64,000 nt of DNA from Nitrosopumilus sp. (GCA_963662625.1 OY759726.1:32001-96000); one strand, 5' to 3'. Counted from the stretch's first letter, positions 1-64,000 are shown. Numbers and translations: made by a program. The notes: a model not told the origin generated them from the sequence alone.

Positions 1-435
1 CAGGCCACGTCGGAGAACGCCGTGCTGGCGCTCAGGGACGCGATCGGGCGGTTCGGCACGCCGGCCACCGTGCTCTCCGACAACGGCCCGTGCTTCGTGG
101 GCCGGAACGGCCGCAGGAAGGCCCCTCCCCGGCCGTGGAAGCCCACCGCGTCCGGGGCGGAGCTGCTGGGCCTCGGGATCGAGCTCATAAACTCCAGGCC
201 GCACCACCCCCAGACCAACGGGAAGGCCGGGAGGTTCTTCCGGAGCGCGGGGGACGGGACATGGCACTACGAGAGCATGTCCGAGTACATGGCGTACTAC
301 AACGAGGACAGGCCGCGCTTCTCCCTGGACATCGACAACTACCAGACCCCGCTGAAGGCCTTCCATGACAAGGAGGCCGTGGCAGCGATCAGGGAGAGCA
401 ACCCGGGATGGATGGAGGCGGAGGCGGATGACTAG
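1..435 (+). mobile_element. IS481/IS3-superfamily integrase-core (rve) transposase, 3' part; reading frame is open from the window start
   Basis: Motifs 'VLSDNGPCF', 'SRPHHPQTNGK.GRF' and 'YYNEDRP' are typical of rve DDE cores; the usual catalytic Glu position (NGKxER) reads GKAGR, so it may be inactive. Confidence 0.85.
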
Positions 436-459
436 CGGACCGACTTTTCATATACTACA
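436..459. mobile_element. Putative right terminal inverted repeat of the IS481-like element
   Basis: CGGACCGACTTTTCATATACTACA follows the transposase stop, ends in ACA, and coincides with the GC drop; its reverse complement matches 30323-30341 at 16/19. Confidence 0.55.
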
Positions 460-482
460 ACAAGTTACCCATACAGCAAGTC

Positions 483-489
483 TTTTATT
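483..489 (+). promoter_or_regulatory. Candidate TATA box of the ParB operon
   Basis: TTTTATT 22-28 nt upstream of ATG 511, the usual spacing for archaeal leaderless transcripts. Confidence 0.45.
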
Positions 490-510
490 TCACTGCCCAT
501 TTTTTCCATT

Positions 511-1332
511 ATGGATTTATTGCCAGATCATACTACCCACATCCCGTTATCAGAAATAACCATGGGAAAGAGCCAGGCTCGGCAAAGGAATACCAAGGTG
601 GATGAAGATGACGACTTGGTTCATAGCATACGTAAGGATGGCCTACACAACCCAATCGTTGTAAAAAAAACTGACGAACACCAATTTGAATTGCTGAGCG
701 GCCAACGAAGGTTTAGAGTGCATGAAATGCTTCAGAAGCCCACAATCAAGGCATATGTGGTGGAAAAGGATATTGACGAATTTGAGGCAAAAAAAATCTC
801 GTTTGTGGAAAATGCCGCACGCAGGGATATGAAACATGCAGACTATGTTGACACCATACAGATTTTCATGAACAAGTATAACAACACCAGGACTGTTGCA
901 GAAGAGCTCGGCATGAGCGTCAACACTGTGAGAAAATACCTGACCATCGGGAGGCTGCCAGAGGCAGTTCAGGCTCAAGTCCAAAATAAAAAAATCACCG
1001 CGGACAACGCGATTAAAGCGCTGGACGCTCTTGGCGGTGACGAAACCAATGTAGATGAAGCGGTCTTACTTGAGACTGCGCAAGAGATGCAAAAACTTGC
1101 ACCGCAATCGAGGAAGAAGATGATCAAGATAAAACAAAATGAACCAAACTTAAGTGCGGCCGATGCTGCCAACAAAGCAAAGAAAAGCACCCAACTTAAC
1201 AGGTTTACTATTGAAGTCCCCTATGAGCAATTGACACGAATAGACAGATTCAAACAAATAAAGGAAATTAGCAAAACCGAAGAGGCAGCAATTGAGCTGA
1301 TTGATCGGGGTCTTGATTCTGCAGAAGCATAA
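511..1332 (+). CDS. ParB/Spo0J-family protein (ParB/Srx N-domain, HTH, C-terminal RHH-like region)
   Basis: 'LVHSIRKDGLHNPIVV', 'LLSGQRRF' (GxRR box), 'ENAARRDM', HTH 'TRTVAEELGMSVNTVRKYL'. Confidence 0.9.
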   Translation: MDLLPDHTTHIPLSEITMGKSQARQRNTKVDEDDDLVHSIRKDGLHNPIVVKKTDEHQFELLSGQRRFRVHEMLQKPTIKAYVVEKDIDEFEAKKISFVENAARRDMKHADYVDTIQIFMNKYNNTRTVAEELGMSVNTVRKYLTIGRLPEAVQAQVQNKKITADNAIKALDALGGDETNVDEAVLLETAQEMQKLAPQSRKKMIKIKQNEPNLSAADAANKAKKSTQLNRFTIEVPYEQLTRIDRFKQIKEISKTEEAAIELIDRGLDSAEA

Positions 1333-2090
1333 TGTCCATTCTACAAAGCCCGAAGCGCTTAGCTAAACTACTTGCCAGTATCAACGTATCATATTCTGAA
1401 AGACCAATATCTCCTATACAGGTTGCAGAAGAAATTGGCGAGCTATTAAAAGAGTTAAACGGTGACAAAAACGAACTCAAAAAACGGCTACCGCTATCTC
1501 AGGGCATCATTGATGGGTTTCTGCGTTTGTTAAACCTGCCGGGGAAAATCCAGGACATTATAGTGTGGGGGGAATCCAATAAGAATACGGGCGAGATTTC
1601 TTTTAGTGCCGCAAGCTATATTTGCAAATTAGAAAACAGCGAGGATGTCTTGAAGCTTGTGGGGGCAATGCATGATCTTGACAGGCCCATCACAAAAGAA
1701 GAGATCAAGGACATAATCAGCCTTAAAAAACACAATTCAGGAAAGCCAATCGAAAACTGCATCAATGAAGTGCTTGGCGTGACGAGGCCCACAGTGATCC
1801 AGCATTTTCTTTTTATCAGCGGCATCGACCCTTCAATTGTGAATGAACTAAAGGCAGAATCGCAAAAAAATAACATGAAATTGGATGATTGTGGAATTAA
1901 TGTTCTTTCCAAACTATTTCCCTCGGGTTCATTAAAAGGGGTCAAAATACACGATGACTATTTACAGCTGCATCTGTCCGAAGACGGAAGAAATTTCATG
2001 CGAAGGTATGGCGATTCCAACAACATATCTCGCAAGGATATAATCAACCACATGTTTGAGAAGGGAGCCACTGGAAATGAACAACAATGA
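1332..2090 (+). CDS. ParB-like HTH/KorB-type DNA-binding protein lacking the N-terminal nucleotide-binding domain
   Basis: 'ISPIQVAEEI...ELKKRLPLSQGIIDGFLRLLNLPGKIQDII.WG...EISFSAA' follows the ParB central-domain pattern; TAATG stop/start overlap with the upstream gene. Confidence 0.65.
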   Translation: MSILQSPKRLAKLLASINVSYSERPISPIQVAEEIGELLKELNGDKNELKKRLPLSQGIIDGFLRLLNLPGKIQDIIVWGESNKNTGEISFSAASYICKLENSEDVLKLVGAMHDLDRPITKEEIKDIISLKKHNSGKPIENCINEVLGVTRPTVIQHFLFISGIDPSIVNELKAESQKNNMKLDDCGINVLSKLFPSGSLKGVKIHDDYLQLHLSEDGRNFMRRYGDSNNISRKDIINHMFEKGATGNEQQ

Positions 2091-3126
2091 ACTTTTTTCT
2101 AAAGTCAAAATTACGGAACGCGGTGCAGTTTGTTTAGGAAAATCCCTTGTATGTGACGGGTTTGAACCCGACTACCATGCTGCGGCGTTTACTCATATCC
2201 ACTCTGATCATGTTTCTGACAGTTTCGAAACATGTATGCACCAATACAATGTATACGCCTCAAAAATCACCGGAGACCTGCTGGAGGCCATCACTGAGGA
2301 TACCTATTCTGGAAGAACCCAGTTTAAGCGAATCGATTATGGCGCCCCACAATTGATAAAATTTAATGATCATGGAGATTACTTGGAGCTTTTGGAATCC
2401 AAGCACATGCTGGGCTCAAGCCAGGTATTGCTGCATACCCATGATCAGCTGAAATTGCTTTATTCAGGTGATATCTCTCCAGATGATCATCCTCCCAAAT
2501 GCGATGTCTTAGTTATTGATTCTACTCACGGAGATCCCAGATTTGACAAAATCATCGATAGCGATAGCCTTGAGAGGCGGTTGTTGGACATAGTAGTAGA
2601 ATCAATCGATACCAAAAAACCTGTCTGCATACATGCTCACAGGGGGCAGTTACAAGACATAATGCATATTCTGTCTAACGATTCAAGGATTCTGCCGGAA
2701 GTTAAATTTCTAACCTCAAGCACCGATTTACAGATTGCCGAGGTTTATTGCCGTAACGGCGTTGAAATCAAGAGTTTGATAGATTTGCAATCTTATGAGG
2801 GGGAAACCATAACCAGCAACGGCTACCCATGGGTCGAATTTAGGCCAACTCTTCAGTTTACAAGACCAGAAGATCGAGGCCAAATGACTGGCATTCATGT
2901 ATGCGGTGGTTTTGGCAATGCTACCATAAGGGCCGATGGCAACAAGCACTGGATTGCCAGTGATAGCCACGCGGAGTTTTCTGATTTGTTGCGCTACGTC
3001 AGAGAGGCGGATCCCCAGGTAGTAGTCGTAGACAACCGCAGATCATCTTTAGGAAAAACGCTTGCCGAAAAAATCAACGAGATCGGCTACGAATCTAAGG
3101 CCATGCCCGTATTAGAAAATGACTAA
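2077..3126 (+). CDS. Metallo-beta-lactamase/beta-CASP family nuclease
   Basis: HxHxDH 'THIHSDH', 'KHMLGS', 'YSGDI', 'VIDSTHG', 'SDSHAEF'; ATG 2077 overlaps the upstream gene. Confidence 0.85.
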   Translation: MNNNELFSKVKITERGAVCLGKSLVCDGFEPDYHAAAFTHIHSDHVSDSFETCMHQYNVYASKITGDLLEAITEDTYSGRTQFKRIDYGAPQLIKFNDHGDYLELLESKHMLGSSQVLLHTHDQLKLLYSGDISPDDHPPKCDVLVIDSTHGDPRFDKIIDSDSLERRLLDIVVESIDTKKPVCIHAHRGQLQDIMHILSNDSRILPEVKFLTSSTDLQIAEVYCRNGVEIKSLIDLQSYEGETITSNGYPWVEFRPTLQFTRPEDRGQMTGIHVCGGFGNATIRADGNKHWIASDSHAEFSDLLRYVREADPQVVVVDNRRSSLGKTLAEKINEIGYESKAMPVLEND

Positions 3127-4480
3127 ATCAAGACAGCATTTTAAACAGTATTTGAAGGCGTTTATCCAACGGGCCCTGTCTGCATGCAAGGAGGAATACC
3201 TGAAAAATAAGCAGAAATATGAGGGCAGAGTCCCCATGGCAGATTTTTCGGGCCGAACACTGTCAATAACGCACAGGGATACGATAGATTACAAAAAACT
3301 GAGTCTCGCGTTAAAGACCTCTATTAAAAAATACCCGGAAGCCAATTCGCTTTTTAAGATCATAAGAAATATCCTAAAGTCCAAGATCAATCAAACCGAA
3401 TCAAAAAACACCAATAAGACGGATGTCGATTACAATGGATTGGATTCCCAGTTATTTTATTGCATATTCCATTATTTAAAAAATTACGGGTTTGAATTCG
3501 ATGAGTCCAACTTTAATGAAACCTTTTCAGCTTTTGATCAATATCTGCACCTGGGTTTTGACAATTACTGCTATCTTACTCCCTTGTATAATTTTGATGG
3601 TGATTTTGAGCACTGCCAGATATCATCCTGCTTGTGGATACAAAAAATCCCAATTAGTTTTTACAGTAAAATCATAAACTTGAATCTGGGCATCCGTGAG
3701 ATTCCGTCTTATCAAAGACAGCTCAAATACGCACTATTTTGTAGTGTTGGGACTAAGACTTCCCCCAGTCCCCCATCTACCGCCCTTAAAAATTTTGAAA
3801 ATACTCTCAATGCACTGAAACTATTTGAACGGGGAGATCCGAGCTTCGGAGATGTGTTTGGAATTCTCTCCAAAGATTGGCCTGGTTACAGTTTGAGCAT
3901 TATAGAGCGCGGTCACGAAAGATCACCTTACTCCTCCAGAAAATACCGCCTAGACGAGAAAAAAGCAAAAGATTTTGCGCATTTTCACGAGAAGTTATTC
4001 GGCAAAATATCCAAGCTAGACAGGAAATCTGGCTTCTTAGAATCTTCAATTCGTCGTTTTGGAATGGCATTTCATCATAGGGAGCCGGTAGATAAGATCG
4101 TGGACCATGTTATCTGCTTGGAGTCTTTGCTGGTTCCAAACGTGGGGGATGCCACCCTCAAACTATCCCATAGAATGTCTTCCCTGTTAGGTGACAACGA
4201 CGCCGAACGTGTATGGATATGGAAGTTTGCAAAGGAGGCCTATAAATTCAGAAGTGGGTACCTACACAAGTCCAAAGAGCGGCCAATTAAAATCGACTCT
4301 CATAATTTAGAATTAGACGAGGTATCTGCTAAATTGGAATGTCTTTCTCAGCTTGCCATCATGCGAGTAATCCAACTATTGCACAAATATGATTCCCAAG
4401 ATCAAATTGTTGATGAACTTGATCAATCGATGTATGACCGCGGTAAATTGAAAAAACTTCAAAGGGTTTGGAAACACTAA
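3119..4480 (+). CDS. ApeA-like HEPN domain protein (putative RNase)
   Basis: C-terminal 'ICLESLL...LKLSHRMSSLLG...AYKFRSGYLH' with an intact R-x4-H HEPN motif. Confidence 0.8.
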   Translation: MTKSRQHFKQYLKAFIQRALSACKEEYLKNKQKYEGRVPMADFSGRTLSITHRDTIDYKKLSLALKTSIKKYPEANSLFKIIRNILKSKINQTESKNTNKTDVDYNGLDSQLFYCIFHYLKNYGFEFDESNFNETFSAFDQYLHLGFDNYCYLTPLYNFDGDFEHCQISSCLWIQKIPISFYSKIINLNLGIREIPSYQRQLKYALFCSVGTKTSPSPPSTALKNFENTLNALKLFERGDPSFGDVFGILSKDWPGYSLSIIERGHERSPYSSRKYRLDEKKAKDFAHFHEKLFGKISKLDRKSGFLESSIRRFGMAFHHREPVDKIVDHVICLESLLVPNVGDATLKLSHRMSSLLGDNDAERVWIWKFAKEAYKFRSGYLHKSKERPIKIDSHNLELDEVSAKLECLSQLAIMRVIQLLHKYDSQDQIVDELDQSMYDRGKLKKLQRVWKH

Positions 4481-4578
4481 AGTGGCGATGATTGTGAATT
4501 TCACCGTAGATGCGGCGATGCAGAAACCTGCAGGTGCCCAGCTGATCGTGTACGCCCCGAGTTACTCTGAGACACACT

Positions 4579-5754
4579 TCAGGAGCCGTTAATTTTTGAG
4601 ATCTGTTTTACGGCTTCCGCTATCTTCCGGGCTGAAAACTCCACCCCGTGATCCGGCTGGTCGCTAAAGCGCCCTATCCCAACACGGATTGACGAGAAAG
4701 CCCGGTCCTCGCCGAACCCCAATGCCATGATCACGTGTGATGGCTCCACGCTTTGGGTGGTGCACGCTGATCCTGTAGATATCGCAACGTGGTCCGAGAC
4801 CGAGTTGATTATGGCCTTGCCTTCCACGCCTGGAAAGTAGAGGTTGAGGTTGCCTGGCAGCCGATCGTCCTTGGGGCCATTGAGTGCCACATCCGCCTGT
4901 CCACGTATGAGATCAAACATCGTGGAAGACAGGCTCCTGAGTATCGTGGCCTCCGAGTGCATCTCCTTGTGTGCGATTTCTGCCGCTTTGCCAAACCCGA
5001 CTATCGCCGGCACGTTTAGGGTTCCAGAGCGCATTCCGTGCTCCTGTCCGCCCCCGTAGACCAGGGGCGATACCCGGACTCGTGGGTGCATGCCCCGAAC
5101 ATATAGCGCGCCTATTCCCTTGGGACCGTACATCTTGTGCGCCGAAAACGACATCAGGTCGATGTTCATGTCTTCGGTGCTGACCGGTATGTGGCCTACT
5201 GCCTGCGCCGCGTCGGTGTGGAACAGTACCCCCTTCTCGTGGGCCATCTTTCCTATGCTTGCGACGTCCTGTATCGTGCCGATCTCGTTGTTTGCGGCCA
5301 TTATGGATATCAGAACCGTCCTGTCCGTTACGGCATCCTCGAGTTCGCCCATGTCGACGAAGCCATGCTCGTCTACCGGCACGTACGTCACTTTTTTCCC
5401 CATGGCCTCCATATGCCTTGCCACGCTTAGCACGGATTCGTGCTCGGTAACGCATGTGATCATGTGATCGCCGGCATCCTCGTACGCATTCATGACGCCG
5501 GATATTGCGAGGTTGTTCGACTCTGTGGCCCCGCTTGTAAAGACAATCTCGTTTTCTTTTGCGCCGATTGTGGCTGCAATGTCTTTTCTTGAAGACGAGA
5601 CTGCCTCGGCGGCCTTGCTGCCGTACACATGATCCGTGCTTGATGCGTTTCCAAAGGAATCCGCAAAGTAGGGCATCATGGCATCAAGCACTCTGGCATC
5701 GAGCGGCGTCGTGGCGTTGTTGTCAAGGTACACGATGTCTTCTAGTTGAGGCAA
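4579..5754 (-). CDS. dndA: Cysteine desulfurase DndA (IscS-like)
   Basis: 'YLDNNATTP', 'TSGATE', PLP Lys 'SAHKMYGPKG', catalytic 'STGSACT'; last gene of the dnd operon. Confidence 0.9.
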   Translation of the reverse strand: MPQLEDIVYLDNNATTPLDARVLDAMMPYFADSFGNASSTDHVYGSKAAEAVSSSRKDIAATIGAKENEIVFTSGATESNNLAISGVMNAYEDAGDHMITCVTEHESVLSVARHMEAMGKKVTYVPVDEHGFVDMGELEDAVTDRTVLISIMAANNEIGTIQDVASIGKMAHEKGVLFHTDAAQAVGHIPVSTEDMNIDLMSFSAHKMYGPKGIGALYVRGMHPRVRVSPLVYGGGQEHGMRSGTLNVPAIVGFGKAAEIAHKEMHSEATILRSLSSTMFDLIRGQADVALNGPKDDRLPGNLNLYFPGVEGKAIINSVSDHVAISTGSACTTQSVEPSHVIMALGFGEDRAFSSIRVGIGRFSDQPDHGVEFSARKIAEAVKQISKINGS

Positions 5755-6125
5755 TTCTCCCGCTCCTGTAGTATGACGCGCTCAAAGTCGGACATGTCGT
5801 GTATGCGGGCAAACAGCGCTATGGTTCCGCGGTTAAAATGCGCACGCACCATCCTGTTCATCCACATGTTGGGGTTGAACCCGTCCCTCCTCAGTCGCTG
5901 GATCATCAGCGCCATGAACATGTCCTCGTAGTCTCCGAACAGCACGGATGGGTGTATCTCCGATCCCTTCTCGTCGAACTCGTCCGGGTTTGGGGGGGAG
6001 GGGTCGTTTAGCGACATGCATATTGCGAACCTCCCCATTATGTTGGGGGCCAGGCCTGTCCTCGACTTTAGCTGCGCAAGCAGGTTCTGCGAGCGCGAAC
6101 TCATCCTAAGCCTAGCGAACCGCAA
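5742..6125 (-). CDS. dndE: DNA sulfur modification protein DndE
   Basis: 'RLRMSSRSQNLLAQLKSRTGLAPNIMGRFAICMSL' and 'RAHFNRG'; likely TTG start at 6125 overlapping the dndD stop. Confidence 0.88.
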   Translation of the reverse strand: MRFARLRMSSRSQNLLAQLKSRTGLAPNIMGRFAICMSLNDPSPPNPDEFDEKGSEIHPSVLFGDYEDMFMALMIQRLRRDGFNPNMWMNRMVRAHFNRGTIALFARIHDMSDFERVILQERENCLN

Positions 6126-8157
6126 CAACCCGGCGTCCCCCCTCGTTCCAGAAGTAGCTATCGTGCTTCTTCGTAGATCCCTTGCTATCAACATATTCCA
6201 AGGCATATGACCGCATCAGGTGGGGCTTCAGTTTTTTGTAGTCCCGGTATTCAATCTCCTTGTCGGTGGAGAAGATTAAGATCTGGTGCGATGCTTTGGG
6301 AAGGAACTTGGCCATGATGTTTGTTCTGTGCTTCCCGTCAAGCCGTGCCAGCGGGGTATCTATGACAAACGGCAGTGGCCTGCCGGAGGTCTTTGCCAGT
6401 GACCACAGGACAGACATTGCAAACATCTGCTTCTCGCCCTCGGACAGGATATCTTTTTGTAGCGTGGAGCCGTTTTCCCTAAACAAAGTTATCTCAAACG
6501 TGTCAGGGTTGACCACGACCTTCTCGACCAGGTTTTTCTTATGCATGAGCAGTTTGAGATAGCCCAGCACATAGCCCTCCAAGAGCCGAATTTTTTTGTG
6601 TTTTAGTTTCTCGGCAAACTCCTCCAAGGCGCTCTGGACCTTCTGGGTTAGTTCTACACGGATTTCAGCCTTTTCGTTATCGTATATCTCAGATGTCAGG
6701 GCTTGTATCTTGTTGTCAAGATGCCGCTTCAGGGACGTCTCGCTCGCTATTTTTTCCTTCATGTGTGAGAACCGTACTGACAGTTCGCCCTTTTGCGACT
6801 GGGCATTTCCAATATCTGAAACCAGCGAGCTGATCTCGTCATCACGGGGGGCGCTTTCGATGGACACCTCCAGCCTGTTCATCTCCTCTGCCACCTTGAC
6901 GAGGGTTTTCGTGTGTTTTCTGAGTGCCGAGATGGCATCGGTGTTGGCTTCGTCAATTATGGACATCATCCTGGATGCCTGGGAGGCCGAAAAATCAAAC
7001 ACGGGCTTGGGGACCGCTTTGGCGCGGGTCTTTTCCTTCCGGAGCATGGAGGACATGGCGGATACGGCCGCATCAATGTGACGCCTCTCGAGCCCGGACT
7101 CTTTCCAGAATTGCGCGGTCTTGATCTTGGAAGCGATATGGCTTAGCTTGGAGTCTACCAGATTGTCGCCGGCCAGTTGCTGCTGTATTGATTCATCCTC
7201 CTTGATCTGTTCAGATAACCTCACGAGGTCGTCTGGGATCATTGCAAAGGGCAGGGTTCCAGAGCAGAGCTCTGCCACGTCTTGTCGGACATGCTCATAC
7301 ACTGCCTTTTTTGCCGCAAGCTTCCCCCTGGCAGCATCACGTCCACTGGCAAACGTGCCCCCGATGCCAGAAATCTTGCCTTCCAGGACCTCGATCTCCT
7401 GATCTAGCCGATCCATGTCGTTTTGCAGGGCGGCGGACTTTTCTTCCAGGTTGGCAATCGTGCGCATTGCATCGGCTTTCTCCTTTTCGTATCTGTCGCA
7501 GTCCTGCCTCAGGTGGTCGCTTTTCTTGGTGAGGTTCCTCGCAAGGTTGATCCTCAGGTCGGTGCGGAGCTGCTCTACAAGATCTATGCCCAGAAGGGAT
7601 TTGAAGGATTCCTTGATCGCTATGTCCTCGGTTCCTTCCTTGGCAATCTCCACTATCTTTTCGCCGTCGAAAAAGAACAGGTTTGCTATCCCCTTTGGAA
7701 TCAAGCCCTCTACGAACGACTGCCAGTGGGACTTTTCTATGTCTTCCAATGGGGCGAACTCGGCATCATCCGACGTGCGTTTTTTGACGTCAAGCGTCTC
7801 CTCTATGGAGCCCTCTTCTTTTTTCCAGAAGCGCTCCACCCGGTATTCGGCGACCTTACCGTCGTGAAAGAACTTGAATTGCACGGTGATCGACGCGTGG
7901 TCGGCAGGGGTTAGGCTCTTGGCGTACCGGTGAATCTTGCGTGCGAGGAACTTTCTGTATTCTTTTTTGGACACCCGTCTGCCCAGGGCAGATATGCCGT
8001 AAAGGCATATGGTCATGGATTCAAAGAGGGTGGTCTTCCCGGCCCCGTTTGTTCCGCCAATCAGTATAATGGGCTTTTGGGCGGTACATGTAAAGTCAAA
8101 CTCGTTTTTCCCCCTATATACGCCGTAATCCTGCAACACGATGCGCGTGACTATCAA
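6112..8157 (-). CDS. dndD: DNA sulfur modification protein DndD (SMC-like ATPase)
   Basis: Walker A 'GTNGAGKTT', 'FFFDGEKI', long coiled coil, 'LSEGEKQ', 'IDTPLARLD', 'FSTDKEI'. Confidence 0.93.
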   Translation of the reverse strand: MIVTRIVLQDYGVYRGKNEFDFTCTAQKPIILIGGTNGAGKTTLFESMTICLYGISALGRRVSKKEYRKFLARKIHRYAKSLTPADHASITVQFKFFHDGKVAEYRVERFWKKEEGSIEETLDVKKRTSDDAEFAPLEDIEKSHWQSFVEGLIPKGIANLFFFDGEKIVEIAKEGTEDIAIKESFKSLLGIDLVEQLRTDLRINLARNLTKKSDHLRQDCDRYEKEKADAMRTIANLEEKSAALQNDMDRLDQEIEVLEGKISGIGGTFASGRDAARGKLAAKKAVYEHVRQDVAELCSGTLPFAMIPDDLVRLSEQIKEDESIQQQLAGDNLVDSKLSHIASKIKTAQFWKESGLERRHIDAAVSAMSSMLRKEKTRAKAVPKPVFDFSASQASRMMSIIDEANTDAISALRKHTKTLVKVAEEMNRLEVSIESAPRDDEISSLVSDIGNAQSQKGELSVRFSHMKEKIASETSLKRHLDNKIQALTSEIYDNEKAEIRVELTQKVQSALEEFAEKLKHKKIRLLEGYVLGYLKLLMHKKNLVEKVVVNPDTFEITLFRENGSTLQKDILSEGEKQMFAMSVLWSLAKTSGRPLPFVIDTPLARLDGKHRTNIMAKFLPKASHQILIFSTDKEIEYRDYKKLKPHLMRSYALEYVDSKGSTKKHDSYFWNEGGRRVVAVR

Positions 8158-9659
8158 CGGTTGTTCACCAGGCTGCGTTTTGAGTGATTTCGTGATTCCA
8201 AATCACGGATGATCTCTGGCATGTCATCCCTCCATTCCTCTGCGAGTATCTTGTTGATCTTGGGGTATATCTTGGAATGCTGCACCATGCCTTGTGATTC
8301 GTGTTCTGCATTGAGCAGTTTAGACACCAAAAGGGCAGGAACGTCGTTTTGTTGGCAAATTTCCTCCAGCAGGTCCTGCTCCACCACGCCGAATACTCCA
8401 AGATCCTCCTGGGGCGGGACGAGTTTTTCGCCCATGATCTTTTCGTAGATCTGGTATGCCGTATTCTTCCAGTCGCCCCTCTCCATCCTCCATATCCTTT
8501 GGATCTCATGGATCTCATCCTCCAAGATTAGCATCATGTACGGGTCTGGCCCGTCCTGCCTGATTTTTTTCTGGGCTTTTAGTAGTTTCTTTAGAAATTC
8601 CTTGCAAAAGTCCATCGTGTATGGGCCAGGAACCAGTCTGTTGTGCGGATCGTCGTAGTCAATGCCCTCTGGCTCTTTTACGGATTCGAGCATCTTCTTG
8701 TCAAACCCCTTCCTGCGTCCGTCGTCGATGAGCTTCATCTGCCCGGTCCTGCGCTTGAACGAGCGCACCTCCTTCCTCTTGGCAGGCTCTTGCGTGGCCT
8801 TGAGATCCTCGCGCAGTTCAAGCAGGGGCTCCATCCAGCCCTCACCGTTTTCGATCGTGTTGCGCAGGGACGAGTCATCGTTGACCACGGTGCACGTCCA
8901 GCATCCGAACCTGCTGTTTCCACAGGACGGAGTGCTGGCATCCACCACCAGTGGGCATTCCGAGGCGTTTGCGTTCTGGTACATTGCCAGCAGATCCCTG
9001 TTGTTGGAGCCCCACGGGTTTTTTTTCTGCAGCAGGTAATTCCACACATCCTTGGACGTGAAATCACGCAGGGGCGTATACACATAGGTCTGGGCAAACT
9101 TCGAGTGCCGCGAGAGCAGGCTTCCCTCAATCTCATAGAGGTTCATTAGCTGTTGTCGGGAACCGCTCTCGTCCTTCCTGGTTCCCAGAACCACAATTGC
9201 CTCGCCATATTCCGATACCCTGTCCTGTATGAACCTGTCCGCATTACGTATCTTGAGCCTCTCCGTGCACCACCTGAACAGGTTGCTTGGGGCCGGGAAT
9301 CCCTTTCCAAGGAGGCACACCCAGAAAGTATCCTCCATTAGAGGACGGACCAGGTTTGTTGATATCGGAAGGCGTGATTTTTTGGATGCTTTTTCCATCA
9401 TGTCGAGTGTGCTGGTGATTTGCTCCACAACCTTGGGAGACTCTACCAGCGTGTCAGACGATATTATGAAGATCCGCTTGTGTAGTTTTTTTGCGGGTAG
9501 TTCGGACAACGCCTCCCAGATAAGCTGGACCATGCATGTGGAGTCCTTGCCTCCGCTGAATCCGAGAATCCACGGTCTGTTGTCTGAAAGATATACCTGC
9601 CGGATCTCCTCATAGATGTCCCTCACCTTGCGGGTTTTAAATATAGATTCTGTGGGCAT
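8154..9659 (-). CDS. dndC: DNA phosphorothioation sulfurtransferase DndC (PAPS-reductase family)
   Basis: PP-loop 'GFSGGKDS', 'RWCTERLKI', Fe-S cysteines 'ECPLV...SCGNSRFGCWTCTVV'. Confidence 0.95.
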   Translation of the reverse strand: MPTESIFKTRKVRDIYEEIRQVYLSDNRPWILGFSGGKDSTCMVQLIWEALSELPAKKLHKRIFIISSDTLVESPKVVEQITSTLDMMEKASKKSRLPISTNLVRPLMEDTFWVCLLGKGFPAPSNLFRWCTERLKIRNADRFIQDRVSEYGEAIVVLGTRKDESGSRQQLMNLYEIEGSLLSRHSKFAQTYVYTPLRDFTSKDVWNYLLQKKNPWGSNNRDLLAMYQNANASECPLVVDASTPSCGNSRFGCWTCTVVNDDSSLRNTIENGEGWMEPLLELREDLKATQEPAKRKEVRSFKRRTGQMKLIDDGRRKGFDKKMLESVKEPEGIDYDDPHNRLVPGPYTMDFCKEFLKKLLKAQKKIRQDGPDPYMMLILEDEIHEIQRIWRMERGDWKNTAYQIYEKIMGEKLVPPQEDLGVFGVVEQDLLEEICQQNDVPALLVSKLLNAEHESQGMVQHSKIYPKINKILAEEWRDDMPEIIRDLESRNHSKRSLVNNR

Positions 9660-10745
9660 TCAGGCGTCCATCCCTATGGTTTCAGGCAATCCAAGGCCGA
9701 CTAATATTTCATTGGCTGCCCTCTTGATCCCCAGCCGGTTCTTGATCAGTTTGCCGTCCATGACTACCTTGTCCTGCCAGATCGGGCTGTTTCGCATCCA
9801 GTCGATCTTCTGTAGCCCTCTGATCCGATCTTTCCAGTCAGATCGCTGGACCAGCACATGGCCCACCAGCCCTAGCGCGTTGAGGATGTTTGTGTGTGCA
9901 TGGACGTAGTCCTTCCTCAGGTCATAAGGAGTGAGCTTTTTCTGCACCAGAAGGTTCCACTCGGGTATATTTGATGCCACAGCGTCCCAGTACTCCACTG
10001 CTAGTTTTTGTTTTTCAGCAGAGATCGATTTTGTTGTGGGTTTGAGGCTTAAAAGATACCTTGTCGCATCTGCCACCCCGTTCAAAGTCACAAACTTGGT
10101 TGAGCGGTTGGAGATGTTTGTGCGCTCCATCTCCGTACGCCCGCAAAACACCTCAACGTCATTGACCAGATTGACGATGAATCTTGCAAACGTGTCCCGG
10201 TGGTCATACAGCAGTCCCAGTGACTTGGTTGGCTTGACCGCATGTTTGTTGAGGTCAGCAAACATCTGCTGGCTTCGCTCCAGCCCCCTGTCCTCAAACA
10301 CGACTACAGCCATGCGTTCCATGCCAATGCGTTCGTCGTCCTCGTATGCAGACCGGATTGCGGCGCACCGGTGCTGTCCATCATTGACTAGGATTCTTGC
10401 ACTGCTTGGTATCCTGATCTTTCCCACCTTGCTCTCCGAATTGTTACGTGGAGTAGGCTCAAAGTCTATCTTTTGGTCTACAGAGACCGTAATCGCTGAA
10501 AAGACATAGTTGTCAAGGTTGTCCAGTATGTAAGATGCTATCCTGGGCACGCGTGATTCCCTAATCTTGCGCTGGGCCCTCAAGTGTGCAGGAATTCCGG
10601 AATCCTTGTCAAACTTGAAGTGGTTGCTTATGGTGGCAAAATCAGACATCATGATATAAAACACGCGTCCAGCCTGAATGCCCTTTGTGGCGTCGAACGT
10701 CAGGGAGCTGGCAGCCTCGGCCTCGACATACTGTTGCCTGCTCAT
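9660..10745 (-). CDS. dndB: DNA sulfur modification protein DndB (DGQHR domain)
   Basis: 'GIQAGR', 'RAQR', 'NDGQHR', 'SQQMFADLN', 'LLYDHRD'. Confidence 0.93.
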   Translation of the reverse strand: MSRQQYVEAEAASSLTFDATKGIQAGRVFYIMMSDFATISNHFKFDKDSGIPAHLRAQRKIRESRVPRIASYILDNLDNYVFSAITVSVDQKIDFEPTPRNNSESKVGKIRIPSSARILVNDGQHRCAAIRSAYEDDERIGMERMAVVVFEDRGLERSQQMFADLNKHAVKPTKSLGLLYDHRDTFARFIVNLVNDVEVFCGRTEMERTNISNRSTKFVTLNGVADATRYLLSLKPTTKSISAEKQKLAVEYWDAVASNIPEWNLLVQKKLTPYDLRKDYVHAHTNILNALGLVGHVLVQRSDWKDRIRGLQKIDWMRNSPIWQDKVVMDGKLIKNRLGIKRAANEILVGLGLPETIGMDA

Positions 10746-11278
10746 TCATGACGCACCTGGAAGCATGTTGTAATTTTAATTTGCACGCGCGGTACTCGTG
10801 TTTTCCACTTTTGAGAGGGTTTGTGGCTAGGTGTTGACCTAGACGTTAATTCGTTTTAGCTAACATATGCAATTGATGTAAAGCGCAAAAAGAAAATTTC
10901 AAATTAAAATAAGGGCGGGATTGAAATCTCCGTTACAAATACTGTTAACATATTACTAATATAGTAAACACATAAAATAATTGTTCATTTTGGCCGGAAC
11001 TATCTCCGGGTTCATCGTGCCCCATATTGACCCAGTGGGTTCTACGGCGTCACCGCACAGGCGGCTACCTAGATAGTTCGTCACCACCCCATAGTCAGCG
11101 CATTATCTATTCGCTCATTTTGGTCCAGGGGGGATTCTTTTTGCGCATGGTGGCAAGCGTGGATCCGCCATATTGCATGTGTCAGTAGCACGTTGCTAGT
11201 CGATTTCATAATGCGTTGAGTACAGAATACGGGCCCCGCGCCGCGCAGGAAATGATGCGGCACCATAGGCACCGGCGG

Positions 11279-12778
11279 TCACGTGAACGCGTCGAGGCCT
11301 GTCTTGCCCGCGGCCTGGTTTTTCTTCAGCTCCCGCTCCATCCTGTCGCCCATGGACCTTGCCGCCGTCATCTTCCGCCGCCCTATCCAGTAGTACGTCT
11401 CGTCGATGGTCCCCCTGGCGATGAGGACGGTCAGCCTGCCGGCGTCCTTCCGCCCCGTCCTCCCGCGCCGCTGGACGAACCGGATCGAGCTGGGCACGTT
11501 GTCGTAGAACACGACCTGGTTCACCTCGGAGATGTCCAGCCCCTCCTCGCCGACTCGGGTGGCCACCAGCGCCCTGATCTGGCCGTCGCGGAACTTCCGC
11601 ACGACCTCGACCTGCTTCTTCTGCTTCAGCCCCGACTCGCCGGCCTTGCCGATCAGTATGCCCGCCGGGATCCCCATCTCGGCCAGGCTGTCGCGTATGA
11701 CGTCGACGGAGTCGCGGTAGCTGGAGAAGACCAGCACCTTGCCTGGGACGGACTCTATTATCTCCCTGAGCTTCGGGATCTTCGAGTGCTCGATCCCCTT
11801 GGCCTTGGCCTCGTTTGCCAGCCGGACTGCCCTGGTGAAGTTGGGGTCCTCCTCGAAGAGCTCCCTGACCCCGGCCCCCTTCTTTGCGCGGGCCCGCTCG
11901 CAGAACTTCAGGAACGGCGTGATCCCGTGCGCCTCCAGGATGTTCAGCGCGTAGTGGATCCTGATCGCCGTGAACAGCGGCTTCGCGGAGCGCCTGTCCC
12001 GGCCCAGGACGTGCGGCCGCAGCCGCAGCAGCGCCGAGAGCGACCGGTTGTCGCCCACGCCCACCCCGTTCCTGCGCAGGGTGGCGTACCTCTCGTCGAG
12101 CGCCAGCTTTACCAGCTTCTGGATCGCCCTCATCTCCGGCGGCAGGTCCACCTTGACCCACCGCGTGTCGGTCCGCTGGACGTAGGGCCTGACGTCGGGG
12201 CTCTCCTCGGTCCTCTCGGCCACGCTGGCTATCCGCAGCCTGGTCAGGATCTCGGTGGCCTTCTCCCTCTCGCTGGGCAGGGTGGCGGTCATGCCCAGGA
12301 TCCTGGCCCCCGTGCCCTCGAGGCGCCGGGCGATCCCGGAGTACGCATAGTCCCCCACCGCCCTGTGCACCTCGTCGAACACCACCAGCGAGAACTGCGA
12401 CGGGGAGACGAGCCCCCTGTCCAGGTCGTTCTTGGCGATCTCCGGCGTGGCGCACACCACGCTGCCGCCCCACGCGCGGGCCCGCCTCTTGATCGGGTCC
12501 TCGCCGGTGACAAGCGAGACGTCCTCCAGCGTGAGGCTGTCCCCGAGGAACCCGTGGTGCTGTGCCGCCAGCACGCGGGTCGGCGCCAGGAACAGCACGC
12601 CGCCCTCCCCCCGGGAGAGGAACTCGGACATCACGTGCAGCGCCACGGCGGTCTTGCCGAGCCCCGTGGGCAGCACCACGATGCAGTTCTCCGCGGCCGC
12701 CTGCGCGGCCAGGTTCTCCTGGTAGTCCCGCCTCTCGACGGCGTCCCTCCTGATGTACCTCTTTTCCACGTATTCCAC
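11279..12778 (-). CDS. Hef/MPH1(FANCM)-like SF2 DEAD/DEAH helicase without a nuclease domain
   Basis: 'LPTGLGKT', 'DEVH', 'MTAT', 'EEGLDI', 'QRRGRTGR'. Confidence 0.92.
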   Translation of the reverse strand: MEYVEKRYIRRDAVERRDYQENLAAQAAAENCIVVLPTGLGKTAVALHVMSEFLSRGEGGVLFLAPTRVLAAQHHGFLGDSLTLEDVSLVTGEDPIKRRARAWGGSVVCATPEIAKNDLDRGLVSPSQFSLVVFDEVHRAVGDYAYSGIARRLEGTGARILGMTATLPSEREKATEILTRLRIASVAERTEESPDVRPYVQRTDTRWVKVDLPPEMRAIQKLVKLALDERYATLRRNGVGVGDNRSLSALLRLRPHVLGRDRRSAKPLFTAIRIHYALNILEAHGITPFLKFCERARAKKGAGVRELFEEDPNFTRAVRLANEAKAKGIEHSKIPKLREIIESVPGKVLVFSSYRDSVDVIRDSLAEMGIPAGILIGKAGESGLKQKKQVEVVRKFRDGQIRALVATRVGEEGLDISEVNQVVFYDNVPSSIRFVQRRGRTGRKDAGRLTVLIARGTIDETYYWIGRRKMTAARSMGDRMERELKKNQAAGKTGLDAFT

Positions 12779-12913
12779 GGCAGGCGCCCGATCCGGGGCC
12801 GCGCCATGGGGATTTTATGCTTTCGGGTGGCCGGGCGCGACCCGTCGCCCGTAGTCTGTTGCACAACTCGGCACGATCCCCGGGCCGTGGCCAGGCCGTG
12901 CCGCTTGGAGTCC

Positions 12914-14068
12914 CTACGCCCCCGCCTCCCCCGCCCACCGGTTGTACTGGGCCACCCTGAGCCTTACCTCCTGCACGATGTTCTCCCACCTGCGCGAGTG
13001 CACGTGGTCCCCGAACATCCTCTTGAACGCCGATATGATTATCTCGATCAGCCACCTCCTGCCGTACCCCTTCCTGGCCTTCCAGTACCGGACGTTCTCC
13101 TCCCTCTCCCTCGTGCCCATCCTGTCGACGCGCGCCTCCGGGCCGCCCCCCAGCTGGTCCCGCACCGCCTCGCCCCACGCGCCGCCGGCGCCCTTGCCCC
13201 TGGCGGTGGACGCCACCTTGACCGGGATGATAGGCCCCACGCCCATGTCGCGGCACCTCCGCATGTTGTCCCGCGACGCGTACGCCCCGTCCGCGATCAG
13301 GCGCGCCCCGTGGGAGCCGGGCGGCTGGCCGCACTGCAGCGCGAGCGGCGCCACGCCGCTCGCGAGGAGGTTGGGCGGGGGCGAGCCCACGCGCGGCAGG
13401 GGATCCCCCGCCGCGGCTGCCTTCCCGCGGATCAGCGCCATGCGCCTGTCCTGCTTCCCCGCCGGCTTCCCGTCCGGCTTCCCGTCCGGCTTCCCGTCCG
13501 GCTTCCCGCCACGCGGCTCCACCACGGTTCCCAGGAGCTCCTTCAGCATGGGGGAGTCGCCCGTCCTGTCGTCGGTCACCACCGCCGCGAGTATCTTCTT
13601 CGTGTCGGCGTCGGCCAGCAGGTGCAGCTTGACGAACCCGCGCTTCACCTTCCACTTCTTCCGTATCCACTCGCCCCGGTTGCACTGCTTCAGGCCCGTG
13701 GCGTCGGCCAGCAGGGTCATGGGCTGGCCGCCGCCGGAGACGCGGACGACTCCCCCGCCGATGTCCACGTCGAGGCGCGCCATCCTCCTGGCCAGCACCG
13801 AGTAGTGCGGCGCGCCGTGCCCCCCCAGCATCCCCGCGAGGAGCCCGGACAGCTGCCTGTACTGTACCCCGAGCGAGGTCCTCACCGCGGCGGCGGCCAT
13901 GACCAGCGCCCCGGCGTACCTGAACGGGGCGCCCTCCTTGCCGGCGTTGGCCTCCCTCAGGTCGTCCTCCCAGCCGGGGTCATACGACACAGCCAGGCCC
14001 CTCCCGCGCCTGACGTATTTCTCGTTGTCGGTCGCAGCCAACGGGGACGGTGCGCGGCCGTGATCCAA
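12914..14068 (-). CDS. IS5-family DDE transposase
   Basis: 'ADATGLK..NRGEW', 'KLHL', 'ADGAYAS', 'YGRRWLIEIIISAFKRMFG'. Confidence 0.92.
   Translation of the reverse strand: MDHGRAPSPLAATDNEKYVRRGRGLAVSYDPGWEDDLREANAGKEGAPFRYAGALVMAAAAVRTSLGVQYRQLSGLLAGMLGGHGAPHYSVLARRMARLDVDIGGGVVRVSGGGQPMTLLADATGLKQCNRGEWIRKKWKVKRGFVKLHLLADADTKKILAAVVTDDRTGDSPMLKELLGTVVEPRGGKPDGKPDGKPDGKPAGKQDRRMALIRGKAAAAGDPLPRVGSPPPNLLASGVAPLALQCGQPPGSHGARLIADGAYASRDNMRRCRDMGVGPIIPVKVASTARGKGAGGAWGEAVRDQLGGGPEARVDRMGTREREENVRYWKARKGYGRRWLIEIIISAFKRMFGDHVHSRRWENIVQEVRLRVAQYNRWAGEAGA
13462..13509. repeat. 12-bp tandem repeat CCGGCTTCCCGT x4 (last copy has one mismatch) inside the transposase
   Basis: Encodes GKPD repeats. 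Confidence 0.9.
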
Positions 14069-14191
14069 GGCCTTTTCGGTTTGACATGGTTGGGCCGGGG
14101 GTTCAACTGTTTAGACCCGGCAATTTCTGGCAGTTGTGCAACAGACTAGTCGCCCGAATATCCATATATGGCACGGGTTGGCATGAAGGGC

Positions 14192-14719
14192 GTGAGCGGC
14201 TCATTCGAGAGGCCCAGCTGGGACGAGTACTTTATGCTCCAGGCGGAGCTTGCCAAGCTGCGCTCGAACTGCGTGGCCCGGCAGGTCGGGGCGGTCATAG
14301 TGCGGGGCCACAGGCAGCTGGCCACGGGGTACAACGGGACCCCTCCCGGGGTGAAGAACTGCTTCGAGGGGGGGTGCGAGAGGTGCCAGGCGAGGCTGGA
14401 CGGCAGCGTGGTGTCCGGCGAGGCGCTCGAGAGGTGCATGTGCAGCCACGCCGAGGCCAACGCCATAATGCACTGCGCGATACTCGGGATAGGCGCGGGA
14501 ACCGACGGCGCGGTCCTGTACACCACGCTGGCCCCGTGCCTGGAATGCACGAAGATGGCGGTGACCATAGGGATAAGGAGGTTCGTCTGCCTCGACCCCT
14601 ACCCGGAGGCCGTCCACGGGCTGCTCGAGGAGGCCGGCGTCGAGCTGGTGCGGATGGACAGGGGCAGGATCGCGAGGTGGATCGGGGAGCTGTCCGGCGC
14701 GCGCGGGGCGGCCCGGTGA
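14192..14719 (+). CDS. dCMP deaminase
   Basis: 'RPSWDEYFM', 'HAEANA', 'PCLEC' zinc motif; start chosen at GTG 14192 (14168 and 14183 are alternatives). Confidence 0.92.
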   Translation: MSGSFERPSWDEYFMLQAELAKLRSNCVARQVGAVIVRGHRQLATGYNGTPPGVKNCFEGGCERCQARLDGSVVSGEALERCMCSHAEANAIMHCAILGIGAGTDGAVLYTTLAPCLECTKMAVTIGIRRFVCLDPYPEAVHGLLEEAGVELVRMDRGRIARWIGELSGARGAAR

Positions 14720-14725
14720 GGGCGG

Positions 14726-17278
14726 ATGCTGCCGGCAGACCACGAGAACCCCGAGTCCATGCCCCCGGCGATGCTGGTGTCGGCCACGTACGACAGCCCC
14801 ACCAAGTCGGCCGTGCTCAAGTTCTACGAGCCCGAGTCCGAGGAGCTCTTCCTGTGGAGGGACGAGACGGGGCACAGGCCCTACTGCTACTCCAGGCTGC
14901 CGCCCGACGAGCTGGACTTCCTGCGGGAGAGGGACGACGTGCTGGAGATAAGGCAGGTGGCCCGCAACGACCTGGCTGGGGACAGGGAGATCCCCATGTC
15001 GAAGATAATAGTGGCCGACCCGCTGGCGATAGGCGGCACGGCCGGGGAGAAGAGCATCAGGAACACCATGGAGACGTGGGAGTCGGACATAAAGTACTAC
15101 GAGAACTACCTGTACGACAGGTCGCTCATAGTCGGGAGGTACTACAGGGCCGAGGGCGGGAAGCTGGTCCCGCACGAGGCGGAGATCCCCGCCGGGGTGA
15201 GGGAGGCGCTCAGGGGCCTGCTGTGGGACAGGGACGACGGCGGGAACGTGGTGGACGCCGGCGAGTTCAGGGAGTTCACGGAGGAGTGGGCCGACCTGCT
15301 GAACCAGCCCATACCCAGCATCAGGCGCCTCAGCGTGGACATCGAGGTGGAGGCCGAGCCCGGCAGGGTCCCCGACCCCAAGAGGGCCGAGGGGAAGGTC
15401 ACCGCCATAGGGTTCAAGGGGGGAGGCGGGCTCGACCTGGTACTCGTCCTGAGAACCGAGGGGGCCGCCGAGGGCGCCAACGAGCTGGGGCCCGGCGTCG
15501 AGGCGAGGTTCTACGGCCCGGGCGCGGAGAAGGAGATGATAGCCGACGCCTTCGGGGTGATCTCCGGGTTCCCGTTCCTGGTCACGTACAACGGGGACGA
15601 GTTCGACCTGCCCTACCTCTACAACAGGGCCGAACGGCTCGGGATCCCCAGGGACGACAACCCGCTGTACATGATGAGGGACTCTGCCACCCTCAAGCGC
15701 GGGGTCCACCTGGACCTGTACAGGACGCTCTCCAACCGCTCGTTCCAGATCTACGCGTTCAGCCAGAGCTACACCGACTTTTCCCTCAACAGCGTCTCAA
15801 AGGCGCTGATCGGCAAGGAGAAGATCGACTACGGCGTCGCCCTCGGCGACCTGGAGCTGTACCAGACGGCCAACTACTGCTACAACGACGCCATGCTCAC
15901 CTACGAGCTGACGAGCTTCAACGGCGACCTGCTGATGAACCTGCTCGTCATCATCGCCAGGATCGGCCGCATGCCGGTGGACGACATCGCCAGGATGGGG
16001 GTGTCGCAGTGGATAAGGAGCCTCCTGTACTACGAGCACAGGAAGCGCAACGCCCTGATCCCGAGGAGGGACGAGCTGCAGAAGAGGTCCGAGGGGGTCA
16101 TGTCCGACGCCGTGATCAAGGACAAAAAGTACCGCGGGGGGCTGGTGGTGGACCCCAAGGAGGGGATCCACTTCAACGTCACCGTGATGGACTTTGCCAG
16201 CCTGTACCCGAGCATAATCAAGGTGAGGAACCTGTCGTACGAGACCGTGAGGTGCCCCCACAAGGAATGCGCGGAGAACAGGATCCCGCAGACGAACCAC
16301 TGGGCGTGCTCCAGGAAGAACGGCATGACCTCGACGATAATAGGCTCGCTGAGGGACCTGAGGGTGAACTACTACAAGAGCCTCTCGAGGGAGGAGTCGC
16401 TGTCGGACCAGCAGAGGCAGCAGTACGGCGTGGTCAGCCAGGCGCTCAAGGTCATACTCAACGCGAGCTACGGCGTGATGGGCGCCGAGATATTCCCGCT
16501 GTACTTCCTGCCCGTGGCCGAGGCGACCACGGCGATAGGGAGGCACACGATCCTGGAGACCATCAAGAAGTGCGAGGCGACCGGCATCGAGGTCCTGTAC
16601 GGCGACACCGACTCGCTGTTCATCCTGGACCCGACCGACGAGCAGGTGCGGCGCGTCATCTCCGACGCCAAGGAGGACCACGGGGTCGACCTGGAGGTGG
16701 ACAAGGAGTACCGCTACTGCGTGCTCAGCAACAGGAAGAAGAACTACCTCGGCGTCACGAGGTCCGGGAAGGTCGACGTCAAGGGGCTGACGGGCAAAAA
16801 GTCCCACACGCCGCCGTTCATCAGGGACCTGTTCTACGAGCTGCTCGACGTGCTGGCCGGCGTGCAGAACAGGGAGGACTTTGACAGGGCCAAGCGGGAG
16901 ATCTCGGGCAAGATCGCCGAGTGCGGGAGGAGGGTGGAGTCCAGGGAGATACCGCTGAAGGACCTCACGTTCAACGTGATGATCAGCAAGGCGCCGTCGG
17001 AGTACACGAAGACCATACCCCAGCACATCCGGGCCGCGAAGCTGCTGGAGTCCACCAGGGAGCTGAAGAAGGGGGACAGGATATCCTACGTGAAGGTGAC
17101 GAGCAGGATCGGCGTCAAGCCGGTGGAGCTGGCCAGGAGCGACGAGATCGACTCGAAGAAGTACATGGAGTTCATGGAGTCCACGCTGGAGCAGATCACG
17201 TCGTCGATGGACCTGGACTTTGACGACATGCTGGGCAAGCCAAAGCAGACCGGGCTCGACGAGTACTTTTGGAAGTAG
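14726..17278 (+). CDS. polB: Family B DNA polymerase (PolB1)
   Basis: Exo 'DIE' and 'YNGDEFDLPYL', 'DFASLYPSII', 'KVILNASYG', 'YGDTDS', 'KKNY'. Confidence 0.97.
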   Translation: MLPADHENPESMPPAMLVSATYDSPTKSAVLKFYEPESEELFLWRDETGHRPYCYSRLPPDELDFLRERDDVLEIRQVARNDLAGDREIPMSKIIVADPLAIGGTAGEKSIRNTMETWESDIKYYENYLYDRSLIVGRYYRAEGGKLVPHEAEIPAGVREALRGLLWDRDDGGNVVDAGEFREFTEEWADLLNQPIPSIRRLSVDIEVEAEPGRVPDPKRAEGKVTAIGFKGGGGLDLVLVLRTEGAAEGANELGPGVEARFYGPGAEKEMIADAFGVISGFPFLVTYNGDEFDLPYLYNRAERLGIPRDDNPLYMMRDSATLKRGVHLDLYRTLSNRSFQIYAFSQSYTDFSLNSVSKALIGKEKIDYGVALGDLELYQTANYCYNDAMLTYELTSFNGDLLMNLLVIIARIGRMPVDDIARMGVSQWIRSLLYYEHRKRNALIPRRDELQKRSEGVMSDAVIKDKKYRGGLVVDPKEGIHFNVTVMDFASLYPSIIKVRNLSYETVRCPHKECAENRIPQTNHWACSRKNGMTSTIIGSLRDLRVNYYKSLSREESLSDQQRQQYGVVSQALKVILNASYGVMGAEIFPLYFLPVAEATTAIGRHTILETIKKCEATGIEVLYGDTDSLFILDPTDEQVRRVISDAKEDHGVDLEVDKEYRYCVLSNRKKNYLGVTRSGKVDVKGLTGKKSHTPPFIRDLFYELLDVLAGVQNREDFDRAKREISGKIAECGRRVESREIPLKDLTFNVMISKAPSEYTKTIPQHIRAAKLLESTRELKKGDRISYVKVTSRIGVKPVELARSDEIDSKKYMEFMESTLEQITSSMDLDFDDMLGKPKQTGLDEYFWK

Positions 17279-17287
17279 GGCCGGGGC

Positions 17288-17566
17288 ATGGAGGACATAC
17301 CGCTGACGATCCTGGGCACGGTGGCAGGGATCCTCATCCTGTCCGGGTGGGTCCAGCAGATAATCAAGGGGCACAGGACGAAGAGCCTCAAGGACCTCTC
17401 GACGTACCTGACCATATTCATCTCGGCCGGCGCCATACTCTGGCTGGTCTACGGGATCATAATCTCCGACGTCTTCATAATAGGGACCAACATCGCGGCG
17501 GTCGTCCTGATGATGACGGTCCTCACCATGAAGAAGAAGTACGACGGGGCAGCGCGCGGGGCGTAG
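17288..17566 (+). CDS. SemiSWEET/MtN3-like small membrane transporter
   Basis: Three hydrophobic helices; 'QIIKGHRTKSLKDLS', 'LWLVYG', 'IIGTN'. Confidence 0.8.
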   Translation: MEDIPLTILGTVAGILILSGWVQQIIKGHRTKSLKDLSTYLTIFISAGAILWLVYGIIISDVFIIGTNIAAVVLMMTVLTMKKKYDGAARGA

Positions 17567-17691
17567 GGCGGGGCGGGGCTGGCACGGGCCCGGCGCGGGC
17601 ATTCTCCAACCGCGGGCGGGTTCGGCACTGACCCGGGGTTTGCAGTGGGCGTTGCGCAAAGCCTAATAGCGCGCATGCGCCACATGACTGC

Positions 17692-18447
17692 ATGAAACGC
17701 GCAATCCTGACGGTCTCAGGGGAGGTCCAGGGGGTGGGCTTCCGCGACATAGCCAGGCGGGCCGCGAGGAAATGCTCCATCGCGGGTACCGTCGAGAACA
17801 TGGACGACGGGACGGTGCGCATATCGTGCGAGGGGGAAGAGGACGACATCGGGAAGTTCACCGCCGCGCTGCGCCGCGCGGAATTCCCTGCGGAGGTGGA
17901 CGACATACGGGCAGAGTACTCCGAGCCCACCGGGGAATACAGGCGGTTTGCCATAATCCGCGGGGAGGACGGCAGGGAAGACAGGGAGTCGATGAACACC
18001 GGAATAGCCATCCTCCACCAGATGAACGAAAAGCAGGACGCCATGCTCGAAAAGCAGGACGCCATGCTCGAAAAGCAGGACGCCATGCTCGAAAAGCAGG
18101 ACGCCATGCTCGAAAAGCAGGACGCCACCATAGACGGGATCCGCCAGATGAACGAAAAGCAGGACGCCATGCTCGAAAAGCAGGACGCCACCATAGACGG
18201 GATCCGCCAGATGAACGAAAAGCAGGACGCCATGCTCGAAAAGCAGGACGCCACCATAGACGGGATCCGCCAGATGAACGAAAAGCAGGACGCCATGCTC
18301 GAAAAGCAGGACGCCATGCTCGAAAAGCAGGACGCCACCGTAGACGGGATCCGCCAGATCTCATCTGATATCCGCGTCGTGGTGGACGCGCGCCTGCGGC
18401 GCGTGGAGGAAGACGTCGCAAAGATAAAGACAAGGTTGTCGATATGA
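17692..18447 (+). CDS. Acylphosphatase domain fused to a heptad-repeat coiled coil
   Basis: 'VSGEVQGVGFR...GTVENMDDGTV' acylphosphatase signature followed by repeated MLEKQDA/TIDGIRQ/MNEKQDA. Confidence 0.85.
   Translation: MKRAILTVSGEVQGVGFRDIARRAARKCSIAGTVENMDDGTVRISCEGEEDDIGKFTAALRRAEFPAEVDDIRAEYSEPTGEYRRFAIIRGEDGREDRESMNTGIAILHQMNEKQDAMLEKQDAMLEKQDAMLEKQDAMLEKQDATIDGIRQMNEKQDAMLEKQDATIDGIRQMNEKQDAMLEKQDATIDGIRQMNEKQDAMLEKQDAMLEKQDATVDGIRQISSDIRVVVDARLRRVEEDVAKIKTRLSI
18019..18358. repeat. 21-bp coding tandem repeat with a 63-bp higher-order period
   Basis: Unit GCCATGCTCGAAAAGCAGGAC interleaved with GCCACCATAGACGGGATCCGCCAGATGAACGAAAAGCAGGAC. Confidence 0.95.
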
Positions 18448-18579
18448 CCGCGTTGCCACGCCGGCTGCCCCGCGGTTTTTTCGGACGTGGCCGCGGGTGG
18501 CCTCTTTTCCATGATCCGCTTGGCCCGTCCCGCTTCCCGCGGGCAGCCATCGGACGGCACTGCCTTCCGGGACATGGCG

Positions 18580-18757
18580 CCGCCACTGCGTGTCCAGCAA
18601 CAGGAAGAAGAACCATCCGGCGTCACGGGGTCCGCGAAGGTCGGCATCAAGGGGCTGGCGGGCAAAAAGTCCACGCGGTGCCGCTCATCAGGAAGCCACC
18701 CTGCGCGCTGGCCGGCGTGCAGGACGGGGATGGCTTTGACAGGGCCATATGCGGGAC
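18580..18757 (+). pseudogene. Degenerate duplicated fragment of polB
   Basis: Aligns by eye to polB ~16711-16898 (CAGCAACAGGAAGAAGAAC, TCAAGGGGCTG.CGGGCAAAAAGTCC, GCTGGCCGGCGTGCAG, CTTTGACAGGGCCA) with indels. Confidence 0.8.
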
Positions 18758-19024
18758 GGGGGCGCGGCATGGCATCGGGCGCCCCGCCTGCACGCTCGGG
18801 GCGCCGCGATCAAAGCCCGCCTCTGCCCGGCAGCGCTGATCCCGCGGGCGTTTGCCGGGTGCCGAAGCGGGATCCGATCTGCATCGCATGGCATTCACCT
18901 GGAGCTGTCGGCACCGCCGTTTTACTCCGACTGCCTCCCGAGTTATGCCGTTACGGCATCCCTCGCTTCGGGCTGCAGGTCCCTGGCGTCGTCTTGGGCG
19001 GAGCGCTCCAGGGCGCTTTGTTGC

Positions 19025-22000
19025 CTACGGCGCAGGCACTAGGCCGACCTCCATGGGGACGGTCGAGCCGGGTGCCGGGGCGCTTGCAAGGAGCGTGCCG
19101 TAAAAGCTCACGCCGCCCGCGACGTGGACGGGTGACGTCGGGACTACGCCGTACCCCTGCGGTACTGCGGCCACCCACGCCAGAAAGTCCGCCGGGACGA
19201 GGCCCTCCTTGCCCGCGGTGCCGTCGGTCCCCGTGGTGATGCCCTGCAGCTGGTTGGTGGTGTACGTGTAGACGTGCACGGTGACTCCCGGGACGGCCGC
19301 CTCCCCGGCATCCCGCGCCCCGTTGCCGTTGTTGTCCTGGTATGCCGTTATGCCGAGCGTCACCGCCTCCGACTGTTCCACCGGGCGGAACCCCACGTCA
19401 AACGTCACCGGGGTCCCCCCGGCCGGGTGCGCGTACCTGAAGAACTGCCCCGTGGTGATGGTGTGGTCGAACGGGAAGTAGGTCGCCTGGACCACCACCG
19501 TCTCTGACGCGTCAAGCCCCGCAAACTCGTACGCGCCGTCCGCCCCGGTGACCGCCTCCAGGACCGTCTCCGGGTCTGCCAGGTCAATGGCGTACATAGA
19601 GTAGCCCGGAATTCCCGGCTCCCCGGCGTCCCGCGTCCCGTCCCCGTCGGCGTCGGTGAACACCGTGCCCGTGACCGTTGGGGTACTGCCTCCGGTGTCG
19701 CCCCCCACGGTTATCGTCAGGTCCCTTGAGTTGGGCGACGCAAAGCCCCCGGTGGACACTATGGTGACGTCGTAGGAGGGCTTTGCGTATGTCGCGGACT
19801 TGGACTGCAGCGCGCCCCCTAGCATCTCAAACAGGTCCCCGTCGCCCCCCGGGGCCACGGCGTATGCCGGGGCCTGGGCCGCCAGGAAGGCGTTCTGCGC
19901 CGCGATGGTGGCCACCGTGGTGTCGCCGTCGTTGACCGCAGTGTCGCTTGGCACTATGTACCAGTCGCCGAGGTTCTGGTCGAAGGACCTGGCGGCGTAG
20001 AACATGTCGGACATGTTGATGACAGACGAGACGTCCCAGGAGCCGAGGGGCTGGTTGAATGAGAAGGCAGCGCTGAACATCTCGTCCATGTAGGCCACCG
20101 ACGAGACGTCCCAGGAGCCGAGGGGCTGGTCGAAGGACCGGGCATGCCTGAACATCTCGTCCATGTATAGCACCGACGAGACGTCCCAGGAGCCGAGGGG
20201 CTGGTTGAATGAGAAGGCAGCGCTGAACATGCCTCCCATGTATGCTACCGACGAGACGTCCCAAGAGTCCAAGGGCTGGTCGAAGGAGGTGGCATAGGCG
20301 AACGTCTCGCTCATGTTGGTGGTGTTGGAGACATCCCATCTGGAGATGTCGCCGTTGAAGGCGTCGGCGTCGTAGAACATACGGGACATGTCCGTGACGC
20401 CTGAGAGGTCGGGGGCGTCCGCCGCGCTGTACGTCATGTTGTCCGCATACGCGAACGCAGACTCCATCGTGGTCCAAGACGCCGTGCCCCACTGCGCTAT
20501 GGAGCGGATCTTGGCGGCGTTCCCGGGATCCCCGCCCAGATAGATCCTGGTAAAGTCGCCGTATATCTGTACCATGTGGGCCCCAGGGACGGCGTACACG
20601 TGAGTGGCGTCCCCCGTGTGAGTGGTGGCGCTGCCGTCGCCCCAGTCCACCGTGTAGGTGCCGGCGGCGCCGCCTACCGGGATGGTTATGGCCTCGCCTG
20701 CCGCGGTCGTCTCCCATAACGTTATGAACGCGTCGGGGGAGGGGATCGACACGCCGGAGCTGTCAGTGGTGTTTGTCGCCCGCGTCCCCGTGTTTCCCGC
20801 GACGTCCCCAAAGTCGATGGTAAACGTCACGGGGCCCACGCCGTCCGTGCCGTCGATCGTCCTGGCCGCGCTCCAGTTATCGCCTCCGTTGCTGGCAGGT
20901 GCGGCCTGGCCTCCGTTGATCGTCACGCTTGGAGTGGTTATTTCCTCCGAGGCGGTGAAAGCCAGGGTCACCACGTCGCCCACCACGGCGATTCCAGGAC
21001 TGGCGTTTGAGGAGTCCATGGAGACCGCAGTCAGGCGTGGGGCCTGGCCGTCGGCCACCGGTGCGACGAACGGGCCTGTGACTGCATTCCCGTCGCCGTC
21101 CGTGATTCCCGTGCCGACGTACATCGATCCGGTGGCGTCGGTCGGCACCGGCGGGCCTGCAAACGCAAGCGTGACGGTACCGGTGCCGGAACCCGAGATT
21201 CCCGTGAACTTTCTGGCATCGGTCTCGCCCGATATGGTGATGTCAACAAAGTTGTCCAGCGTGGCGGTGACAGGCTTGGAGAATGCAATGGCGATCGAGT
21301 TTGGAGCGGCGATGCCGGCAGAGGAGAATATGGACGGCGGGGGCGACCCGGCGCCCGCCACCACCCGCCCCGCGGCCCACGGGTGCAGGGAATCAGAATA
21401 CGACACGGTGCTGTCATACATAAATGTCCTAGAGTATGTTTCCCCCCTCAAAAGGCCCCCACTGTCAAACCCGCCGCCGACTGAGGAATGACCGGTTATG
21501 CGTATCTCCTCTGTGTCCGCATTGATCCACGTTACGGTGTCGCCGACCGCAACGTCCAGCGTGTCCGGGAAGAAGCACGGGTTGCAGGCCGGGTTGGCGT
21601 TGTACAATGCCAGGACATCGGAGTTTGCAAGCATTGCCACATCTACCCTGCCAGTCCCGTCCTGGTTGGACTTTGGGTGGCGGGACTCCACCGTGGACTC
21701 CAGCAGGAGCTGCACCTCGTCGACTGTGGCATCTGGGTACTTTTGCATCACCAGCGCGGCGGCTCCGGCGACGTGCGGGGCGGCGGCCGAAGTTCCGCAA
21801 TAGGAGTCGTAAGTTGAGGTACTGACGCAGGTGGGACCCGCGATGTCCGGCTTGACCCTCCCGTCCAGCGTGGGGCCTTGGGAGCTGTAGTCCGCAAGTA
21901 TGTCATTCCACCAGTTACTCGCTCCCACGGCCATGGCGTCAGGTGAGTTTGCCGGGATTTCGATGCTGTGGCGGGCAACGGCATGCTCGTTAAAACTAGA

Positions 22001-23201
22001 CCAATATGAGAAAAGCTGAAAGTCCACGGCCTCGGTGGCAGAATGTCTTTCTATTACTATGTGGGCGGTAGTTTCGCTCTGAAAAGTATGCTCAACGTAT
22101 TCATACGGATCAAAGCCGGGTTGGTGGTTTTCGGAGGAAGCCAGCAGGTTAAAATCCTCGTCATACAGGTAAAGGTCATAGTCCTGCGAGGGCGAGTCCC
22201 ACCAGGTGAGAGTTGTGCTGAATGTATTGCCCGGGAATACGCTGACGTCAATCGTCTCATCATCACCTGAGAAGTTATGTAGGCCGTCGCCGTCAGGATC
22301 CGAGAACCGTCCTTCCCAGTGAGAGTTCCCCGAGTTGCCTGCACTGTTGACCCACAGGATCCCGCTGTCCCTCGCCTCGCTCACCTGTCGTTCCACCCGG
22401 TTCGTTCCGTCGGCGGGCCACGCGTTGCCAGCCCATGCCATAGACATCGACACGATGTCGATGTCGCCGCGGGCGATTATGTGGTCTACCATGTTGAGGT
22501 GCTCCACGTCGGTGCGAGAATTGTAGAGGTACAGATCCGCGTCCGGGGCGACGTCCGCTATGACCTCGGCGGAGGCTGTGCCGTGGTCGGTGTCGAAACC
22601 CGTGATTCCATCATGGGAGTCAAAAGACATGTACTCTAATGTTTGCCGCGATCTCTGGGTTGTAGATGTCAAATCCGGTGTCGAGCACCGCCACCCTGAC
22701 CCCCTTGCCGGTGTACCCCGCACTGTTCAGCGCGTCAGAGCCCATCACGCCGGCCCCCTCGGTCACCACCGTCCCGTATCCCTGTACCGCGGGCCCGTCT
22801 GCATGGGTGGGCTGGATCATTGCAGGGACCGGCCTTGCAGGAAGCTTGACGAGCCTGACGTTCTCGTCGGCCGCTATGGCCCCCAGGTTCCGCACCGGGA
22901 CCGTCGCCTGCACCAGCTCCCCGTACGACGCCTCCACTGATATCCCGAGTCCCTGCGGGACGGGCGCCCCCACCCGGGCCATCTCCAGCACCACCTGGAC
23001 CGTCCTGCCGCCCGCGCCCGTCTCGGCGGCATTCGACGTTGGCTGGCCGCCCGACGCCTGTTCGTAGAGGGCCGCGAGCCTGGAGTCCATGTTGTGGAAC
23101 TTTTTTTCTGCGCCTGCCGCCGGGGGCAGTTCCTGGGCATGGGCCGCCGGGACCAGCGCCGCGCAGGCAAGGATTAGCGAGAACGCGAGCAGGCAGTTCA
23201 C
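19025..23201 (-). pseudogene. Large secreted S8 subtilase/adhesin (signal peptide, prodomain, S8, cupredoxin-like, Ig-like, PKD-like, DUF285/BspA-like repeats, SdrD-B-like), frameshifted near 22638
   Basis: Catalytic Asp 'VAVLDTG' lies in the upstream frame (GTG 23201 to stop 22620); His 'DHGTAS' and Ser 'GTSAAAPHVAG' lie in the downstream frame; TTATAAAA sits 22-29 nt upstream of 23201. Confidence 0.8.
19975..20400 (-). repeat. 75-bp (25-aa) DUF285-type repeats 'SFNQPLGSWDVSSV..M..MF'
   Basis: About five copies visible in both DNA and protein. Confidence 0.85.
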
Positions 23202-23419
23202 GCGACGGGTTATTTTCGGGCATTTTATAAGTGGAGCGTGCGCGCGCCGCGGTGAGCCCGGTGGCGGGCGGCCCCACGGCGGGCGGCCCTGCCCGGAAGG
23301 CGCCGGCAGCCCCGCCTGGTCTTGCGCAGGCGCGCGCCGCCGGGCCCGCGGGCGCGGGCCTGGGCGCGGACGGCTTCCCGGATCAAGGGTTAAATACGCC
23401 GCGCGGATCCCCAATTGGG

Positions 23420-24076
23420 ATGCTCGTGATAAACTGCAAGAACTACGGGGAGGTCGCCGGGGCCGGGATAACCAGGCTCGTGGGGGCGGCGGCGGCGGCC
23501 TCGGAGAGGTACGGGGTCAGGATCGCGGTGGCGCCCCCGCAGCACCTGGCGGGCCTGGCCGCCGGCGGCCCGGCGGAGATCCTCGCGCAGCACGCGGACT
23601 GCGCGGGGCCTGGCAGCACGACGGGGCACGTGGTGCCGGAGCTGCTCAAAAAGTCCGGGATCGCGGGATCGCTCATAAACCACAGCGAGCGCAGGATCCC
23701 GCCCGGCGAGATCCGGTGCCTGGTGGAGAGGCTGTCGGGGCTGGGGATGACCTCGATAGTCTGCGCGAGGGACGTCGGGGAGGCGAGGAGGTACGCGAGG
23801 CACGGCCCGGACTATGTCGCCATAGAGCCGCCCGACCTCATCGGCTCCGGGAGGTCGGTGTCCACGGAAAGGCCGGAGATCATCACCGCGGCGGCCGACG
23901 CCGTGCGGTCCGCGGGGAACGGGACGGGGCTCCTGTGCGGCGCCGGCATATCGTCCGGGCGGGACGTGGCGAGGGCCATGGAGCTCGGCTCCGACGGCGT
24001 CCTAGTGGCAAGCGGCATCGTCAAGGCGAGGGGGTGGCGCAGGGCGATCGCGGGGCTCGCCAAGTCAATGGTTTAA
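23420..24076 (+). CDS. tpiA: Triosephosphate isomerase (archaeal type)
   Basis: 'INCKNY', 'INHSERR', '[11 protein letters not shown]', 'LCGAGI'; TTAAATA upstream. Confidence 0.95.
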
Positions 24077-24107
24077 TAACCCACCCCGGGAGTGGATTAT
24101 CACAAGA

Positions 24108-26759
24108 ATGAAGCGTGTCTATTTTTTCGACGAGGGCGACGGCGTCGGCAGGAAGGTCCTGGGCGGCAAGGGCGCCGGCCTCTGCGAGATGACGGGGCTG
24201 AAGCTGCCCGTCCCGCCGGGGTTCGTCATCACCACCGGCACCTGCAGGGAGTACTATGCCGGGGGCAGGAAGCTCCCGAGGGCCCTGATGGCAGAGGTGA
24301 AGAGGAACATCGCGAGGATAGAGGCCGCCACCGGGAAGGGGTGGAACTCCCGGAAGGACCCGCTGCTGGTGTCGGTCAGGTCGGGCGCGGCGCTCTCGAT
24401 GCCGGGGATGATGGACACGATACTCAACCTGGGGCTCAACGACGAGACGGCCGGCGGCCTGGCCGAGAAGAGCGGGAACCCCAGGTTCGCGTGGGACTCG
24501 TACAGGAGGTTCGTCCAGCTGTTCGGCAAGGTGGTCTTCGGCGTCGACGACGGGAAGTTCGACGCCGTGCTGGAGGCCGCGAAGGACAGGCAGGGGGCCA
24601 GCTCCGACGGCGACCTTGACGCCGGCTCGCTGAGGGGCGTGGTCGCGAAGTACAAGAAGATATGCGAGAGGCACTCCGGGAGGGCGTTCCCCTCGGACCC
24701 CACCGAGCAGCTGGAGCTGGCCATAAGGGCGGTGTTCGGCAGCTGGATGGGCGAGAGGGCGGTGGTGTACAGGGAGAAGAACGGCGTCACGAAGGACGTC
24801 GCCGACGGGACGGCCGTGAACGTGGTGGCCATGGCGTTTGGCAACATGGGGGACGACTCGGCCACGGGCGTGGTCTTCACCAGGAACCCCGGCGACGGCT
24901 CCAGGCACATCTACGGCGAGTACCTGGTGAACGCGCAGGGCGAGGACGTCGTGGCGGGCGTGAGGACCGGGAAGCAGGTCGGCCTGATGGAGGGCGAGAT
25001 GCCAGGGCCCTACAGGCAGCTGGCCGAGACGTGCGAGAGGCTCGAGAGGCACTACCGGGAGCCCCAGGACATAGAGTTCACCGTGGAGCAGGGCAGGTTC
25101 TACCTGCTGCAGACGCGCAGCGCCAAGATGAACGCCGCGGCCATGGTAAAGGCGTCGGTAGACATGGTGAGGGAGAGGCTGATAAGCAGGGACAGGGCCA
25201 TCGCCAGGCTGGACGCCGGGCAGCTCGAGCAGCTGCTCCACAGGACGATAGACTCGGGGGCGGCCGGGGGGCACCGCCTGCTGGCCACTGGGATCGCCGC
25301 GTCGCCGGGCGCCGCCAGCGGGGTCGCGGTGTTCGACGTGAAGAAGGCCGCGGCCATGGGCGAGGGCGGCGCCAAGGTGATACTGGTCCGGGAGGAGACA
25401 AAGCCGGAGGACGTCCCGGCGTTCTTCGAGTCGGCCGGCATCCTCACCAGCAGGGGCGGCAAGACGTCGCACGCCGCGGTGGTCGCCAGGGGCATGGGCA
25501 AGCCGTGCATCGTGGGGTGCCCGGGCATAGGGATCGACCACGCCGCGGGGAAGTTCACCGCGGGCGGCGCCACCGTGAGGGAGGGCGACACCATAACCAT
25601 AGACGGCGGCGGCGGCGCGGTGTACCTGGGCGACGTCCCGACCATCGAGCCCAAGATCACCGACGACTTCAGGACCGTCCTCGGGTGGGCGCAGAAGGCC
25701 AAGAGGATCGGCGTCAGGGCGAACGCAGACACCCCGGAGGGCGCGAGGCTCGCCAGGGAGGCCGGCGGCCGGGGGATAGGCCTGTGCAGGACGGAGAGGA
25801 TGTTCAACGGCAAGGACCGCATAGGGCTGTTCGTCAGCATGATAATGGCCGAGACGGCCGCGGAGAGGAAGATGGCGCTGGCCAGGCTGGGCAGGCTCCA
25901 GAAGAGCGACTTTGTGAAGATACTGAGGACCATGGAGGGGTACCCCGTGACCATACGGCTGCTGGACCCCCCGCTGCACGAGTTCCTGCCAAACCCCGAG
26001 GAGCTGGCGGGGAGCGTGCGCAGGCTGGAGTCGCGCGGGAAGAAGTCCGAGGCGGCCAAGGCCGCCGCGGTGCTCAAGAGGGCGAGGGAGCTGGCCGAGG
26101 TGAACCCCATGATGGGGCACAGGGGGGTGAGGGTCGGCATCACGCACCCGGAGATATACGAGATGCAGATGAGGGCCGTGTTCGACGCGGCCGCGGAGCT
26201 GGCCAAGAAGAAGATCAGGGCGCGCCCCCAGATAATGATCCCGCAGGTCAGCAGCGCCGCGGAGCTCGACCACGTCAAGGGGATATACGACTCCGTCAGG
26301 AGGGAGGCCGAGGCCCGGCACAAGGCCAGGATAAGGATCAGCTTCGGCACGATGATCGAGGTGGTCAGGGCCGCGGTCACCGCCGACGAGCTTGCCGGCA
26401 CCGCGGAGTTCTTCAGCTTCGGGACCAACGACCTCACCCAGGGGACGTTCAGCTTCAGCAGGGAGGACGTGGAGGGGAAGTTCCTCCCGGAGTACGTGGA
26501 GAAGGAGATCCTCGACAGGAACCCGTTCCAGTCCATCGACGTCGCCGGGGTCGGGAGCCTCATGAGGACCGGCATATCGCTGGGCAGGAAGGCGAGGCCG
26601 GGCATGGAGGTCGGCATCTGCGGCGAGCACGGCGGGGACCCGGGCTCCATCGCGTTCTGCCACGGCGCGGGCCTGAGCTACGTCAGCGCCTCGCCGCACA
26701 GGATCCCCATAGCCATAGTGGCCGCCGCCCAGGCCGCGATAGCGGGGGACGGCCAATAG
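24108..26759 (+). CDS. ppdK: Pyruvate, phosphate dikinase
   Basis: 'LGGKGAGL', 'SMPGMMDT', 'GGKTSHAAVVARG', 'SFGTNDLTQ', 'CGEHGG'. Confidence 0.97.
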   Translation: MKRVYFFDEGDGVGRKVLGGKGAGLCEMTGLKLPVPPGFVITTGTCREYYAGGRKLPRALMAEVKRNIARIEAATGKGWNSRKDPLLVSVRSGAALSMPGMMDTILNLGLNDETAGGLAEKSGNPRFAWDSYRRFVQLFGKVVFGVDDGKFDAVLEAAKDRQGASSDGDLDAGSLRGVVAKYKKICERHSGRAFPSDPTEQLELAIRAVFGSWMGERAVVYREKNGVTKDVADGTAVNVVAMAFGNMGDDSATGVVFTRNPGDGSRHIYGEYLVNAQGEDVVAGVRTGKQVGLMEGEMPGPYRQLAETCERLERHYREPQDIEFTVEQGRFYLLQTRSAKMNAAAMVKASVDMVRERLISRDRAIARLDAGQLEQLLHRTIDSGAAGGHRLLATGIAASPGAASGVAVFDVKKAAAMGEGGAKVILVREETKPEDVPAFFESAGILTSRGGKTSHAAVVARGMGKPCIVGCPGIGIDHAAGKFTAGGATVREGDTITIDGGGGAVYLGDVPTIEPKITDDFRTVLGWAQKAKRIGVRANADTPEGARLAREAGGRGIGLCRTERMFNGKDRIGLFVSMIMAETAAERKMALARLGRLQKSDFVKILRTMEGYPVTIRLLDPPLHEFLPNPEELAGSVRRLESRGKKSEAAKAAAVLKRARELAEVNPMMGHRGVRVGITHPEIYEMQMRAVFDAAAELAKKKIRARPQIMIPQVSSAAELDHVKGIYDSVRREAEARHKARIRISFGTMIEVVRAAVTADELAGTAEFFSFGTNDLTQGTFSFSREDVEGKFLPEYVEKEILDRNPFQSIDVAGVGSLMRTGISLGRKARPGMEVGICGEHGGDPGSIAFCHGAGLSYVSASPHRIPIAIVAAAQAAIAGDGQ

Positions 26760-26793
26760 TCTTTAATGTGGCGCGGCCCACAACACCGCCGTA

Positions 26794-27351
26794 TTGCTCC
26801 CAAGGATCGACTCGATAAGGCAGATGAGGGCGAAGATCGGCGTCACGCAGAAGAAGCTGGCGTCCATGGCGGGGGTCAGCACGTCGATGATCAACCAGAT
26901 CGAGTCGGGCAGGAGCAGGCCTAGCTACGACACGGCCAAGAGGATCTTCGACAGCCTGGCGAGCCTGGAGGGGAGGTCGGCGTCACACAGCGCGGGGGAC
27001 TTTTGCAACAGGTCTGTGGTGAAGCTGGGCCCGTCGGACACGCTGCACGGCGCGATAAAGAAGATGCGGCAGATGTCGATCAGCCAGATCCCCGTGTTCG
27101 ACGGGCAGGAGCTGGTCGGCGTGGTGTCCGAGGACGGCATCATAAGGCACATCGCCGACGCCGGGGAGGCCGGGCTGAAGGACTCGGCCCTGGGGCAGGC
27201 CATGGACCCCGCCCCGCCCGTGGTGGACTATGACACCCCGGCCAACGTCCTGGTGCCCCTGATCAGGTACTCCAAGTGCATCCTGGTGTCGAAGAACGCG
27301 AAGATCGTGGGGATCATCACCGCGTCCGACACGCTGAGGATGATGGGGTAG
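26794..27351 (+). CDS. XRE-HTH plus CBS-pair transcriptional regulator
   Basis: 'TQKKLASMAGVSTSMINQIESG' followed by two CBS motifs. Confidence 0.9.
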   Translation: MLPRIDSIRQMRAKIGVTQKKLASMAGVSTSMINQIESGRSRPSYDTAKRIFDSLASLEGRSASHSAGDFCNRSVVKLGPSDTLHGAIKKMRQMSISQIPVFDGQELVGVVSEDGIIRHIADAGEAGLKDSALGQAMDPAPPVVDYDTPANVLVPLIRYSKCILVSKNAKIVGIITASDTLRMMG

Positions 27352-27359
27352 CCGGCGCC

Positions 27360-27752
27360 CTAGGGGCGCGAGCAGAGCTCCGCCAGGACGCCGCCCAGCG
27401 ACCTCGGGTGGACGAACGTGACCCTGCTGCCGCCGGAGCCGGGCCGCACCTCCCCCAGGAACCGTATGCCGCAGCCCCGCATCCTCGACACCTCGCCGTC
27501 GATGTCGTCGGTCTCGAGGGCCACGTGGTGGAGCCCCGGGCCCCTCTTCTCCAGGAACTTCTTGATCGGGCTGGAGTCGCCCGTCGGCTGCATCAGCTCG
27601 ATCCTGGCGTTCTCGAGCCGGATTATCGCCACCCTGACGCCCTCCGACTCCACCGTCTCGAACTCCACCTCGGCCGCGCCCAGCGCCTCCTTGTAGGCCC
27701 TGGCCGACTCCTCCACGTCGTCCACGGCGATCGCCACGTGGTCGATCCTCAC
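27360..27752 (-). CDS. mce: Methylmalonyl-CoA epimerase
   Basis: 'IDHVAIAV', 'IELMQP', 'GPGLHHVA', 'FVHP..LGGVLAE'; adjacent to the mutase. Confidence 0.93.
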   Translation of the reverse strand: MRIDHVAIAVDDVEESARAYKEALGAAEVEFETVESEGVRVAIIRLENARIELMQPTGDSSPIKKFLEKRGPGLHHVALETDDIDGEVSRMRGCGIRFLGEVRPGSGGSRVTFVHPRSLGGVLAELCSRP

Positions 27753-29339
<1,587 letters not shown>

Positions 29340-29345
29340 CCCGCG

Positions 29346-30266
29346 TCACCCCACCAGCCTCTTCGTTATCCGGTCGGCCGCGTCGTACGGGTCGATCTCC
29401 CTCGCCTGGAGCCTCCCCAAGTACCGCTTGAACGCCCGGTCAGAGTCTAGCATCTCGGAGATCCTGTCACGGGCGCCACTTAAAACGATATCCTTGAGCT
29501 CGGCCTCGAGGCGGGAGGCGTCGGCGTCCCCCTTGGAACCCCTCCTGTCGAGCATCATCCTCTTGAGCTCCCGGGCCAGGCCGGCGATCCCCTTGCCCTG
29601 CTTGGCCGAGGTCGTGAGCACCAGCGGCCTGTGCTCGGTCGTGCCGATAAAGTCCATCACGGCCACGTGCAGCTGGTTCGCGCCCGGGAGGTCGCTCTTG
29701 TTGACCAGGTATATGTCCCCGATCTCCGTCAGCCCCGCCTTGATGGTCTGTATGCTGTCGCCCGTGTGCGGGTTGAAGACCACCACGGTGATGTCGGCGA
29801 TGTTGGAGATCTCCACCTCGGTCTGCCCCGCCCCGACGCTCTCGATGATTATGGGGTCAAAGCCGGCGTATTCCAGCACGCGGACGCTGTTGCGGAGCGA
29901 GGCCGACACGGCCCCCGTGGCGCCCCTCGAGGCGATGCTTCGGATGTAGGTGCCGGAGTCGGACGACTCGGCCATGCGCACCCTGTCGCCCAGGATCGCG
30001 CCCCCGGTGACGTGGCTGGTGGGGTCGACTGCCAGCACCGCCGGCCTGGTGCGCAGCTTGCGCAGCTCCACGGCCGTCTTGTTGATGAGCGAGCTCTTCC
30101 CGGCCCCGGCCGGCCCGGTGACGCCGATCACCACGGAGCCGCCGGTGTCCCTGAATATCCTCTTCAGGATCCTCCTCGCCCCCCGCGGGTCGTTCTCCAT
30201 TATCGTGATCGCCCGGGCGATCGCCCCGCGCTTCCCCTTCCTCAGGTCCCCGACAAGGTCCATCAC
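29346..30266 (-). CDS. meaB: Methylmalonyl-CoA mutase-associated GTPase MeaB/ArgK
   Basis: 'GVTGPAGAGKSS', 'AVDPTS..TGGAILGDRVRM', 'ESVGAGQTE', 'NKSD'. Confidence 0.93.
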   Translation of the reverse strand: MMDLVGDLRKGKRGAIARAITIMENDPRGARRILKRIFRDTGGSVVIGVTGPAGAGKSSLINKTAVELRKLRTRPAVLAVDPTSHVTGGAILGDRVRMAESSDSGTYIRSIASRGATGAVSASLRNSVRVLEYAGFDPIIIESVGAGQTEVEISNIADITVVVFNPHTGDSIQTIKAGLTEIGDIYLVNKSDLPGANQLHVAVMDFIGTTEHRPLVLTTSAKQGKGIAGLARELKRMMLDRRGSKGDADASRLEAELKDIVLSGARDRISEMLDSDRAFKRYLGRLQAREIDPYDAADRITKRLVG

Positions 30267-30322
30267 GGACAGGTGCCAGCGGGCGGCAATAAAGTCTTGC
30301 GCGCCGGCCTGGCACAGTCAAT

Positions 30323-30690
30323 TGTACGGAAAGTCGGTCCGCGCCGGATCAAGAGGACGGTAGCCGGCCATTTTAGGCCGTACCGATCACGGAAGGCCAT
30401 GACAGGAAGACTTGGTGGGGGGTCCCGGAAGTGCCCGGCCAGGCAGCGAGAGAAGGGCGTGCCGTCATCCCAAGTGGCGCGGGATCTGGGAATCACCGCC
30501 AGGCACGTGCGGGGGCCGCGGGCGGGGTTCCTGGAGACCGGGGCGGCGCGGGCGGGGACGGGCAGGCCGCGGGCCCGCATGACCGCCGCCATGATGCGGC
30601 TGGTCACCGGCGCCCCCGGGCAGGCCATCCGGCGATGGACGCGCGGTACCTTGCGCGCGCCGGCGCCCGGGCCGGCGGCTGGCGGCGCTC
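30323..30690 (+). pseudogene. Remnant left end and N-terminal HTH of an IS481-like transposase
   Basis: ATG 30399 gives 'RQREKGVPSSQVARDLGITARHVR....FLETG...GRPR'; IR-like 30323-30341 matches the inverted 436-454. Confidence 0.6.
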
Positions 30691-30693
30691 GGC

Positions 30694-31089
30694 CTAGGGG
30701 CGGGAGTAGATTACCCCTGGCGCCGGATCGCCTGCCTGGCGGATCTCGGTCTTCAGCTGCACGCGCCCCAGGTCCGGGTGGTCGACGTCGAGCACCACGG
30801 GGTGCGCCTTCCACCCGTTCTCCGGCACCCCGGGGAACGGGATCTCCTCCGTGAACTCGCTCGCGCGGATGGTCTTCTGGAACGACTCCCCCATCCCGAG
30901 CACCTCCAGCACGGCCGACCGGGTCTTGCCGGACTTGTCCAGGTAGGCCACCTCGACGTACCCGGACTCGTAGACCGCCCCGATCTCGAAGTTCTCCCGC
31001 AGCTCGGAGTCGTCGCCCTTCCCCGTGAGGAGTAGTATCGCGGCGACGGTGACCACCCCTAGGAGGATCGGGGACGCGAGCCTAGCCAT
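30694..31089 (-). CDS. Hypothetical protein with N-terminal membrane anchor
   Basis: Hydrophobic N-terminus, host-like codon usage, overlaps the aminopeptidase stop. Confidence 0.75.
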   Translation of the reverse strand: MARLASPILLGVVTVAAILLLTGKGDDSELRENFEIGAVYESGYVEVAYLDKSGKTRSAVLEVLGMGESFQKTIRASEFTEEIPFPGVPENGWKAHPVVLDVDHPDLGRVQLKTEIRQAGDPAPGVIYSRP

Positions 31090-33583
31090 CGCCGAACTCC
31101 CGCCTCATCGACTCCAGGAAGCGTGAGTTTATCCTTATCCGCTCGAGCATCTGGGCCTGCGTGCGCTCCGTGCCGGGGGCGGGGTTCCTGTCGAAGAACT
31201 CCCTTATCTCCCCCTCCATGCCGGCGTCTGCCACCGACGAGATGCTCGCGACTATCCTGTTGAGCAGCGGGTTGCCGTGCCCCACCTTCCCGCTCAGGCC
31301 CTTCCAGTTCCTGCGGAGCCACGGCCACAGCACCTTCCTGCCGGAGGGGTTCGCCGCCACCTTCATCACGGGGAGCTGCATGTTCTGCGAGCGCACCTCG
31401 TCCGTCCGCGAAAAGTCCAGGGTCTTCCTCAGCAGCGGAGCGTCCCGGAAGCCGCACATGGCGCCGAGGAACCGGAGCTTCTCCTCCATGGTCCCCGCGC
31501 GCCGGTACAGCCCGGTCAGCTGGGAGTGCACCTCGCGGCCCCCGTTCCACGCCGCGACGGAGCACACGGGCTCCACCAGGTCCGCCGCGAGCGACCGCGG
31601 GGACCTCAGGAACCCCGCGTACCTCCTGGCGGCCTCGGCGGTCACCTGCCTGTCGCCCATCCTGCCCAGGGCCGACACCACGTACCCCCTGAGCAGCGCG
31701 TCGGTGTGCCTGTCGGACCCGCGCGGGTCCCACCCCAGGCGGCGCAGGAGGTGCCTGAGGTAGTGGAGCGGGTAGGTGAGTATCTCCTGCGCGAACTCCT
31801 CGCCGTACGCCCTGAAGTAGAGGGACGCGAGGTTGCCCGCGACGTTGACCGACGCCAGGTAGCTCTCCTCCCCGTAGTACGCGTCGGCAAAGTCGAGGTA
31901 GTTCCGGACGCGCTCGCGGCCCGACACGCACAGCGAGTAGAGGTCGTTCTGCACCGCCCACCTGTCGATGGCCGGGATCCTCCTCTGGTCGACCAGCATC
32001 TTCAGGTCGAGCAGCGTCCCGTCGTCGTACTTTACCCGGTAAAAGCCGTACCGGCCGTAGTTTGCCACGAACCCGGGGGCCCCCTTGGGGAGGGTGGCGG
32101 TCCCGGACCTCCCTGCGAGCATCGTCCTCGTGACGCTGCCGGGCAGCCCCAGGGACACCGGGACGCGCCACAGGCCCCCGGCCCGCCCCCCGCCGGGCTC
32201 CAGCGTGTACCGCCCCTGCCTGAGCGACAGCCGCCTCCCCTTCTGCCCGATCTCCACCAGCGGGAACCCGGGCTGCGAGAGCCACGAGTTCACCATGGGG
32301 CCGACGGGCATCTTCGAGGCCCTGCCTATCGCGTCCCAGAGGTCCTGCCCCCTCGCGTTGCCGTACTTGAAGTCCCGGAGGTACTTCCTGAGCCCCCGCC
32401 GGAAGTTGGGCTCCCCGACGTAGTGCTCCAGCATCCTCAGGACGCAGCCGCCCTTGTCGTAGGATATGGCGTCGAAGATCTCCCGTATCTCCGCCGGCGA
32501 GTCCACCTTGACGTCTATCGGGTGGGTGGACTTTAGGGCGTCGAGCCCCATGGCCGTGTTCATCGCCGTCTCGACGAACTGGTCCCACAGGTCCCACTCC
32601 GGGTGCATCATGTCGACGAACTTCGTGGCCATGAACGTCGCGAAGCTCTCGTTGAGCCACAGGTCGTTCCACCACTCCATGGTGACCAGGTTGCCGAACC
32701 ACTGGTGCGCGATCTCGTGCGATATGACCTCGGCGATGAACTGCTTGGTCCTGGTGGACGACGTCGCCGGGTCGTAGAGCAGTATGGTCTCGCGGAACGT
32801 TATCGCGCCCCAGTTCTCCATGGCTCCCGCGGCAAAGTCGGGCACCGCGATCAGGTCCAGCTTGGGCAGCGGGTACCGTATCCCGAAGTACTCCTCGTAG
32901 GCGGCCAGCAGCCTCTTGCCCAGGTCGAGGGAGAACCTGCCCTTCGACTTGTTGCCGCGGGTCGTGACCACGCGGACGCGGGTCCTGCCGGCCCTGCCCG
33001 AGACGTACTCGAACTCCCCCATCCCGAGGTACACCAGGTACGTGGACATGACGGGCGTCCTCTCGAACCTGTAGGCCGTCTTCCCCCCCGCCCTGCGCGC
33101 GGAGCGCACGGGCATGTTGGATATCGCGTCGAACCCCCTCGGCGCTATTATGGTTATGTCGAACGTCGCCTTCGCGGCGGGCTCGTCCCAGCACGGGAAC
33201 GCGCGCCTCGCGTCGGCCGCCTCGAACTGCGTGGTCGCCAGGAACCTGGTCCTGGACCCCTGCCTGTACCGGCTGCGGTAGAACCCGAGCAGCCTGTCGT
33301 TGAGGGCCCCCCGGAACTCCACGCGTATGGCGGCCCTGCCGCTGATCTTCCGGCCCAGCTTGATCCGCAGCTCCTCCTTCCCCTCGTCCGTCTCCGCGGC
33401 GCACGGCACGTCCTTCCCGCCCGCCGTCACCCGGCAGGACAGGATCTCTATCTCGGCGCAGTGCATCCTGATCGTGCCGGTGGGCCTCGCGCACTCCACC
33501 GTGATCTTCTCCCTCCCGCCAAACACCGCCTTGGCCAGGTCGGGCTCGAACTCGAGCTCGTAGTTCTTCGGGGTTACGTCCAC
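31082..33583 (-). CDS. pepN: M1-family aminopeptidase N
   Basis: 'GAMENWG', 'HEIAH-x18-E', 'YDKG'; GTG 33583 chosen as start. Confidence 0.93.
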   Translation of the reverse strand: MDVTPKNYELEFEPDLAKAVFGGREKITVECARPTGTIRMHCAEIEILSCRVTAGGKDVPCAAETDEGKEELRIKLGRKISGRAAIRVEFRGALNDRLLGFYRSRYRQGSRTRFLATTQFEAADARRAFPCWDEPAAKATFDITIIAPRGFDAISNMPVRSARRAGGKTAYRFERTPVMSTYLVYLGMGEFEYVSGRAGRTRVRVVTTRGNKSKGRFSLDLGKRLLAAYEEYFGIRYPLPKLDLIAVPDFAAGAMENWGAITFRETILLYDPATSSTRTKQFIAEVISHEIAHQWFGNLVTMEWWNDLWLNESFATFMATKFVDMMHPEWDLWDQFVETAMNTAMGLDALKSTHPIDVKVDSPAEIREIFDAISYDKGGCVLRMLEHYVGEPNFRRGLRKYLRDFKYGNARGQDLWDAIGRASKMPVGPMVNSWLSQPGFPLVEIGQKGRRLSLRQGRYTLEPGGGRAGGLWRVPVSLGLPGSVTRTMLAGRSGTATLPKGAPGFVANYGRYGFYRVKYDDGTLLDLKMLVDQRRIPAIDRWAVQNDLYSLCVSGRERVRNYLDFADAYYGEESYLASVNVAGNLASLYFRAYGEEFAQEILTYPLHYLRHLLRRLGWDPRGSDRHTDALLRGYVVSALGRMGDRQVTAEAARRYAGFLRSPRSLAADLVEPVCSVAAWNGGREVHSQLTGLYRRAGTMEEKLRFLGAMCGFRDAPLLRKTLDFSRTDEVRSQNMQLPVMKVAANPSGRKVLWPWLRRNWKGLSGKVGHGNPLLNRIVASISSVADAGMEGEIREFFDRNPAPGTERTQAQMLERIRINSRFLESMRREFGDG

Positions 33584-33732
33584 GCCATGGTTGCGCCGGA
33601 AGGCTTTATGTAGATTTAGGATCCGCCGCGCGGGAGGGGCGCGGCTCCCGCGGCCCGGCGCGGCGCCGGGCTTGGGGACGCCCCGACAGAAAATCAAATA
33701 AACCCCGCCGCGCCATAGATGGCAGGCACACG

Positions 33733-34155
33733 ATGAAGCAAAAGGCTGCACCGAGGAGCATCAAGGTCCTCGTCGCGAAGCTGGGGCTGGACGGCCACGA
33801 CAGGGGGGCGCTCGTCCTCTGCAGGGCGTTCAGGGACGCTGGGATGGAGGTGATCTACTCCGGGCTGTTCGCCACCCCCGAGAGGATCGCCCAGATCGCC
33901 GAGGACGAGGACGTCGACGCGGTCGCGATGAGCCTGCTGAACGGGGCCCACGGGACGCTGTTCCCGAGGGTGGTAAAGGCGCTCAGGAAGAAGGGGCTCG
34001 CCGACGTCCTGGTGGTGGGCGGCGGGGTCATCCCGGAGGTGGACCACGCGCGGCTGGTAAAGTCTGGGGTGGACCACGTGTTCGGCCCCGGCACCCCGCT
34101 GCCGGCCATAATCGACCACGTGACGCTCGGGGTGTCGAGGCTGAGGAAGATCTAG
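33733..34155 (+). CDS. Methylmalonyl-CoA mutase small (cobalamin-binding) subunit
   Basis: 'KLGLDGHDRGA', 'GGGVIP', 'FGPGT'. Confidence 0.93.
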   Translation: MKQKAAPRSIKVLVAKLGLDGHDRGALVLCRAFRDAGMEVIYSGLFATPERIAQIAEDEDVDAVAMSLLNGAHGTLFPRVVKALRKKGLADVLVVGGGVIPEVDHARLVKSGVDHVFGPGTPLPAIIDHVTLGVSRLRKI

Positions 34156-34284
34156 CGCCGTTGCATCGCCGGATCCGGCGTCGGGCACCCCCATACCGAC
34201 GGCAAGGCGGGGAGGCTCCGCCGGGAGATCCGGCGCGAGCCGCACGGGTCCGGGGAGATGGCGGGGGGCTTTGGTCTGAAGCAG

Positions 34285-34394
34285 GGTGGCAAGGCTGGCA
34301 CTTTTAGCATGTTATTTCCAGGTTCAGGAAGGCGCCGAAGATCATCGAGCACGTCAGGTAGCAAGGCTGGCACTTTTAGCATGTTATTTCCAGG
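34285..34394. repeat. Two direct repeats (34-bp exact, 38-bp with one mismatch), 72-bp period
   Basis: GCAAGGCTGGCACTTTTAGCATGTTATTTCCAGG at 34289-34322 and 34361-34394. Confidence 0.9.
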
Positions 34395-34448
34395 GTTGGC
34401 CGCGGGCAAGGCCGCGATCTTTGTTGGTGCCGGGCGTGCCTAACTGCA

Positions 34449-34910
34449 GTGACTCGCAAAAAAAGCAAGGGGGCTGATCCTGTAAAACCATCCGAGGCCC
34501 TTGCAAAAGACCCGCGGGAGAAGACGGCGTTTTATGATGCGCTGCCAAGGTCTGGAACCAGCACGCATTCAAACGCGCAAAGATTTCGCAGCAGGACATC
34601 CAAATCGGACGAGTGCGAAGTACGCCTTGGAAGGCTGCAGCGTGGCGGGCGCGGCAGGCCAACGCAAAGGGTGGTCGGCGTGAGGCCGGGGGTCGATCTG
34701 GTTCAAATGAGCGTGAAGGGGGACTTTGACGCTGAAATCCTAACCACGGGCGATGGCGATTTCCCGCATGCCGTGGAAAAGGCTCTGGAAGTTAGCGCGA
34801 AGGCCAAGCTGGCCTATTTCCCAGGCTCGCCAATCAACGAGGAATTTCGACGGCCTTTTGACGGATGTGGGATTCTTCATGACGCATTGTTAGGTGCGTG
34901 CGAGCTGTGA
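34449..34910 (+). pseudogene. Degenerate NYN/LabA (PIN-fold) domain protein
   Basis: 'FYDALP', 'VRLGRLQ', 'GVDLVQMS', 'ILTTGDGDF..AVEKA'; lacks the N-terminal 'DGxN/Y' motif, and the QKGVD motif is decayed to QRVVG. Confidence 0.6.
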
Positions 34911-35122
34911 TGCAGGATCACTTATGAGCAAAAACTTAGCCCCGGATCTGTACTGTAGCGACGCGCGTAAGCCCACGGGATCAATTTTGTCAGACCGAGA
35001 CGCATTTTGATCGCGGCGTCCCGCGCAAGCCATGGCCACAACCGCGCCGGAAGATCCCGGGAAGGCGCGCAAAAAAGGGAAGGGCCAGAACCAGCCCCGG
35101 CCGCAGCGCATCCGTCTTCGCG

Positions 35123-36121
35123 CTACTCGGTCGAGCCGGGCCACATCATCTTCCGCATCTCCCTGCCGACCTTCTCGATCTGGTGCCCTTCGTACCGCCG
35201 CATGTGCCTGTCAAACGAGTCCCTGCCGCTCTTCCCGTACTCCGACACCCACTCGTCGTTGAACGTGCCGTCCTGGATCATCGCGAGGACCTTCCTCATG
35301 TTCTCCTTGCTCGCGGCGTCCATCACCATCGGGCCGCGCGTCAGGCCGCCGTACCTGGCTGTCTCGCTGACGCGCCTCCACATCCCGTTTATCCCGTACC
35401 TCTGGATCATGTCCACGATGAGCTTCAGCTCGTGCAGCACCTCAAAGTAGGCGATCTCCGGCTGGTAGCCGGCCTCGACCAGCGTCTCGAACGCGTTGGT
35501 GACCATCGACGCGGCGCCGCCGCACAGGTCGGCCTGCTCGCCGAACCAGTCGGTCTCCACCTCCTCCTTGAAGGTGGTCTGGATCAGCCCCGCGCGGGCG
35601 CTGCCTATGGCCTTGGCGATCCCCAGGGTCCTGTCCCAGGCCTTCCCGGTAAAGTCGCGCTCCACGGCCACGATCGACGGGGTCCCGAAGCCCTCGAGGA
35701 ACGTCTCGCGCACCTTGGATCCCGGCCCCTTGGGCGCCACCATGATCAGGTCGACGTCGCCCGGGGGCTCTATCCACTTCCAGTGGATCGCCGCGGCGTG
35801 CGAGAACGAGAGCGCGTTCCCCTCGGAGAGGTTCGGCCCTATCTCTTCCCGGTACGCGCGGCCCTGGACCATGTCGGGGATCAGCACGTGGACTATGTCC
35901 GCGCCCCTCACGGCGTCTGCCACGGGCGCCACCCTGTGGCCGTCGGACTCGGCCGCCTTCCAGCTGCCGCCGCCCTCCTTGAGCCCCACGGTCACGTCCA
36001 GGCCGGAGTCCTTCATGTTGTTTGCCTGCGCCCTGCCCTGGATCCCGTACCCGATTACCGCTATCGCCTGGCCCCTCACGGGGTCGAGGCTGATGTCCGC
36101 GTCCTTCCACGTCGTCGCCAT
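35123..36121 (-). CDS. ilvC: Ketol-acid reductoisomerase
   Basis: 'IGYGIQGRAQA.N', 'MVAPKGPG', 'EVETDWFGEQ.LCGG', 'AYFE..HE', 'SETARYG'. Confidence 0.96.
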   Translation of the reverse strand: MATTWKDADISLDPVRGQAIAVIGYGIQGRAQANNMKDSGLDVTVGLKEGGGSWKAAESDGHRVAPVADAVRGADIVHVLIPDMVQGRAYREEIGPNLSEGNALSFSHAAAIHWKWIEPPGDVDLIMVAPKGPGSKVRETFLEGFGTPSIVAVERDFTGKAWDRTLGIAKAIGSARAGLIQTTFKEEVETDWFGEQADLCGGAASMVTNAFETLVEAGYQPEIAYFEVLHELKLIVDMIQRYGINGMWRRVSETARYGGLTRGPMVMDAASKENMRKVLAMIQDGTFNDEWVSEYGKSGRDSFDRHMRRYEGHQIEKVGREMRKMMWPGSTE

Positions 36122-36298
36122 CAGGGATCACTGGCGATTACTGCAAATATTAACTATTGAGTTCCGGGGCGCCGGCGGCCTAGAGCTCGGCCTCCCTCCC
36201 GCACCGCCTGCACCTCACCCTGACCCCCGGCCCGGGCAGCCTCTCGAACCGCTTCGAGCCGCAGCCGGGGCATATGGGGCACGCGCGCGCGGGCTTCA

Positions 36299-36829
36299 TC
36301 AGTGCTCCGTCGGCCTCGTGTCGGACCCGGAGATCGCCTCCAGGCGCCCCCGGCCGCCCGCCTCCCGGATCATCCGGGCCACGGGGGGAGGCACCAGCCC
36401 CTCCCAGTCGCCGCCAGAGGCGATCTTGGCGCGGATGCCGCTTGCGTTGTACCTCCCCCTGTCCAGGAAGTCCGGCCTGGCCACCTCGATCGACGAGTCG
36501 GCAAGCAGCATCGAGACGTAGCCGTTGCCGCTGTACACCCTGTCAAACGACGGCAGCGCGGCCCTGAGGTACGAGGCCCACGTCGCGATGTTGGGCTGGT
36601 TCTCGACTGCCGTTATGAAGCACCTCGAGAGCGGCAGCCCGGCGTCCAGGAGCGACGCGTGCACCATCTCGAGCCGCTCGCCGGCGGTGAACGGGTCCTT
36701 TTCCATGTAGTTGAACTGCGCGCTGGTGACCGCGATTATGGCCTCGTCGCACTCCGAGAGCACCTGCCTTGCCAGGTCCAGGTGCCCCAGGTGGAAGGGC
36801 TGGAACCGGCCCATCATCAGTCCCCGCAT
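36299..36829 (-). CDS. nadM: Nicotinamide-nucleotide adenylyltransferase
   Basis: 'GRFQPFHLGH', 'PFTAGERLEM'. Confidence 0.92.
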   Translation of the reverse strand: MRGLMMGRFQPFHLGHLDLARQVLSECDEAIIAVTSAQFNYMEKDPFTAGERLEMVHASLLDAGLPLSRCFITAVENQPNIATWASYLRAALPSFDRVYSGNGYVSMLLADSSIEVARPDFLDRGRYNASGIRAKIASGGDWEGLVPPPVARMIREAGGRGRLEAISGSDTRPTEH

Positions 36830-37351
36830 GGGTTTGGGTGAGGCTTGATTTTATTAAAACCAGCCTATTTGGCGCCGCGCGGGGCCGCGCGGCCGGCCGG
36901 GGGGCGAAGCCGGCAGGGACGGTGCTGCGCACCGGCGGATCACGGTCGCCGGGACGGGCGATCGCCTAGCGCGATCACTGCGCAACGCGCCAGGCATTTT
37001 TGGGCCTGCCCCGGCCCGCGCGGGCCGGACCCGGCTCCGGCGCCTCAGCCGCGCAAGATGAGGCAGGTTTTGTGGCTTTTTTGGCGGGTTTTTATCCTCG
37101 TCTGGCCGTTTCTCTTCAAATCAATGGTCTTTTGCCTGCCATTGAGCGCTGCCAGGCATTTGGCGAAGAGGCCGCCGCGGCCGGCCAAGATGTCTCTTTC
37201 GCGTTCGATTCCTGCCGGATCGCATTCTGGGAACGCGGCGCCTACGGCGCCCATGCCGACGCGGCGGCCTCCGTACAGCATTTCCAGGTCCCCGCATGCG
37301 CGTGGCCCGGATCCTTCGGTCAAGGAATGCTGTCACGGTGGTTTGGACGGT

Positions 37352-37660
37352 TCAACGGGGAACCGGCGGCGGGGCCTGCCCTAATTGATCTGTTGCGGTT
37401 TGGATCGCTTCCTGCCGCCGTAAAGACCGGAATTGCCGCCCAAGTTTAATCATCGAAATGCCGCCGGCGATCATACAAATGCCTATCAAGAGATTGGCAA
37501 AGATCAGGTAATCGCCGCCTTCAAAATCGACAGGGGGGGTGACCGAGGCGGATGTCATGGCACCATATAGAAACACGAACAGCATGATCGGAAATGCCCA
37601 CAAAAAGTACGCGGATGCCACAATCAGAACGACGCCCAGCGCTCGAGGGTATTTGCTCAT
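37352..37660 (-). CDS. Small hypothetical membrane protein (lower GC)
   Basis: Two hydrophobic segments; ATG 37660. Confidence 0.55.
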   Translation of the reverse strand: MSKYPRALGVVLIVASAYFLWAFPIMLFVFLYGAMTSASVTPPVDFEGGDYLIFANLLIGICMIAGGISMIKLGRQFRSLRRQEAIQTATDQLGQAPPPVPR

Positions 37661-38510
37661 AAATAAAAAAGCTGCCAGGTAGCAAGCAGCGTTACCCCTG
37701 TCCAACCTAGTTGCGTTGTTTTCCCGTTCGGCCTTTCGTACTCGTTAGTGGTCGTGATCAGCGTTAATCTGTCTGGACCAAATGCGTCGCAATTGATTGC
37801 GTCAAAGGTTTCAGAACTGTTGCTTGTCTTCAGCGTGCATATTTGTGTTTTTATGGGGCCGTTGCCCGGAATTGCGGCAGCCAGTACGTAATGTGTCTTT
37901 TTTGTCTCTTCATGCTCTATTGTTTCACACGTTCGGCTCCTTCGCTCTTTGAATTTCTTGTCCATTTCATCAGGATGTGTGAATTCGCCTGAAATTTCAG
38001 CAGTTCCATCCGTGTATGATATTAGCGTGGATTTTGCGTTACCATATGCGTATTTTTTGTCTTTACAGTCGTATTGTGATTGCCGATGCCAGTTCTTTTT
38101 GTACACGTCTATGGTTTCCCCTGCGATTTTGCAACATCGCCCGATGGCTCCGTTACGTTTTCGCTGTCTGGTTGCTTTGGATAGGTGTCTTCCAGCAGTC
38201 GTGTCAGGTTATTGATTTTCTCTAGTCGCAGTTGCTCCGTTTCATAACCCTCATCTGGTTTGTCTGACTGTTCAGAAGTTATGATTATTTCTTTGGCAAT
38301 GACCAGCCTGTCAGGTGATTTCTGCAACCCGGTTCTTTGTTCAGAATCTGCATTTTCGATTGCTTGCAGATATGTTGCTATCGCCGAGTTTATTTCTTCG
38401 ATGTCAGTGGCCCCGTCGGATCCAGACGCGGCGTTCATGGTACTGAACGGCAGGATCATCGCAACGATCAAAGTGGCAAACAGGATTGTTTTCGAGTTTT
38501 TTCCCGCCAT
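37657..38510 (-). pseudogene. Secreted hypothetical protein, apparently split by a frameshift near 38110
   Basis: Thaumarchaeal-type signal peptide 'KTILFATLIVAMILPFSTMNAA'; two abutting ORFs in different frames (38109-38510, 37657-38106); low GC. Confidence 0.5.
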
Positions 38511-38620
38511 TGCGTGGGGTTACTCGCCTTCGTTATATAGCAATTGACATCTGTTTGCGGCGTGCCTTTTGGGCGTGAAAACGCAGGAAGCCGCCGGCGC
38601 GGGCCGCCAGCGCCCCGGGA

Positions 38621-39364
38621 TCACGGGAACGACTCCAGCACCGCCGCGTAGCTCGCGAACCTGTGGTTCTCCGGGACGACCCTCACGTCGCGGTACCTGG
38701 GCATCGCCCTGCCCGACGCGCCGCGGAGCCCGAGGGGGGGCCACGCGAGGCCGGCCCCGCCCGCCGCGGAGAGGACCTCGTCGGCGGGGCTGTAGTAGTT
38801 GACCACCTCCCCGGCCACCACCAGGCCCAGGTTCCCCGAGTGCCCCGGGGACGACGGGACGCCGCTGGGTATGGACGCGCCGAAGAGGTGCACGCTCTCT
38901 ATCGCACCCCGGTTGCCGGGCCTCCTCGCGAGCCGCTCCACGGTGCTCAGTATCACCTGCGATCCCAGCGAGTGGCCCAGCAGGCGGATCCTCGTGCCGG
39001 GGCTGGCCGCCCTGAAGTCCTCCACGAACAGCGAGAGGTTGCGGCCGTTCTTCGCGGCGATCCTCTGCCCCGCCGCGAGCGCGCGCCTCGCGTGCCGGGC
39101 CAGGTGGGCGCCCCTCGTGTTGGAGTCGTAGCTCAGCCCCACCACGGGGTGGCGGTAGCCCAGCTCCGCCAGCCTGCCCCTGGCGATCTCCACCTTGTCG
39201 GCTGCCCCCCTGCTGTCGTTTCTCAGGCCGTGGATCATTATCGCCAGCTCCCCGGATCCCACGAGCCCCGCGAAGGCCCGCCTCGGGTACAGGTAGTACC
39301 TGTTCCTCTTGAGCGTCCTGCCCGTCGTCAGGTCGTAATAGCCCCGGGTCGACACCCTGGGCAC
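38621..39364 (-). CDS. Alpha/beta hydrolase (DUF726/DUF900-like)
   Basis: 'IHGL', nucleophile elbow 'GHSLG', 'YYSPADEVL', C-terminal His; GTG 39364. Confidence 0.85.
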   Translation of the reverse strand: MPRVSTRGYYDLTTGRTLKRNRYYLYPRRAFAGLVGSGELAIMIHGLRNDSRGAADKVEIARGRLAELGYRHPVVGLSYDSNTRGAHLARHARRALAAGQRIAAKNGRNLSLFVEDFRAASPGTRIRLLGHSLGSQVILSTVERLARRPGNRGAIESVHLFGASIPSGVPSSPGHSGNLGLVVAGEVVNYYSPADEVLSAAGGAGLAWPPLGLRGASGRAMPRYRDVRVVPENHRFASYAAVLESFP

Positions 39365-39372
39365 GGCGCGCC

Positions 39373-41031
39373 TCACGGCCGGCGCCGCCCCAGGCGGCCC
39401 TTGTGCACCTCGATGTCCTGCGGCTCCACCCTGGCAAACAGCGGCGACGGCGTCCCGATGCGGCGGCCGGGCTCCATGCCGCAGTCGGACATGTCGGCCC
39501 ACCCGCGGTCGGCGACGCCCCCCTCCAGCCCCAGCTGCCCCCAGATCCTCTGCGACGACCCCGGGATGAACGGGTACAGCGCTATGGCCAGGCTCCGCGC
39601 CGCGTTGACCGAGAGGTAGACGCAGTTGGCGGTCCCGGGGCCGCCCTCCCACGGCTTTTTGTGCTGGAAGTACTGGTTGAACGAGGAGGAGAACTCCATG
39701 GCCCCCCTGAGCGCCCGGTCCAGGCGGTTCTCCCGCATCAGCGGCTCCAGCCGGCCCGCGAGCGACCCGATCCTGGACTCGGCGTCCCTGTCGGCGCCGT
39801 CGGGCTCCCCGGGCTCGGGGACCACCCCGCCGAACGCCTTCCTGGCGAACCCGAGCGCGCGGTTCACGAAGTTCCCCGCGTTCCCTATGAGCTCCGAGTT
39901 TATCCTGGCGGCAAACTCGTCCCAGTCGAAGTTCAGGTCGTCCTGGGAGTACGGGTTGATGGCGACCAGGTAGTACCGGAGGTAGTCGGCCGGGTAGTAT
40001 CCCAGGAACTCCTTCAGCCCGATGTACCAGTTCCTGCTCTTCGATATCTTCCGCGACTGCAGCGTGAGGTAGCCGCGCGTCGGGATGTGGTCGGGTAGCT
40101 TGTACTCGCGCCCGATCCCCATCCGTACCGCGGGCAGGAACAGGTAGTGGTGGTACGCTATGTCCTTGCCGATAAAGTGGTAGATGTCCGCCGAGTTCCA
40201 GAACTCCTTCCCGTCCACCCCCCGGCCCCTGAGGAACTCCACCGCGGAGGTCATGTACGCCAGGTGGTTGTCGAACCAGCCGTAGAACACCTTCCCCCCG
40301 GCCCCGTCCAGCGGGACGGGCACCCCCCACGGGATGTCCCGCGTGATGTCCCAGTCGATCAGGCCCGACCCTATCCAGTTCTGGACGTACTTTTTGACGT
40401 CCTTCTGGAGGTTCTGGTTCCCGTCGAGCCACTCCGACAGCTCGCCCCCGAAGTCCTTCAGCCTGAAGAAGTAGTGCGTCGTCCTCTCCTTGGTGGGCGG
40501 GCGGCCGCAGATCGAGCACCGCGGGTCCGAGATCTCCTCCGGGACGCGGCCGCAGTCCTCGCACAGGTCGGAGTACTGGTCGGCCGCGCCGCAGTGGGGG
40601 CACGTGCCCTTGACGTACCTGTCGGGGAGGAACTTCCCGTCGTTGGCGCAGTAGAACTGGATGATCTCCCTCTCGTACACGTGGCCCGCCGAGCGCAGCT
40701 TCCTGAAGACGTCCTGCACGAAGGCGGCGTGCTCGGGCGAGCTGGTCCTGTGGAAGTAGTCGAAGGCGATGCCGAACGCCGCAAAGTCCTCGCGGTAGCG
40801 CCCGTTCCAGTACCTGACGTACTCCCCCGGATCCCTGCCCTCCTTCTCGGACTGGATGAGGATCGGGGTGCCAAAGTCGTCTGACGCGCAGACGTGGTAC
40901 GCCTCGACCCCGGTCATCCTCAGGAACCGGGTGGTGACGTCGGCCGGCAGGTACGTGGAGGCGACGTGCCCCAGGTGGATCTCCCCGTTGGCGTAGGGCA
41001 GCGCGCTGGTCACTATGGCCTTCCTTCCCAT
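39373..41031 (-). CDS. metG: Methionine--tRNA ligase
   Basis: 'ALPYANGEIHLGH', zinc knuckles, 'KISKS'. Confidence 0.96.
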   Translation of the reverse strand: MGRKAIVTSALPYANGEIHLGHVASTYLPADVTTRFLRMTGVEAYHVCASDDFGTPILIQSEKEGRDPGEYVRYWNGRYREDFAAFGIAFDYFHRTSSPEHAAFVQDVFRKLRSAGHVYEREIIQFYCANDGKFLPDRYVKGTCPHCGAADQYSDLCEDCGRVPEEISDPRCSICGRPPTKERTTHYFFRLKDFGGELSEWLDGNQNLQKDVKKYVQNWIGSGLIDWDITRDIPWGVPVPLDGAGGKVFYGWFDNHLAYMTSAVEFLRGRGVDGKEFWNSADIYHFIGKDIAYHHYLFLPAVRMGIGREYKLPDHIPTRGYLTLQSRKISKSRNWYIGLKEFLGYYPADYLRYYLVAINPYSQDDLNFDWDEFAARINSELIGNAGNFVNRALGFARKAFGGVVPEPGEPDGADRDAESRIGSLAGRLEPLMRENRLDRALRGAMEFSSSFNQYFQHKKPWEGGPGTANCVYLSVNAARSLAIALYPFIPGSSQRIWGQLGLEGGVADRGWADMSDCGMEPGRRIGTPSPLFARVEPQDIEVHKGRLGRRRP

Positions 41032-41082
41032 CCCTGTCAGTCCCGCCCGAGGGCTTAAGAAGCTTCTCAAGCGCCGCTGCGG

Positions 41083-42330
41083 CTACCAGCTGCTCGCGTA
41101 CCTGGCCTGCTCCCGGGTCAGCCTGTCGATCCTGACGCCCATCGCCCTCAGCGCGTCGACTGCCACCTGCCGGTCTATCTCCTCGGGCACGTTGGTCACG
41201 GCCCTGCCCATCTTCCCGTGGTTCTCAAGGATGTAAAGGACCGACAGCAGCTGGTTGGAGAACGACTGCGCCATGACCTCCGGCGGGTGCCCCTCGGCGG
41301 CGACGAGGTTTGCCAGCCTCCCCTCCCCCACGAGGTACACGCGCTTGCCGCCCTTGAGCGTGCACTCGTCCAGGCTGGGCCTCACCCTCCGGACCGACCT
41401 CGACTTTTTGAGCAGGAAGTCGCTGTCGATCTCCACGTCAAAGTGCCCCACGTTGCCCATGATCGCGCCGTCCTTCATCCTCTCTATGTGCCGCCTCCCG
41501 ATCACCCCGGTCATGCCGGTGCACGTCACGAATATGTCGCCCAGCGCGCACGCGCGGGACATCGGCATGACGTCGAACCCGTCCATGTGCGCCTCCAGCG
41601 CCTTCACGGGATCGACCTCGGTCACTATGACCCTGCAGCCCATCCCCCTGCAGCGGGCGGCCACGCCCCTGCCGACCCAGCCGTACCCGGCGACCACGAC
41701 GCGCTTTGACGCCATCAGCAGGTTCATCGCCCGGAGGTACCCGTCGATCGTGCTCTGCCCCGTCCCGTACCTGTTGTCAAACATGTGCTTCGTGTACGCC
41801 TCGTTTACCAGGATCACCGGGTAGCGCAGCATGCCCTTGGCCTCCACCGCCCTTATCCGCGTGACGCCGGCGGTGGTCTCCTCGGTGGCCCCCAGTATCT
41901 CCAGGTCGCGGAACTTCTCGTCAAAGTGGGCCCTTATGTTCATGTCGGCCCCGTCGTCGACCAGGACCGAGGGCCCGTGCCCCAGCACCTGCCCGATGCA
42001 CCAGTCGTACTCCCTGGCGGACTGGCCGTTCCACGCGTACACGTGGATCTTCTGCGACGCCAGGAACGCCGCGACGTCGTCCTGCGTGGTGAGCGGGTTG
42101 CCGGCGCAGCACGCGACGGTGGCGCCGAGCTCCCTGGCGCCCATCAGCAGCACCGCCGTCTCCTTCGTTATGTGGAGGCAGAACCCGACCGTCACCCCCC
42201 TGAGCGGCCTGGACTTCCTCAGCCGCGCGAGCGTGTTGTCGAGTATCGGCATGTGCGACCTCGCCCACTCGTAGGACAGCCGGCCCTCCCTGACCAGCCT
42301 AGCCGAAGTCTTCACCTTGCTCAACACCAT
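41083..42330 (-). CDS. ahcY: Adenosylhomocysteinase
   Basis: 'EETTAG', 'KHMFDNRYGTGQS', 'GYGWVGRG', 'GHFDVEI'. Confidence 0.96.
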   Translation of the reverse strand: MVLSKVKTSARLVREGRLSYEWARSHMPILDNTLARLRKSRPLRGVTVGFCLHITKETAVLLMGARELGATVACCAGNPLTTQDDVAAFLASQKIHVYAWNGQSAREYDWCIGQVLGHGPSVLVDDGADMNIRAHFDEKFRDLEILGATEETTAGVTRIRAVEAKGMLRYPVILVNEAYTKHMFDNRYGTGQSTIDGYLRAMNLLMASKRVVVAGYGWVGRGVAARCRGMGCRVIVTEVDPVKALEAHMDGFDVMPMSRACALGDIFVTCTGMTGVIGRRHIERMKDGAIMGNVGHFDVEIDSDFLLKKSRSVRRVRPSLDECTLKGGKRVYLVGEGRLANLVAAEGHPPEVMAQSFSNQLLSVLYILENHGKMGRAVTNVPEEIDRQVAVDALRAMGVRIDRLTREQARYASSW

Positions 42331-42420
42331 TGCACGGCCCGCGGACGAATAAAACTCTTGAGATCCCACGGGGGCCGCGGCACCAAAGGCTAGAAATAGC
42401 CAGCGCCCCGGTACATTACC

Positions 42421-42723
42421 GTGGCTTGGAGGAAGATCGCCGAGAACGGCTCCGTGGCGGAGGGCAGGGGCAAGGCGTTCGAGGTCGGCGGCAGGAAGAT
42501 AGCCGTCTTCAACCAGGGCGGGTACCACGCCGTCGACGACCTGTGCGTGCACCAGGACGGCTCGATCGCGCCCGGGAAGCTGGACGGGGACATCGTGGAG
42601 TGCCCGCTGCACTTCTGGCACTACAACATCAGGACGGGCCAGCTGACGGACTACCTCAAGGACGTGAAGCTGCGGACGTACCCGGTGGAGTCAAGGGACG
42701 ACGGCATCTACGTCGACGTCTAG
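42421..42723 (+). CDS. Rieske-type [2Fe-2S] ferredoxin
   Basis: 'CVH' and 'CPLH' ligands. Confidence 0.9.
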   Translation: MAWRKIAENGSVAEGRGKAFEVGGRKIAVFNQGGYHAVDDLCVHQDGSIAPGKLDGDIVECPLHFWHYNIRTGQLTDYLKDVKLRTYPVESRDDGIYVDV

Positions 42724-42780
42724 CGCGGGGACTGGCCGCCAAGACAATTCTTAATTGTGGCGGCTGGCCCACGTACACTG

Positions 42781-43578
42781 TTGGACCAGAAGGTGCTCGG
42801 GGAGATCAAGTCCGGGGACTATCCCGCGATAGCCCGCTCGATCGGGGGGTTCCTCTCCGGCGAGGCGGAGAGGCGCGGCTCTGCGGGGGTCACGTTCGGG
42901 CTTAGCGGGGGGATCGACTCGGCGGTGCTGGCATTCATCTGCGGGCGCGCCATGAAGGGGAGGACGCTGGCCATGATAATGCCCGACACCGACGTCACGC
43001 CGGGATCGGAGACGGAGGACGCCCTGAGGGTGGCAGAGATGGCGGGGATCGACTACAAGCTCGTCGACATCAGGCCCATAGTGGGGGAGTACTCGCGGTA
43101 CGTGGAGCCCGACGGGAGGGCCAGGGGGAACCTCCGCGCCAGGGTCAGGGCCAACATCCTCTACTACTATGCCAACGCCAAGGGCTACCTCGTGCTGGGC
43201 TCCAGCGACAGGAGCGAGCACCTGCTCGGGTACTTTACGAAGTTCGGCGACGGCGCGGCGGACCTGGCCCCGATAGTCTCGCTCTACAAGCTCCAGGTCA
43301 GGGAGATCGCCGGGTTCCTGGGGGTCCCGCCGGGGATAATAGCGAAGAAGAGCAGCCCGCACCTGTGGGAGGGCCAGACGGCGGAGGGCGAGATCGGGGC
43401 GACGTACGAGGAGATAGACGCCGTGCTGTACTGCCTGTTCGACAGGGGGATGTCCGAGGCGCAGGCCGCCGACGCCACGGGGCTCGGCGAGGCGCTGGTC
43501 GGGAAGGTGCGCAGGGCCTGCGACGCGGGGCGGCACAAGAGGGAGCCCCCCGCGAGGCCTGGGGGCGCGCCGGCGTGA
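42781..43578 (+). CDS. nadE: NH3-dependent NAD+ synthetase
   Basis: 'GLSGGIDS', 'GNLRARVR', 'GYFTKFGDG'. Confidence 0.95.
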   Translation: MDQKVLGEIKSGDYPAIARSIGGFLSGEAERRGSAGVTFGLSGGIDSAVLAFICGRAMKGRTLAMIMPDTDVTPGSETEDALRVAEMAGIDYKLVDIRPIVGEYSRYVEPDGRARGNLRARVRANILYYYANAKGYLVLGSSDRSEHLLGYFTKFGDGAADLAPIVSLYKLQVREIAGFLGVPPGIIAKKSSPHLWEGQTAEGEIGATYEEIDAVLYCLFDRGMSEAQAADATGLGEALVGKVRRACDAGRHKREPPARPGGAPA

Positions 43579-45005
43579 GGATCCACGACACCCTGAGCGG
43601 CTCGGATGCCGGGGTGGGGACCTCCGGGAGGGTCAGGATCTACCTCTGCGGCGTCACGGTCTACGACGAGTCGCACGTGGGGCACGCGAGGACCATAGTC
43701 GTCTTCGACGTGCTGAGGAGGTACCTAGAGGACAGGGGGGCGGACGTGGAGCTCGTCCAGAACTTTACCGACGTGGACGACAAGATAATAGCGCGCGCGG
43801 AGGCCGAGGGGGTCGAGCCCGGGGAGATAAGCGCCAGGTACATCGAGGGCTACTTCAGGGACTTTGACGGGCTCAACGTGAGGCGCGCCGCGGCGTACCC
43901 GAGGGCGACCGACCACATAGGAGACATCATAAGGTTCATCGAGGGGCTGCTGGAGAGGGGGGCGGCGTACGCCGCCAGGAACGGGGTGTACTTTTCGGTG
44001 TCGGGGTTCCAAGGGTACGGGAAGCTGTCGAAGAAGGACACCGGCGAGCTGCGGTCCGGCGCGAGGGTCAGCATCGACGGCTCCAAGAGGGACCCGCTCG
44101 ACTTTGCGCTCTGGAAGTTCGCCGGGACGGGGCCCGTGTGGGACAGCCCGTGGGGCGCCGGCAGGCCGGGGTGGCACATAGAGTGCTCGGCGATGAGCAC
44201 GAAGTACCTCGGGGAGAACTTCGACGTCCACGGCGGTGGGAGGGACCTGATCTTCCCGCACCACGAGAACGAGATCGCCCAGTCCGAGTCGTTCACCGGC
44301 GCCCCTTGCGCGAGGGCGTGGATGCACGTGGGGATGGTGACGATCAACGGCGAGAAGATGTCAAAGTCCCTCGGCAACGTGAGGTCGGTGAGGCGCGTCA
44401 TGGCGGACTGGGGGCCCAACGTGGTCAGGCTGTTCTGCCTCTCGGGGCACCACTCAAAGCCGATAGACTACTCCGAGGAGATGCTCGGCGAGAGCCTCGC
44501 GAGGTGGAGGCAGGCCGAGGCGTGCTTCCACGAGCTGGACCAGGCGGGCGGGGGGCCCGGCGGGGGCCCGGCCGCGGAGATCGCCGGCAGGTGCGCCGCG
44601 GAGTTCGACTCGGCCCTGGAGAACGGATTCAACACGCACCTTGCGCTGTCGTCGCTGTTCGTGCTTGCCAGGGAGACCAACCGCCTGGCCGCCGAGGGGA
44701 AGCTCGGCGCCGGGGGCGCCGGGGCCGCCGGGAGGGAGTTCGGCAGGATGCTTGGGATCCTCGGGCTGGCCGTCCCGGAGCTTGCCGGCGGGCAGAAAGA
44801 GGAGATCGCCGGGCTCGTGGCCGACAGGGAGAGGCTGAGGCGGGAGGGGAAGTTCGCGGAGGCCGACCGCGTGCGGGCCCGGCTCAACGGCATGAACGTC
44901 GAGCTGATAGACCACGGCGGGAGGACCACCTGGGTGAAGAGGGAGGAGATCGGGGCGGGCGGGCCCGGCGCGCGGGGATGGCCCGGTCCGGCTAGCCGCG
45001 CCTGA
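43575..45005 (+). CDS. cysS: Cysteine--tRNA ligase
   Basis: 'YLCGVTVYD.SHVGHAR', 'GRPGWHIECS', 'KMSKS'; GTG overlaps the nadE stop. Confidence 0.96.
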   Translation: MRIHDTLSGSDAGVGTSGRVRIYLCGVTVYDESHVGHARTIVVFDVLRRYLEDRGADVELVQNFTDVDDKIIARAEAEGVEPGEISARYIEGYFRDFDGLNVRRAAAYPRATDHIGDIIRFIEGLLERGAAYAARNGVYFSVSGFQGYGKLSKKDTGELRSGARVSIDGSKRDPLDFALWKFAGTGPVWDSPWGAGRPGWHIECSAMSTKYLGENFDVHGGGRDLIFPHHENEIAQSESFTGAPCARAWMHVGMVTINGEKMSKSLGNVRSVRRVMADWGPNVVRLFCLSGHHSKPIDYSEEMLGESLARWRQAEACFHELDQAGGGPGGGPAAEIAGRCAAEFDSALENGFNTHLALSSLFVLARETNRLAAEGKLGAGGAGAAGREFGRMLGILGLAVPELAGGQKEEIAGLVADRERLRREGKFAEADRVRARLNGMNVELIDHGGRTTWVKREEIGAGGPGARGWPGPASRA

Positions 45006-45343
45006 CCTTCGGCCGTTTTGGGAGGCCCGGGCGCGCGGAAGGCGTCCCGGGGCTGGCACGGGGGCGGGATCCGGGGAGCGTGACCGCGGTCGCGGCGGCA
45101 CGGCTCACCCGGGCGCCGCACGCGGCGTGGAACGCCGGCATGGCGCCCGGGGCGGGGGCGGCGTCCGGGATCCCCCCTGCGATCGGCGGGTTCCCGCACG
45201 GGGCGGGCCTGATCGAGATCGCGTCCGCAGCGGGCTCCCGGATGGCGGCGTGCGGCCTGGCGAAGAAGGGGCGCGGGGGAAGCGCGGCGCGGGGAGCTTG
45301 CGGTTGCGGCAGCGCGCCGCGGCCGGCGGCCCGGCACGTGGGC

Positions 45344-45586
45344 TCACGCCGCGGGCGGGATCGGCAGGCATGACGCGAGGGCAGAGATGCCGGCCATGAC
45401 GTGCGCGAACGCCGCCACGGCGGCCCCCGACAGCGGCTCGTGGATGAAGGGCGGGGTGGAGGCGGCAAACTCCGCCATCCCCAGGATGAGGAGCACCGTG
45501 GACAGCCCCGGGAACGCCGCCATGAAGAGGAGCGGCGCCGCCAGGCAGCACGCCGGGATCCACACCTTCCTCGGGACGCGGGCCAT
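45344..45586 (-). CDS. Possible small hydrophobic protein
   Basis: 80-aa hydrophobic ORF with a TATA-like TTTAAAAA about 25 nt upstream. Confidence 0.4.
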   Translation of the reverse strand: MARVPRKVWIPACCLAAPLLFMAAFPGLSTVLLILGMAEFAASTPPFIHEPLSGAAVAAFAHVMAGISALASCLPIPPAA

Positions 45587-45713
45587 GCGGTACCTGGGCG
45601 TCGCTGCTTTTTAAACCCGGGCGGGCCCGTGTCCGGCCGCGCCGCCGGCGGGCCCATTAGCACTAGTCATGCAAGTTAGCATTAGTTAAATAGCATCGCG
45701 GCGCACGTACGCC

Positions 45714-46583
45714 GTGGTGTACCTCAGGGCCAAGAAGGTAAAGTCCGACAGCTACCTGTACCTCGTCAAAAGCGTCTGGGACAGGGACAGGGGCACTTCG
45801 AGGCAGGAGATCATAAAGTACCTCGGCAAGGCCTCCGAGGTGACCATGGGGGACATCCCCCGGGACTACCGGGACGATCCAAAGATCGCCTCGGCGCTGG
45901 CATCGCACAGCCCGGGCAACGCCAGGGCGAAGGACGGCATGGCAAGGAGGTCCAGGGACGCGCTGTACCGGAGGCTTCTGGAGGGGGACATCGCGGGATC
46001 CGGGAGGGTCTGCGCGGACTATTCCAAGGCGTTCGGCGCGGGCGATTTCCTTGACAGGGTGCTGAGGCCGGTCATGTACAGGATCGGGGACGACTGGGAG
46101 GCAGGGAGGATCGACATCGCCTCGGAACACGTCGCGAGCAACATGGCGGTGGCGCTCGTCAAGGGCATCGGCGCGCCGGCGCGGCAGGGCGGGTCCAGGG
46201 GCAAGGTGATGATCTGCGTCCCCTACGGCGAGGAGCACCACCTGGGGTGCGACATGCTGGAGGTGGCCCTGGCCAAGAGGGGGCTCACCGTGTTCAACAT
46301 GTCCACGCCCATGCCGACAGAGTCCATCCTGGGCTTCATCGGGGACAACGCGCCGGACTGCGTGCTGGTCTCGATAACGCTCGTGGACAACCTGGCCGCC
46401 GGCAGGAGGCTGGTGGCCAGCATACGCGGGCTGCACGACGTCCCGGTGTTCGTGGGCGGGCAGGCGTTCCAGTATGGCGACGCCAGTGGGTTCCAGGCAG
46501 AGATCATTCCAGACGCGGACGCGGAGCGCGTGGCAAGGGAGATCGGCCAGAGGGCCGCAGCTGCCAGGGCCGCGCAGGCCTAG
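45714..46583 (+). CDS. Cobalamin-binding domain protein with putative N-terminal DNA-binding module
   Basis: W-x9-EH ('WEAGRIDIASEH'), 'EEHHLG', 'SIT', 'VGGQ'. Confidence 0.85.
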   Translation: MVYLRAKKVKSDSYLYLVKSVWDRDRGTSRQEIIKYLGKASEVTMGDIPRDYRDDPKIASALASHSPGNARAKDGMARRSRDALYRRLLEGDIAGSGRVCADYSKAFGAGDFLDRVLRPVMYRIGDDWEAGRIDIASEHVASNMAVALVKGIGAPARQGGSRGKVMICVPYGEEHHLGCDMLEVALAKRGLTVFNMSTPMPTESILGFIGDNAPDCVLVSITLVDNLAAGRRLVASIRGLHDVPVFVGGQAFQYGDASGFQAEIIPDADAERVAREIGQRAAAARAAQA

Positions 46584-46596
46584 CCGCCCGGCGCCG

Positions 46597-46776
46597 TCAC
46601 TCCTCTACCTTCAGCGCGCCCGACGGGCACCCGGCGACGGTCTCCCGGATCCTGTCCTCGGGGGCGCCGTCCTGTGTTATGACGAACTTGCCGTCCTCGA
46701 CCTTGAACACGGACGGCAGGCCCTGGACGCACTTGCCGGAGTGCGTGCAGGTGCCCTCGTCCCAGCTTACCTTCAT
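46597..46776 (-). CDS. Small divergent Fe-S ferredoxin-like protein
   Basis: 'CTHSGKC..GLPSVF' and 'CPSGAL'. Confidence 0.85.
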   Translation of the reverse strand: MKVSWDEGTCTHSGKCVQGLPSVFKVEDGKFVITQDGAPEDRIRETVAGCPSGALKVEE

Positions 46777-46841
46777 GGAATACGTGCCCGGGCAGCCTAC
46801 AAAAACCTGCCGGTGCGCCAGCTGGGGAGGCGCGCGGGAGG

Positions 46842-48053
46842 TCACTTCCTCGAGGCGCTGACCAGCAGCACCACGTCCCTGTCCCTCAGGCGGTAGTCCA
46901 CCGGCAGCCTCGCGTTGTACCTCAGGTCCTTGCCGTAGAGGAGGCCCTTCGGGAGGTCCGTGTGGATCTCCCTGGCGAGGTCGCTTATGGTGGATCCGTC
47001 CTTCAGCAGGATCAGGTCGGGCAGCACCCTGCCGCTCCCGTCGGCGAGGCTCTTCTCGTCGGCCACGGGGTAGACGGAGTTCATCTTCAGCAGCTTGAAG
47101 ACCGCCGCGTTGATCGCGAACTGGACGCCGGTATGCATGTACTCGCCCATGATCTCCCGCGTGATAAAGTCCAGCGCGTCCACCTGCCTGGGGTTGAGGC
47201 CGTCGGGCCTTACCACCTTGAACTGCTCGAACCCCGGAGAGTACTCTATCAGGCCCCTGCCCTCCGCGCGCCTCAGGCTCAGCTCGCTGTCGGCGCTGGC
47301 GGGGACCACGATCGAGTCGGCGTACCGCTCGCGCAGCCGCGCGAAGTTCTTGTCGGCCCCCTCGATGTCCACCTTGTTTGCCACGATCAGCGTGGGCTTG
47401 GAATGCTTCCTGAGGCTCGAGGTGAACCTCCGGCTGTCGCGCATGTCGAACTCGTCGAACCGCTTTTCCCCGAGCCCCGTGGACGCCATGGCCGCCTCGA
47501 CGTGCGCCCTGCCGACGCCTATCCCGCGGTACAGCGAGGTTATCGCGTCCGCCGCGTCGGTGCCCGACTGCACCAGCTTCGAGACCTTCTCGCGGTTGCC
47601 CTCGAATATCTTCTGGTACCACATCTCCAGCTCCTCCTCGATGTCCGCAAGGTCGGATATCGGGTCGCCGGCGCCCGCCTCGGTGATCCGGCCGGAGGCG
47701 TCGACCCCGCCTGACGCGTCGACCACGTGCAGCATGGCGTCTGACTGCGCCGCGATGGACATGAACTGGTTTCCCAGCCCCTTCCCCTTCCACGCGCCCT
47801 TGATGAGGCCCGGCAGGTCCATTATCTCCACCGGGACGTGCCGCCAGCCGCCGACGCACCGCGAGTTGTTCGGGTTGTCCTGCACGTCGAACTCGGGGTG
47901 GACGCAGAGCGTGATGGCGTGGGCCACTCCGGAGATCGGCCTCTTCGTGGTGAACGGGTACGACGAGATCTCCTCGGAGGACATGGTCGCCGCGTTGAAG
48001 AAGGTGGTCTTGCCGGTGTTCGTCTTGCCAATCAGGCCAAGCTTTATGGGCAC
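46842..48053 (-). CDS. Obg-family YchF-like translation-associated GTPase/ATPase with TGS domain
   Basis: 'GKTNTGKTT', 'YPFTT', 'DLPG', 'NKVD', 'DLAREIHTDL'. Confidence 0.92.
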   Translation of the reverse strand: MPIKLGLIGKTNTGKTTFFNAATMSSEEISSYPFTTKRPISGVAHAITLCVHPEFDVQDNPNNSRCVGGWRHVPVEIMDLPGLIKGAWKGKGLGNQFMSIAAQSDAMLHVVDASGGVDASGRITEAGAGDPISDLADIEEELEMWYQKIFEGNREKVSKLVQSGTDAADAITSLYRGIGVGRAHVEAAMASTGLGEKRFDEFDMRDSRRFTSSLRKHSKPTLIVANKVDIEGADKNFARLRERYADSIVVPASADSELSLRRAEGRGLIEYSPGFEQFKVVRPDGLNPRQVDALDFITREIMGEYMHTGVQFAINAAVFKLLKMNSVYPVADEKSLADGSGRVLPDLILLKDGSTISDLAREIHTDLPKGLLYGKDLRYNARLPVDYRLRDRDVVLLVSASRK

Positions 48054-48081
48054 ACTACACGTCCCATCCGAGAATATTTAT

Positions 48082-48456
48082 CTATGCCCTATCCCGGCGC
48101 GGGCCCGGGCCTTCCGGCAGCCGCTCGGCCGACCTGGCAAGCTCCCTTATGCGCCACCTGATCTCCTCGGCTTCGCGCGGCGACAGGTCGCCGTCCCACC
48201 TTTCCAGCACGTCCGCCGCGATCTCCGCGGAGTTGGCAAGCATGCCCCACAGCGGGTGGTGCTCGGCGGTGGCATGGGCAAGCTCCACCGCGTCGGCCAG
48301 GCCGCTTCTCGCCCTGGACAGGGGGGTCGCCCCGTCCCCGAACACCCGGACCGCGCAGCCCCGCGGATCGGACTCCACCTTCAGCGCGAGGCCCCTGCCG
48401 GCGTGCTCCCGCGCCAGCCCCTCCAGGTCGCGCAGAAAGTCCCCGAACTCGGCCAC
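48082..48456 (-). CDS. Hypothetical protein
   Basis: Host-like codon usage; abuts its neighbour in an apparent operon. Confidence 0.7.
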   Translation of the reverse strand: MAEFGDFLRDLEGLAREHAGRGLALKVESDPRGCAVRVFGDGATPLSRARSGLADAVELAHATAEHHPLWGMLANSAEIAADVLERWDGDLSPREAEEIRWRIRELARSAERLPEGPGPRRDRA

Positions 48457-48457
48457 C

Positions 48458-48868
48458 TCAGGACAGCCTCCTGTGCTCGGCGAGCATGCACCGGTTGAAC
48501 ACCACCCGGATGCCCTCGGCCCTTGCCAGCCGCTCGGCCTCCGGGTCGTGGATCCCCTCCTGCAGCCAGATCACCCGGGGCCTCTTGCTGATCGCGTCCT
48601 TGACCACCGGCAGCACCTGGCCGGAGGGGCGGAAGACGTCCACGATGTCCACGTCCCCCTCGATCTCGGACACGGCCCGGTAGGATCTCAGCCCCATGAC
48701 GTCCGCCGCGTTGGGGTTGACGGGTGTCACCTCGAACCCGTGGTCGCGCAGGTACCGGGGCACGAAGTGGGCCGCCTTTGACGGGTCCCTGGACATCCCC
48801 ACCACCGCCACCGACCTCATGGAAAGGATCTCCCTGATCTCGTCGTCCGTGTGCGGATCGCGCTCCAT
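48458..48868 (-). CDS. CoA-binding protein (YccU-like)
   Basis: 'VAVVGMS', 'PVNP', 'DIVDVFRP', 'WLQEG', 'NRCM'. Confidence 0.9.
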   Translation of the reverse strand: MERDPHTDDEIREILSMRSVAVVGMSRDPSKAAHFVPRYLRDHGFEVTPVNPNAADVMGLRSYRAVSEIEGDVDIVDVFRPSGQVLPVVKDAISKRPRVIWLQEGIHDPEAERLARAEGIRVVFNRCMLAEHRRLS

Positions 48869-49051
48869 GGTGGTACCAGGCGCCGGAGGAATATAATTTT
48901 TGAAGGCGCGGGCCCTGATCCGCGGATGCGGCAGGCGTGGGGCCGGCGCGGCGCCATCCTCCCAGGCGCGGATCCGGCGCGGGCCCGGGCCCCGTGCCTC
49001 CGGAGACCGTAAAAAATTAAAAACGGGTGGTTTTACAGGTATTACAGCAAG

Positions 49052-49594
49052 ATGACCGACGCGGAAGAGCCCAAGGACCTCATGGTGCTGGGGGCCATAA
49101 GGAGGGGGATCAAGAAGTTCGACAAGATCGCGGGGGAGACCCACGTGGACCCGAAGGAGCTCAACTCGATCCTCGAGAAGCTCGAGGAGAGGGGGCTCAT
49201 ACGGGTCAGCCAGAAGAAGGGCTGGCTGGGCACGAAGATAGAGCTCGCCGTCACCGAGAGGGGCTCGAGGGAGCTGGACGAGCGGATCCACGAGATGCAG
49301 GAAAAATGGGGCACCATGACCGCCATGTACAAGAAGGGCGACAAGAAGGGGCTCAAGCAGTACATGGACGACAACAAGTCGTTCCTCCCCATGATGATGT
49401 TCTTCGGGATAATGGACATCATGATGTTCTCGATGATGTTCAGCATGATGGGGATGATGATGAGCGACTACGTTCCCGCGGAGAGCATGCCGGAGGGCGC
49501 AGGGGCCGACGGGGGAGACGGTGGCGGGGACGGCGGCGGGGCCGACGGGGACTTTGGCGGCGGCTTTGACGGCGGCTTCGACGTCGGGTTCTGA
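49052..49594 (+). CDS. Winged-helix protein with Met-rich and Gly/Asp-rich tail
   Basis: 'LEKLEERGLI...TERG' wHTH pattern; 'PMMMFFGIMDIMMFSMMFSMMGMMM'. Confidence 0.8.
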   Translation: MTDAEEPKDLMVLGAIRRGIKKFDKIAGETHVDPKELNSILEKLEERGLIRVSQKKGWLGTKIELAVTERGSRELDERIHEMQEKWGTMTAMYKKGDKKGLKQYMDDNKSFLPMMMFFGIMDIMMFSMMFSMMGMMMSDYVPAESMPEGAGADGGDGGGDGGGADGDFGGGFDGGFDVGF

Positions 49595-49630
49595 CCGCGC
49601 GCCCGGCGCCGGGGCAAGAGACGGTCCGCG

Positions 49631-50623
49631 TTGAGGTACAGTTCGGACGACCGGTCCGGGCTGGTCCGGGTGCTGTCGTTCCTAAAGTCGCACGACACCG
49701 AGTACCTCTCCGGGCAGGATCTCAGCGACGTCCTGAAGATCAGCAGGGTCGCGGTATGGAAGCACATCAGGAGGATCAGGGACCTGGGGTACGGCATAGA
49801 GTCGAGGCAGAAGCTCGGCTACAGGCTGGAGTCGGGAACCGACGAGCTGCTCCCGTGGGAGGTGACGTCGGGCCTGGGCACGGAGTCCGTGGGGAGGAAG
49901 GCGTACTACTTCAGGTCCACGGACTCCACCCAGTCCCAGGCCGCGAGGATCGCGTCCGAGGGAGCCGCCGACGGCACCGTGGTGGTCGCCGGAAGGCAGA
50001 CCGGGGGGAGGGGGAGGAACGGCAGGAGGTGGGTCTCGGCGAGCGGCGGGATATGGCTCTCGGTCATACTGCGGCCGAGCTTCGACGCCTCCGTGATCAC
50101 TCTGTTCCCGATGGCCGCCTCGCTCGCGCTGGCCCGCGCGATAAGGGGGTCGACGGGCGTCCGGACTGAGCTGAGGTGGCCAAACGACCTGACCGTGGAC
50201 GGGAAGAAGGTGGCAGGGATGCTGGTCGACGCCTCGCTGGAGTCGAACAGGGTGGAGAGCGTGATCCTTGGCGCGGGAATCAACTTCCGCGTGGACGCGG
50301 GGGAGGTCGAGAGGGAGCTCGCCGGCACGCCGAACTTTTACGGGGCGGCGTCGCTCGGGTCAAAGGAGAGGCCCCTGGCCATGGTGCAGTCCTTCCTTGA
50401 GGAGCTGGAGCGCGTCTACTTCCAGATGAACGCCGGCAGGACCGGGGGGATCGTGAGGGACTGGACTGGGATGTCGTCGACGATCGGGAGGGACGTGGAG
50501 ATCGGCACAGCCGGCGGCGTGGTCAGGGGCAGGGCTTCGAGGATCGACGGCGACGGCGCGCTGGTTGTGGTGGGGGACGGGGGGTCGGAGCGGGTCATGG
50601 CGGGCGACGTCACGCACGCGTGA
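49631..50623 (+). CDS. birA: Bifunctional biotin--protein ligase/HTH regulator
   Basis: N-terminal HTH, 'QTGGRGRNGRRW', 'RWPND', 'KVAGML'. Confidence 0.95.
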   Translation: MRYSSDDRSGLVRVLSFLKSHDTEYLSGQDLSDVLKISRVAVWKHIRRIRDLGYGIESRQKLGYRLESGTDELLPWEVTSGLGTESVGRKAYYFRSTDSTQSQAARIASEGAADGTVVVAGRQTGGRGRNGRRWVSASGGIWLSVILRPSFDASVITLFPMAASLALARAIRGSTGVRTELRWPNDLTVDGKKVAGMLVDASLESNRVESVILGAGINFRVDAGEVERELAGTPNFYGAASLGSKERPLAMVQSFLEELERVYFQMNAGRTGGIVRDWTGMSSTIGRDVEIGTAGGVVRGRASRIDGDGALVVVGDGGSERVMAGDVTHA

Positions 50624-50626
50624 GGC

Positions 50627-50959
50627 CTACCGCTTCGAGTCCTTCCTGGCTCGCCTCTTGGATCCCGGCTTGGACAGCAGGGACGACTGCGCCCTGAGCA
50701 CATCCCTGAGGCCGTCCTGGATCTCAAACAGCGCCGAGAGCATCCCCTCCAGCGCGCGGGAGTACTCCGAGTAGGCGTCTGCCAGATCGGCCTGCTTGCT
50801 GGTCTTCTTTCCCAGGTACTCGTTGGAGCGCAGGAGGTTGGCAGAGTCGATCAGCTCCGGGACGGCCTCGAACTCCCCGAGGGAGTCCAGATCCGACCTG
50901 ATCGCCCGGATCCTCTTCCTGAGGCCGTAGATGTCCGTCCCCGCGCCGTCCTGCACCAT
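50627..50959 (-). CDS. Hypothetical protein
   Basis: ATG 50959; helical protein; AT-rich TATA-like stretch at ~50985-50995. Confidence 0.7.
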   Translation of the reverse strand: MVQDGAGTDIYGLRKRIRAIRSDLDSLGEFEAVPELIDSANLLRSNEYLGKKTSKQADLADAYSEYSRALEGMLSALFEIQDGLRDVLRAQSSLLSKPGSKRRARKDSKR

Positions 50960-51035
50960 CCTAGATACACCTAACGGCGGGCAGATTAAAAATTTGCTCA
51001 AGGCCGCGCTGGCGGGGTGAGGCCCGGATCCGGCT

Positions 51036-51150
51036 CCCGGGCGGGGGTTCCCGGGCGGGGGTTCCCGGGCGGGGGTTCCCGGGCGGGGGTTCCCGGGCGG
51101 GGGTTCCCGGGCGGGGGTTCCCGGGCGGGGGTTCCCGGGCGACGGTTCCC
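51036..51150. repeat. 14-bp tandem repeat CCCGGGCGGGGGTT x7 plus one degenerate copy
   Basis: Read directly from the sequence; intergenic between divergent genes. Confidence 0.95.
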
Positions 51151-51273
51151 GCACGCAGGCGCGCCGCCGCGCGGACGCGGGGCGATCGGGCGCCCGTTAG
51201 CTGTGCCTACACACAATTAACCATCAGAAATTAGGTAAAACTGATAAAAAGCTAGGCGGCGTACACTCCAACG

Positions 51274-52185
51274 ATGCTAAGGAACGCGGCGGGCACGGGA
51301 TCAAGGTGTCCCTCGTGCGGCGGCAGGGGGATGGTCACCGACGAGGACACGGGGGAGCTCTTCTGCGGCAAGTGCGGCTTTGTGCTGACCGAGAAGATCG
51401 CGGACACGGGCGCAGAGTGGAGGTCGTTTGCAAGCGACGACGCCAACAGGGCGAGGACCGGGGCCGGCACGTCGCTTGCGATGCACGACATGGGGCTGTC
51501 CACGGTGATCGGCGCCTCGAACAAGGACTCCACCGGCAAGCCGCTTTCGGCCAGCATGAAGAACTCCATCGAGAGGCTGCGGACGTGGGACAGCAGGACG
51601 CAGGCCCACTCGTCGGCGGACAGGAACCTCAGGCAGGCGCTAAACGAGATGGGCAAGCTGAAAGACAAGCTGGCCCTGACCGACGCGGTGCTGGACAAGG
51701 CGGCGTACACGTACAGGAAGGCGATGGAAAAGAAGCTCGTCAGGGGCCGCTCGATCCACGGGATGGTGGCGGCGTGCATCTACGCCGCGTGCAGGGACAC
51801 CGAGACCCCCAGGACGCTCGACGACATCGCCGGCGGGATCAACATCAGGAGGAAGGACGTCGCGAGGTGCTACAGGCTGATCTTCAGGGAGCTCGAGCTG
51901 AAGATGCCGGTGGTGGACCCGGTGAAGGGGGTCGCGAGGATCGCCAGCATCGCCGACCTCAGCGAGAAGAACAAGAGGAAGGCCATAGCAATCCTGGACC
52001 AGGCAAAGAAGATCGGCATGGTGGCGGGGAAGGATCCCATGGGGATCGCCGCCGCCGCGCTGTACCTGGCGTGCATAAGCACCGGAGAGACAAAGTCGCA
52101 AAAGGACATATCCGTCGCCTCCGGGGTGACCGAGGTCACGATCAGGAACAGGTGCGCGGGGCTGCGAAGGATGCTCCAAAAGTAG
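51274..52185 (+). CDS. tfb: Transcription initiation factor IIB
   Basis: Zn ribbon CPSC...CGKCG, 'EWRSF', two cyclin repeats, 'GVTEVTIRNR'. Confidence 0.96.
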   Translation: MLRNAAGTGSRCPSCGGRGMVTDEDTGELFCGKCGFVLTEKIADTGAEWRSFASDDANRARTGAGTSLAMHDMGLSTVIGASNKDSTGKPLSASMKNSIERLRTWDSRTQAHSSADRNLRQALNEMGKLKDKLALTDAVLDKAAYTYRKAMEKKLVRGRSIHGMVAACIYAACRDTETPRTLDDIAGGINIRRKDVARCYRLIFRELELKMPVVDPVKGVARIASIADLSEKNKRKAIAILDQAKKIGMVAGKDPMGIAAAALYLACISTGETKSQKDISVASGVTEVTIRNRCAGLRRMLQK

Positions 52186-52195
52186 GCGCGCACGC

Positions 52196-52588
52196 TCAGA
52201 ATATGCCCGCGTCGGCCTGCGTCAGCGGGGATGCCGCCCTGATGATCCTGAACGGGATCCTCCCGAAGCTGAGCCCCTTCTCGGCGGAGACCAGCAGCAC
52301 GTCGTCGCCCGGCAGCGGGAAGCTGATGATTATCACCTTGTCGCGGTACGACATGGAAAAGTGGACCGGCCCGAACTCCCTGTCAAACTCGTGCCTCATG
52401 CGCACCCGCAGCGCGATCTCCATGAACATCATCTCGTCCTGCTTCTTGGCCTCGAGGGACTCCAGGCCCTTCCTCATGCCGCCCGCCACCAGGTGGCCGC
52501 GGCCGTTGATTATCCGGGCGGACCTGATCTTGGGATCCATCCCGAGTATCTTCTGGCAGATCTTCTCGAGATCCTCGACGCGTGCCAC
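52196..52588 (-). CDS. Thaumarchaeal roadblock-like small protein (DUF6659-like)
   Basis: 'IRSARIIN..G.LVAGG', 'EFDREFGPV.FSMSYR.KV..ISFP'. Confidence 0.7.
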   Translation of the reverse strand: MARVEDLEKICQKILGMDPKIRSARIINGRGHLVAGGMRKGLESLEAKKQDEMMFMEIALRVRMRHEFDREFGPVHFSMSYRDKVIIISFPLPGDDVLLVSAEKGLSFGRIPFRIIRAASPLTQADAGIF

Positions 52589-52638
52589 GGCGTGGGTTGG
52601 CGCGCGAGCTATTTATTGAGAGCTGTGCAAGTAGGCCC

Positions 52639-53220
52639 ATGGCCGCAGACGCGCAGAAGGACGCCACGGATTACTACAGGCACCTGTCGCTGTTCTGGAC
52701 GGACATAATCCACCTGATGGCCAGCAAGCCGCAGGCGCTGACCTCCATCGGCCCGATGAGGGCGTTTGCCGCCAACTCCAAGAAGATATCCACCGAGATC
52801 GTGGACATCAACGAGAAGCTCCTGGAGTTCAACGGGTACCTGACGGAGTACTACAAGCAGCTGTCCGAGACCTGGTCGGAGGCCCAGAACAAGTTCAACT
52901 ACAAGGCACCCAAGATCCCGCAGGACGTGGAGCAGGCGGACGCGTTCAAGCGGGTGTGGATAGACATATTCGACAACGACTTTACCGAGCTGTTCGACTC
53001 CAAGGAGTTCGGCGAGAACTACGGGAAGCTGGTGTCAAAGGAGCTGGAGCTTACGCGCCACTGGAACAACATCGCAAACGTGATCCTCCAGTCGGCAAAC
53101 CTCCCGAGCAAGGAGGAGATCGACGAGGTCTACAGGGAGATCCACGGCCTGAAGAGGCGGATCGCGAAGCTGGAACTGCGGGCGAAGAAGAAGCAGGGGG
53201 GCGGCAGGGGTGCAAAGTGA
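52639..53220 (+). CDS. phaE: PHA synthase subunit PhaE
   Basis: C-terminal 'NLPSKEEIDEVYREIHGLKRRI'; overlaps phaC. Confidence 0.85.
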   Translation: MAADAQKDATDYYRHLSLFWTDIIHLMASKPQALTSIGPMRAFAANSKKISTEIVDINEKLLEFNGYLTEYYKQLSETWSEAQNKFNYKAPKIPQDVEQADAFKRVWIDIFDNDFTELFDSKEFGENYGKLVSKELELTRHWNNIANVILQSANLPSKEEIDEVYREIHGLKRRIAKLELRAKKKQGGGRGAK

Positions 53221-54277
53221 GTCCAGGGTAGACCCCAGGATGATCGAGGAGATCCTGAAGTTCGGCAGGAACGTCGTGGACGCCCCGAACCGGGTCGCGG
53301 CGCCCGACGAGATCAGCATGGAGGTGACCCCCCACGACGTCGTCCAGGAGATAGACAAGACCAGGCTGCTGCACTACAGGGGGCTGACCGACAGGCAGCA
53401 CAGGACCCCGCTGCTGATCTCGTACGCGCTGATCAACAGGTACCACATCCTGGACATCCAGCCCCAGAAGAGCTGGGTGAGGAACCTGCTGGAGCAGGGG
53501 TTTGACGTGTACATGCTGGACTGGGGCACGCCGACCAACATGGACAAGTACCTCGACTTTGACGACTACGTCAACGGGTACCTGGACAACTACATGGAGT
53601 ACGTGAAGAACGAGTCGTCCTCGGAGCAGGTGTCCCTGCAGGGGTACTGCACCGGGGCGACGCTGGCCACGGCGTACGCGTCGCTGCACCCCGAGAGCGT
53701 CCGGAACTTCGTCGCCACCGCGCCCGTGATCGACGGGTGGAGGGACACGACGGTGATCAGCAACCTGGCGAAGCACGTGGACGTGGACAAGATGGTGGGG
53801 GTCATCGGCAACATGCCCCCGGAGTTCATGTACTACTGCTTTTCCGTCCTCAAGCCGTTCGAGCAGGGGATCGAGAAATACGTCAACTTCTTCAAGAACA
53901 TAGACAACCCGAAGTTCGTCGACAGCTTCCTGCGCGTCGAGAGGTGGCTCGGGGACACGCCGGCGATCCCGGGCCAGCTGTTCAGGCAGTGGATCAAGGA
54001 CATCTACCAGAAGAACCGCCTGGTGCAGAACAGGATGTGGATCGGCGGCAGGCGCGTGGACCTGAAGAGGATCCGCATGCCGATATTCACCCAGGTCGCC
54101 GTGGGGGACCACCTGGTGTCCCCGGAATGCAGCATGCCGCTCCACTACGCGGTGGGCAGCCAGGACAAGACGCTCAGGGTATACCCGACGGGGCACGTCG
54201 GGATGATCGCGAGCTCGCTGTCCCAGAAGAGGGTGCTGCCCGAGCTCGGCCGGTGGCTCGCGGAGAGGTCGGACTAG
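53210..54277 (+). CDS. phaC: Class III PHA synthase PhaC
   Basis: 'YALINR..ILDIQP', lipase-like box 'GYCTGA', 'DHLV', 'TGHVG'. Confidence 0.93.
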   Translation: MQSESRVDPRMIEEILKFGRNVVDAPNRVAAPDEISMEVTPHDVVQEIDKTRLLHYRGLTDRQHRTPLLISYALINRYHILDIQPQKSWVRNLLEQGFDVYMLDWGTPTNMDKYLDFDDYVNGYLDNYMEYVKNESSSEQVSLQGYCTGATLATAYASLHPESVRNFVATAPVIDGWRDTTVISNLAKHVDVDKMVGVIGNMPPEFMYYCFSVLKPFEQGIEKYVNFFKNIDNPKFVDSFLRVERWLGDTPAIPGQLFRQWIKDIYQKNRLVQNRMWIGGRRVDLKRIRMPIFTQVAVGDHLVSPECSMPLHYAVGSQDKTLRVYPTGHVGMIASSLSQKRVLPELGRWLAERSD

Positions 54278-54334
54278 GGCCCGGCGTAACGGATCCCGGC
54301 CCTGGCAGGGACGGTTCCGGGCGCAACCCGCGCG

Positions 54335-56500
54335 TCAGTGGCCGCCGTGCGCCGCGTGGGCGGTTCCCTGGAAGCCGAACATGACCGTCTTTTCATGGCC
54401 GCCGTGCAGCGAGTGGTACTCGAACCCGCCGTTCGAAGTGCTCGGGGCGAACCCCCCGGGGATCGCCGACTGGATCAGCACGTTGTCGGGCATCACGCCG
54501 GCGATCGTGAAGTTTCCGCCGGCGTCAGTCGAGCCGGCCTCCTGCTGGCCGGTGGTCAGGGAGGTGACGGTGACCGTGACTCCGGGCAGGCCCGGCTCGC
54601 CGGATTCCCGGACGCCGTTTATGTTGGCATCGTGGTACACCGTGCCCGAGACGGTCGCGGTGTCCCCCGCATGGATGTGGCGCATCGGGAAGTCGAGGGT
54701 CGACTGCTTGCCGGCGTGAAGCCGCTCGTACGCAAACGTGGAATGGCCCGCCTGCGGGAGGTGATCCGCGGGAATCAGGCCGGTCTGGACCAGTACCATG
54801 TCGGGCATCACGCCGGCAAACTCGTAGACGCCCCTCCAGTTCGTCTCGGTGGTCAGCAGCCTGCCCGAGGACAGCTCGTACAGGGACACCTGGACCCTGG
54901 GGAACCCCGCCTCGCCCGGATCGTGCAGGCCGTTCCCGTTGTCGTCCTCGTGGATGATCCCGGCCAGGGACGCGGCCTCGTCTGCCGTGATCTCGTCCAG
55001 CGGAAAGTCCACCGTGGCGGAGGAGGACGCCGCCAGCGTCTCGTAGGTGAAGAAGTCAAAGCCGCCGGCCATGAGGTATCCCACGGGAAGCGCGCCGACC
55101 TGTACCAGGTTCACGCCGGGAAGCAGGCCGGTTATGGAGTACGCGCCGCTGCCGTCGGTCGTGGTCCGGGTGACCTCCCCGGTCAGCAGATCGATGGCCA
55201 TCACGGCGATGCCGCCGACCCCGGGCTCTCCCGCGTCCTGCACGCCGTTCCCGTTGGCGTCGGAGAAAGCGGTGCCGCCCACTGCCGGGGCGGTCGAGGG
55301 GTCGGCCCTCTGCAGCGGAAAGTCCGCGGTGGCCGGCGCGTCCGCTGACACGGTTGGCCTGTTGAAGTAATCATGGCCGGGTGGCGTCACGTAGCCGTTG
55401 GGTATCGTGATCTGGACAAGGTAGCTGCCGGGGATCAGCCCGGTAAAGGAGAACCCGCCGTCGGGGCCGGTGATCGCCAGCGTGGCGGCCTCGGGTTCCT
55501 CGTAGTATATGACCAGCACCGTCGTCTCCACGCCGGGCTCCCCGGCGTCGGGGGCGCCGTTCCCGTTCGAGTCGACGAAGACCGTCCCGGAGACCGATCC
55601 CAGGGCCTCGATCACGGTCACGGTGACGCCGGGTGACGCCGCGGAGGAGTTCCCGAACCCGTCGGTCGCGGTGGCAGTCAGGATGTGGGCACCCCCCGCG
55701 AGCGGGGCTGCCGCCTGCAGTATCCACGCGCCCGAGGACGAAGATACGGCCGTCCCGATTGAATCCGTCCCGCTGAAGACCTCGACGAAGACGCCGGGGC
55801 CGGCCGTCCCGCGTATGGCGGGGGTGGGGGTCACCTTGGACGAGTCTGAGGGGCTTATGATCGTGGGGGCGGCCACGGCCGGGCCGTGCGCATGGTCGGA
55901 GGGGCACACGTCGGCCGCCATGATCGTCCCGGCGTAGGTCCCCTCCATGCTCGCGATGGGCCCGCCGGATACGCCGGGGATCAGCGAGGAGCTGCCCGTC
56001 AGGAGGTCTACCAGGCGGAGGCTGTTCTTCTCGCCTGGGGCGCCGTTGTGCACGTGTATCCCGGTCACGTTGCGCAGCCCGCTGGCCGTGATGCTAAAGT
56101 CGACGCTCGGGTGGTGGCCCGAGGCGTTGGCCGTGAATGCCAGGTCCGCCGTGGCCGTGACGCCCGCCCAGGGGGAGCTGTCCGCGCCGTCGCCAAACAC
56201 GTTCTGGGAGGCGTCAGCCGAGGCGGAGAACGTGCCGTGGCCTCCCTGCGCGATGTCTCCCCTTATCTCGCCGGGGGAGTCGAGGTCTCCGGGGCCGGTG
56301 TTTTTGGGATCCACGCCGTCGTCGGTGTGGAACTGGACGTAGGCGCGCCCGGCTGCCATCTCGCCCACCAGGTGGGCTATGGTGGCCGTGCATTCCCGGG
56401 GCTGGACCGGGGGGTGGTCCGCGAGGGACTGGCCCGGGGAGCCGGCCATCATGGACAGCGTGACTGCCAACACGAACGCCAGAGAGGTTTTCGCCCACAT
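54335..56500 (-). CDS. Secreted surface protein: CHRD-like domain, Ig-like domain and four SdrD-B/CnaB-like repeats
   Basis: Signal peptide 'MWAKTSLAFVLAVTL'; repeats of 'SGTVF.D.NGNG..D.GEPG'; TTATAA 24-29 nt upstream. Confidence 0.85.
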   Translation of the reverse strand: MWAKTSLAFVLAVTLSMMAGSPGQSLADHPPVQPRECTATIAHLVGEMAAGRAYVQFHTDDGVDPKNTGPGDLDSPGEIRGDIAQGGHGTFSASADASQNVFGDGADSSPWAGVTATADLAFTANASGHHPSVDFSITASGLRNVTGIHVHNGAPGEKNSLRLVDLLTGSSSLIPGVSGGPIASMEGTYAGTIMAADVCPSDHAHGPAVAAPTIISPSDSSKVTPTPAIRGTAGPGVFVEVFSGTDSIGTAVSSSSGAWILQAAAPLAGGAHILTATATDGFGNSSAASPGVTVTVIEALGSVSGTVFVDSNGNGAPDAGEPGVETTVLVIYYEEPEAATLAITGPDGGFSFTGLIPGSYLVQITIPNGYVTPPGHDYFNRPTVSADAPATADFPLQRADPSTAPAVGGTAFSDANGNGVQDAGEPGVGGIAVMAIDLLTGEVTRTTTDGSGAYSITGLLPGVNLVQVGALPVGYLMAGGFDFFTYETLAASSSATVDFPLDEITADEAASLAGIIHEDDNGNGLHDPGEAGFPRVQVSLYELSSGRLLTTETNWRGVYEFAGVMPDMVLVQTGLIPADHLPQAGHSTFAYERLHAGKQSTLDFPMRHIHAGDTATVSGTVYHDANINGVRESGEPGLPGVTVTVTSLTTGQQEAGSTDAGGNFTIAGVMPDNVLIQSAIPGGFAPSTSNGGFEYHSLHGGHEKTVMFGFQGTAHAAHGGH

Positions 56501-56543
56501 GTGGGCATACGGGCACGCATAGGTTATAAGAAACTTTTTTCCC

Positions 56544-56606
56544 GTTCGAGAGACATACCAGTCTGTTCGAGGGACATGCCAGCCTGTTCGAGGGACATGC
56601 CAGCAC
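56544..56606. promoter_or_regulatory. Three 21-bp direct repeats just upstream of the TATA box of the surface-protein gene
   Basis: GTTCGAGAGACATACCAGTCT / GTTCGAGGGACATGCCAGCCT / GTTCGAGGGACATGCCAGCAC. Confidence 0.7.
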
Positions 56607-56618
56607 TGTGCCGGGGCG

Positions 56619-57140
56619 TCAGTAGTACGAGAAAGAGTCCGCGAACCTGTCCGCCAGGGAGTCGGCGCGCATGATCCCGGAATTTTCCAGGATCTCCCTC
56701 GCGAGGCGGCAGTCGCACAGCGAATACCTCCTCTGGAACCCGGGGACCACCATGACCACGCCGCCCCCGACCAGCTGCTTGAGCGTGTACGACACGGTGG
56801 CAGGGCTCTTGCGCACCGCGCGCGCGACCTCCGCAAACGTCGCGGCCTCCACGTCCAGGAGAAGGAGGATGATTCCCCTGCAGGTCTCCTTCCGCAGGCT
56901 GATTATGATGCCGTCCCTGCCGGGATCGGACATGGGCGGGAAGAACCAGGTCAGCCTCCCCTTTCTCATCACCCTAAGCCTCCCGCCCTCCTCCAGCTTC
57001 CTCAGGTGGTGGCTGAGGATCCCGTTGGCTAGCCCGGTGCGCCTGAGCAGGTCCTGGTAGTTGGATCCGGGGCGCCTTTCCACCAGCGCGCATATCATCC
57101 TCCTCCTCGACTCGGGGCGCGGGGCGGTTCCTCCGTCCAT
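56619..57140 (-). CDS. Double winged-HTH transcriptional regulator (archaeal ArsR/MarR-like)
   Basis: 'RPGSNYQDLLRRTGLANGILSHHLRKLEE' and 'ATFAEVARAVRKSPATVSYTLKQL'. Confidence 0.88.
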   Translation of the reverse strand: MDGGTAPRPESRRRMICALVERRPGSNYQDLLRRTGLANGILSHHLRKLEEGGRLRVMRKGRLTWFFPPMSDPGRDGIIISLRKETCRGIILLLLDVEAATFAEVARAVRKSPATVSYTLKQLVGGGVVMVVPGFQRRYSLCDCRLAREILENSGIMRADSLADRFADSFSYY

Positions 57141-57141
57141 C

Positions 57142-57525
57142 CTAATCCGTCCTGAATATCCCCACGGAAAAAAACGCCAGCATCAGCAGGATCATCCCCG
57201 ACGTCACGATCGAGTCGGTGCTGGTATAGGATGCCCAGAACACGAACACGGTGTTCAGGGCAAACAGGATCTCCGCCGACGTCACGGCGAAAAACGCGCA
57301 CATCATCAGAAGCAGCCGAGTGGTCCTGTACCTGAGGTAGGCGATGGCGCCGACGACGGACAGGAAGGAGCCAAGTATGATGCTGGCCACGTGTATCCCC
57401 ATGTGCAGCCCGTGGCCGTGCATGAAATGGGGGAGGAACGCCGGGATCGAGGACGTCAGCAGGACCGCGGAGACGAATAACAGTATCCGGACCTTAGTCC
57501 TGCCGTCGAGCCGTACGTGCTGCAC
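57142..57525 (-). CDS. Four-helix membrane protein with His-rich loop
   Basis: Hydrophobic helices; 'PHFMHGHGLHMGIH'; stop 1 nt before the regulator's ATG. Confidence 0.75.
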   Translation of the reverse strand: MQHVRLDGRTKVRILLFVSAVLLTSSIPAFLPHFMHGHGLHMGIHVASIILGSFLSVVGAIAYLRYRTTRLLLMMCAFFAVTSAEILFALNTVFVFWASYTSTDSIVTSGMILLMLAFFSVGIFRTD

Positions 57526-57630
57526 GCATCAGGTCGGGCGCCCCCGCCTTATAAGGTGGACTGGTAGAAGCGTCAAAGCCCCCCGGGCGGACCGGCTCCG
57601 TTAATATTCTTGGACGTGCCGGGACAGTGC

Positions 57631-58533
57631 ATGATGCGCGCCGCAACGGCCCTGCCCCCCGTGCTCGGGCTGCTTCTCCTGGCCGGCGCCGCGGGCGCCG
57701 TGGCAGATCACGGCGGCGGCACCAGCGGAGGGTGCACCGGGGACTGCGTGCCGCCGACGCTGGGCACCGACAACGGCGGGAAGCGGCTGGTCAGCGGGGG
57801 GTTCGCGGTAAACGGCAACGCCTTTGACGTCACCTACTTCAAGCAGGACATCCCCACGCAGGAAGTCGCGGTGGGGGAGCCGGTCACCGTCACCCTGACG
57901 GTGTTTGAGGACGCCGGCCCGCAGTTCCTGAGGCACGTGGGGCTGATGATGGGCCTGGAGGACAGGCTCGTGGCGGGGGTCATGACCCAGACGTACCTGG
58001 TACAGGTCCACTGGGAGAGGGACTTTGCGGGGGACGTCACGGTGAGGACCGACGACCCGGGCGGCCTGGTCAGGGACGTCGGCGTGGAAGAGGCCGTCGA
58101 GGGGGACAACAGCGTCATAACGTTCGAGTTCACCCCGGCGCGGGAGTTCGACGCCGGCACCGTGGTCGTCCAGACTTGGGACGCCGAACGGAACCAGTGG
58201 AAGAATTATTTTTACGGCCCGCTGGGGATAACCGCCGCCGGGGCCGGCTCCGCGGGGGGCACCGTCCCGGAGTGGGTGAAGGCCAACGCCGGGTGGTGGG
58301 CGGAGGGCTCCATCGACGACGGCTCGTTCGTCCGGGGGCTGCAGTACCTGGTACGAAACGGCATAATCGACGTCCCGCCGGCCGCGCAGGGGCAGGGGCA
58401 GGGGCCGGGGCCGGACGTGATTCCGGAGTGGGTGAAGGCCAACGCCGGGTGGTGGGCGGAGGGCTCCATCGACGACGGCTCGTTCGTCCGGGCGATCCAG
58501 TACCTGATCACGGCGGGCATCATCGAGACATAG
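57631..58533 (+). CDS. Secreted protein with two thaumarchaeal 'PEWVKANAGWW' C-terminal repeats
   Basis: Signal peptide, 'CTGDCVPPTLG', duplicated C-terminal motif. Confidence 0.85.
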   Translation: MMRAATALPPVLGLLLLAGAAGAVADHGGGTSGGCTGDCVPPTLGTDNGGKRLVSGGFAVNGNAFDVTYFKQDIPTQEVAVGEPVTVTLTVFEDAGPQFLRHVGLMMGLEDRLVAGVMTQTYLVQVHWERDFAGDVTVRTDDPGGLVRDVGVEEAVEGDNSVITFEFTPAREFDAGTVVVQTWDAERNQWKNYFYGPLGITAAGAGSAGGTVPEWVKANAGWWAEGSIDDGSFVRGLQYLVRNGIIDVPPAAQGQGQGPGPDVIPEWVKANAGWWAEGSIDDGSFVRAIQYLITAGIIET

Positions 58534-58563
58534 CGCCGCGCGGCGGCGCGGGCCGGCGGGCCG

Positions 58564-59226
58564 CTACGGGCCGGGCGGGCCCTCCACGGTGAGGAGGCCG
58601 TCCAGGTTCCCGTAAAACTCGTCCACGAACGAGGGGAACCGGTCGACGGGCACGATCGGGACCCTGTCCACAAAGTCCACCCCGTCCTGGTGCAGCGTGA
58701 CGATCACGGGCACGGCCACTGCGCCCCGCGTCTTGGCCACGTAGTGCCTGGTCCTCCCGATCTGTTTTCGCACCGCGGCGGACAGCGCCGGGCGGCCCGA
58801 GCGCCTCCAGTGCTTGCAGTCGATCAGCATCGCCACCCCCAGGCGCACGCCGACCACGTCTATCTCCATCCTGGGCCGCGTCAGGACCAGGTTCCTCATG
58901 ACCGCAAAGCCCATGGAGGACAGCATCCCGGCGACCAAACCCTCGAAGTCCCTCCAGTCGATCGCCTCGGAGACCGAGCCGGCGGGGGCGCCGCACTTGA
59001 GCAGCTCTATGGCGGCCCTCAGCCTGTCGCCGTCCTCGAAGAAGTACTGCCCGCCGCGCCTCCTGCCGATCCCGGCGGCGGCCAGCCCGCCGAGGATCTC
59101 CGCGGACGCGTCCGCCCCGAGCCCGGTCGCCGCCGAAAAGTCCCGGACGGACACGCCGCCGGGTATCATCCCGGGCATGCCGGCCGCCACGTCCGGGGCG
59201 CGCCTTGCCAGGAACCCGTCTCGCAC
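58564..59226 (-). CDS. Mrr-like PD-(D/E)xK restriction-endonuclease-fold protein; start uncertain
   Basis: 'DWRDFEGLVA', 'EIDVVG', 'IDCKHW'. Confidence 0.8.
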   Translation of the reverse strand: MRDGFLARRAPDVAAGMPGMIPGGVSVRDFSAATGLGADASAEILGGLAAAGIGRRRGGQYFFEDGDRLRAAIELLKCGAPAGSVSEAIDWRDFEGLVAGMLSSMGFAVMRNLVLTRPRMEIDVVGVRLGVAMLIDCKHWRRSGRPALSAAVRKQIGRTRHYVAKTRGAVAVPVIVTLHQDGVDFVDRVPIVPVDRFPSFVDEFYGNLDGLLTVEGPPGP

Positions 59227-59274
59227 AAGACACGGCGGGCCGCTGGAAATATTAATCAAGGGCCGGGCCGTGAG

Positions 59275-61776
59275 ATGGTCTTGTTGCGACCTGCCAGGAC
59301 AGCGGCCACGTGGGGGCTTCCGGCGGCGCTGGCGCTCCTGTGCGCCGCCGCGGCCTGCGGCCAGGCGCTAGCGGAGAAGGGCTCCTACGTCGACACGGTG
59401 AGGTTCGTCCAGTACCTGGACGAGAACACGGCGCTGGAGGAGGTGAGGAACGGGAACCTGGACGTGTACTACTCCAGGATCCCAGCGGACAGGCTCGAGG
59501 GCGCCCATGCCAGGGAGGGGCTGCGGGTGTACGACTCCACCGGCGGGTCCTACAGCATACTGGCCAACCCGGCCGAGTCGGACAGGTTCAACCCGTTCTC
59601 CATAAGGGATGTCAGGTTCGCGCTCAACTACCTGGTGGACAGGAAGCTCATCGTCAACGAGCTCATGGGGGGCCTCGGCTCGCCCTCCGTCTCGTACTAC
59701 GGCCGGCACGACCCGGGGTACCTCACGGTGATCGGGCAGCTGGAGTCCTACGACTTCAGGTACAACCCGAGGCTGGCCGGGGAGATGATCTCGGGGGCGC
59801 TGCTGGGGGCCGGCGCCGAGAGGTCCGACGGCCGCTGGATCCACGGCGGCGAGCCGGTCGGGATCACGATCTTCATCAGGAGCGACGACCCGGTGAGGAA
59901 GTCGATAGGGGAGATCCTGGCATCGGAGCTGGAGGGGATGGGGTTTGCGGTCAGCAAGGACTTTGGCGACCTGAACAAGGCGTTCGTCGTGGTGTACGGC
60001 TCGGATCCGGCCGAGCTGAGGTGGAACCTGTACACCGAGGGCTGGGGGAGGTCGGCGTTCGTGAGGTACGACTCGGCCGGGCTGGGGCAGATGTACGCGC
60101 CCTGGTTCTCCAACATGCCGGGGTTCAACGACCCGGGCTACTGGAACTACGAGAACGGCGGGCTGGACGAGGTCACCCAGCGGATATACACGGGGGACTT
60201 TGAGACCGAGGAGCAGAGGGCCGGGCTGGTCCGGGAGGCCGTCACCATGGGGATCGACGAGTCCGTGCGGATCTTCCTGGCAAGCAACGTGGACCGGTAC
60301 GTCACCAACGACGGGGTGTCGGGGGTCGTGAACGACTTCGGGGCGGGCGTCCCCAGCAGGTTCACCCCGATCAACGCCAGGACCGGCGGCGGCGAGCTGG
60401 TGGTGGGGGTCAAGCAGATCTACCAGGGCGCGTGGAACCCAGTGATGGGCCTGAGCGACAGCTACAGCACGCGCATCTGGGGCATCGTCGCCGACCCGGC
60501 CTCGTTCAAGCACCCGTTCACCGGGGAGGCGCTCCCGGTGCGCGCCTCGTGGGACGTCGAGACGGCGGGCCCGCGCGGCGGGGTGGAGGTGCCCGCCGGC
60601 GCGGTGATGTGGGACGTGGGGTCGCAGGCGTGGGAGGCGGTGCCCGCGGGCACGGAGGCCACCAGCAGGGTCACGTTCGACCTGGCGTTTGGCAACTGGC
60701 ACCACGGGCGGCCCATGGACATGCTGGACGTCCTCCACTCGCTGTACTTCGCGGTGGAGTGGGGGACGCGGGACGGCCCGGACGACAGGACGTTCGACTC
60801 CGAGTTCACGCCGAGGGCGGCGCAGGTCACCGACACGCTGGTCGGCGTCAGGCAGGTGGACGCCGACACGATAGAGGCGTACGTGGACTATTGGCACTTT
60901 GACGAGGGCGAGATAGCCGAGTGGGCGTCCCTCTGGAGCGTCGTCCCGTGGGAGATCTCGGCCGCCATGGAGCAGGCGGTGGTGGACGGGAAGGCGTCGT
61001 TTTCCAGGTCGGGCGCCACCGCCAAGAACGTGAGCTGGCTCTCCCTGCTGGTGCCAAACGACGCGCAGGTGCTGCGCGGCTACCTGGAGGGGTTCAGGGC
61101 CGAGGGGCGCGTCCCGGCCCCCGCCGGCGGCGCGGCGGGCCCGGGCTACGCCGAGGACAGGTACGACGCTGCCATAGGGTGGATAGAGGACAACGGCCAC
61201 GCCGTGATCAGCAACGGCCCGTTCTACGTGGACTCGTACTCGCCCGAGTCCAGGACCATAACCGTGCGCGCCTTTGACGACGGCACGTACCCGTTCGCCG
61301 CCGGCCGCTGGTCGGAGTTCGAGGACGCCAGGTACCCGTCCATAGCGGGGGTCGACGTCCCCGGCACCGTGCAGCGGGGCGGCGACCTGGCGATCACGGT
61401 CGCGTCGGAGAACGCCGACTCCGTCATGTACTTCCTGGCCGGCGGCGACGGCCGCATCGTGGCGTCAGGCGAGGTCGGGGCCGGCGGCGGGGTCTCCGAG
61501 GTAACCATCCCCGGCGCGGAGACGGGCCTGCTCGCCGAGGGCGGGGGCAGCGTCAGGGTGTTCGCGGTGTCCGCGGACGTGCTGAGGCCCGACGCCCACT
61601 CCGCGGGGTTCCTGGTCGTGGACGGGCCCGGCGGGCTCCCCGCCGTGCGGGGCGGCGGCGCCGTCGAGGGGGACGGGCAGGGGTGGTGGGCCTGGGTCGC
61701 GGTCCCGGCCGCCGCTGCCGCCGCGCTGGCCGCGGCGGCGAGGCTCGTCACGCGAGGCCGTACTCCCCCAGGATAG
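59275..61776 (+). CDS. Family 5 (peptide/nickel) ABC transporter substrate-binding protein with C-terminal anchor
   Basis: Signal peptide, 'NPFSIRDVRFALNYLVDR', 'SNGPFY', C-terminal hydrophobic helix. Confidence 0.88.
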   Translation: MVLLRPARTAATWGLPAALALLCAAAACGQALAEKGSYVDTVRFVQYLDENTALEEVRNGNLDVYYSRIPADRLEGAHAREGLRVYDSTGGSYSILANPAESDRFNPFSIRDVRFALNYLVDRKLIVNELMGGLGSPSVSYYGRHDPGYLTVIGQLESYDFRYNPRLAGEMISGALLGAGAERSDGRWIHGGEPVGITIFIRSDDPVRKSIGEILASELEGMGFAVSKDFGDLNKAFVVVYGSDPAELRWNLYTEGWGRSAFVRYDSAGLGQMYAPWFSNMPGFNDPGYWNYENGGLDEVTQRIYTGDFETEEQRAGLVREAVTMGIDESVRIFLASNVDRYVTNDGVSGVVNDFGAGVPSRFTPINARTGGGELVVGVKQIYQGAWNPVMGLSDSYSTRIWGIVADPASFKHPFTGEALPVRASWDVETAGPRGGVEVPAGAVMWDVGSQAWEAVPAGTEATSRVTFDLAFGNWHHGRPMDMLDVLHSLYFAVEWGTRDGPDDRTFDSEFTPRAAQVTDTLVGVRQVDADTIEAYVDYWHFDEGEIAEWASLWSVVPWEISAAMEQAVVDGKASFSRSGATAKNVSWLSLLVPNDAQVLRGYLEGFRAEGRVPAPAGGAAGPGYAEDRYDAAIGWIEDNGHAVISNGPFYVDSYSPESRTITVRAFDDGTYPFAAGRWSEFEDARYPSIAGVDVPGTVQRGGDLAITVASENADSVMYFLAGGDGRIVASGEVGAGGGVSEVTIPGAETGLLAEGGGSVRVFAVSADVLRPDAHSAGFLVVDGPGGLPAVRGGGAVEGDGQGWWAWVAVPAAAAAALAAAARLVTRGRTPPG

Positions 61777-62239
61777 CTGGTATCTGATCCTTGGACTCCA
61801 GCCGCGAGTACTCGGCCAGCAGGTTGCGGTTCAGCTCGTAGAACGTGTGCCCCCACCTGAACGGGTCGAGCAGGGAGGACGCCTGCCGGTCCCGGCCCAG
61901 TATGAACAGGGACGCGGCCAGCGCCTCCACGGTGGTCAGCTTGCCAAGCTTCGAGTAGTTCACCGGGTTGCCCGCGAGCAGCGGCGGGAGCCTCCTCCTG
62001 GCGCCTCCCAGGCCCCTCGGGAACGCCCGGGCGGCGAGCCTCCAGGAGCAGTCTATGCCCACGACGGCGCCGGCCGCCGGCGCGTCGGCCGGCAGCAGCA
62101 CCTCTTCCGCGAACGGGTCCAGCACGACGCTCCTTCCCCCCACGCGCCGGACGCTCCTGGCCAGCCCCAGCCTCACCATCCTGGCGGCGGTGCACTTTTT
62201 CGGGTCGTCCTGGTAGAGCATCAGCACCCGCAGCCTCAT
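61748..62239 (-). CDS. tsr3: 16S rRNA aminocarboxypropyltransferase Tsr3
   Basis: 'DDPKKCTA', 'DCSW', 'LPPLLAGNPVNY..L..LTTVEALAA', 'FRWGHTFYELN'. Confidence 0.93.
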   Translation of the reverse strand: MRLRVLMLYQDDPKKCTAARMVRLGLARSVRRVGGRSVVLDPFAEEVLLPADAPAAGAVVGIDCSWRLAARAFPRGLGGARRRLPPLLAGNPVNYSKLGKLTTVEALAASLFILGRDRQASSLLDPFRWGHTFYELNRNLLAEYSRLESKDQIPAILGEYGLA

Positions 62240-62383
62240 GAAGTGGGTCGCGGGGGCGGCATTTTTGAATCATGCTGTACGCCTGGCGCGTTCCGTGGTG
62301 ATCCCGACTGGGAACCTCCCACAAAGCAGCCTGCAACGCCAGGCCGAAAGATCCGGATCGTGGCACGCGTGGGATGGCGCGCG

Positions 62384-62492
62384 TGGGGCACCGCCATTCC
62401 AACCCGGGGGAATTCCCAGTGTACTGCTCCACGTGCATGAGTTACGCGCTCTTCGATGGGGCACCGCCATTCCAACCCGGGGGAATTCCCAG
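62384..62492. repeat. Two exact 36-bp direct repeats separated by a 37-bp unique spacer
   Basis: TGGGGCACCGCCATTCCAACCCGGGGGAATTCCCAG at 62384-62419 and 62457-62492. Confidence 0.9.
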
Positions 62493-62685
62493 GGCGGGGC
62501 ACTGCAGGGGGCTGCTGGCCGGGGCATCCGCGCCGGCGTCCGAGGGGACGTTCGGGTGCACGCCGCGCCCGCGCGGGCGGGGGAGCGCGGCGCGGGAGGC
62601 AAGGCCCGTGCCGGGATCCCCCGCCGGGCTTCTCCGGGGGCCGGCAACCGGTCTGTCTGCCTTCTCGCACGTTTGCTGGGGCCGC

Positions 62686-63999
62686 CTAGCCGGCCACCCT
62701 GTAGTTTATCTTGTAGTAGAACCTGGACACCTGGTCGCCCTTGAGCACCTCCACCTTCCAGTCCGCGTCGGGCAGGAACTCCGAGGGATCCGACGGCACG
62801 ATGGAGAACTTTTCCAGGCGGGCGTCGGGGCCGCTGTAGCGCACGTCGAGGACGGCCCCGTCCACCCGCACCGTCTCGTAGACCGATCCCGGGCCGCGCG
62901 TGGGGCCAGTGACCAGGCACCCCGGGTACGGCCCCACCACGCACTTGCCGGATCCCGAGAAGACCGCCAGGTTCACCGCCGCCAGGTCCGACCTGGACGG
63001 GGTGGCCAGGGAGCCCGACAGGACGCGCGGGTTCATGGTCCCGTCGTCCCCGGACTGCTTGGCTGCAGTGCGGATGGCGATCTCGGAGTCCGGGATGCGG
63101 TTGACCTTCTCGATCACCTTCGACGGCGGCCCCGGCGCGTCGGCCGGCCGCGCCGGGACCACCTCGAACGTGGCCGACTCCGAGCCGAACGGCGCGTCCG
63201 CGGTGACCTCGTAGGTGCCCTCCGCCGACGGCGAGCCGCCAAGCGTGAACTCGTAGGTGAACGAGCCCGAGGGGCCCGGGACGACTGAGGCGGCCGGCAC
63301 GGCGGGTATCCCGCAGAACGAGGGGCCGCAGGCCAGCATGGTCCCGGACTTTTGGATCACGCTGACGCCGAACCGCTCGACGTACGTCGTCTTGCTGGGC
63401 TTGCCAGTCACCGTCACGGTGTCCCCCGGCCCGTAGGACTCCCGGTCAAGCGACATCACGAGGGACAGCCCGGGCCCCAGCGCGAGCTCGTTTGCCACGC
63501 CGAACGAGGACTCGGCCCGGAGGCCCGAGTAGGAGGCCCTTACCTTGTACTGGCCCTCCCCGAAGACGGTGGCGGGCAGCTCGAAGAGGCTCGAGAACCC
63601 GCCCCCCTGGTCAGGGTACACGGATGCCGCGTAGATCTCCGCGAATGGGGCCGCGCCCGACAGGACCGAGATCCTCACGCGCTCGGGGACCACTAGGCCC
63701 TCGGCCCCCTGGGGCCTCGCGATGACTGACCCCTCCACCTTGAGCTTCTCGCCGGCCTGGTACACCGGCTTTGACGGCCCCACCGTCAGGTGCTTCGTGG
63801 GCAGGCTGTCCCCGGCAGGGTCGGCGGACACCTTGAACAGGATGATCTTGCTGAGCCCCCCGCCCGACACGCTGATCTTGTAGACCCCGAGGTTGGAGCT
63901 CAGGACTGACCTGTCGTCGGCTGACTTTACTGGCGCGGGGCTTTCGGACGACGGGGTCTGCCACTGCCAGGAGAACCTCTGGTCGTCGGCCCTCGTGCC
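62686..63999 (-). CDS. Large surface/Ig-like domain protein, C-terminal part (5' end beyond the window)
   Basis: Frame is open to the window edge; Ig-like motifs 'KPVYQAGEKL.VEG' and 'DRESYGPGDTVTVTG'. Confidence 0.8.
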   Translation of the reverse strand, partial: GTRADDQRFSWQWQTPSSESPAPVKSADDRSVLSSNLGVYKISVSGGGLSKIILFKVSADPAGDSLPTKHLTVGPSKPVYQAGEKLKVEGSVIARPQGAEGLVVPERVRISVLSGAAPFAEIYAASVYPDQGGGFSSLFELPATVFGEGQYKVRASYSGLRAESSFGVANELALGPGLSLVMSLDRESYGPGDTVTVTGKPSKTTYVERFGVSVIQKSGTMLACGPSFCGIPAVPAASVVPGPSGSFTYEFTLGGSPSAEGTYEVTADAPFGSESATFEVVPARPADAPGPPSKVIEKVNRIPDSEIAIRTAAKQSGDDGTMNPRVLSGSLATPSRSDLAAVNLAVFSGSGKCVVGPYPGCLVTGPTRGPGSVYETVRVDGAVLDVRYSGPDARLEKFSIVPSDPSEFLPDADWKVEVLKGDQVSRFYYKINYRVAG

Positions 64000-64000
64000 G

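Follow-up and report, generated by a model that had tools for sequence, protein, structure and literature searches.

Organization of the locus and its genomic setting

The window analysed here, a 64,000-nucleotide stretch of DNA from Nitrosopumilus sp. (GCA_963662625.1 OY759726.1:32001-96000), carries at positions 511-4480 four plus-strand genes which, as read from the sequence, overlap translationally and converge on a dnd operon (dndA, E, D, C and B, spanning 4579-10745 on the minus strand, all with strong matches). The features of this region are as follows.

1..435, plus strand: 3'-terminal portion of an rve integrase/transposase gene of IS type; rve_3 4.3e-6, host-like G+C
483..490, plus strand: TTTTATTT, candidate archaeal TATA box by position only, ~24 nt before the ParB1 ATG
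511..1332, plus strand: ParB1, complete ParB comprising an N-terminal NTP-binding domain, an HTH and a C-terminal domain (Pfam, TIGR00180)
1332..2090, plus strand: ParB2 (ParB'), ParB1 paralogue without the N-terminal NTP-binding domain (HTH_ParB, hhalign)
2077..3126, plus strand: compact metallo-beta-lactamase/beta-CASP nuclease, 349 aa (motifs, profile matches)
3119..4480, plus strand: G4, 453 aa, N-terminal alpha/beta region of ~300 aa, then a HEPN domain at the C terminus (AF2 model, VIA-align, motif)
4481..4578, no strand: convergent intergenic spacer between module and dndA, 98 bp
4579..5754, minus strand: dndA/IscS-type cysteine desulfurase (Aminotran_5 7.4e-85; TIGR03235 3.8e-126)
5742..6206, minus strand: dndE (PF08870 1.3e-21)
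6112..8157, minus strand: dndD (TIGR03185 9e-150)
8154..9659, minus strand: dndC (TIGR03183 2e-153)
9660..10745, minus strand: dndB (DGQHR, ParB superfamily; PF14072 3.8e-111; TIGR03233 1.6e-110)

A sequence-only reading of this DNA had described the four genes as having overlapping stops and starts, and such overlaps are seen at all three junctions: ParB1 and ParB2 share TAATG at 1330-1334, the nuclease ATG at 2077 (or an alternative TTG at 2056) precedes the ParB2 TGA stop at 2088-2090, and the G4 ATG at 3119 precedes the nuclease TAA stop at 3124-3126. The same reading had proposed a TATA-like box belonging to these genes; TTTTATTT indeed lies at the right position and would fit an archaeal TATA box upstream of a leaderless mRNA, its putative promoter role being based on position. 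It had also placed the module ~100 bp from dndA and 'facing' the dnd operon, which agrees with the measured 98 bp provided that 'facing' is understood as tail-to-tail.

The AT-rich composition that had been noted is evident from a G+C content of 42.2% for the module, versus 63.4% for the genome and 53% for the dnd genes in the window; only 17 of the 1855 4-kb windows of the genome fall under 45%. The host is a high-G+C member of the Nitrosopumilaceae and not a haloarchaeon. The integrase/transposase gene forms the left edge of this low-G+C island; the whole rve ORF lies in the genome at L140:11746-12435 (rve match 3.2e-11), with a DDE_Tnp_1 transposase just upstream. Besides IS elements, the island encodes an OLD-type ATPase-TOPRIM protein and an HNH protein. 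The module and the dnd genes of this genome were probably gained horizontally into a defence island beside IS elements. As had been stated, the window has no ParA-like ORF within the module or adjoining it, nor is one present in the annotated related loci; the ATPase partner required by a ParABS partition system is thus not encoded in or next to the module.

A canonical ParB and its truncated paralogue

The first two genes had been interpreted as a ParB and an N-domain-less ParB, and the profile searches bear this out. ParB1 matches ParB_N (1.4e-14; 54.4 against a cut-off of 26.3) and HTH_ParB (1e-5), and passes TIGR00180 with 80 bits against a cut-off of 58.45 (E 1.8e-22), while R24 and the G64-Q65-R66-R67 (GQRR) motif are invariant among 34 orthologues. 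Its curated score, GxxRR motif and HTH place ParB1 in the ParB/Spo0J family, and its C-terminal domain looks, from the alignment, ribbon-helix-helix-like. The sole Pfam match of ParB2 is to HTH_ParB (residues 26-110, 1.7e-6), and hhalign aligned its residues 13-195 with residues 94-267 of the ParB1 profile (probability 97.2%, E 2.8e-11). As the N-terminal ParB domain is missing, ParB2 is not a complete member of the family but a truncated paralogue.

Canonical ParB proteins close on DNA as a clamp upon NTP binding. ParB1 shares with the CTP-dependent DNA clamps ParB, Noc and KorB the GxxRR and arginine motifs, the HTH and a score over the TIGR00180 cut-off, but it differs from them in its partners, which are an N-domain-less paralogue and a nuclease rather than a ParA. 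The ParB fold has been described as able to bind CTP, ATP or GTP (PMC12704722).

The beta-CASP nuclease

The third gene had been assigned to a beta-CASP nuclease with an intact HxHxDH motif. The motif (THIHSDH) is present and invariant among homologues, and H40, H42, D44, H45, H110, D132 and H298 are invariant among 12 module orthologues. Matches of the single sequence are modest (Lactamase_B_2, a weak 0.023, with 14.8 against a cut-off of 27; TIGR04122, 1e-9; Cas14 MBL-CASP, 1e-6), and a family profile searched against PDB sequences returned the beta-CASP enzymes aCPSF1 (4.2e-22), Cas14 (8.7e-19) and SNM1A (2.5e-10), as well as CPSF73, IntS11, Apollo and Artemis. Among proteins of solved structure, those closest to it in sequence are beta-CASP enzymes that process RNA, and the nuclease may act on either DNA or RNA.

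The HxHxDH motif, the downstream His/Asp ligands and the beta-CASP motifs thus assign this protein to the metallo-beta-lactamase/beta-CASP superfamily, and the beta-CASP insertion is common to it and SNM1A/Apollo/Artemis, aCPSF1/CPSF73, Cas14 and TIGR04122. The SNM1 and Apollo cores are near to it in size, and Cas14 of type VII CRISPR shows that a beta-CASP protein can serve as an immune effector; the module nuclease nonetheless scores far under every curated cut-off. It is not, for example, the ligase-associated DNA-damage-response exonuclease (37.7 bits against the TIGR04122 equivalog cut-off of 325). The nuclease has no conserved histidine after motif B (H298), while V316 and D319 are invariant, a pattern which we take to resemble the DNA-acting branch in Callebaut's classification.

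The HEPN protein G4

The fourth gene product had been described as an ApeA-like HEPN RNase, of which the HEPN part stands. Its HEPN domain (~298-425) contains an intact Rx4H motif, R378-S-G-Y-L-H383 (within FRSGYLH), that conforms to the Rx4-6H motif of the superfamily and is invariant in 15 close and 32 distant homologues; R313, D329, E335, R352, Y375, R378 and H383 are all invariant in the 15. The single sequence matched no Pfam or TIGR family and a Foldseek search found nothing. In a VIA-align search with the AF2 model (pLDDT 87, pTM 0.83), seven of the top eight rows were HEPN proteins aligned over residues 298-425 at Z 8.8-7.5, values that are common among helical bundles; they included 4nqf_B (Z 8.8, rmsd 3.1, 116 aa), 2hsb (Z 8.3) and Csm6 (Z 7.5). 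A HEPN domain at the C terminus of G4 is supported, its four-helix fold being a putative one, and the protein is probably an RNase.

Membership of ApeA did not hold: G4 has no match to PF18739 or the PADLOC ApeA model at E 0.1, and none of 32 diverse members of its family matches the ApeA/HEPN models of Pfam and PADLOC. When the G4 family profile was searched against PDB sequences, the top match was Ec4ApeA, with a marginal E (0.018) over 55 residues only. ApeA does resemble G4 in layout, with ~300 N-terminal residues preceding a HEPN domain that bears Rx4H, but the ApeA N-terminal domain is described as mainly beta (PMC3710099), whereas residues 1-146 of G4 are helical in the AF2 model.

Conservation and variants of the module

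The order of the four genes is conserved among metagenome loci: in 60 of 70 the gene immediately preceding the nuclease is ParB2, the other ten having the nuclease at the contig start, and G4 immediately follows the nuclease in 45 of the 46 with room. Four variants of the module are missing the HEPN gene, and many loci add an SNF2 helicase and a 266-269-aa protein. The conserved core is ParB1-ParB2-nuclease, and the HEPN protein and the SNF2 helicase are add-ons. Most loci belong to one archaeal order and are hence non-independent. Relatives of the module also occur on two short MAG contigs assigned to bacteria, Rubritalea (L002) and an alphaproteobacterium (L007), in whose incomplete assemblies no dndC was found. 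No relative was found in IMG/VR viral contigs, and a search of 72,556 plasmids at E 1e-10 did not detect the nuclease.

Linkage to phosphorothioate writers

Co-occurrence of the module with dnd genes was assessed in 25 non-redundant copies with room, i.e., on stretches of at least 12 kb. Twenty-three adjoin dndBCDEA, another is embedded in an sspABCD cluster and the last is beside neither, meaning that 24 of the 25 are genetically linked to a writer of phosphorothioate (PT). In the ssp-embedded copy (L069; PADLOC sspA 1e-135, sspB 2e-89, sspC 3e-296, sspD 8e-108) the ParB1-ParB2-nuclease trio is inserted between sspC and sspD. The module is collinear with dnd in some loci (L001, L003, L004, L005, L070 and others), convergent in others (the window, L006, L048) and divergent in yet others (L009, L062), so the linkage survives rearrangement. 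Gaps between dndA and the SNF2 gene range from -4 to +45 bp (L077, L082, L086, L097, L096, L079), and those between dndA and ParB1 are 36-60 bp in L073, L134 and L005 and ~100-140 bp in L001; judging by gene arrangement, writer and module form a single predicted operon in many loci.

A nuclease profile search of a 400-genome Nitrosopumilales sample gave seven copies with at least 392 bits (in six genomes) and one with 211 bits, against a background of at most 73 bits. All seven high-scoring copies are dnd-adjacent, and the 211-bit copy is the ssp-embedded one. The six genomes holding a module of at least 392 bits all possess dndC, as opposed to 23 of the 400 overall (hypergeometric ~2e-8, a figure that overstates the case because the genomes are related). 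Conversely, no module is seen in 15 to 17 of the 23 genomes with dndC, the number depending on the treatment of a ParB1 remnant in L059 and a cut ParB1 in L061. Across 18 loci, identity to the window DndC and identity to the window nuclease are uncorrelated (Spearman rho -0.12, p 0.63), which indicates that the partners have been exchanged yet are still linked. The differing G+C of module (42%) and dnd (53%) in the window agrees with such reshuffling. A second DndD-like gene is present at six other dnd loci of the sample, the one checked being PbeC (4.6e-103); no such gene occurs within the fetched stretch of any module locus.

In three informative metagenome loci, the flank that can be seen has no dnd genes. 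Two of these, L105 and L107, represent one variant (at least 95% nuclease identity) with a GmrSD_N protein and a Schlafen/AlbA_2 protein upstream, and 3.1 and 1.7 kb visible; the third, L131, is a 19-kb contig without dnd and ssp in which the nuclease is split in two ORFs.

Comparison with known systems

The view that this four-gene combination is unnamed was upheld, as the four proteins match no PADLOC model, PbeABCD differs from them, and no description was found in the literature searched. SspE and DndI are, like the module, a ParB-superfamily NTPase and a nuclease encoded next to a PT writer. They are described as a DUF262 NTPase joined to an HNH nuclease, in which PT stimulates or modulates the NTPase, which in turn governs nuclease activity (PMC13251355, PMC11662687), and offer the closest model of how the module may work. 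In SspE/DndI, however, DUF262 (DGQQR) is fused to HNH in one polypeptide, whereas the module has a separate canonical ParB (GQRR, HTH; ParB_N and not GmrSD_N) alongside a beta-CASP metallo-nuclease and the truncated ParB2. None of the four proteins matches GmrSD_N or HNH, and the module is accordingly not a member of this group.

Like the module, PbeABCD is a cassette of four genes that adjoins archaeal dndCDEA and varies in similarity independently of the writer (DndCD-PbeAC rho 0.107 as reported by Xiong et al., PMC6459918). Its composition, described as an HKD nuclease-SF2 helicase (PbeA), a small protein (PbeB), a CxC ABC ATPase (PbeC) and a DndE cognate (PbeD) (PMC10853773), is different, no Pbe model matches the four proteins, and within the sample the dnd loci that are of PbeABCD type are not those that hold the module. 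DndFGH and SspFGH are likewise multi-subunit restriction arms, and some module variants also carry a helicase/translocase (SNF2), but there is no homology between them and the module.

The earlier premise that the dnd operon was missing its effector arm was examined by searching for such arms elsewhere in the genome, which is 99.5% complete. One DndE and one DndD exceed the cut-offs, with no second, Pbe-type pair, and DndFGH (TIGR03236, TIGR03237, TIGR03238) gave no match, a weak negative since 14 control genomes were silent too.

Proposed function and alternative explanations

Conserved order, linkage to PT writers and the failure to find another arm support the proposal that the operon is the missing effector arm of dnd. 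The four genes probably constitute an undescribed effector (restriction-type) module coupled to the PT written by the adjacent DndBCDEA, with a logic like that of SspE/DndI, a reading that we favour with some reserve. ParB1 would bind NTP through the invariant GQRR motif and then close on DNA as a clamp. ParB2, having the HTH and C-terminal domain of ParB1 but no nucleotide switch, would pair with ParB1 or supply DNA-site binding, and would couple the clamp to the nuclease. PT marks of the host would alter the nucleotide cycle or residence time of the ParB assembly, as they do for the DUF262 domains of SspE/DndI, and the nuclease would be licensed solely on unmarked, foreign DNA. The HEPN protein would be a second, facultative effector, probably an RNase acting as backup, while the SNF2 helicase and the 266-269-aa protein may add translocation in many loci. 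The clamp is, in this scheme, a putative reader of PT marks. A bolder version, to which we give tentative credence, holds that a canonical nucleotide-switch ParB sliding clamp serves as an immune scanner of self and non-self that is halted or released by backbone phosphorothioates, and licenses a beta-CASP DNase on unmarked DNA with a HEPN RNase as the second line.

Alternatively, ParB clamp, nuclease and HEPN protein could defend the cell or act against MGEs on their own, without reading PT, and travel with dnd and ssp through defence-gene clustering and co-mobilisation. The OLD-type and HNH proteins and IS elements of the window's island, the L105/L107 variant beside GmrSD_N and Schlafen genes, the dnd- and ssp-free L131 and the uncorrelated identities of writer and module are all in its favour. 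Generic clustering, on the other hand, predicts neither that 24 of 25 copies would lie beside one kind of system, nor the overlapping or abutting dndA and SNF2 genes, the insertion between sspC and sspD, or the presence of dndC in six of six module genomes against 23 of 400, and we regard this explanation as rather unlikely.

The module might also be an accessory of PT writing or upkeep, in which the ParB pair regulates or targets Dnd/Ssp and the nuclease nicks or repairs, much as SspB nicks for Ssp. The trio inside the ssp writer cluster and the shared operons with dndA would suit such a role, and DndB, itself described as a ParB-superfamily regulator (PMC10853773), sets an example for it. 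Yet the adjoining dnd clusters are already complete (B, C, D, E, A), most dndC-positive genomes do without the module, the module alternates with PbeC-type loci, and HEPN effectors and SNF2 helicases typically belong to restriction or abortive arms and not to writers, making an accessory role improbable. Finally, canonical ParB motifs, low G+C and IS genes at the edge might be expected if an integrated mobile element used the genes as a cassette for partition, maintenance or addiction, with ParBs that segregate or silence and with nuclease and HEPN protein as toxins. The absence of ParA, of relatives in the viral contigs searched and of the nuclease from the plasmids searched, together with flanks in other genomes that consist of dnd or ssp and not of replication or integration genes, renders this most improbable, in line with the earlier view that plasmid-type partitioning was unlikely.

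Genes for DNA sulphur modification adjoin the module in this archaeon as well as in dozens of its relatives. If the bolder version with a ParB sliding clamp as scanner is true, the module would represent the first ParB-clamp-based immune sensor and a fifth, mechanistically distinct PT effector arm, usable by both Dnd and Ssp writers, and a ParB-clamp effector arm would be widespread in marine ammonia-oxidising archaea.

Gene content and setting of the module

The region 511-4480 of the window holds four plus-strand ORFs, encoding ParB1, ParB2, a beta-CASP nuclease and the HEPN-bearing protein G4. ParB1 and ParB2 overlap at TAATG (1330-1334), the nuclease ATG at 2077 lies ahead of the ParB2 stop (2088-2090), and the G4 ATG at 3119 lies ahead of the nuclease stop (3124-3126), in agreement with the overlapping four-gene operon described in the sequence-only reading. 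The AT-rich composition and the distance of about 100 bp to dndA noted in that reading were likewise confirmed: the module stretch has a G+C content of 42.2% versus 63.4% for the genome, where just 17 out of 1855 windows of 4 kb have less than 45%, and 98 bp separate the module end from the dndA stop. Within the window, the module and the dnd genes differ by 11 points in G+C content. The features of the locus, where L140 denotes the window's own genome stretch including its upstream flank, are as follows:

Window 1-435: 3' end of an rve-type IS gene at the left edge, corresponding to the end of L140:11746-12435 (+)
Window 483-490: candidate promoter stretch TTTTATTT, ~24 nt 5' of the first ATG, read from the sequence
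Window 4579-10745 (-, opposite to the module): dndA, dndE, dndD, dndC and dndB, with strong family matches
L140:5647-7599 (-), 8385-9242 (+), 10566-11696 (+) and 11746-12435 (+): second low-G+C patch, in the genome upstream of the window

The stretch TTTTATTT at 483-490 would be compatible with an archaeal promoter. An OLD-like ATPase-TOPRIM protein of 650 aa and an HNH_2 protein are encoded in the upstream patch, with DDE_Tnp_1 and rve IS genes next in line; this content makes the surroundings of the module a composite defence island. Elsewhere in the window, long ORFs overlap on both strands (11196-13685, minus; 11216-14149, plus) in DNA of 70% G+C; since the 829-aa ORF of this pair has no match in Pfam or NCBIfam, and given the opposite-strand overlap, at least one of the two is probably no gene.

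The ParB proteins and the nuclease

ParB1 (273 aa) scores 80 bits against TIGR00180 (cut-off 58.45), also matches ParB_N and HTH_ParB, and is a bona fide ParB. Its residues R24 and G64-Q65-R66-R67, the motifs with which the ParB switch binds nucleotide, are invariant among 34 orthologues. The sole domain of ParB2 (252 aa) is a ParB HTH (residues 26-110), and profile-profile comparison aligned ParB2 13-195 to ParB1 94-267 (probability 97.2%, E 2.8e-11), consistent with the earlier description of an N-domain-less ParB; ParB2 is accordingly a paralogue which has lost the first ~93 residues, i.e., the nucleotide-binding domain, and retains the HTH and C-terminal domains.

The nuclease (349 aa counted from the ATG at 2077) is a beta-CASP enzyme, with profile matches to aCPSF1 (4.2e-22), the type VII CRISPR nuclease Cas14 (8.7e-19), CPSF73, IntS11, SNM1A, Apollo and Artemis. 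Its active site, previously judged intact from the window, is preserved across the aligned module orthologues, with HxHxDH, H110, D132 and H298 kept in 12 of 12. Assignment to the ligase-associated exonuclease equivalog was rejected (37.7 bits versus the 325 needed).

G4 and its family

No model in Pfam, NCBIfam or PADLOC matches G4 (453 aa). Its AlphaFold model, derived from 15 homologues and of high confidence (pLDDT 87, pTM 0.83), returned nothing useful in a Foldseek search against the PDB (best E 0.012, halogenases, TM 0.13). In a VIA all-against-all search, seven of the eight top rows were HEPN proteins matched over G4 298-425, among them 4nqf_B (Z 8.8, rmsd 3.1, 116 residues), 2hsb (Z 8.3) and Csm6 (Z 7.5), the Z score alone being indecisive for such a helical bundle. 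R378-x4-H383 is invariant among the 15 homologues, as are R313, D329, E335, R352 and Y375, and it is on the basis of this motif alongside the VIA matches that a HEPN domain was accepted in G4. The 'ApeA-like HEPN RNase' of the sequence-only reading therefore stands as regards HEPN. Its ApeA part is unsupported: neither G4 nor any member of a diverse set of 32 relatives is matched by an ApeA model, and the sole link is a marginal profile match to Ec4ApeA (E 0.018).

The G4 family comprises 14,509 cluster representatives at E <=1e-3, mostly of 440-460 aa (P0090-P0238), 4,208 at <=1e-10 and 314 at <=1e-30. Neither the HEPN nor the ApeA models of Pfam and PADLOC match any of 32 sampled members, and these proteins constitute a large, uncharted, HEPN-bearing family.

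Conservation of the module and its association with phosphorothioation genes

Protein searches returned 8 G4 homologues and 76 nuclease homologues. When genomes were scanned at one per species, 34 loci emerged, eight of which (L001-L007, L009) belong to the module clade; dndBCDEA adjoins six of these, the other two being contigs of 3.9 and 2.9 kb that are too short to judge. The remaining 26 (L008, L010-L034), to which the iterated nuclease HMM had spread, are generic beta-CASP genes of Asgard, Methanomethylicia and Chloroflexota without matches to ParB1, ParB2, G4 or dnd, and were left out of the module counts.

Among 400 sampled Nitrosopumilales genomes, 23 carry dndC. A profile search, used instead of a single-protein search at E 1e-30 that had missed diverged modules in two genomes (G365, G390), detected seven nuclease copies of at least 392 bits in six genomes and one copy at 211 bits, over a background of at most 73 bits; G265, a sampled genome flagged as unpublished, gave a background match only and underlies none of the conclusions. 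All six genomes with top copies are dndC-positive, and all seven top copies are dnd-adjacent. One genome, G362, possesses two tandem diverged dndBCDEA-plus-module units (L041:271-13864 and L042:626-11107) ~16 kb apart, with SNF2 and 269-aa genes present in one and absent from the other. Three separate dndC copies over the cut-off were observed in G002, the Nitrosopumilus chromosome that contains L004.

The 211-bit copy (L069, 3317-16148) belongs to a ParB1-ParB2-nuclease trio located between sspA-sspB-sspC and sspD, i.e., within a phosphorothioate (PT) writer of the Ssp type. This locus also holds a 341-aa gene of no assigned family and an MzaB-like HATPase protein. SspD-model matches in G000 and G005 were discarded as generic PAPS-reductase matches, controls being matched in 6 of 14 genomes.

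A metagenome scan added 70 loci. ParB2 lies directly 5' of the nuclease in 60 of these, the other ten beginning with the nuclease, and G4 lies directly 3' in 45 of the 46 with room, so that the homologues do stay together. Twenty loci have an informative upstream flank (20 and not 21, as L120 was left out for lack of upstream room), and 17 of them contain dnd genes. The exceptions are L105 and L107, with genes for GmrSD_N and Schlafen proteins on their flanks, and L131 (6754-19333), in which the nuclease is split into two ORFs, two ParB_N-HTH plus PAPS-reductase pairs follow the trio in what is presumably an IbrAB-like arrangement, and neither dnd nor ssp genes were found. When all sources were pooled, with nucleases collapsed at >=95% identity and stretches of >=12 kb retained, 25 distinct copies resulted, of which 23 adjoin dndBCDEA, one lies inside sspABCD and one is beside neither. 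The position beside dnd noted in the sequence-only reading is shared by the large majority of these copies.

Module architecture

The invariant core of the module is ParB1-ParB2-nuclease. G4 is absent from L009, L048, L062 and L069, while many loci carry, 5' of ParB1, a SNF2 helicase (587-591 aa) and a protein of 263-269 aa that falls in no known family. Additional genes in some loci encode either a third ParB_N protein or another MBL/RMMBL protein of larger size; the latter (~470 aa) directly follows G4 in L005 (5032-6456), L073 (12445-13857), L076 (2207-3610) and L082 (13239-14642), and the L005 copy, the only one scanned against Pfam, carries an RMMBL domain. In L003, a Nitrosopumilaceae chromosome, G4 occurs in two pieces ~1.3 kb apart (11050-11775 and 13141-13644) and is interrupted or broken. 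In collinear loci the gaps between dndA and SNF2 range from -4 to +45 bp, and those between dndA and ParB1 from 36 to 60 bp in three loci, a spacing which suggests that writer and module form a single operon there.

Comparison with named systems

The sequence-only reading did not recognize the gene combination as a named system, and our searches concur. PADLOC returned no system-level match for the four module proteins, and a full-text literature search yielded no description of a ParB/beta-CASP module, although supplementary tables may list such neighbourhoods. Passages of PMC12704722, PMC7848895, PMC3710099 and PMC12988326 contain no description of it, and section 17 of PMC10853773, which lists HKD, HNH, REase, URI, HEPN and PIN nucleases in Dnd neighbourhoods, includes no ParB or beta-CASP module among them. 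PbeABCD was rejected as the identity of the module since its composition, as given in PMC6459918 and PMC10853773, differs: PbeA combines an HKD nuclease with an SF2 helicase, PbeB is a small protein, PbeC is an ABC ATPase of the CxC type, and PbeD is a cognate of DndE.

Other effectors were also sought. A second DndD-like gene is present in six other dnd loci of the Nitrosopumilales sample (L045, L050, L052, L055, L057, L060), none of which lies with the module; that of L045, the one tested, is PbeC (4.6e-103), indicating that Pbe-type systems are also present in Nitrosopumilales. The window's genome, for which a Pbe or DndFGH system elsewhere would have weakened the proposed pairing with dnd, contains no second DndD/DndE pair and gave no DndFGH match in searches run without a positive control.

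Exchange, mobility and the nature of the link

The orientation of module and writer varies between collinear, convergent and divergent, and the module occurs with two unrelated writer types, Dnd and Ssp. Across 18 loci, identity to the window's DndC and to its nuclease is uncorrelated (rho -0.12, p 0.63); for example, L048 shows 78% identity in DndC and 28% in the nuclease, and L004 55% and 62%, respectively. The main rival explanation holds that the module is an autonomous defence system merely travelling with PT genes, as its position in a defence island and the one pooled copy beside neither writer might also be read. Repeated re-association after exchange points instead to a functional tie, and argues for a linkage that is more than co-inheritance. 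We regard coupling of the module to PT as the probable reading, with moderate confidence, and autonomous travel as rather unlikely.

A Nitrosopumilaceae MAG of the same family as the window's genome carries the module, which is absent from two genomes of the same genus; in all, 2 of 41 relatives have it, counting the window's own genome. Read alongside the G+C contrast and the IS genes, this patchy distribution points to horizontal acquisition in the recent past. The viral contigs of IMG/VR contained no relative, and a search of 72,556 plasmids gave no match to the nuclease.

Proposed mechanism and significance

As working models, SspE and DndI come closest: each has an NTPase domain of the ParB superfamily that PT stimulates and that controls the nuclease joined to it. 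In the module, by analogy, this logic would be divided among separate proteins, with a canonical nucleotide-switch ParB (ParB1) as one component, the beta-CASP nuclease as a core component, and the HEPN effector and SNF2 motor as optional ones. ParB2 would be a switch-less paralogue, and the DNA-binding and C-terminal domains it shares with ParB1 make a ParB1-ParB2 heteromer plausible.

The module is probably a new effector variant in PT-coupled defence, unlike DndFGH, PbeABCD, SspE, SspFGH and DndI in composition, and the earlier interpretation of it as an effector arm for dnd is supported as far as genomics reaches. For many dnd and ssp writers no restriction partner is known; according to Krishnan et al. 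(PMC10853773), of 3416 taxa whose Dnd neighbourhoods contain nucleases, only 806 have DndFGH. A ParB-ParB'-beta-CASP module that is conserved would partly close this gap. It would add immunity to the uses of the ParB nucleotide-switch fold, here as a multi-subunit system, which is open to genetic dissection via GQRR, HxHxDH and Rx4H mutants, while its HEPN partner represents a family (4,208 representatives at E <=1e-10) covered by no Pfam or PADLOC model. For the ammonia-oxidising archaea, which rank among the key nitrifiers of the sea and of whose defences few have been characterised, the module is a candidate route by which PT is used.
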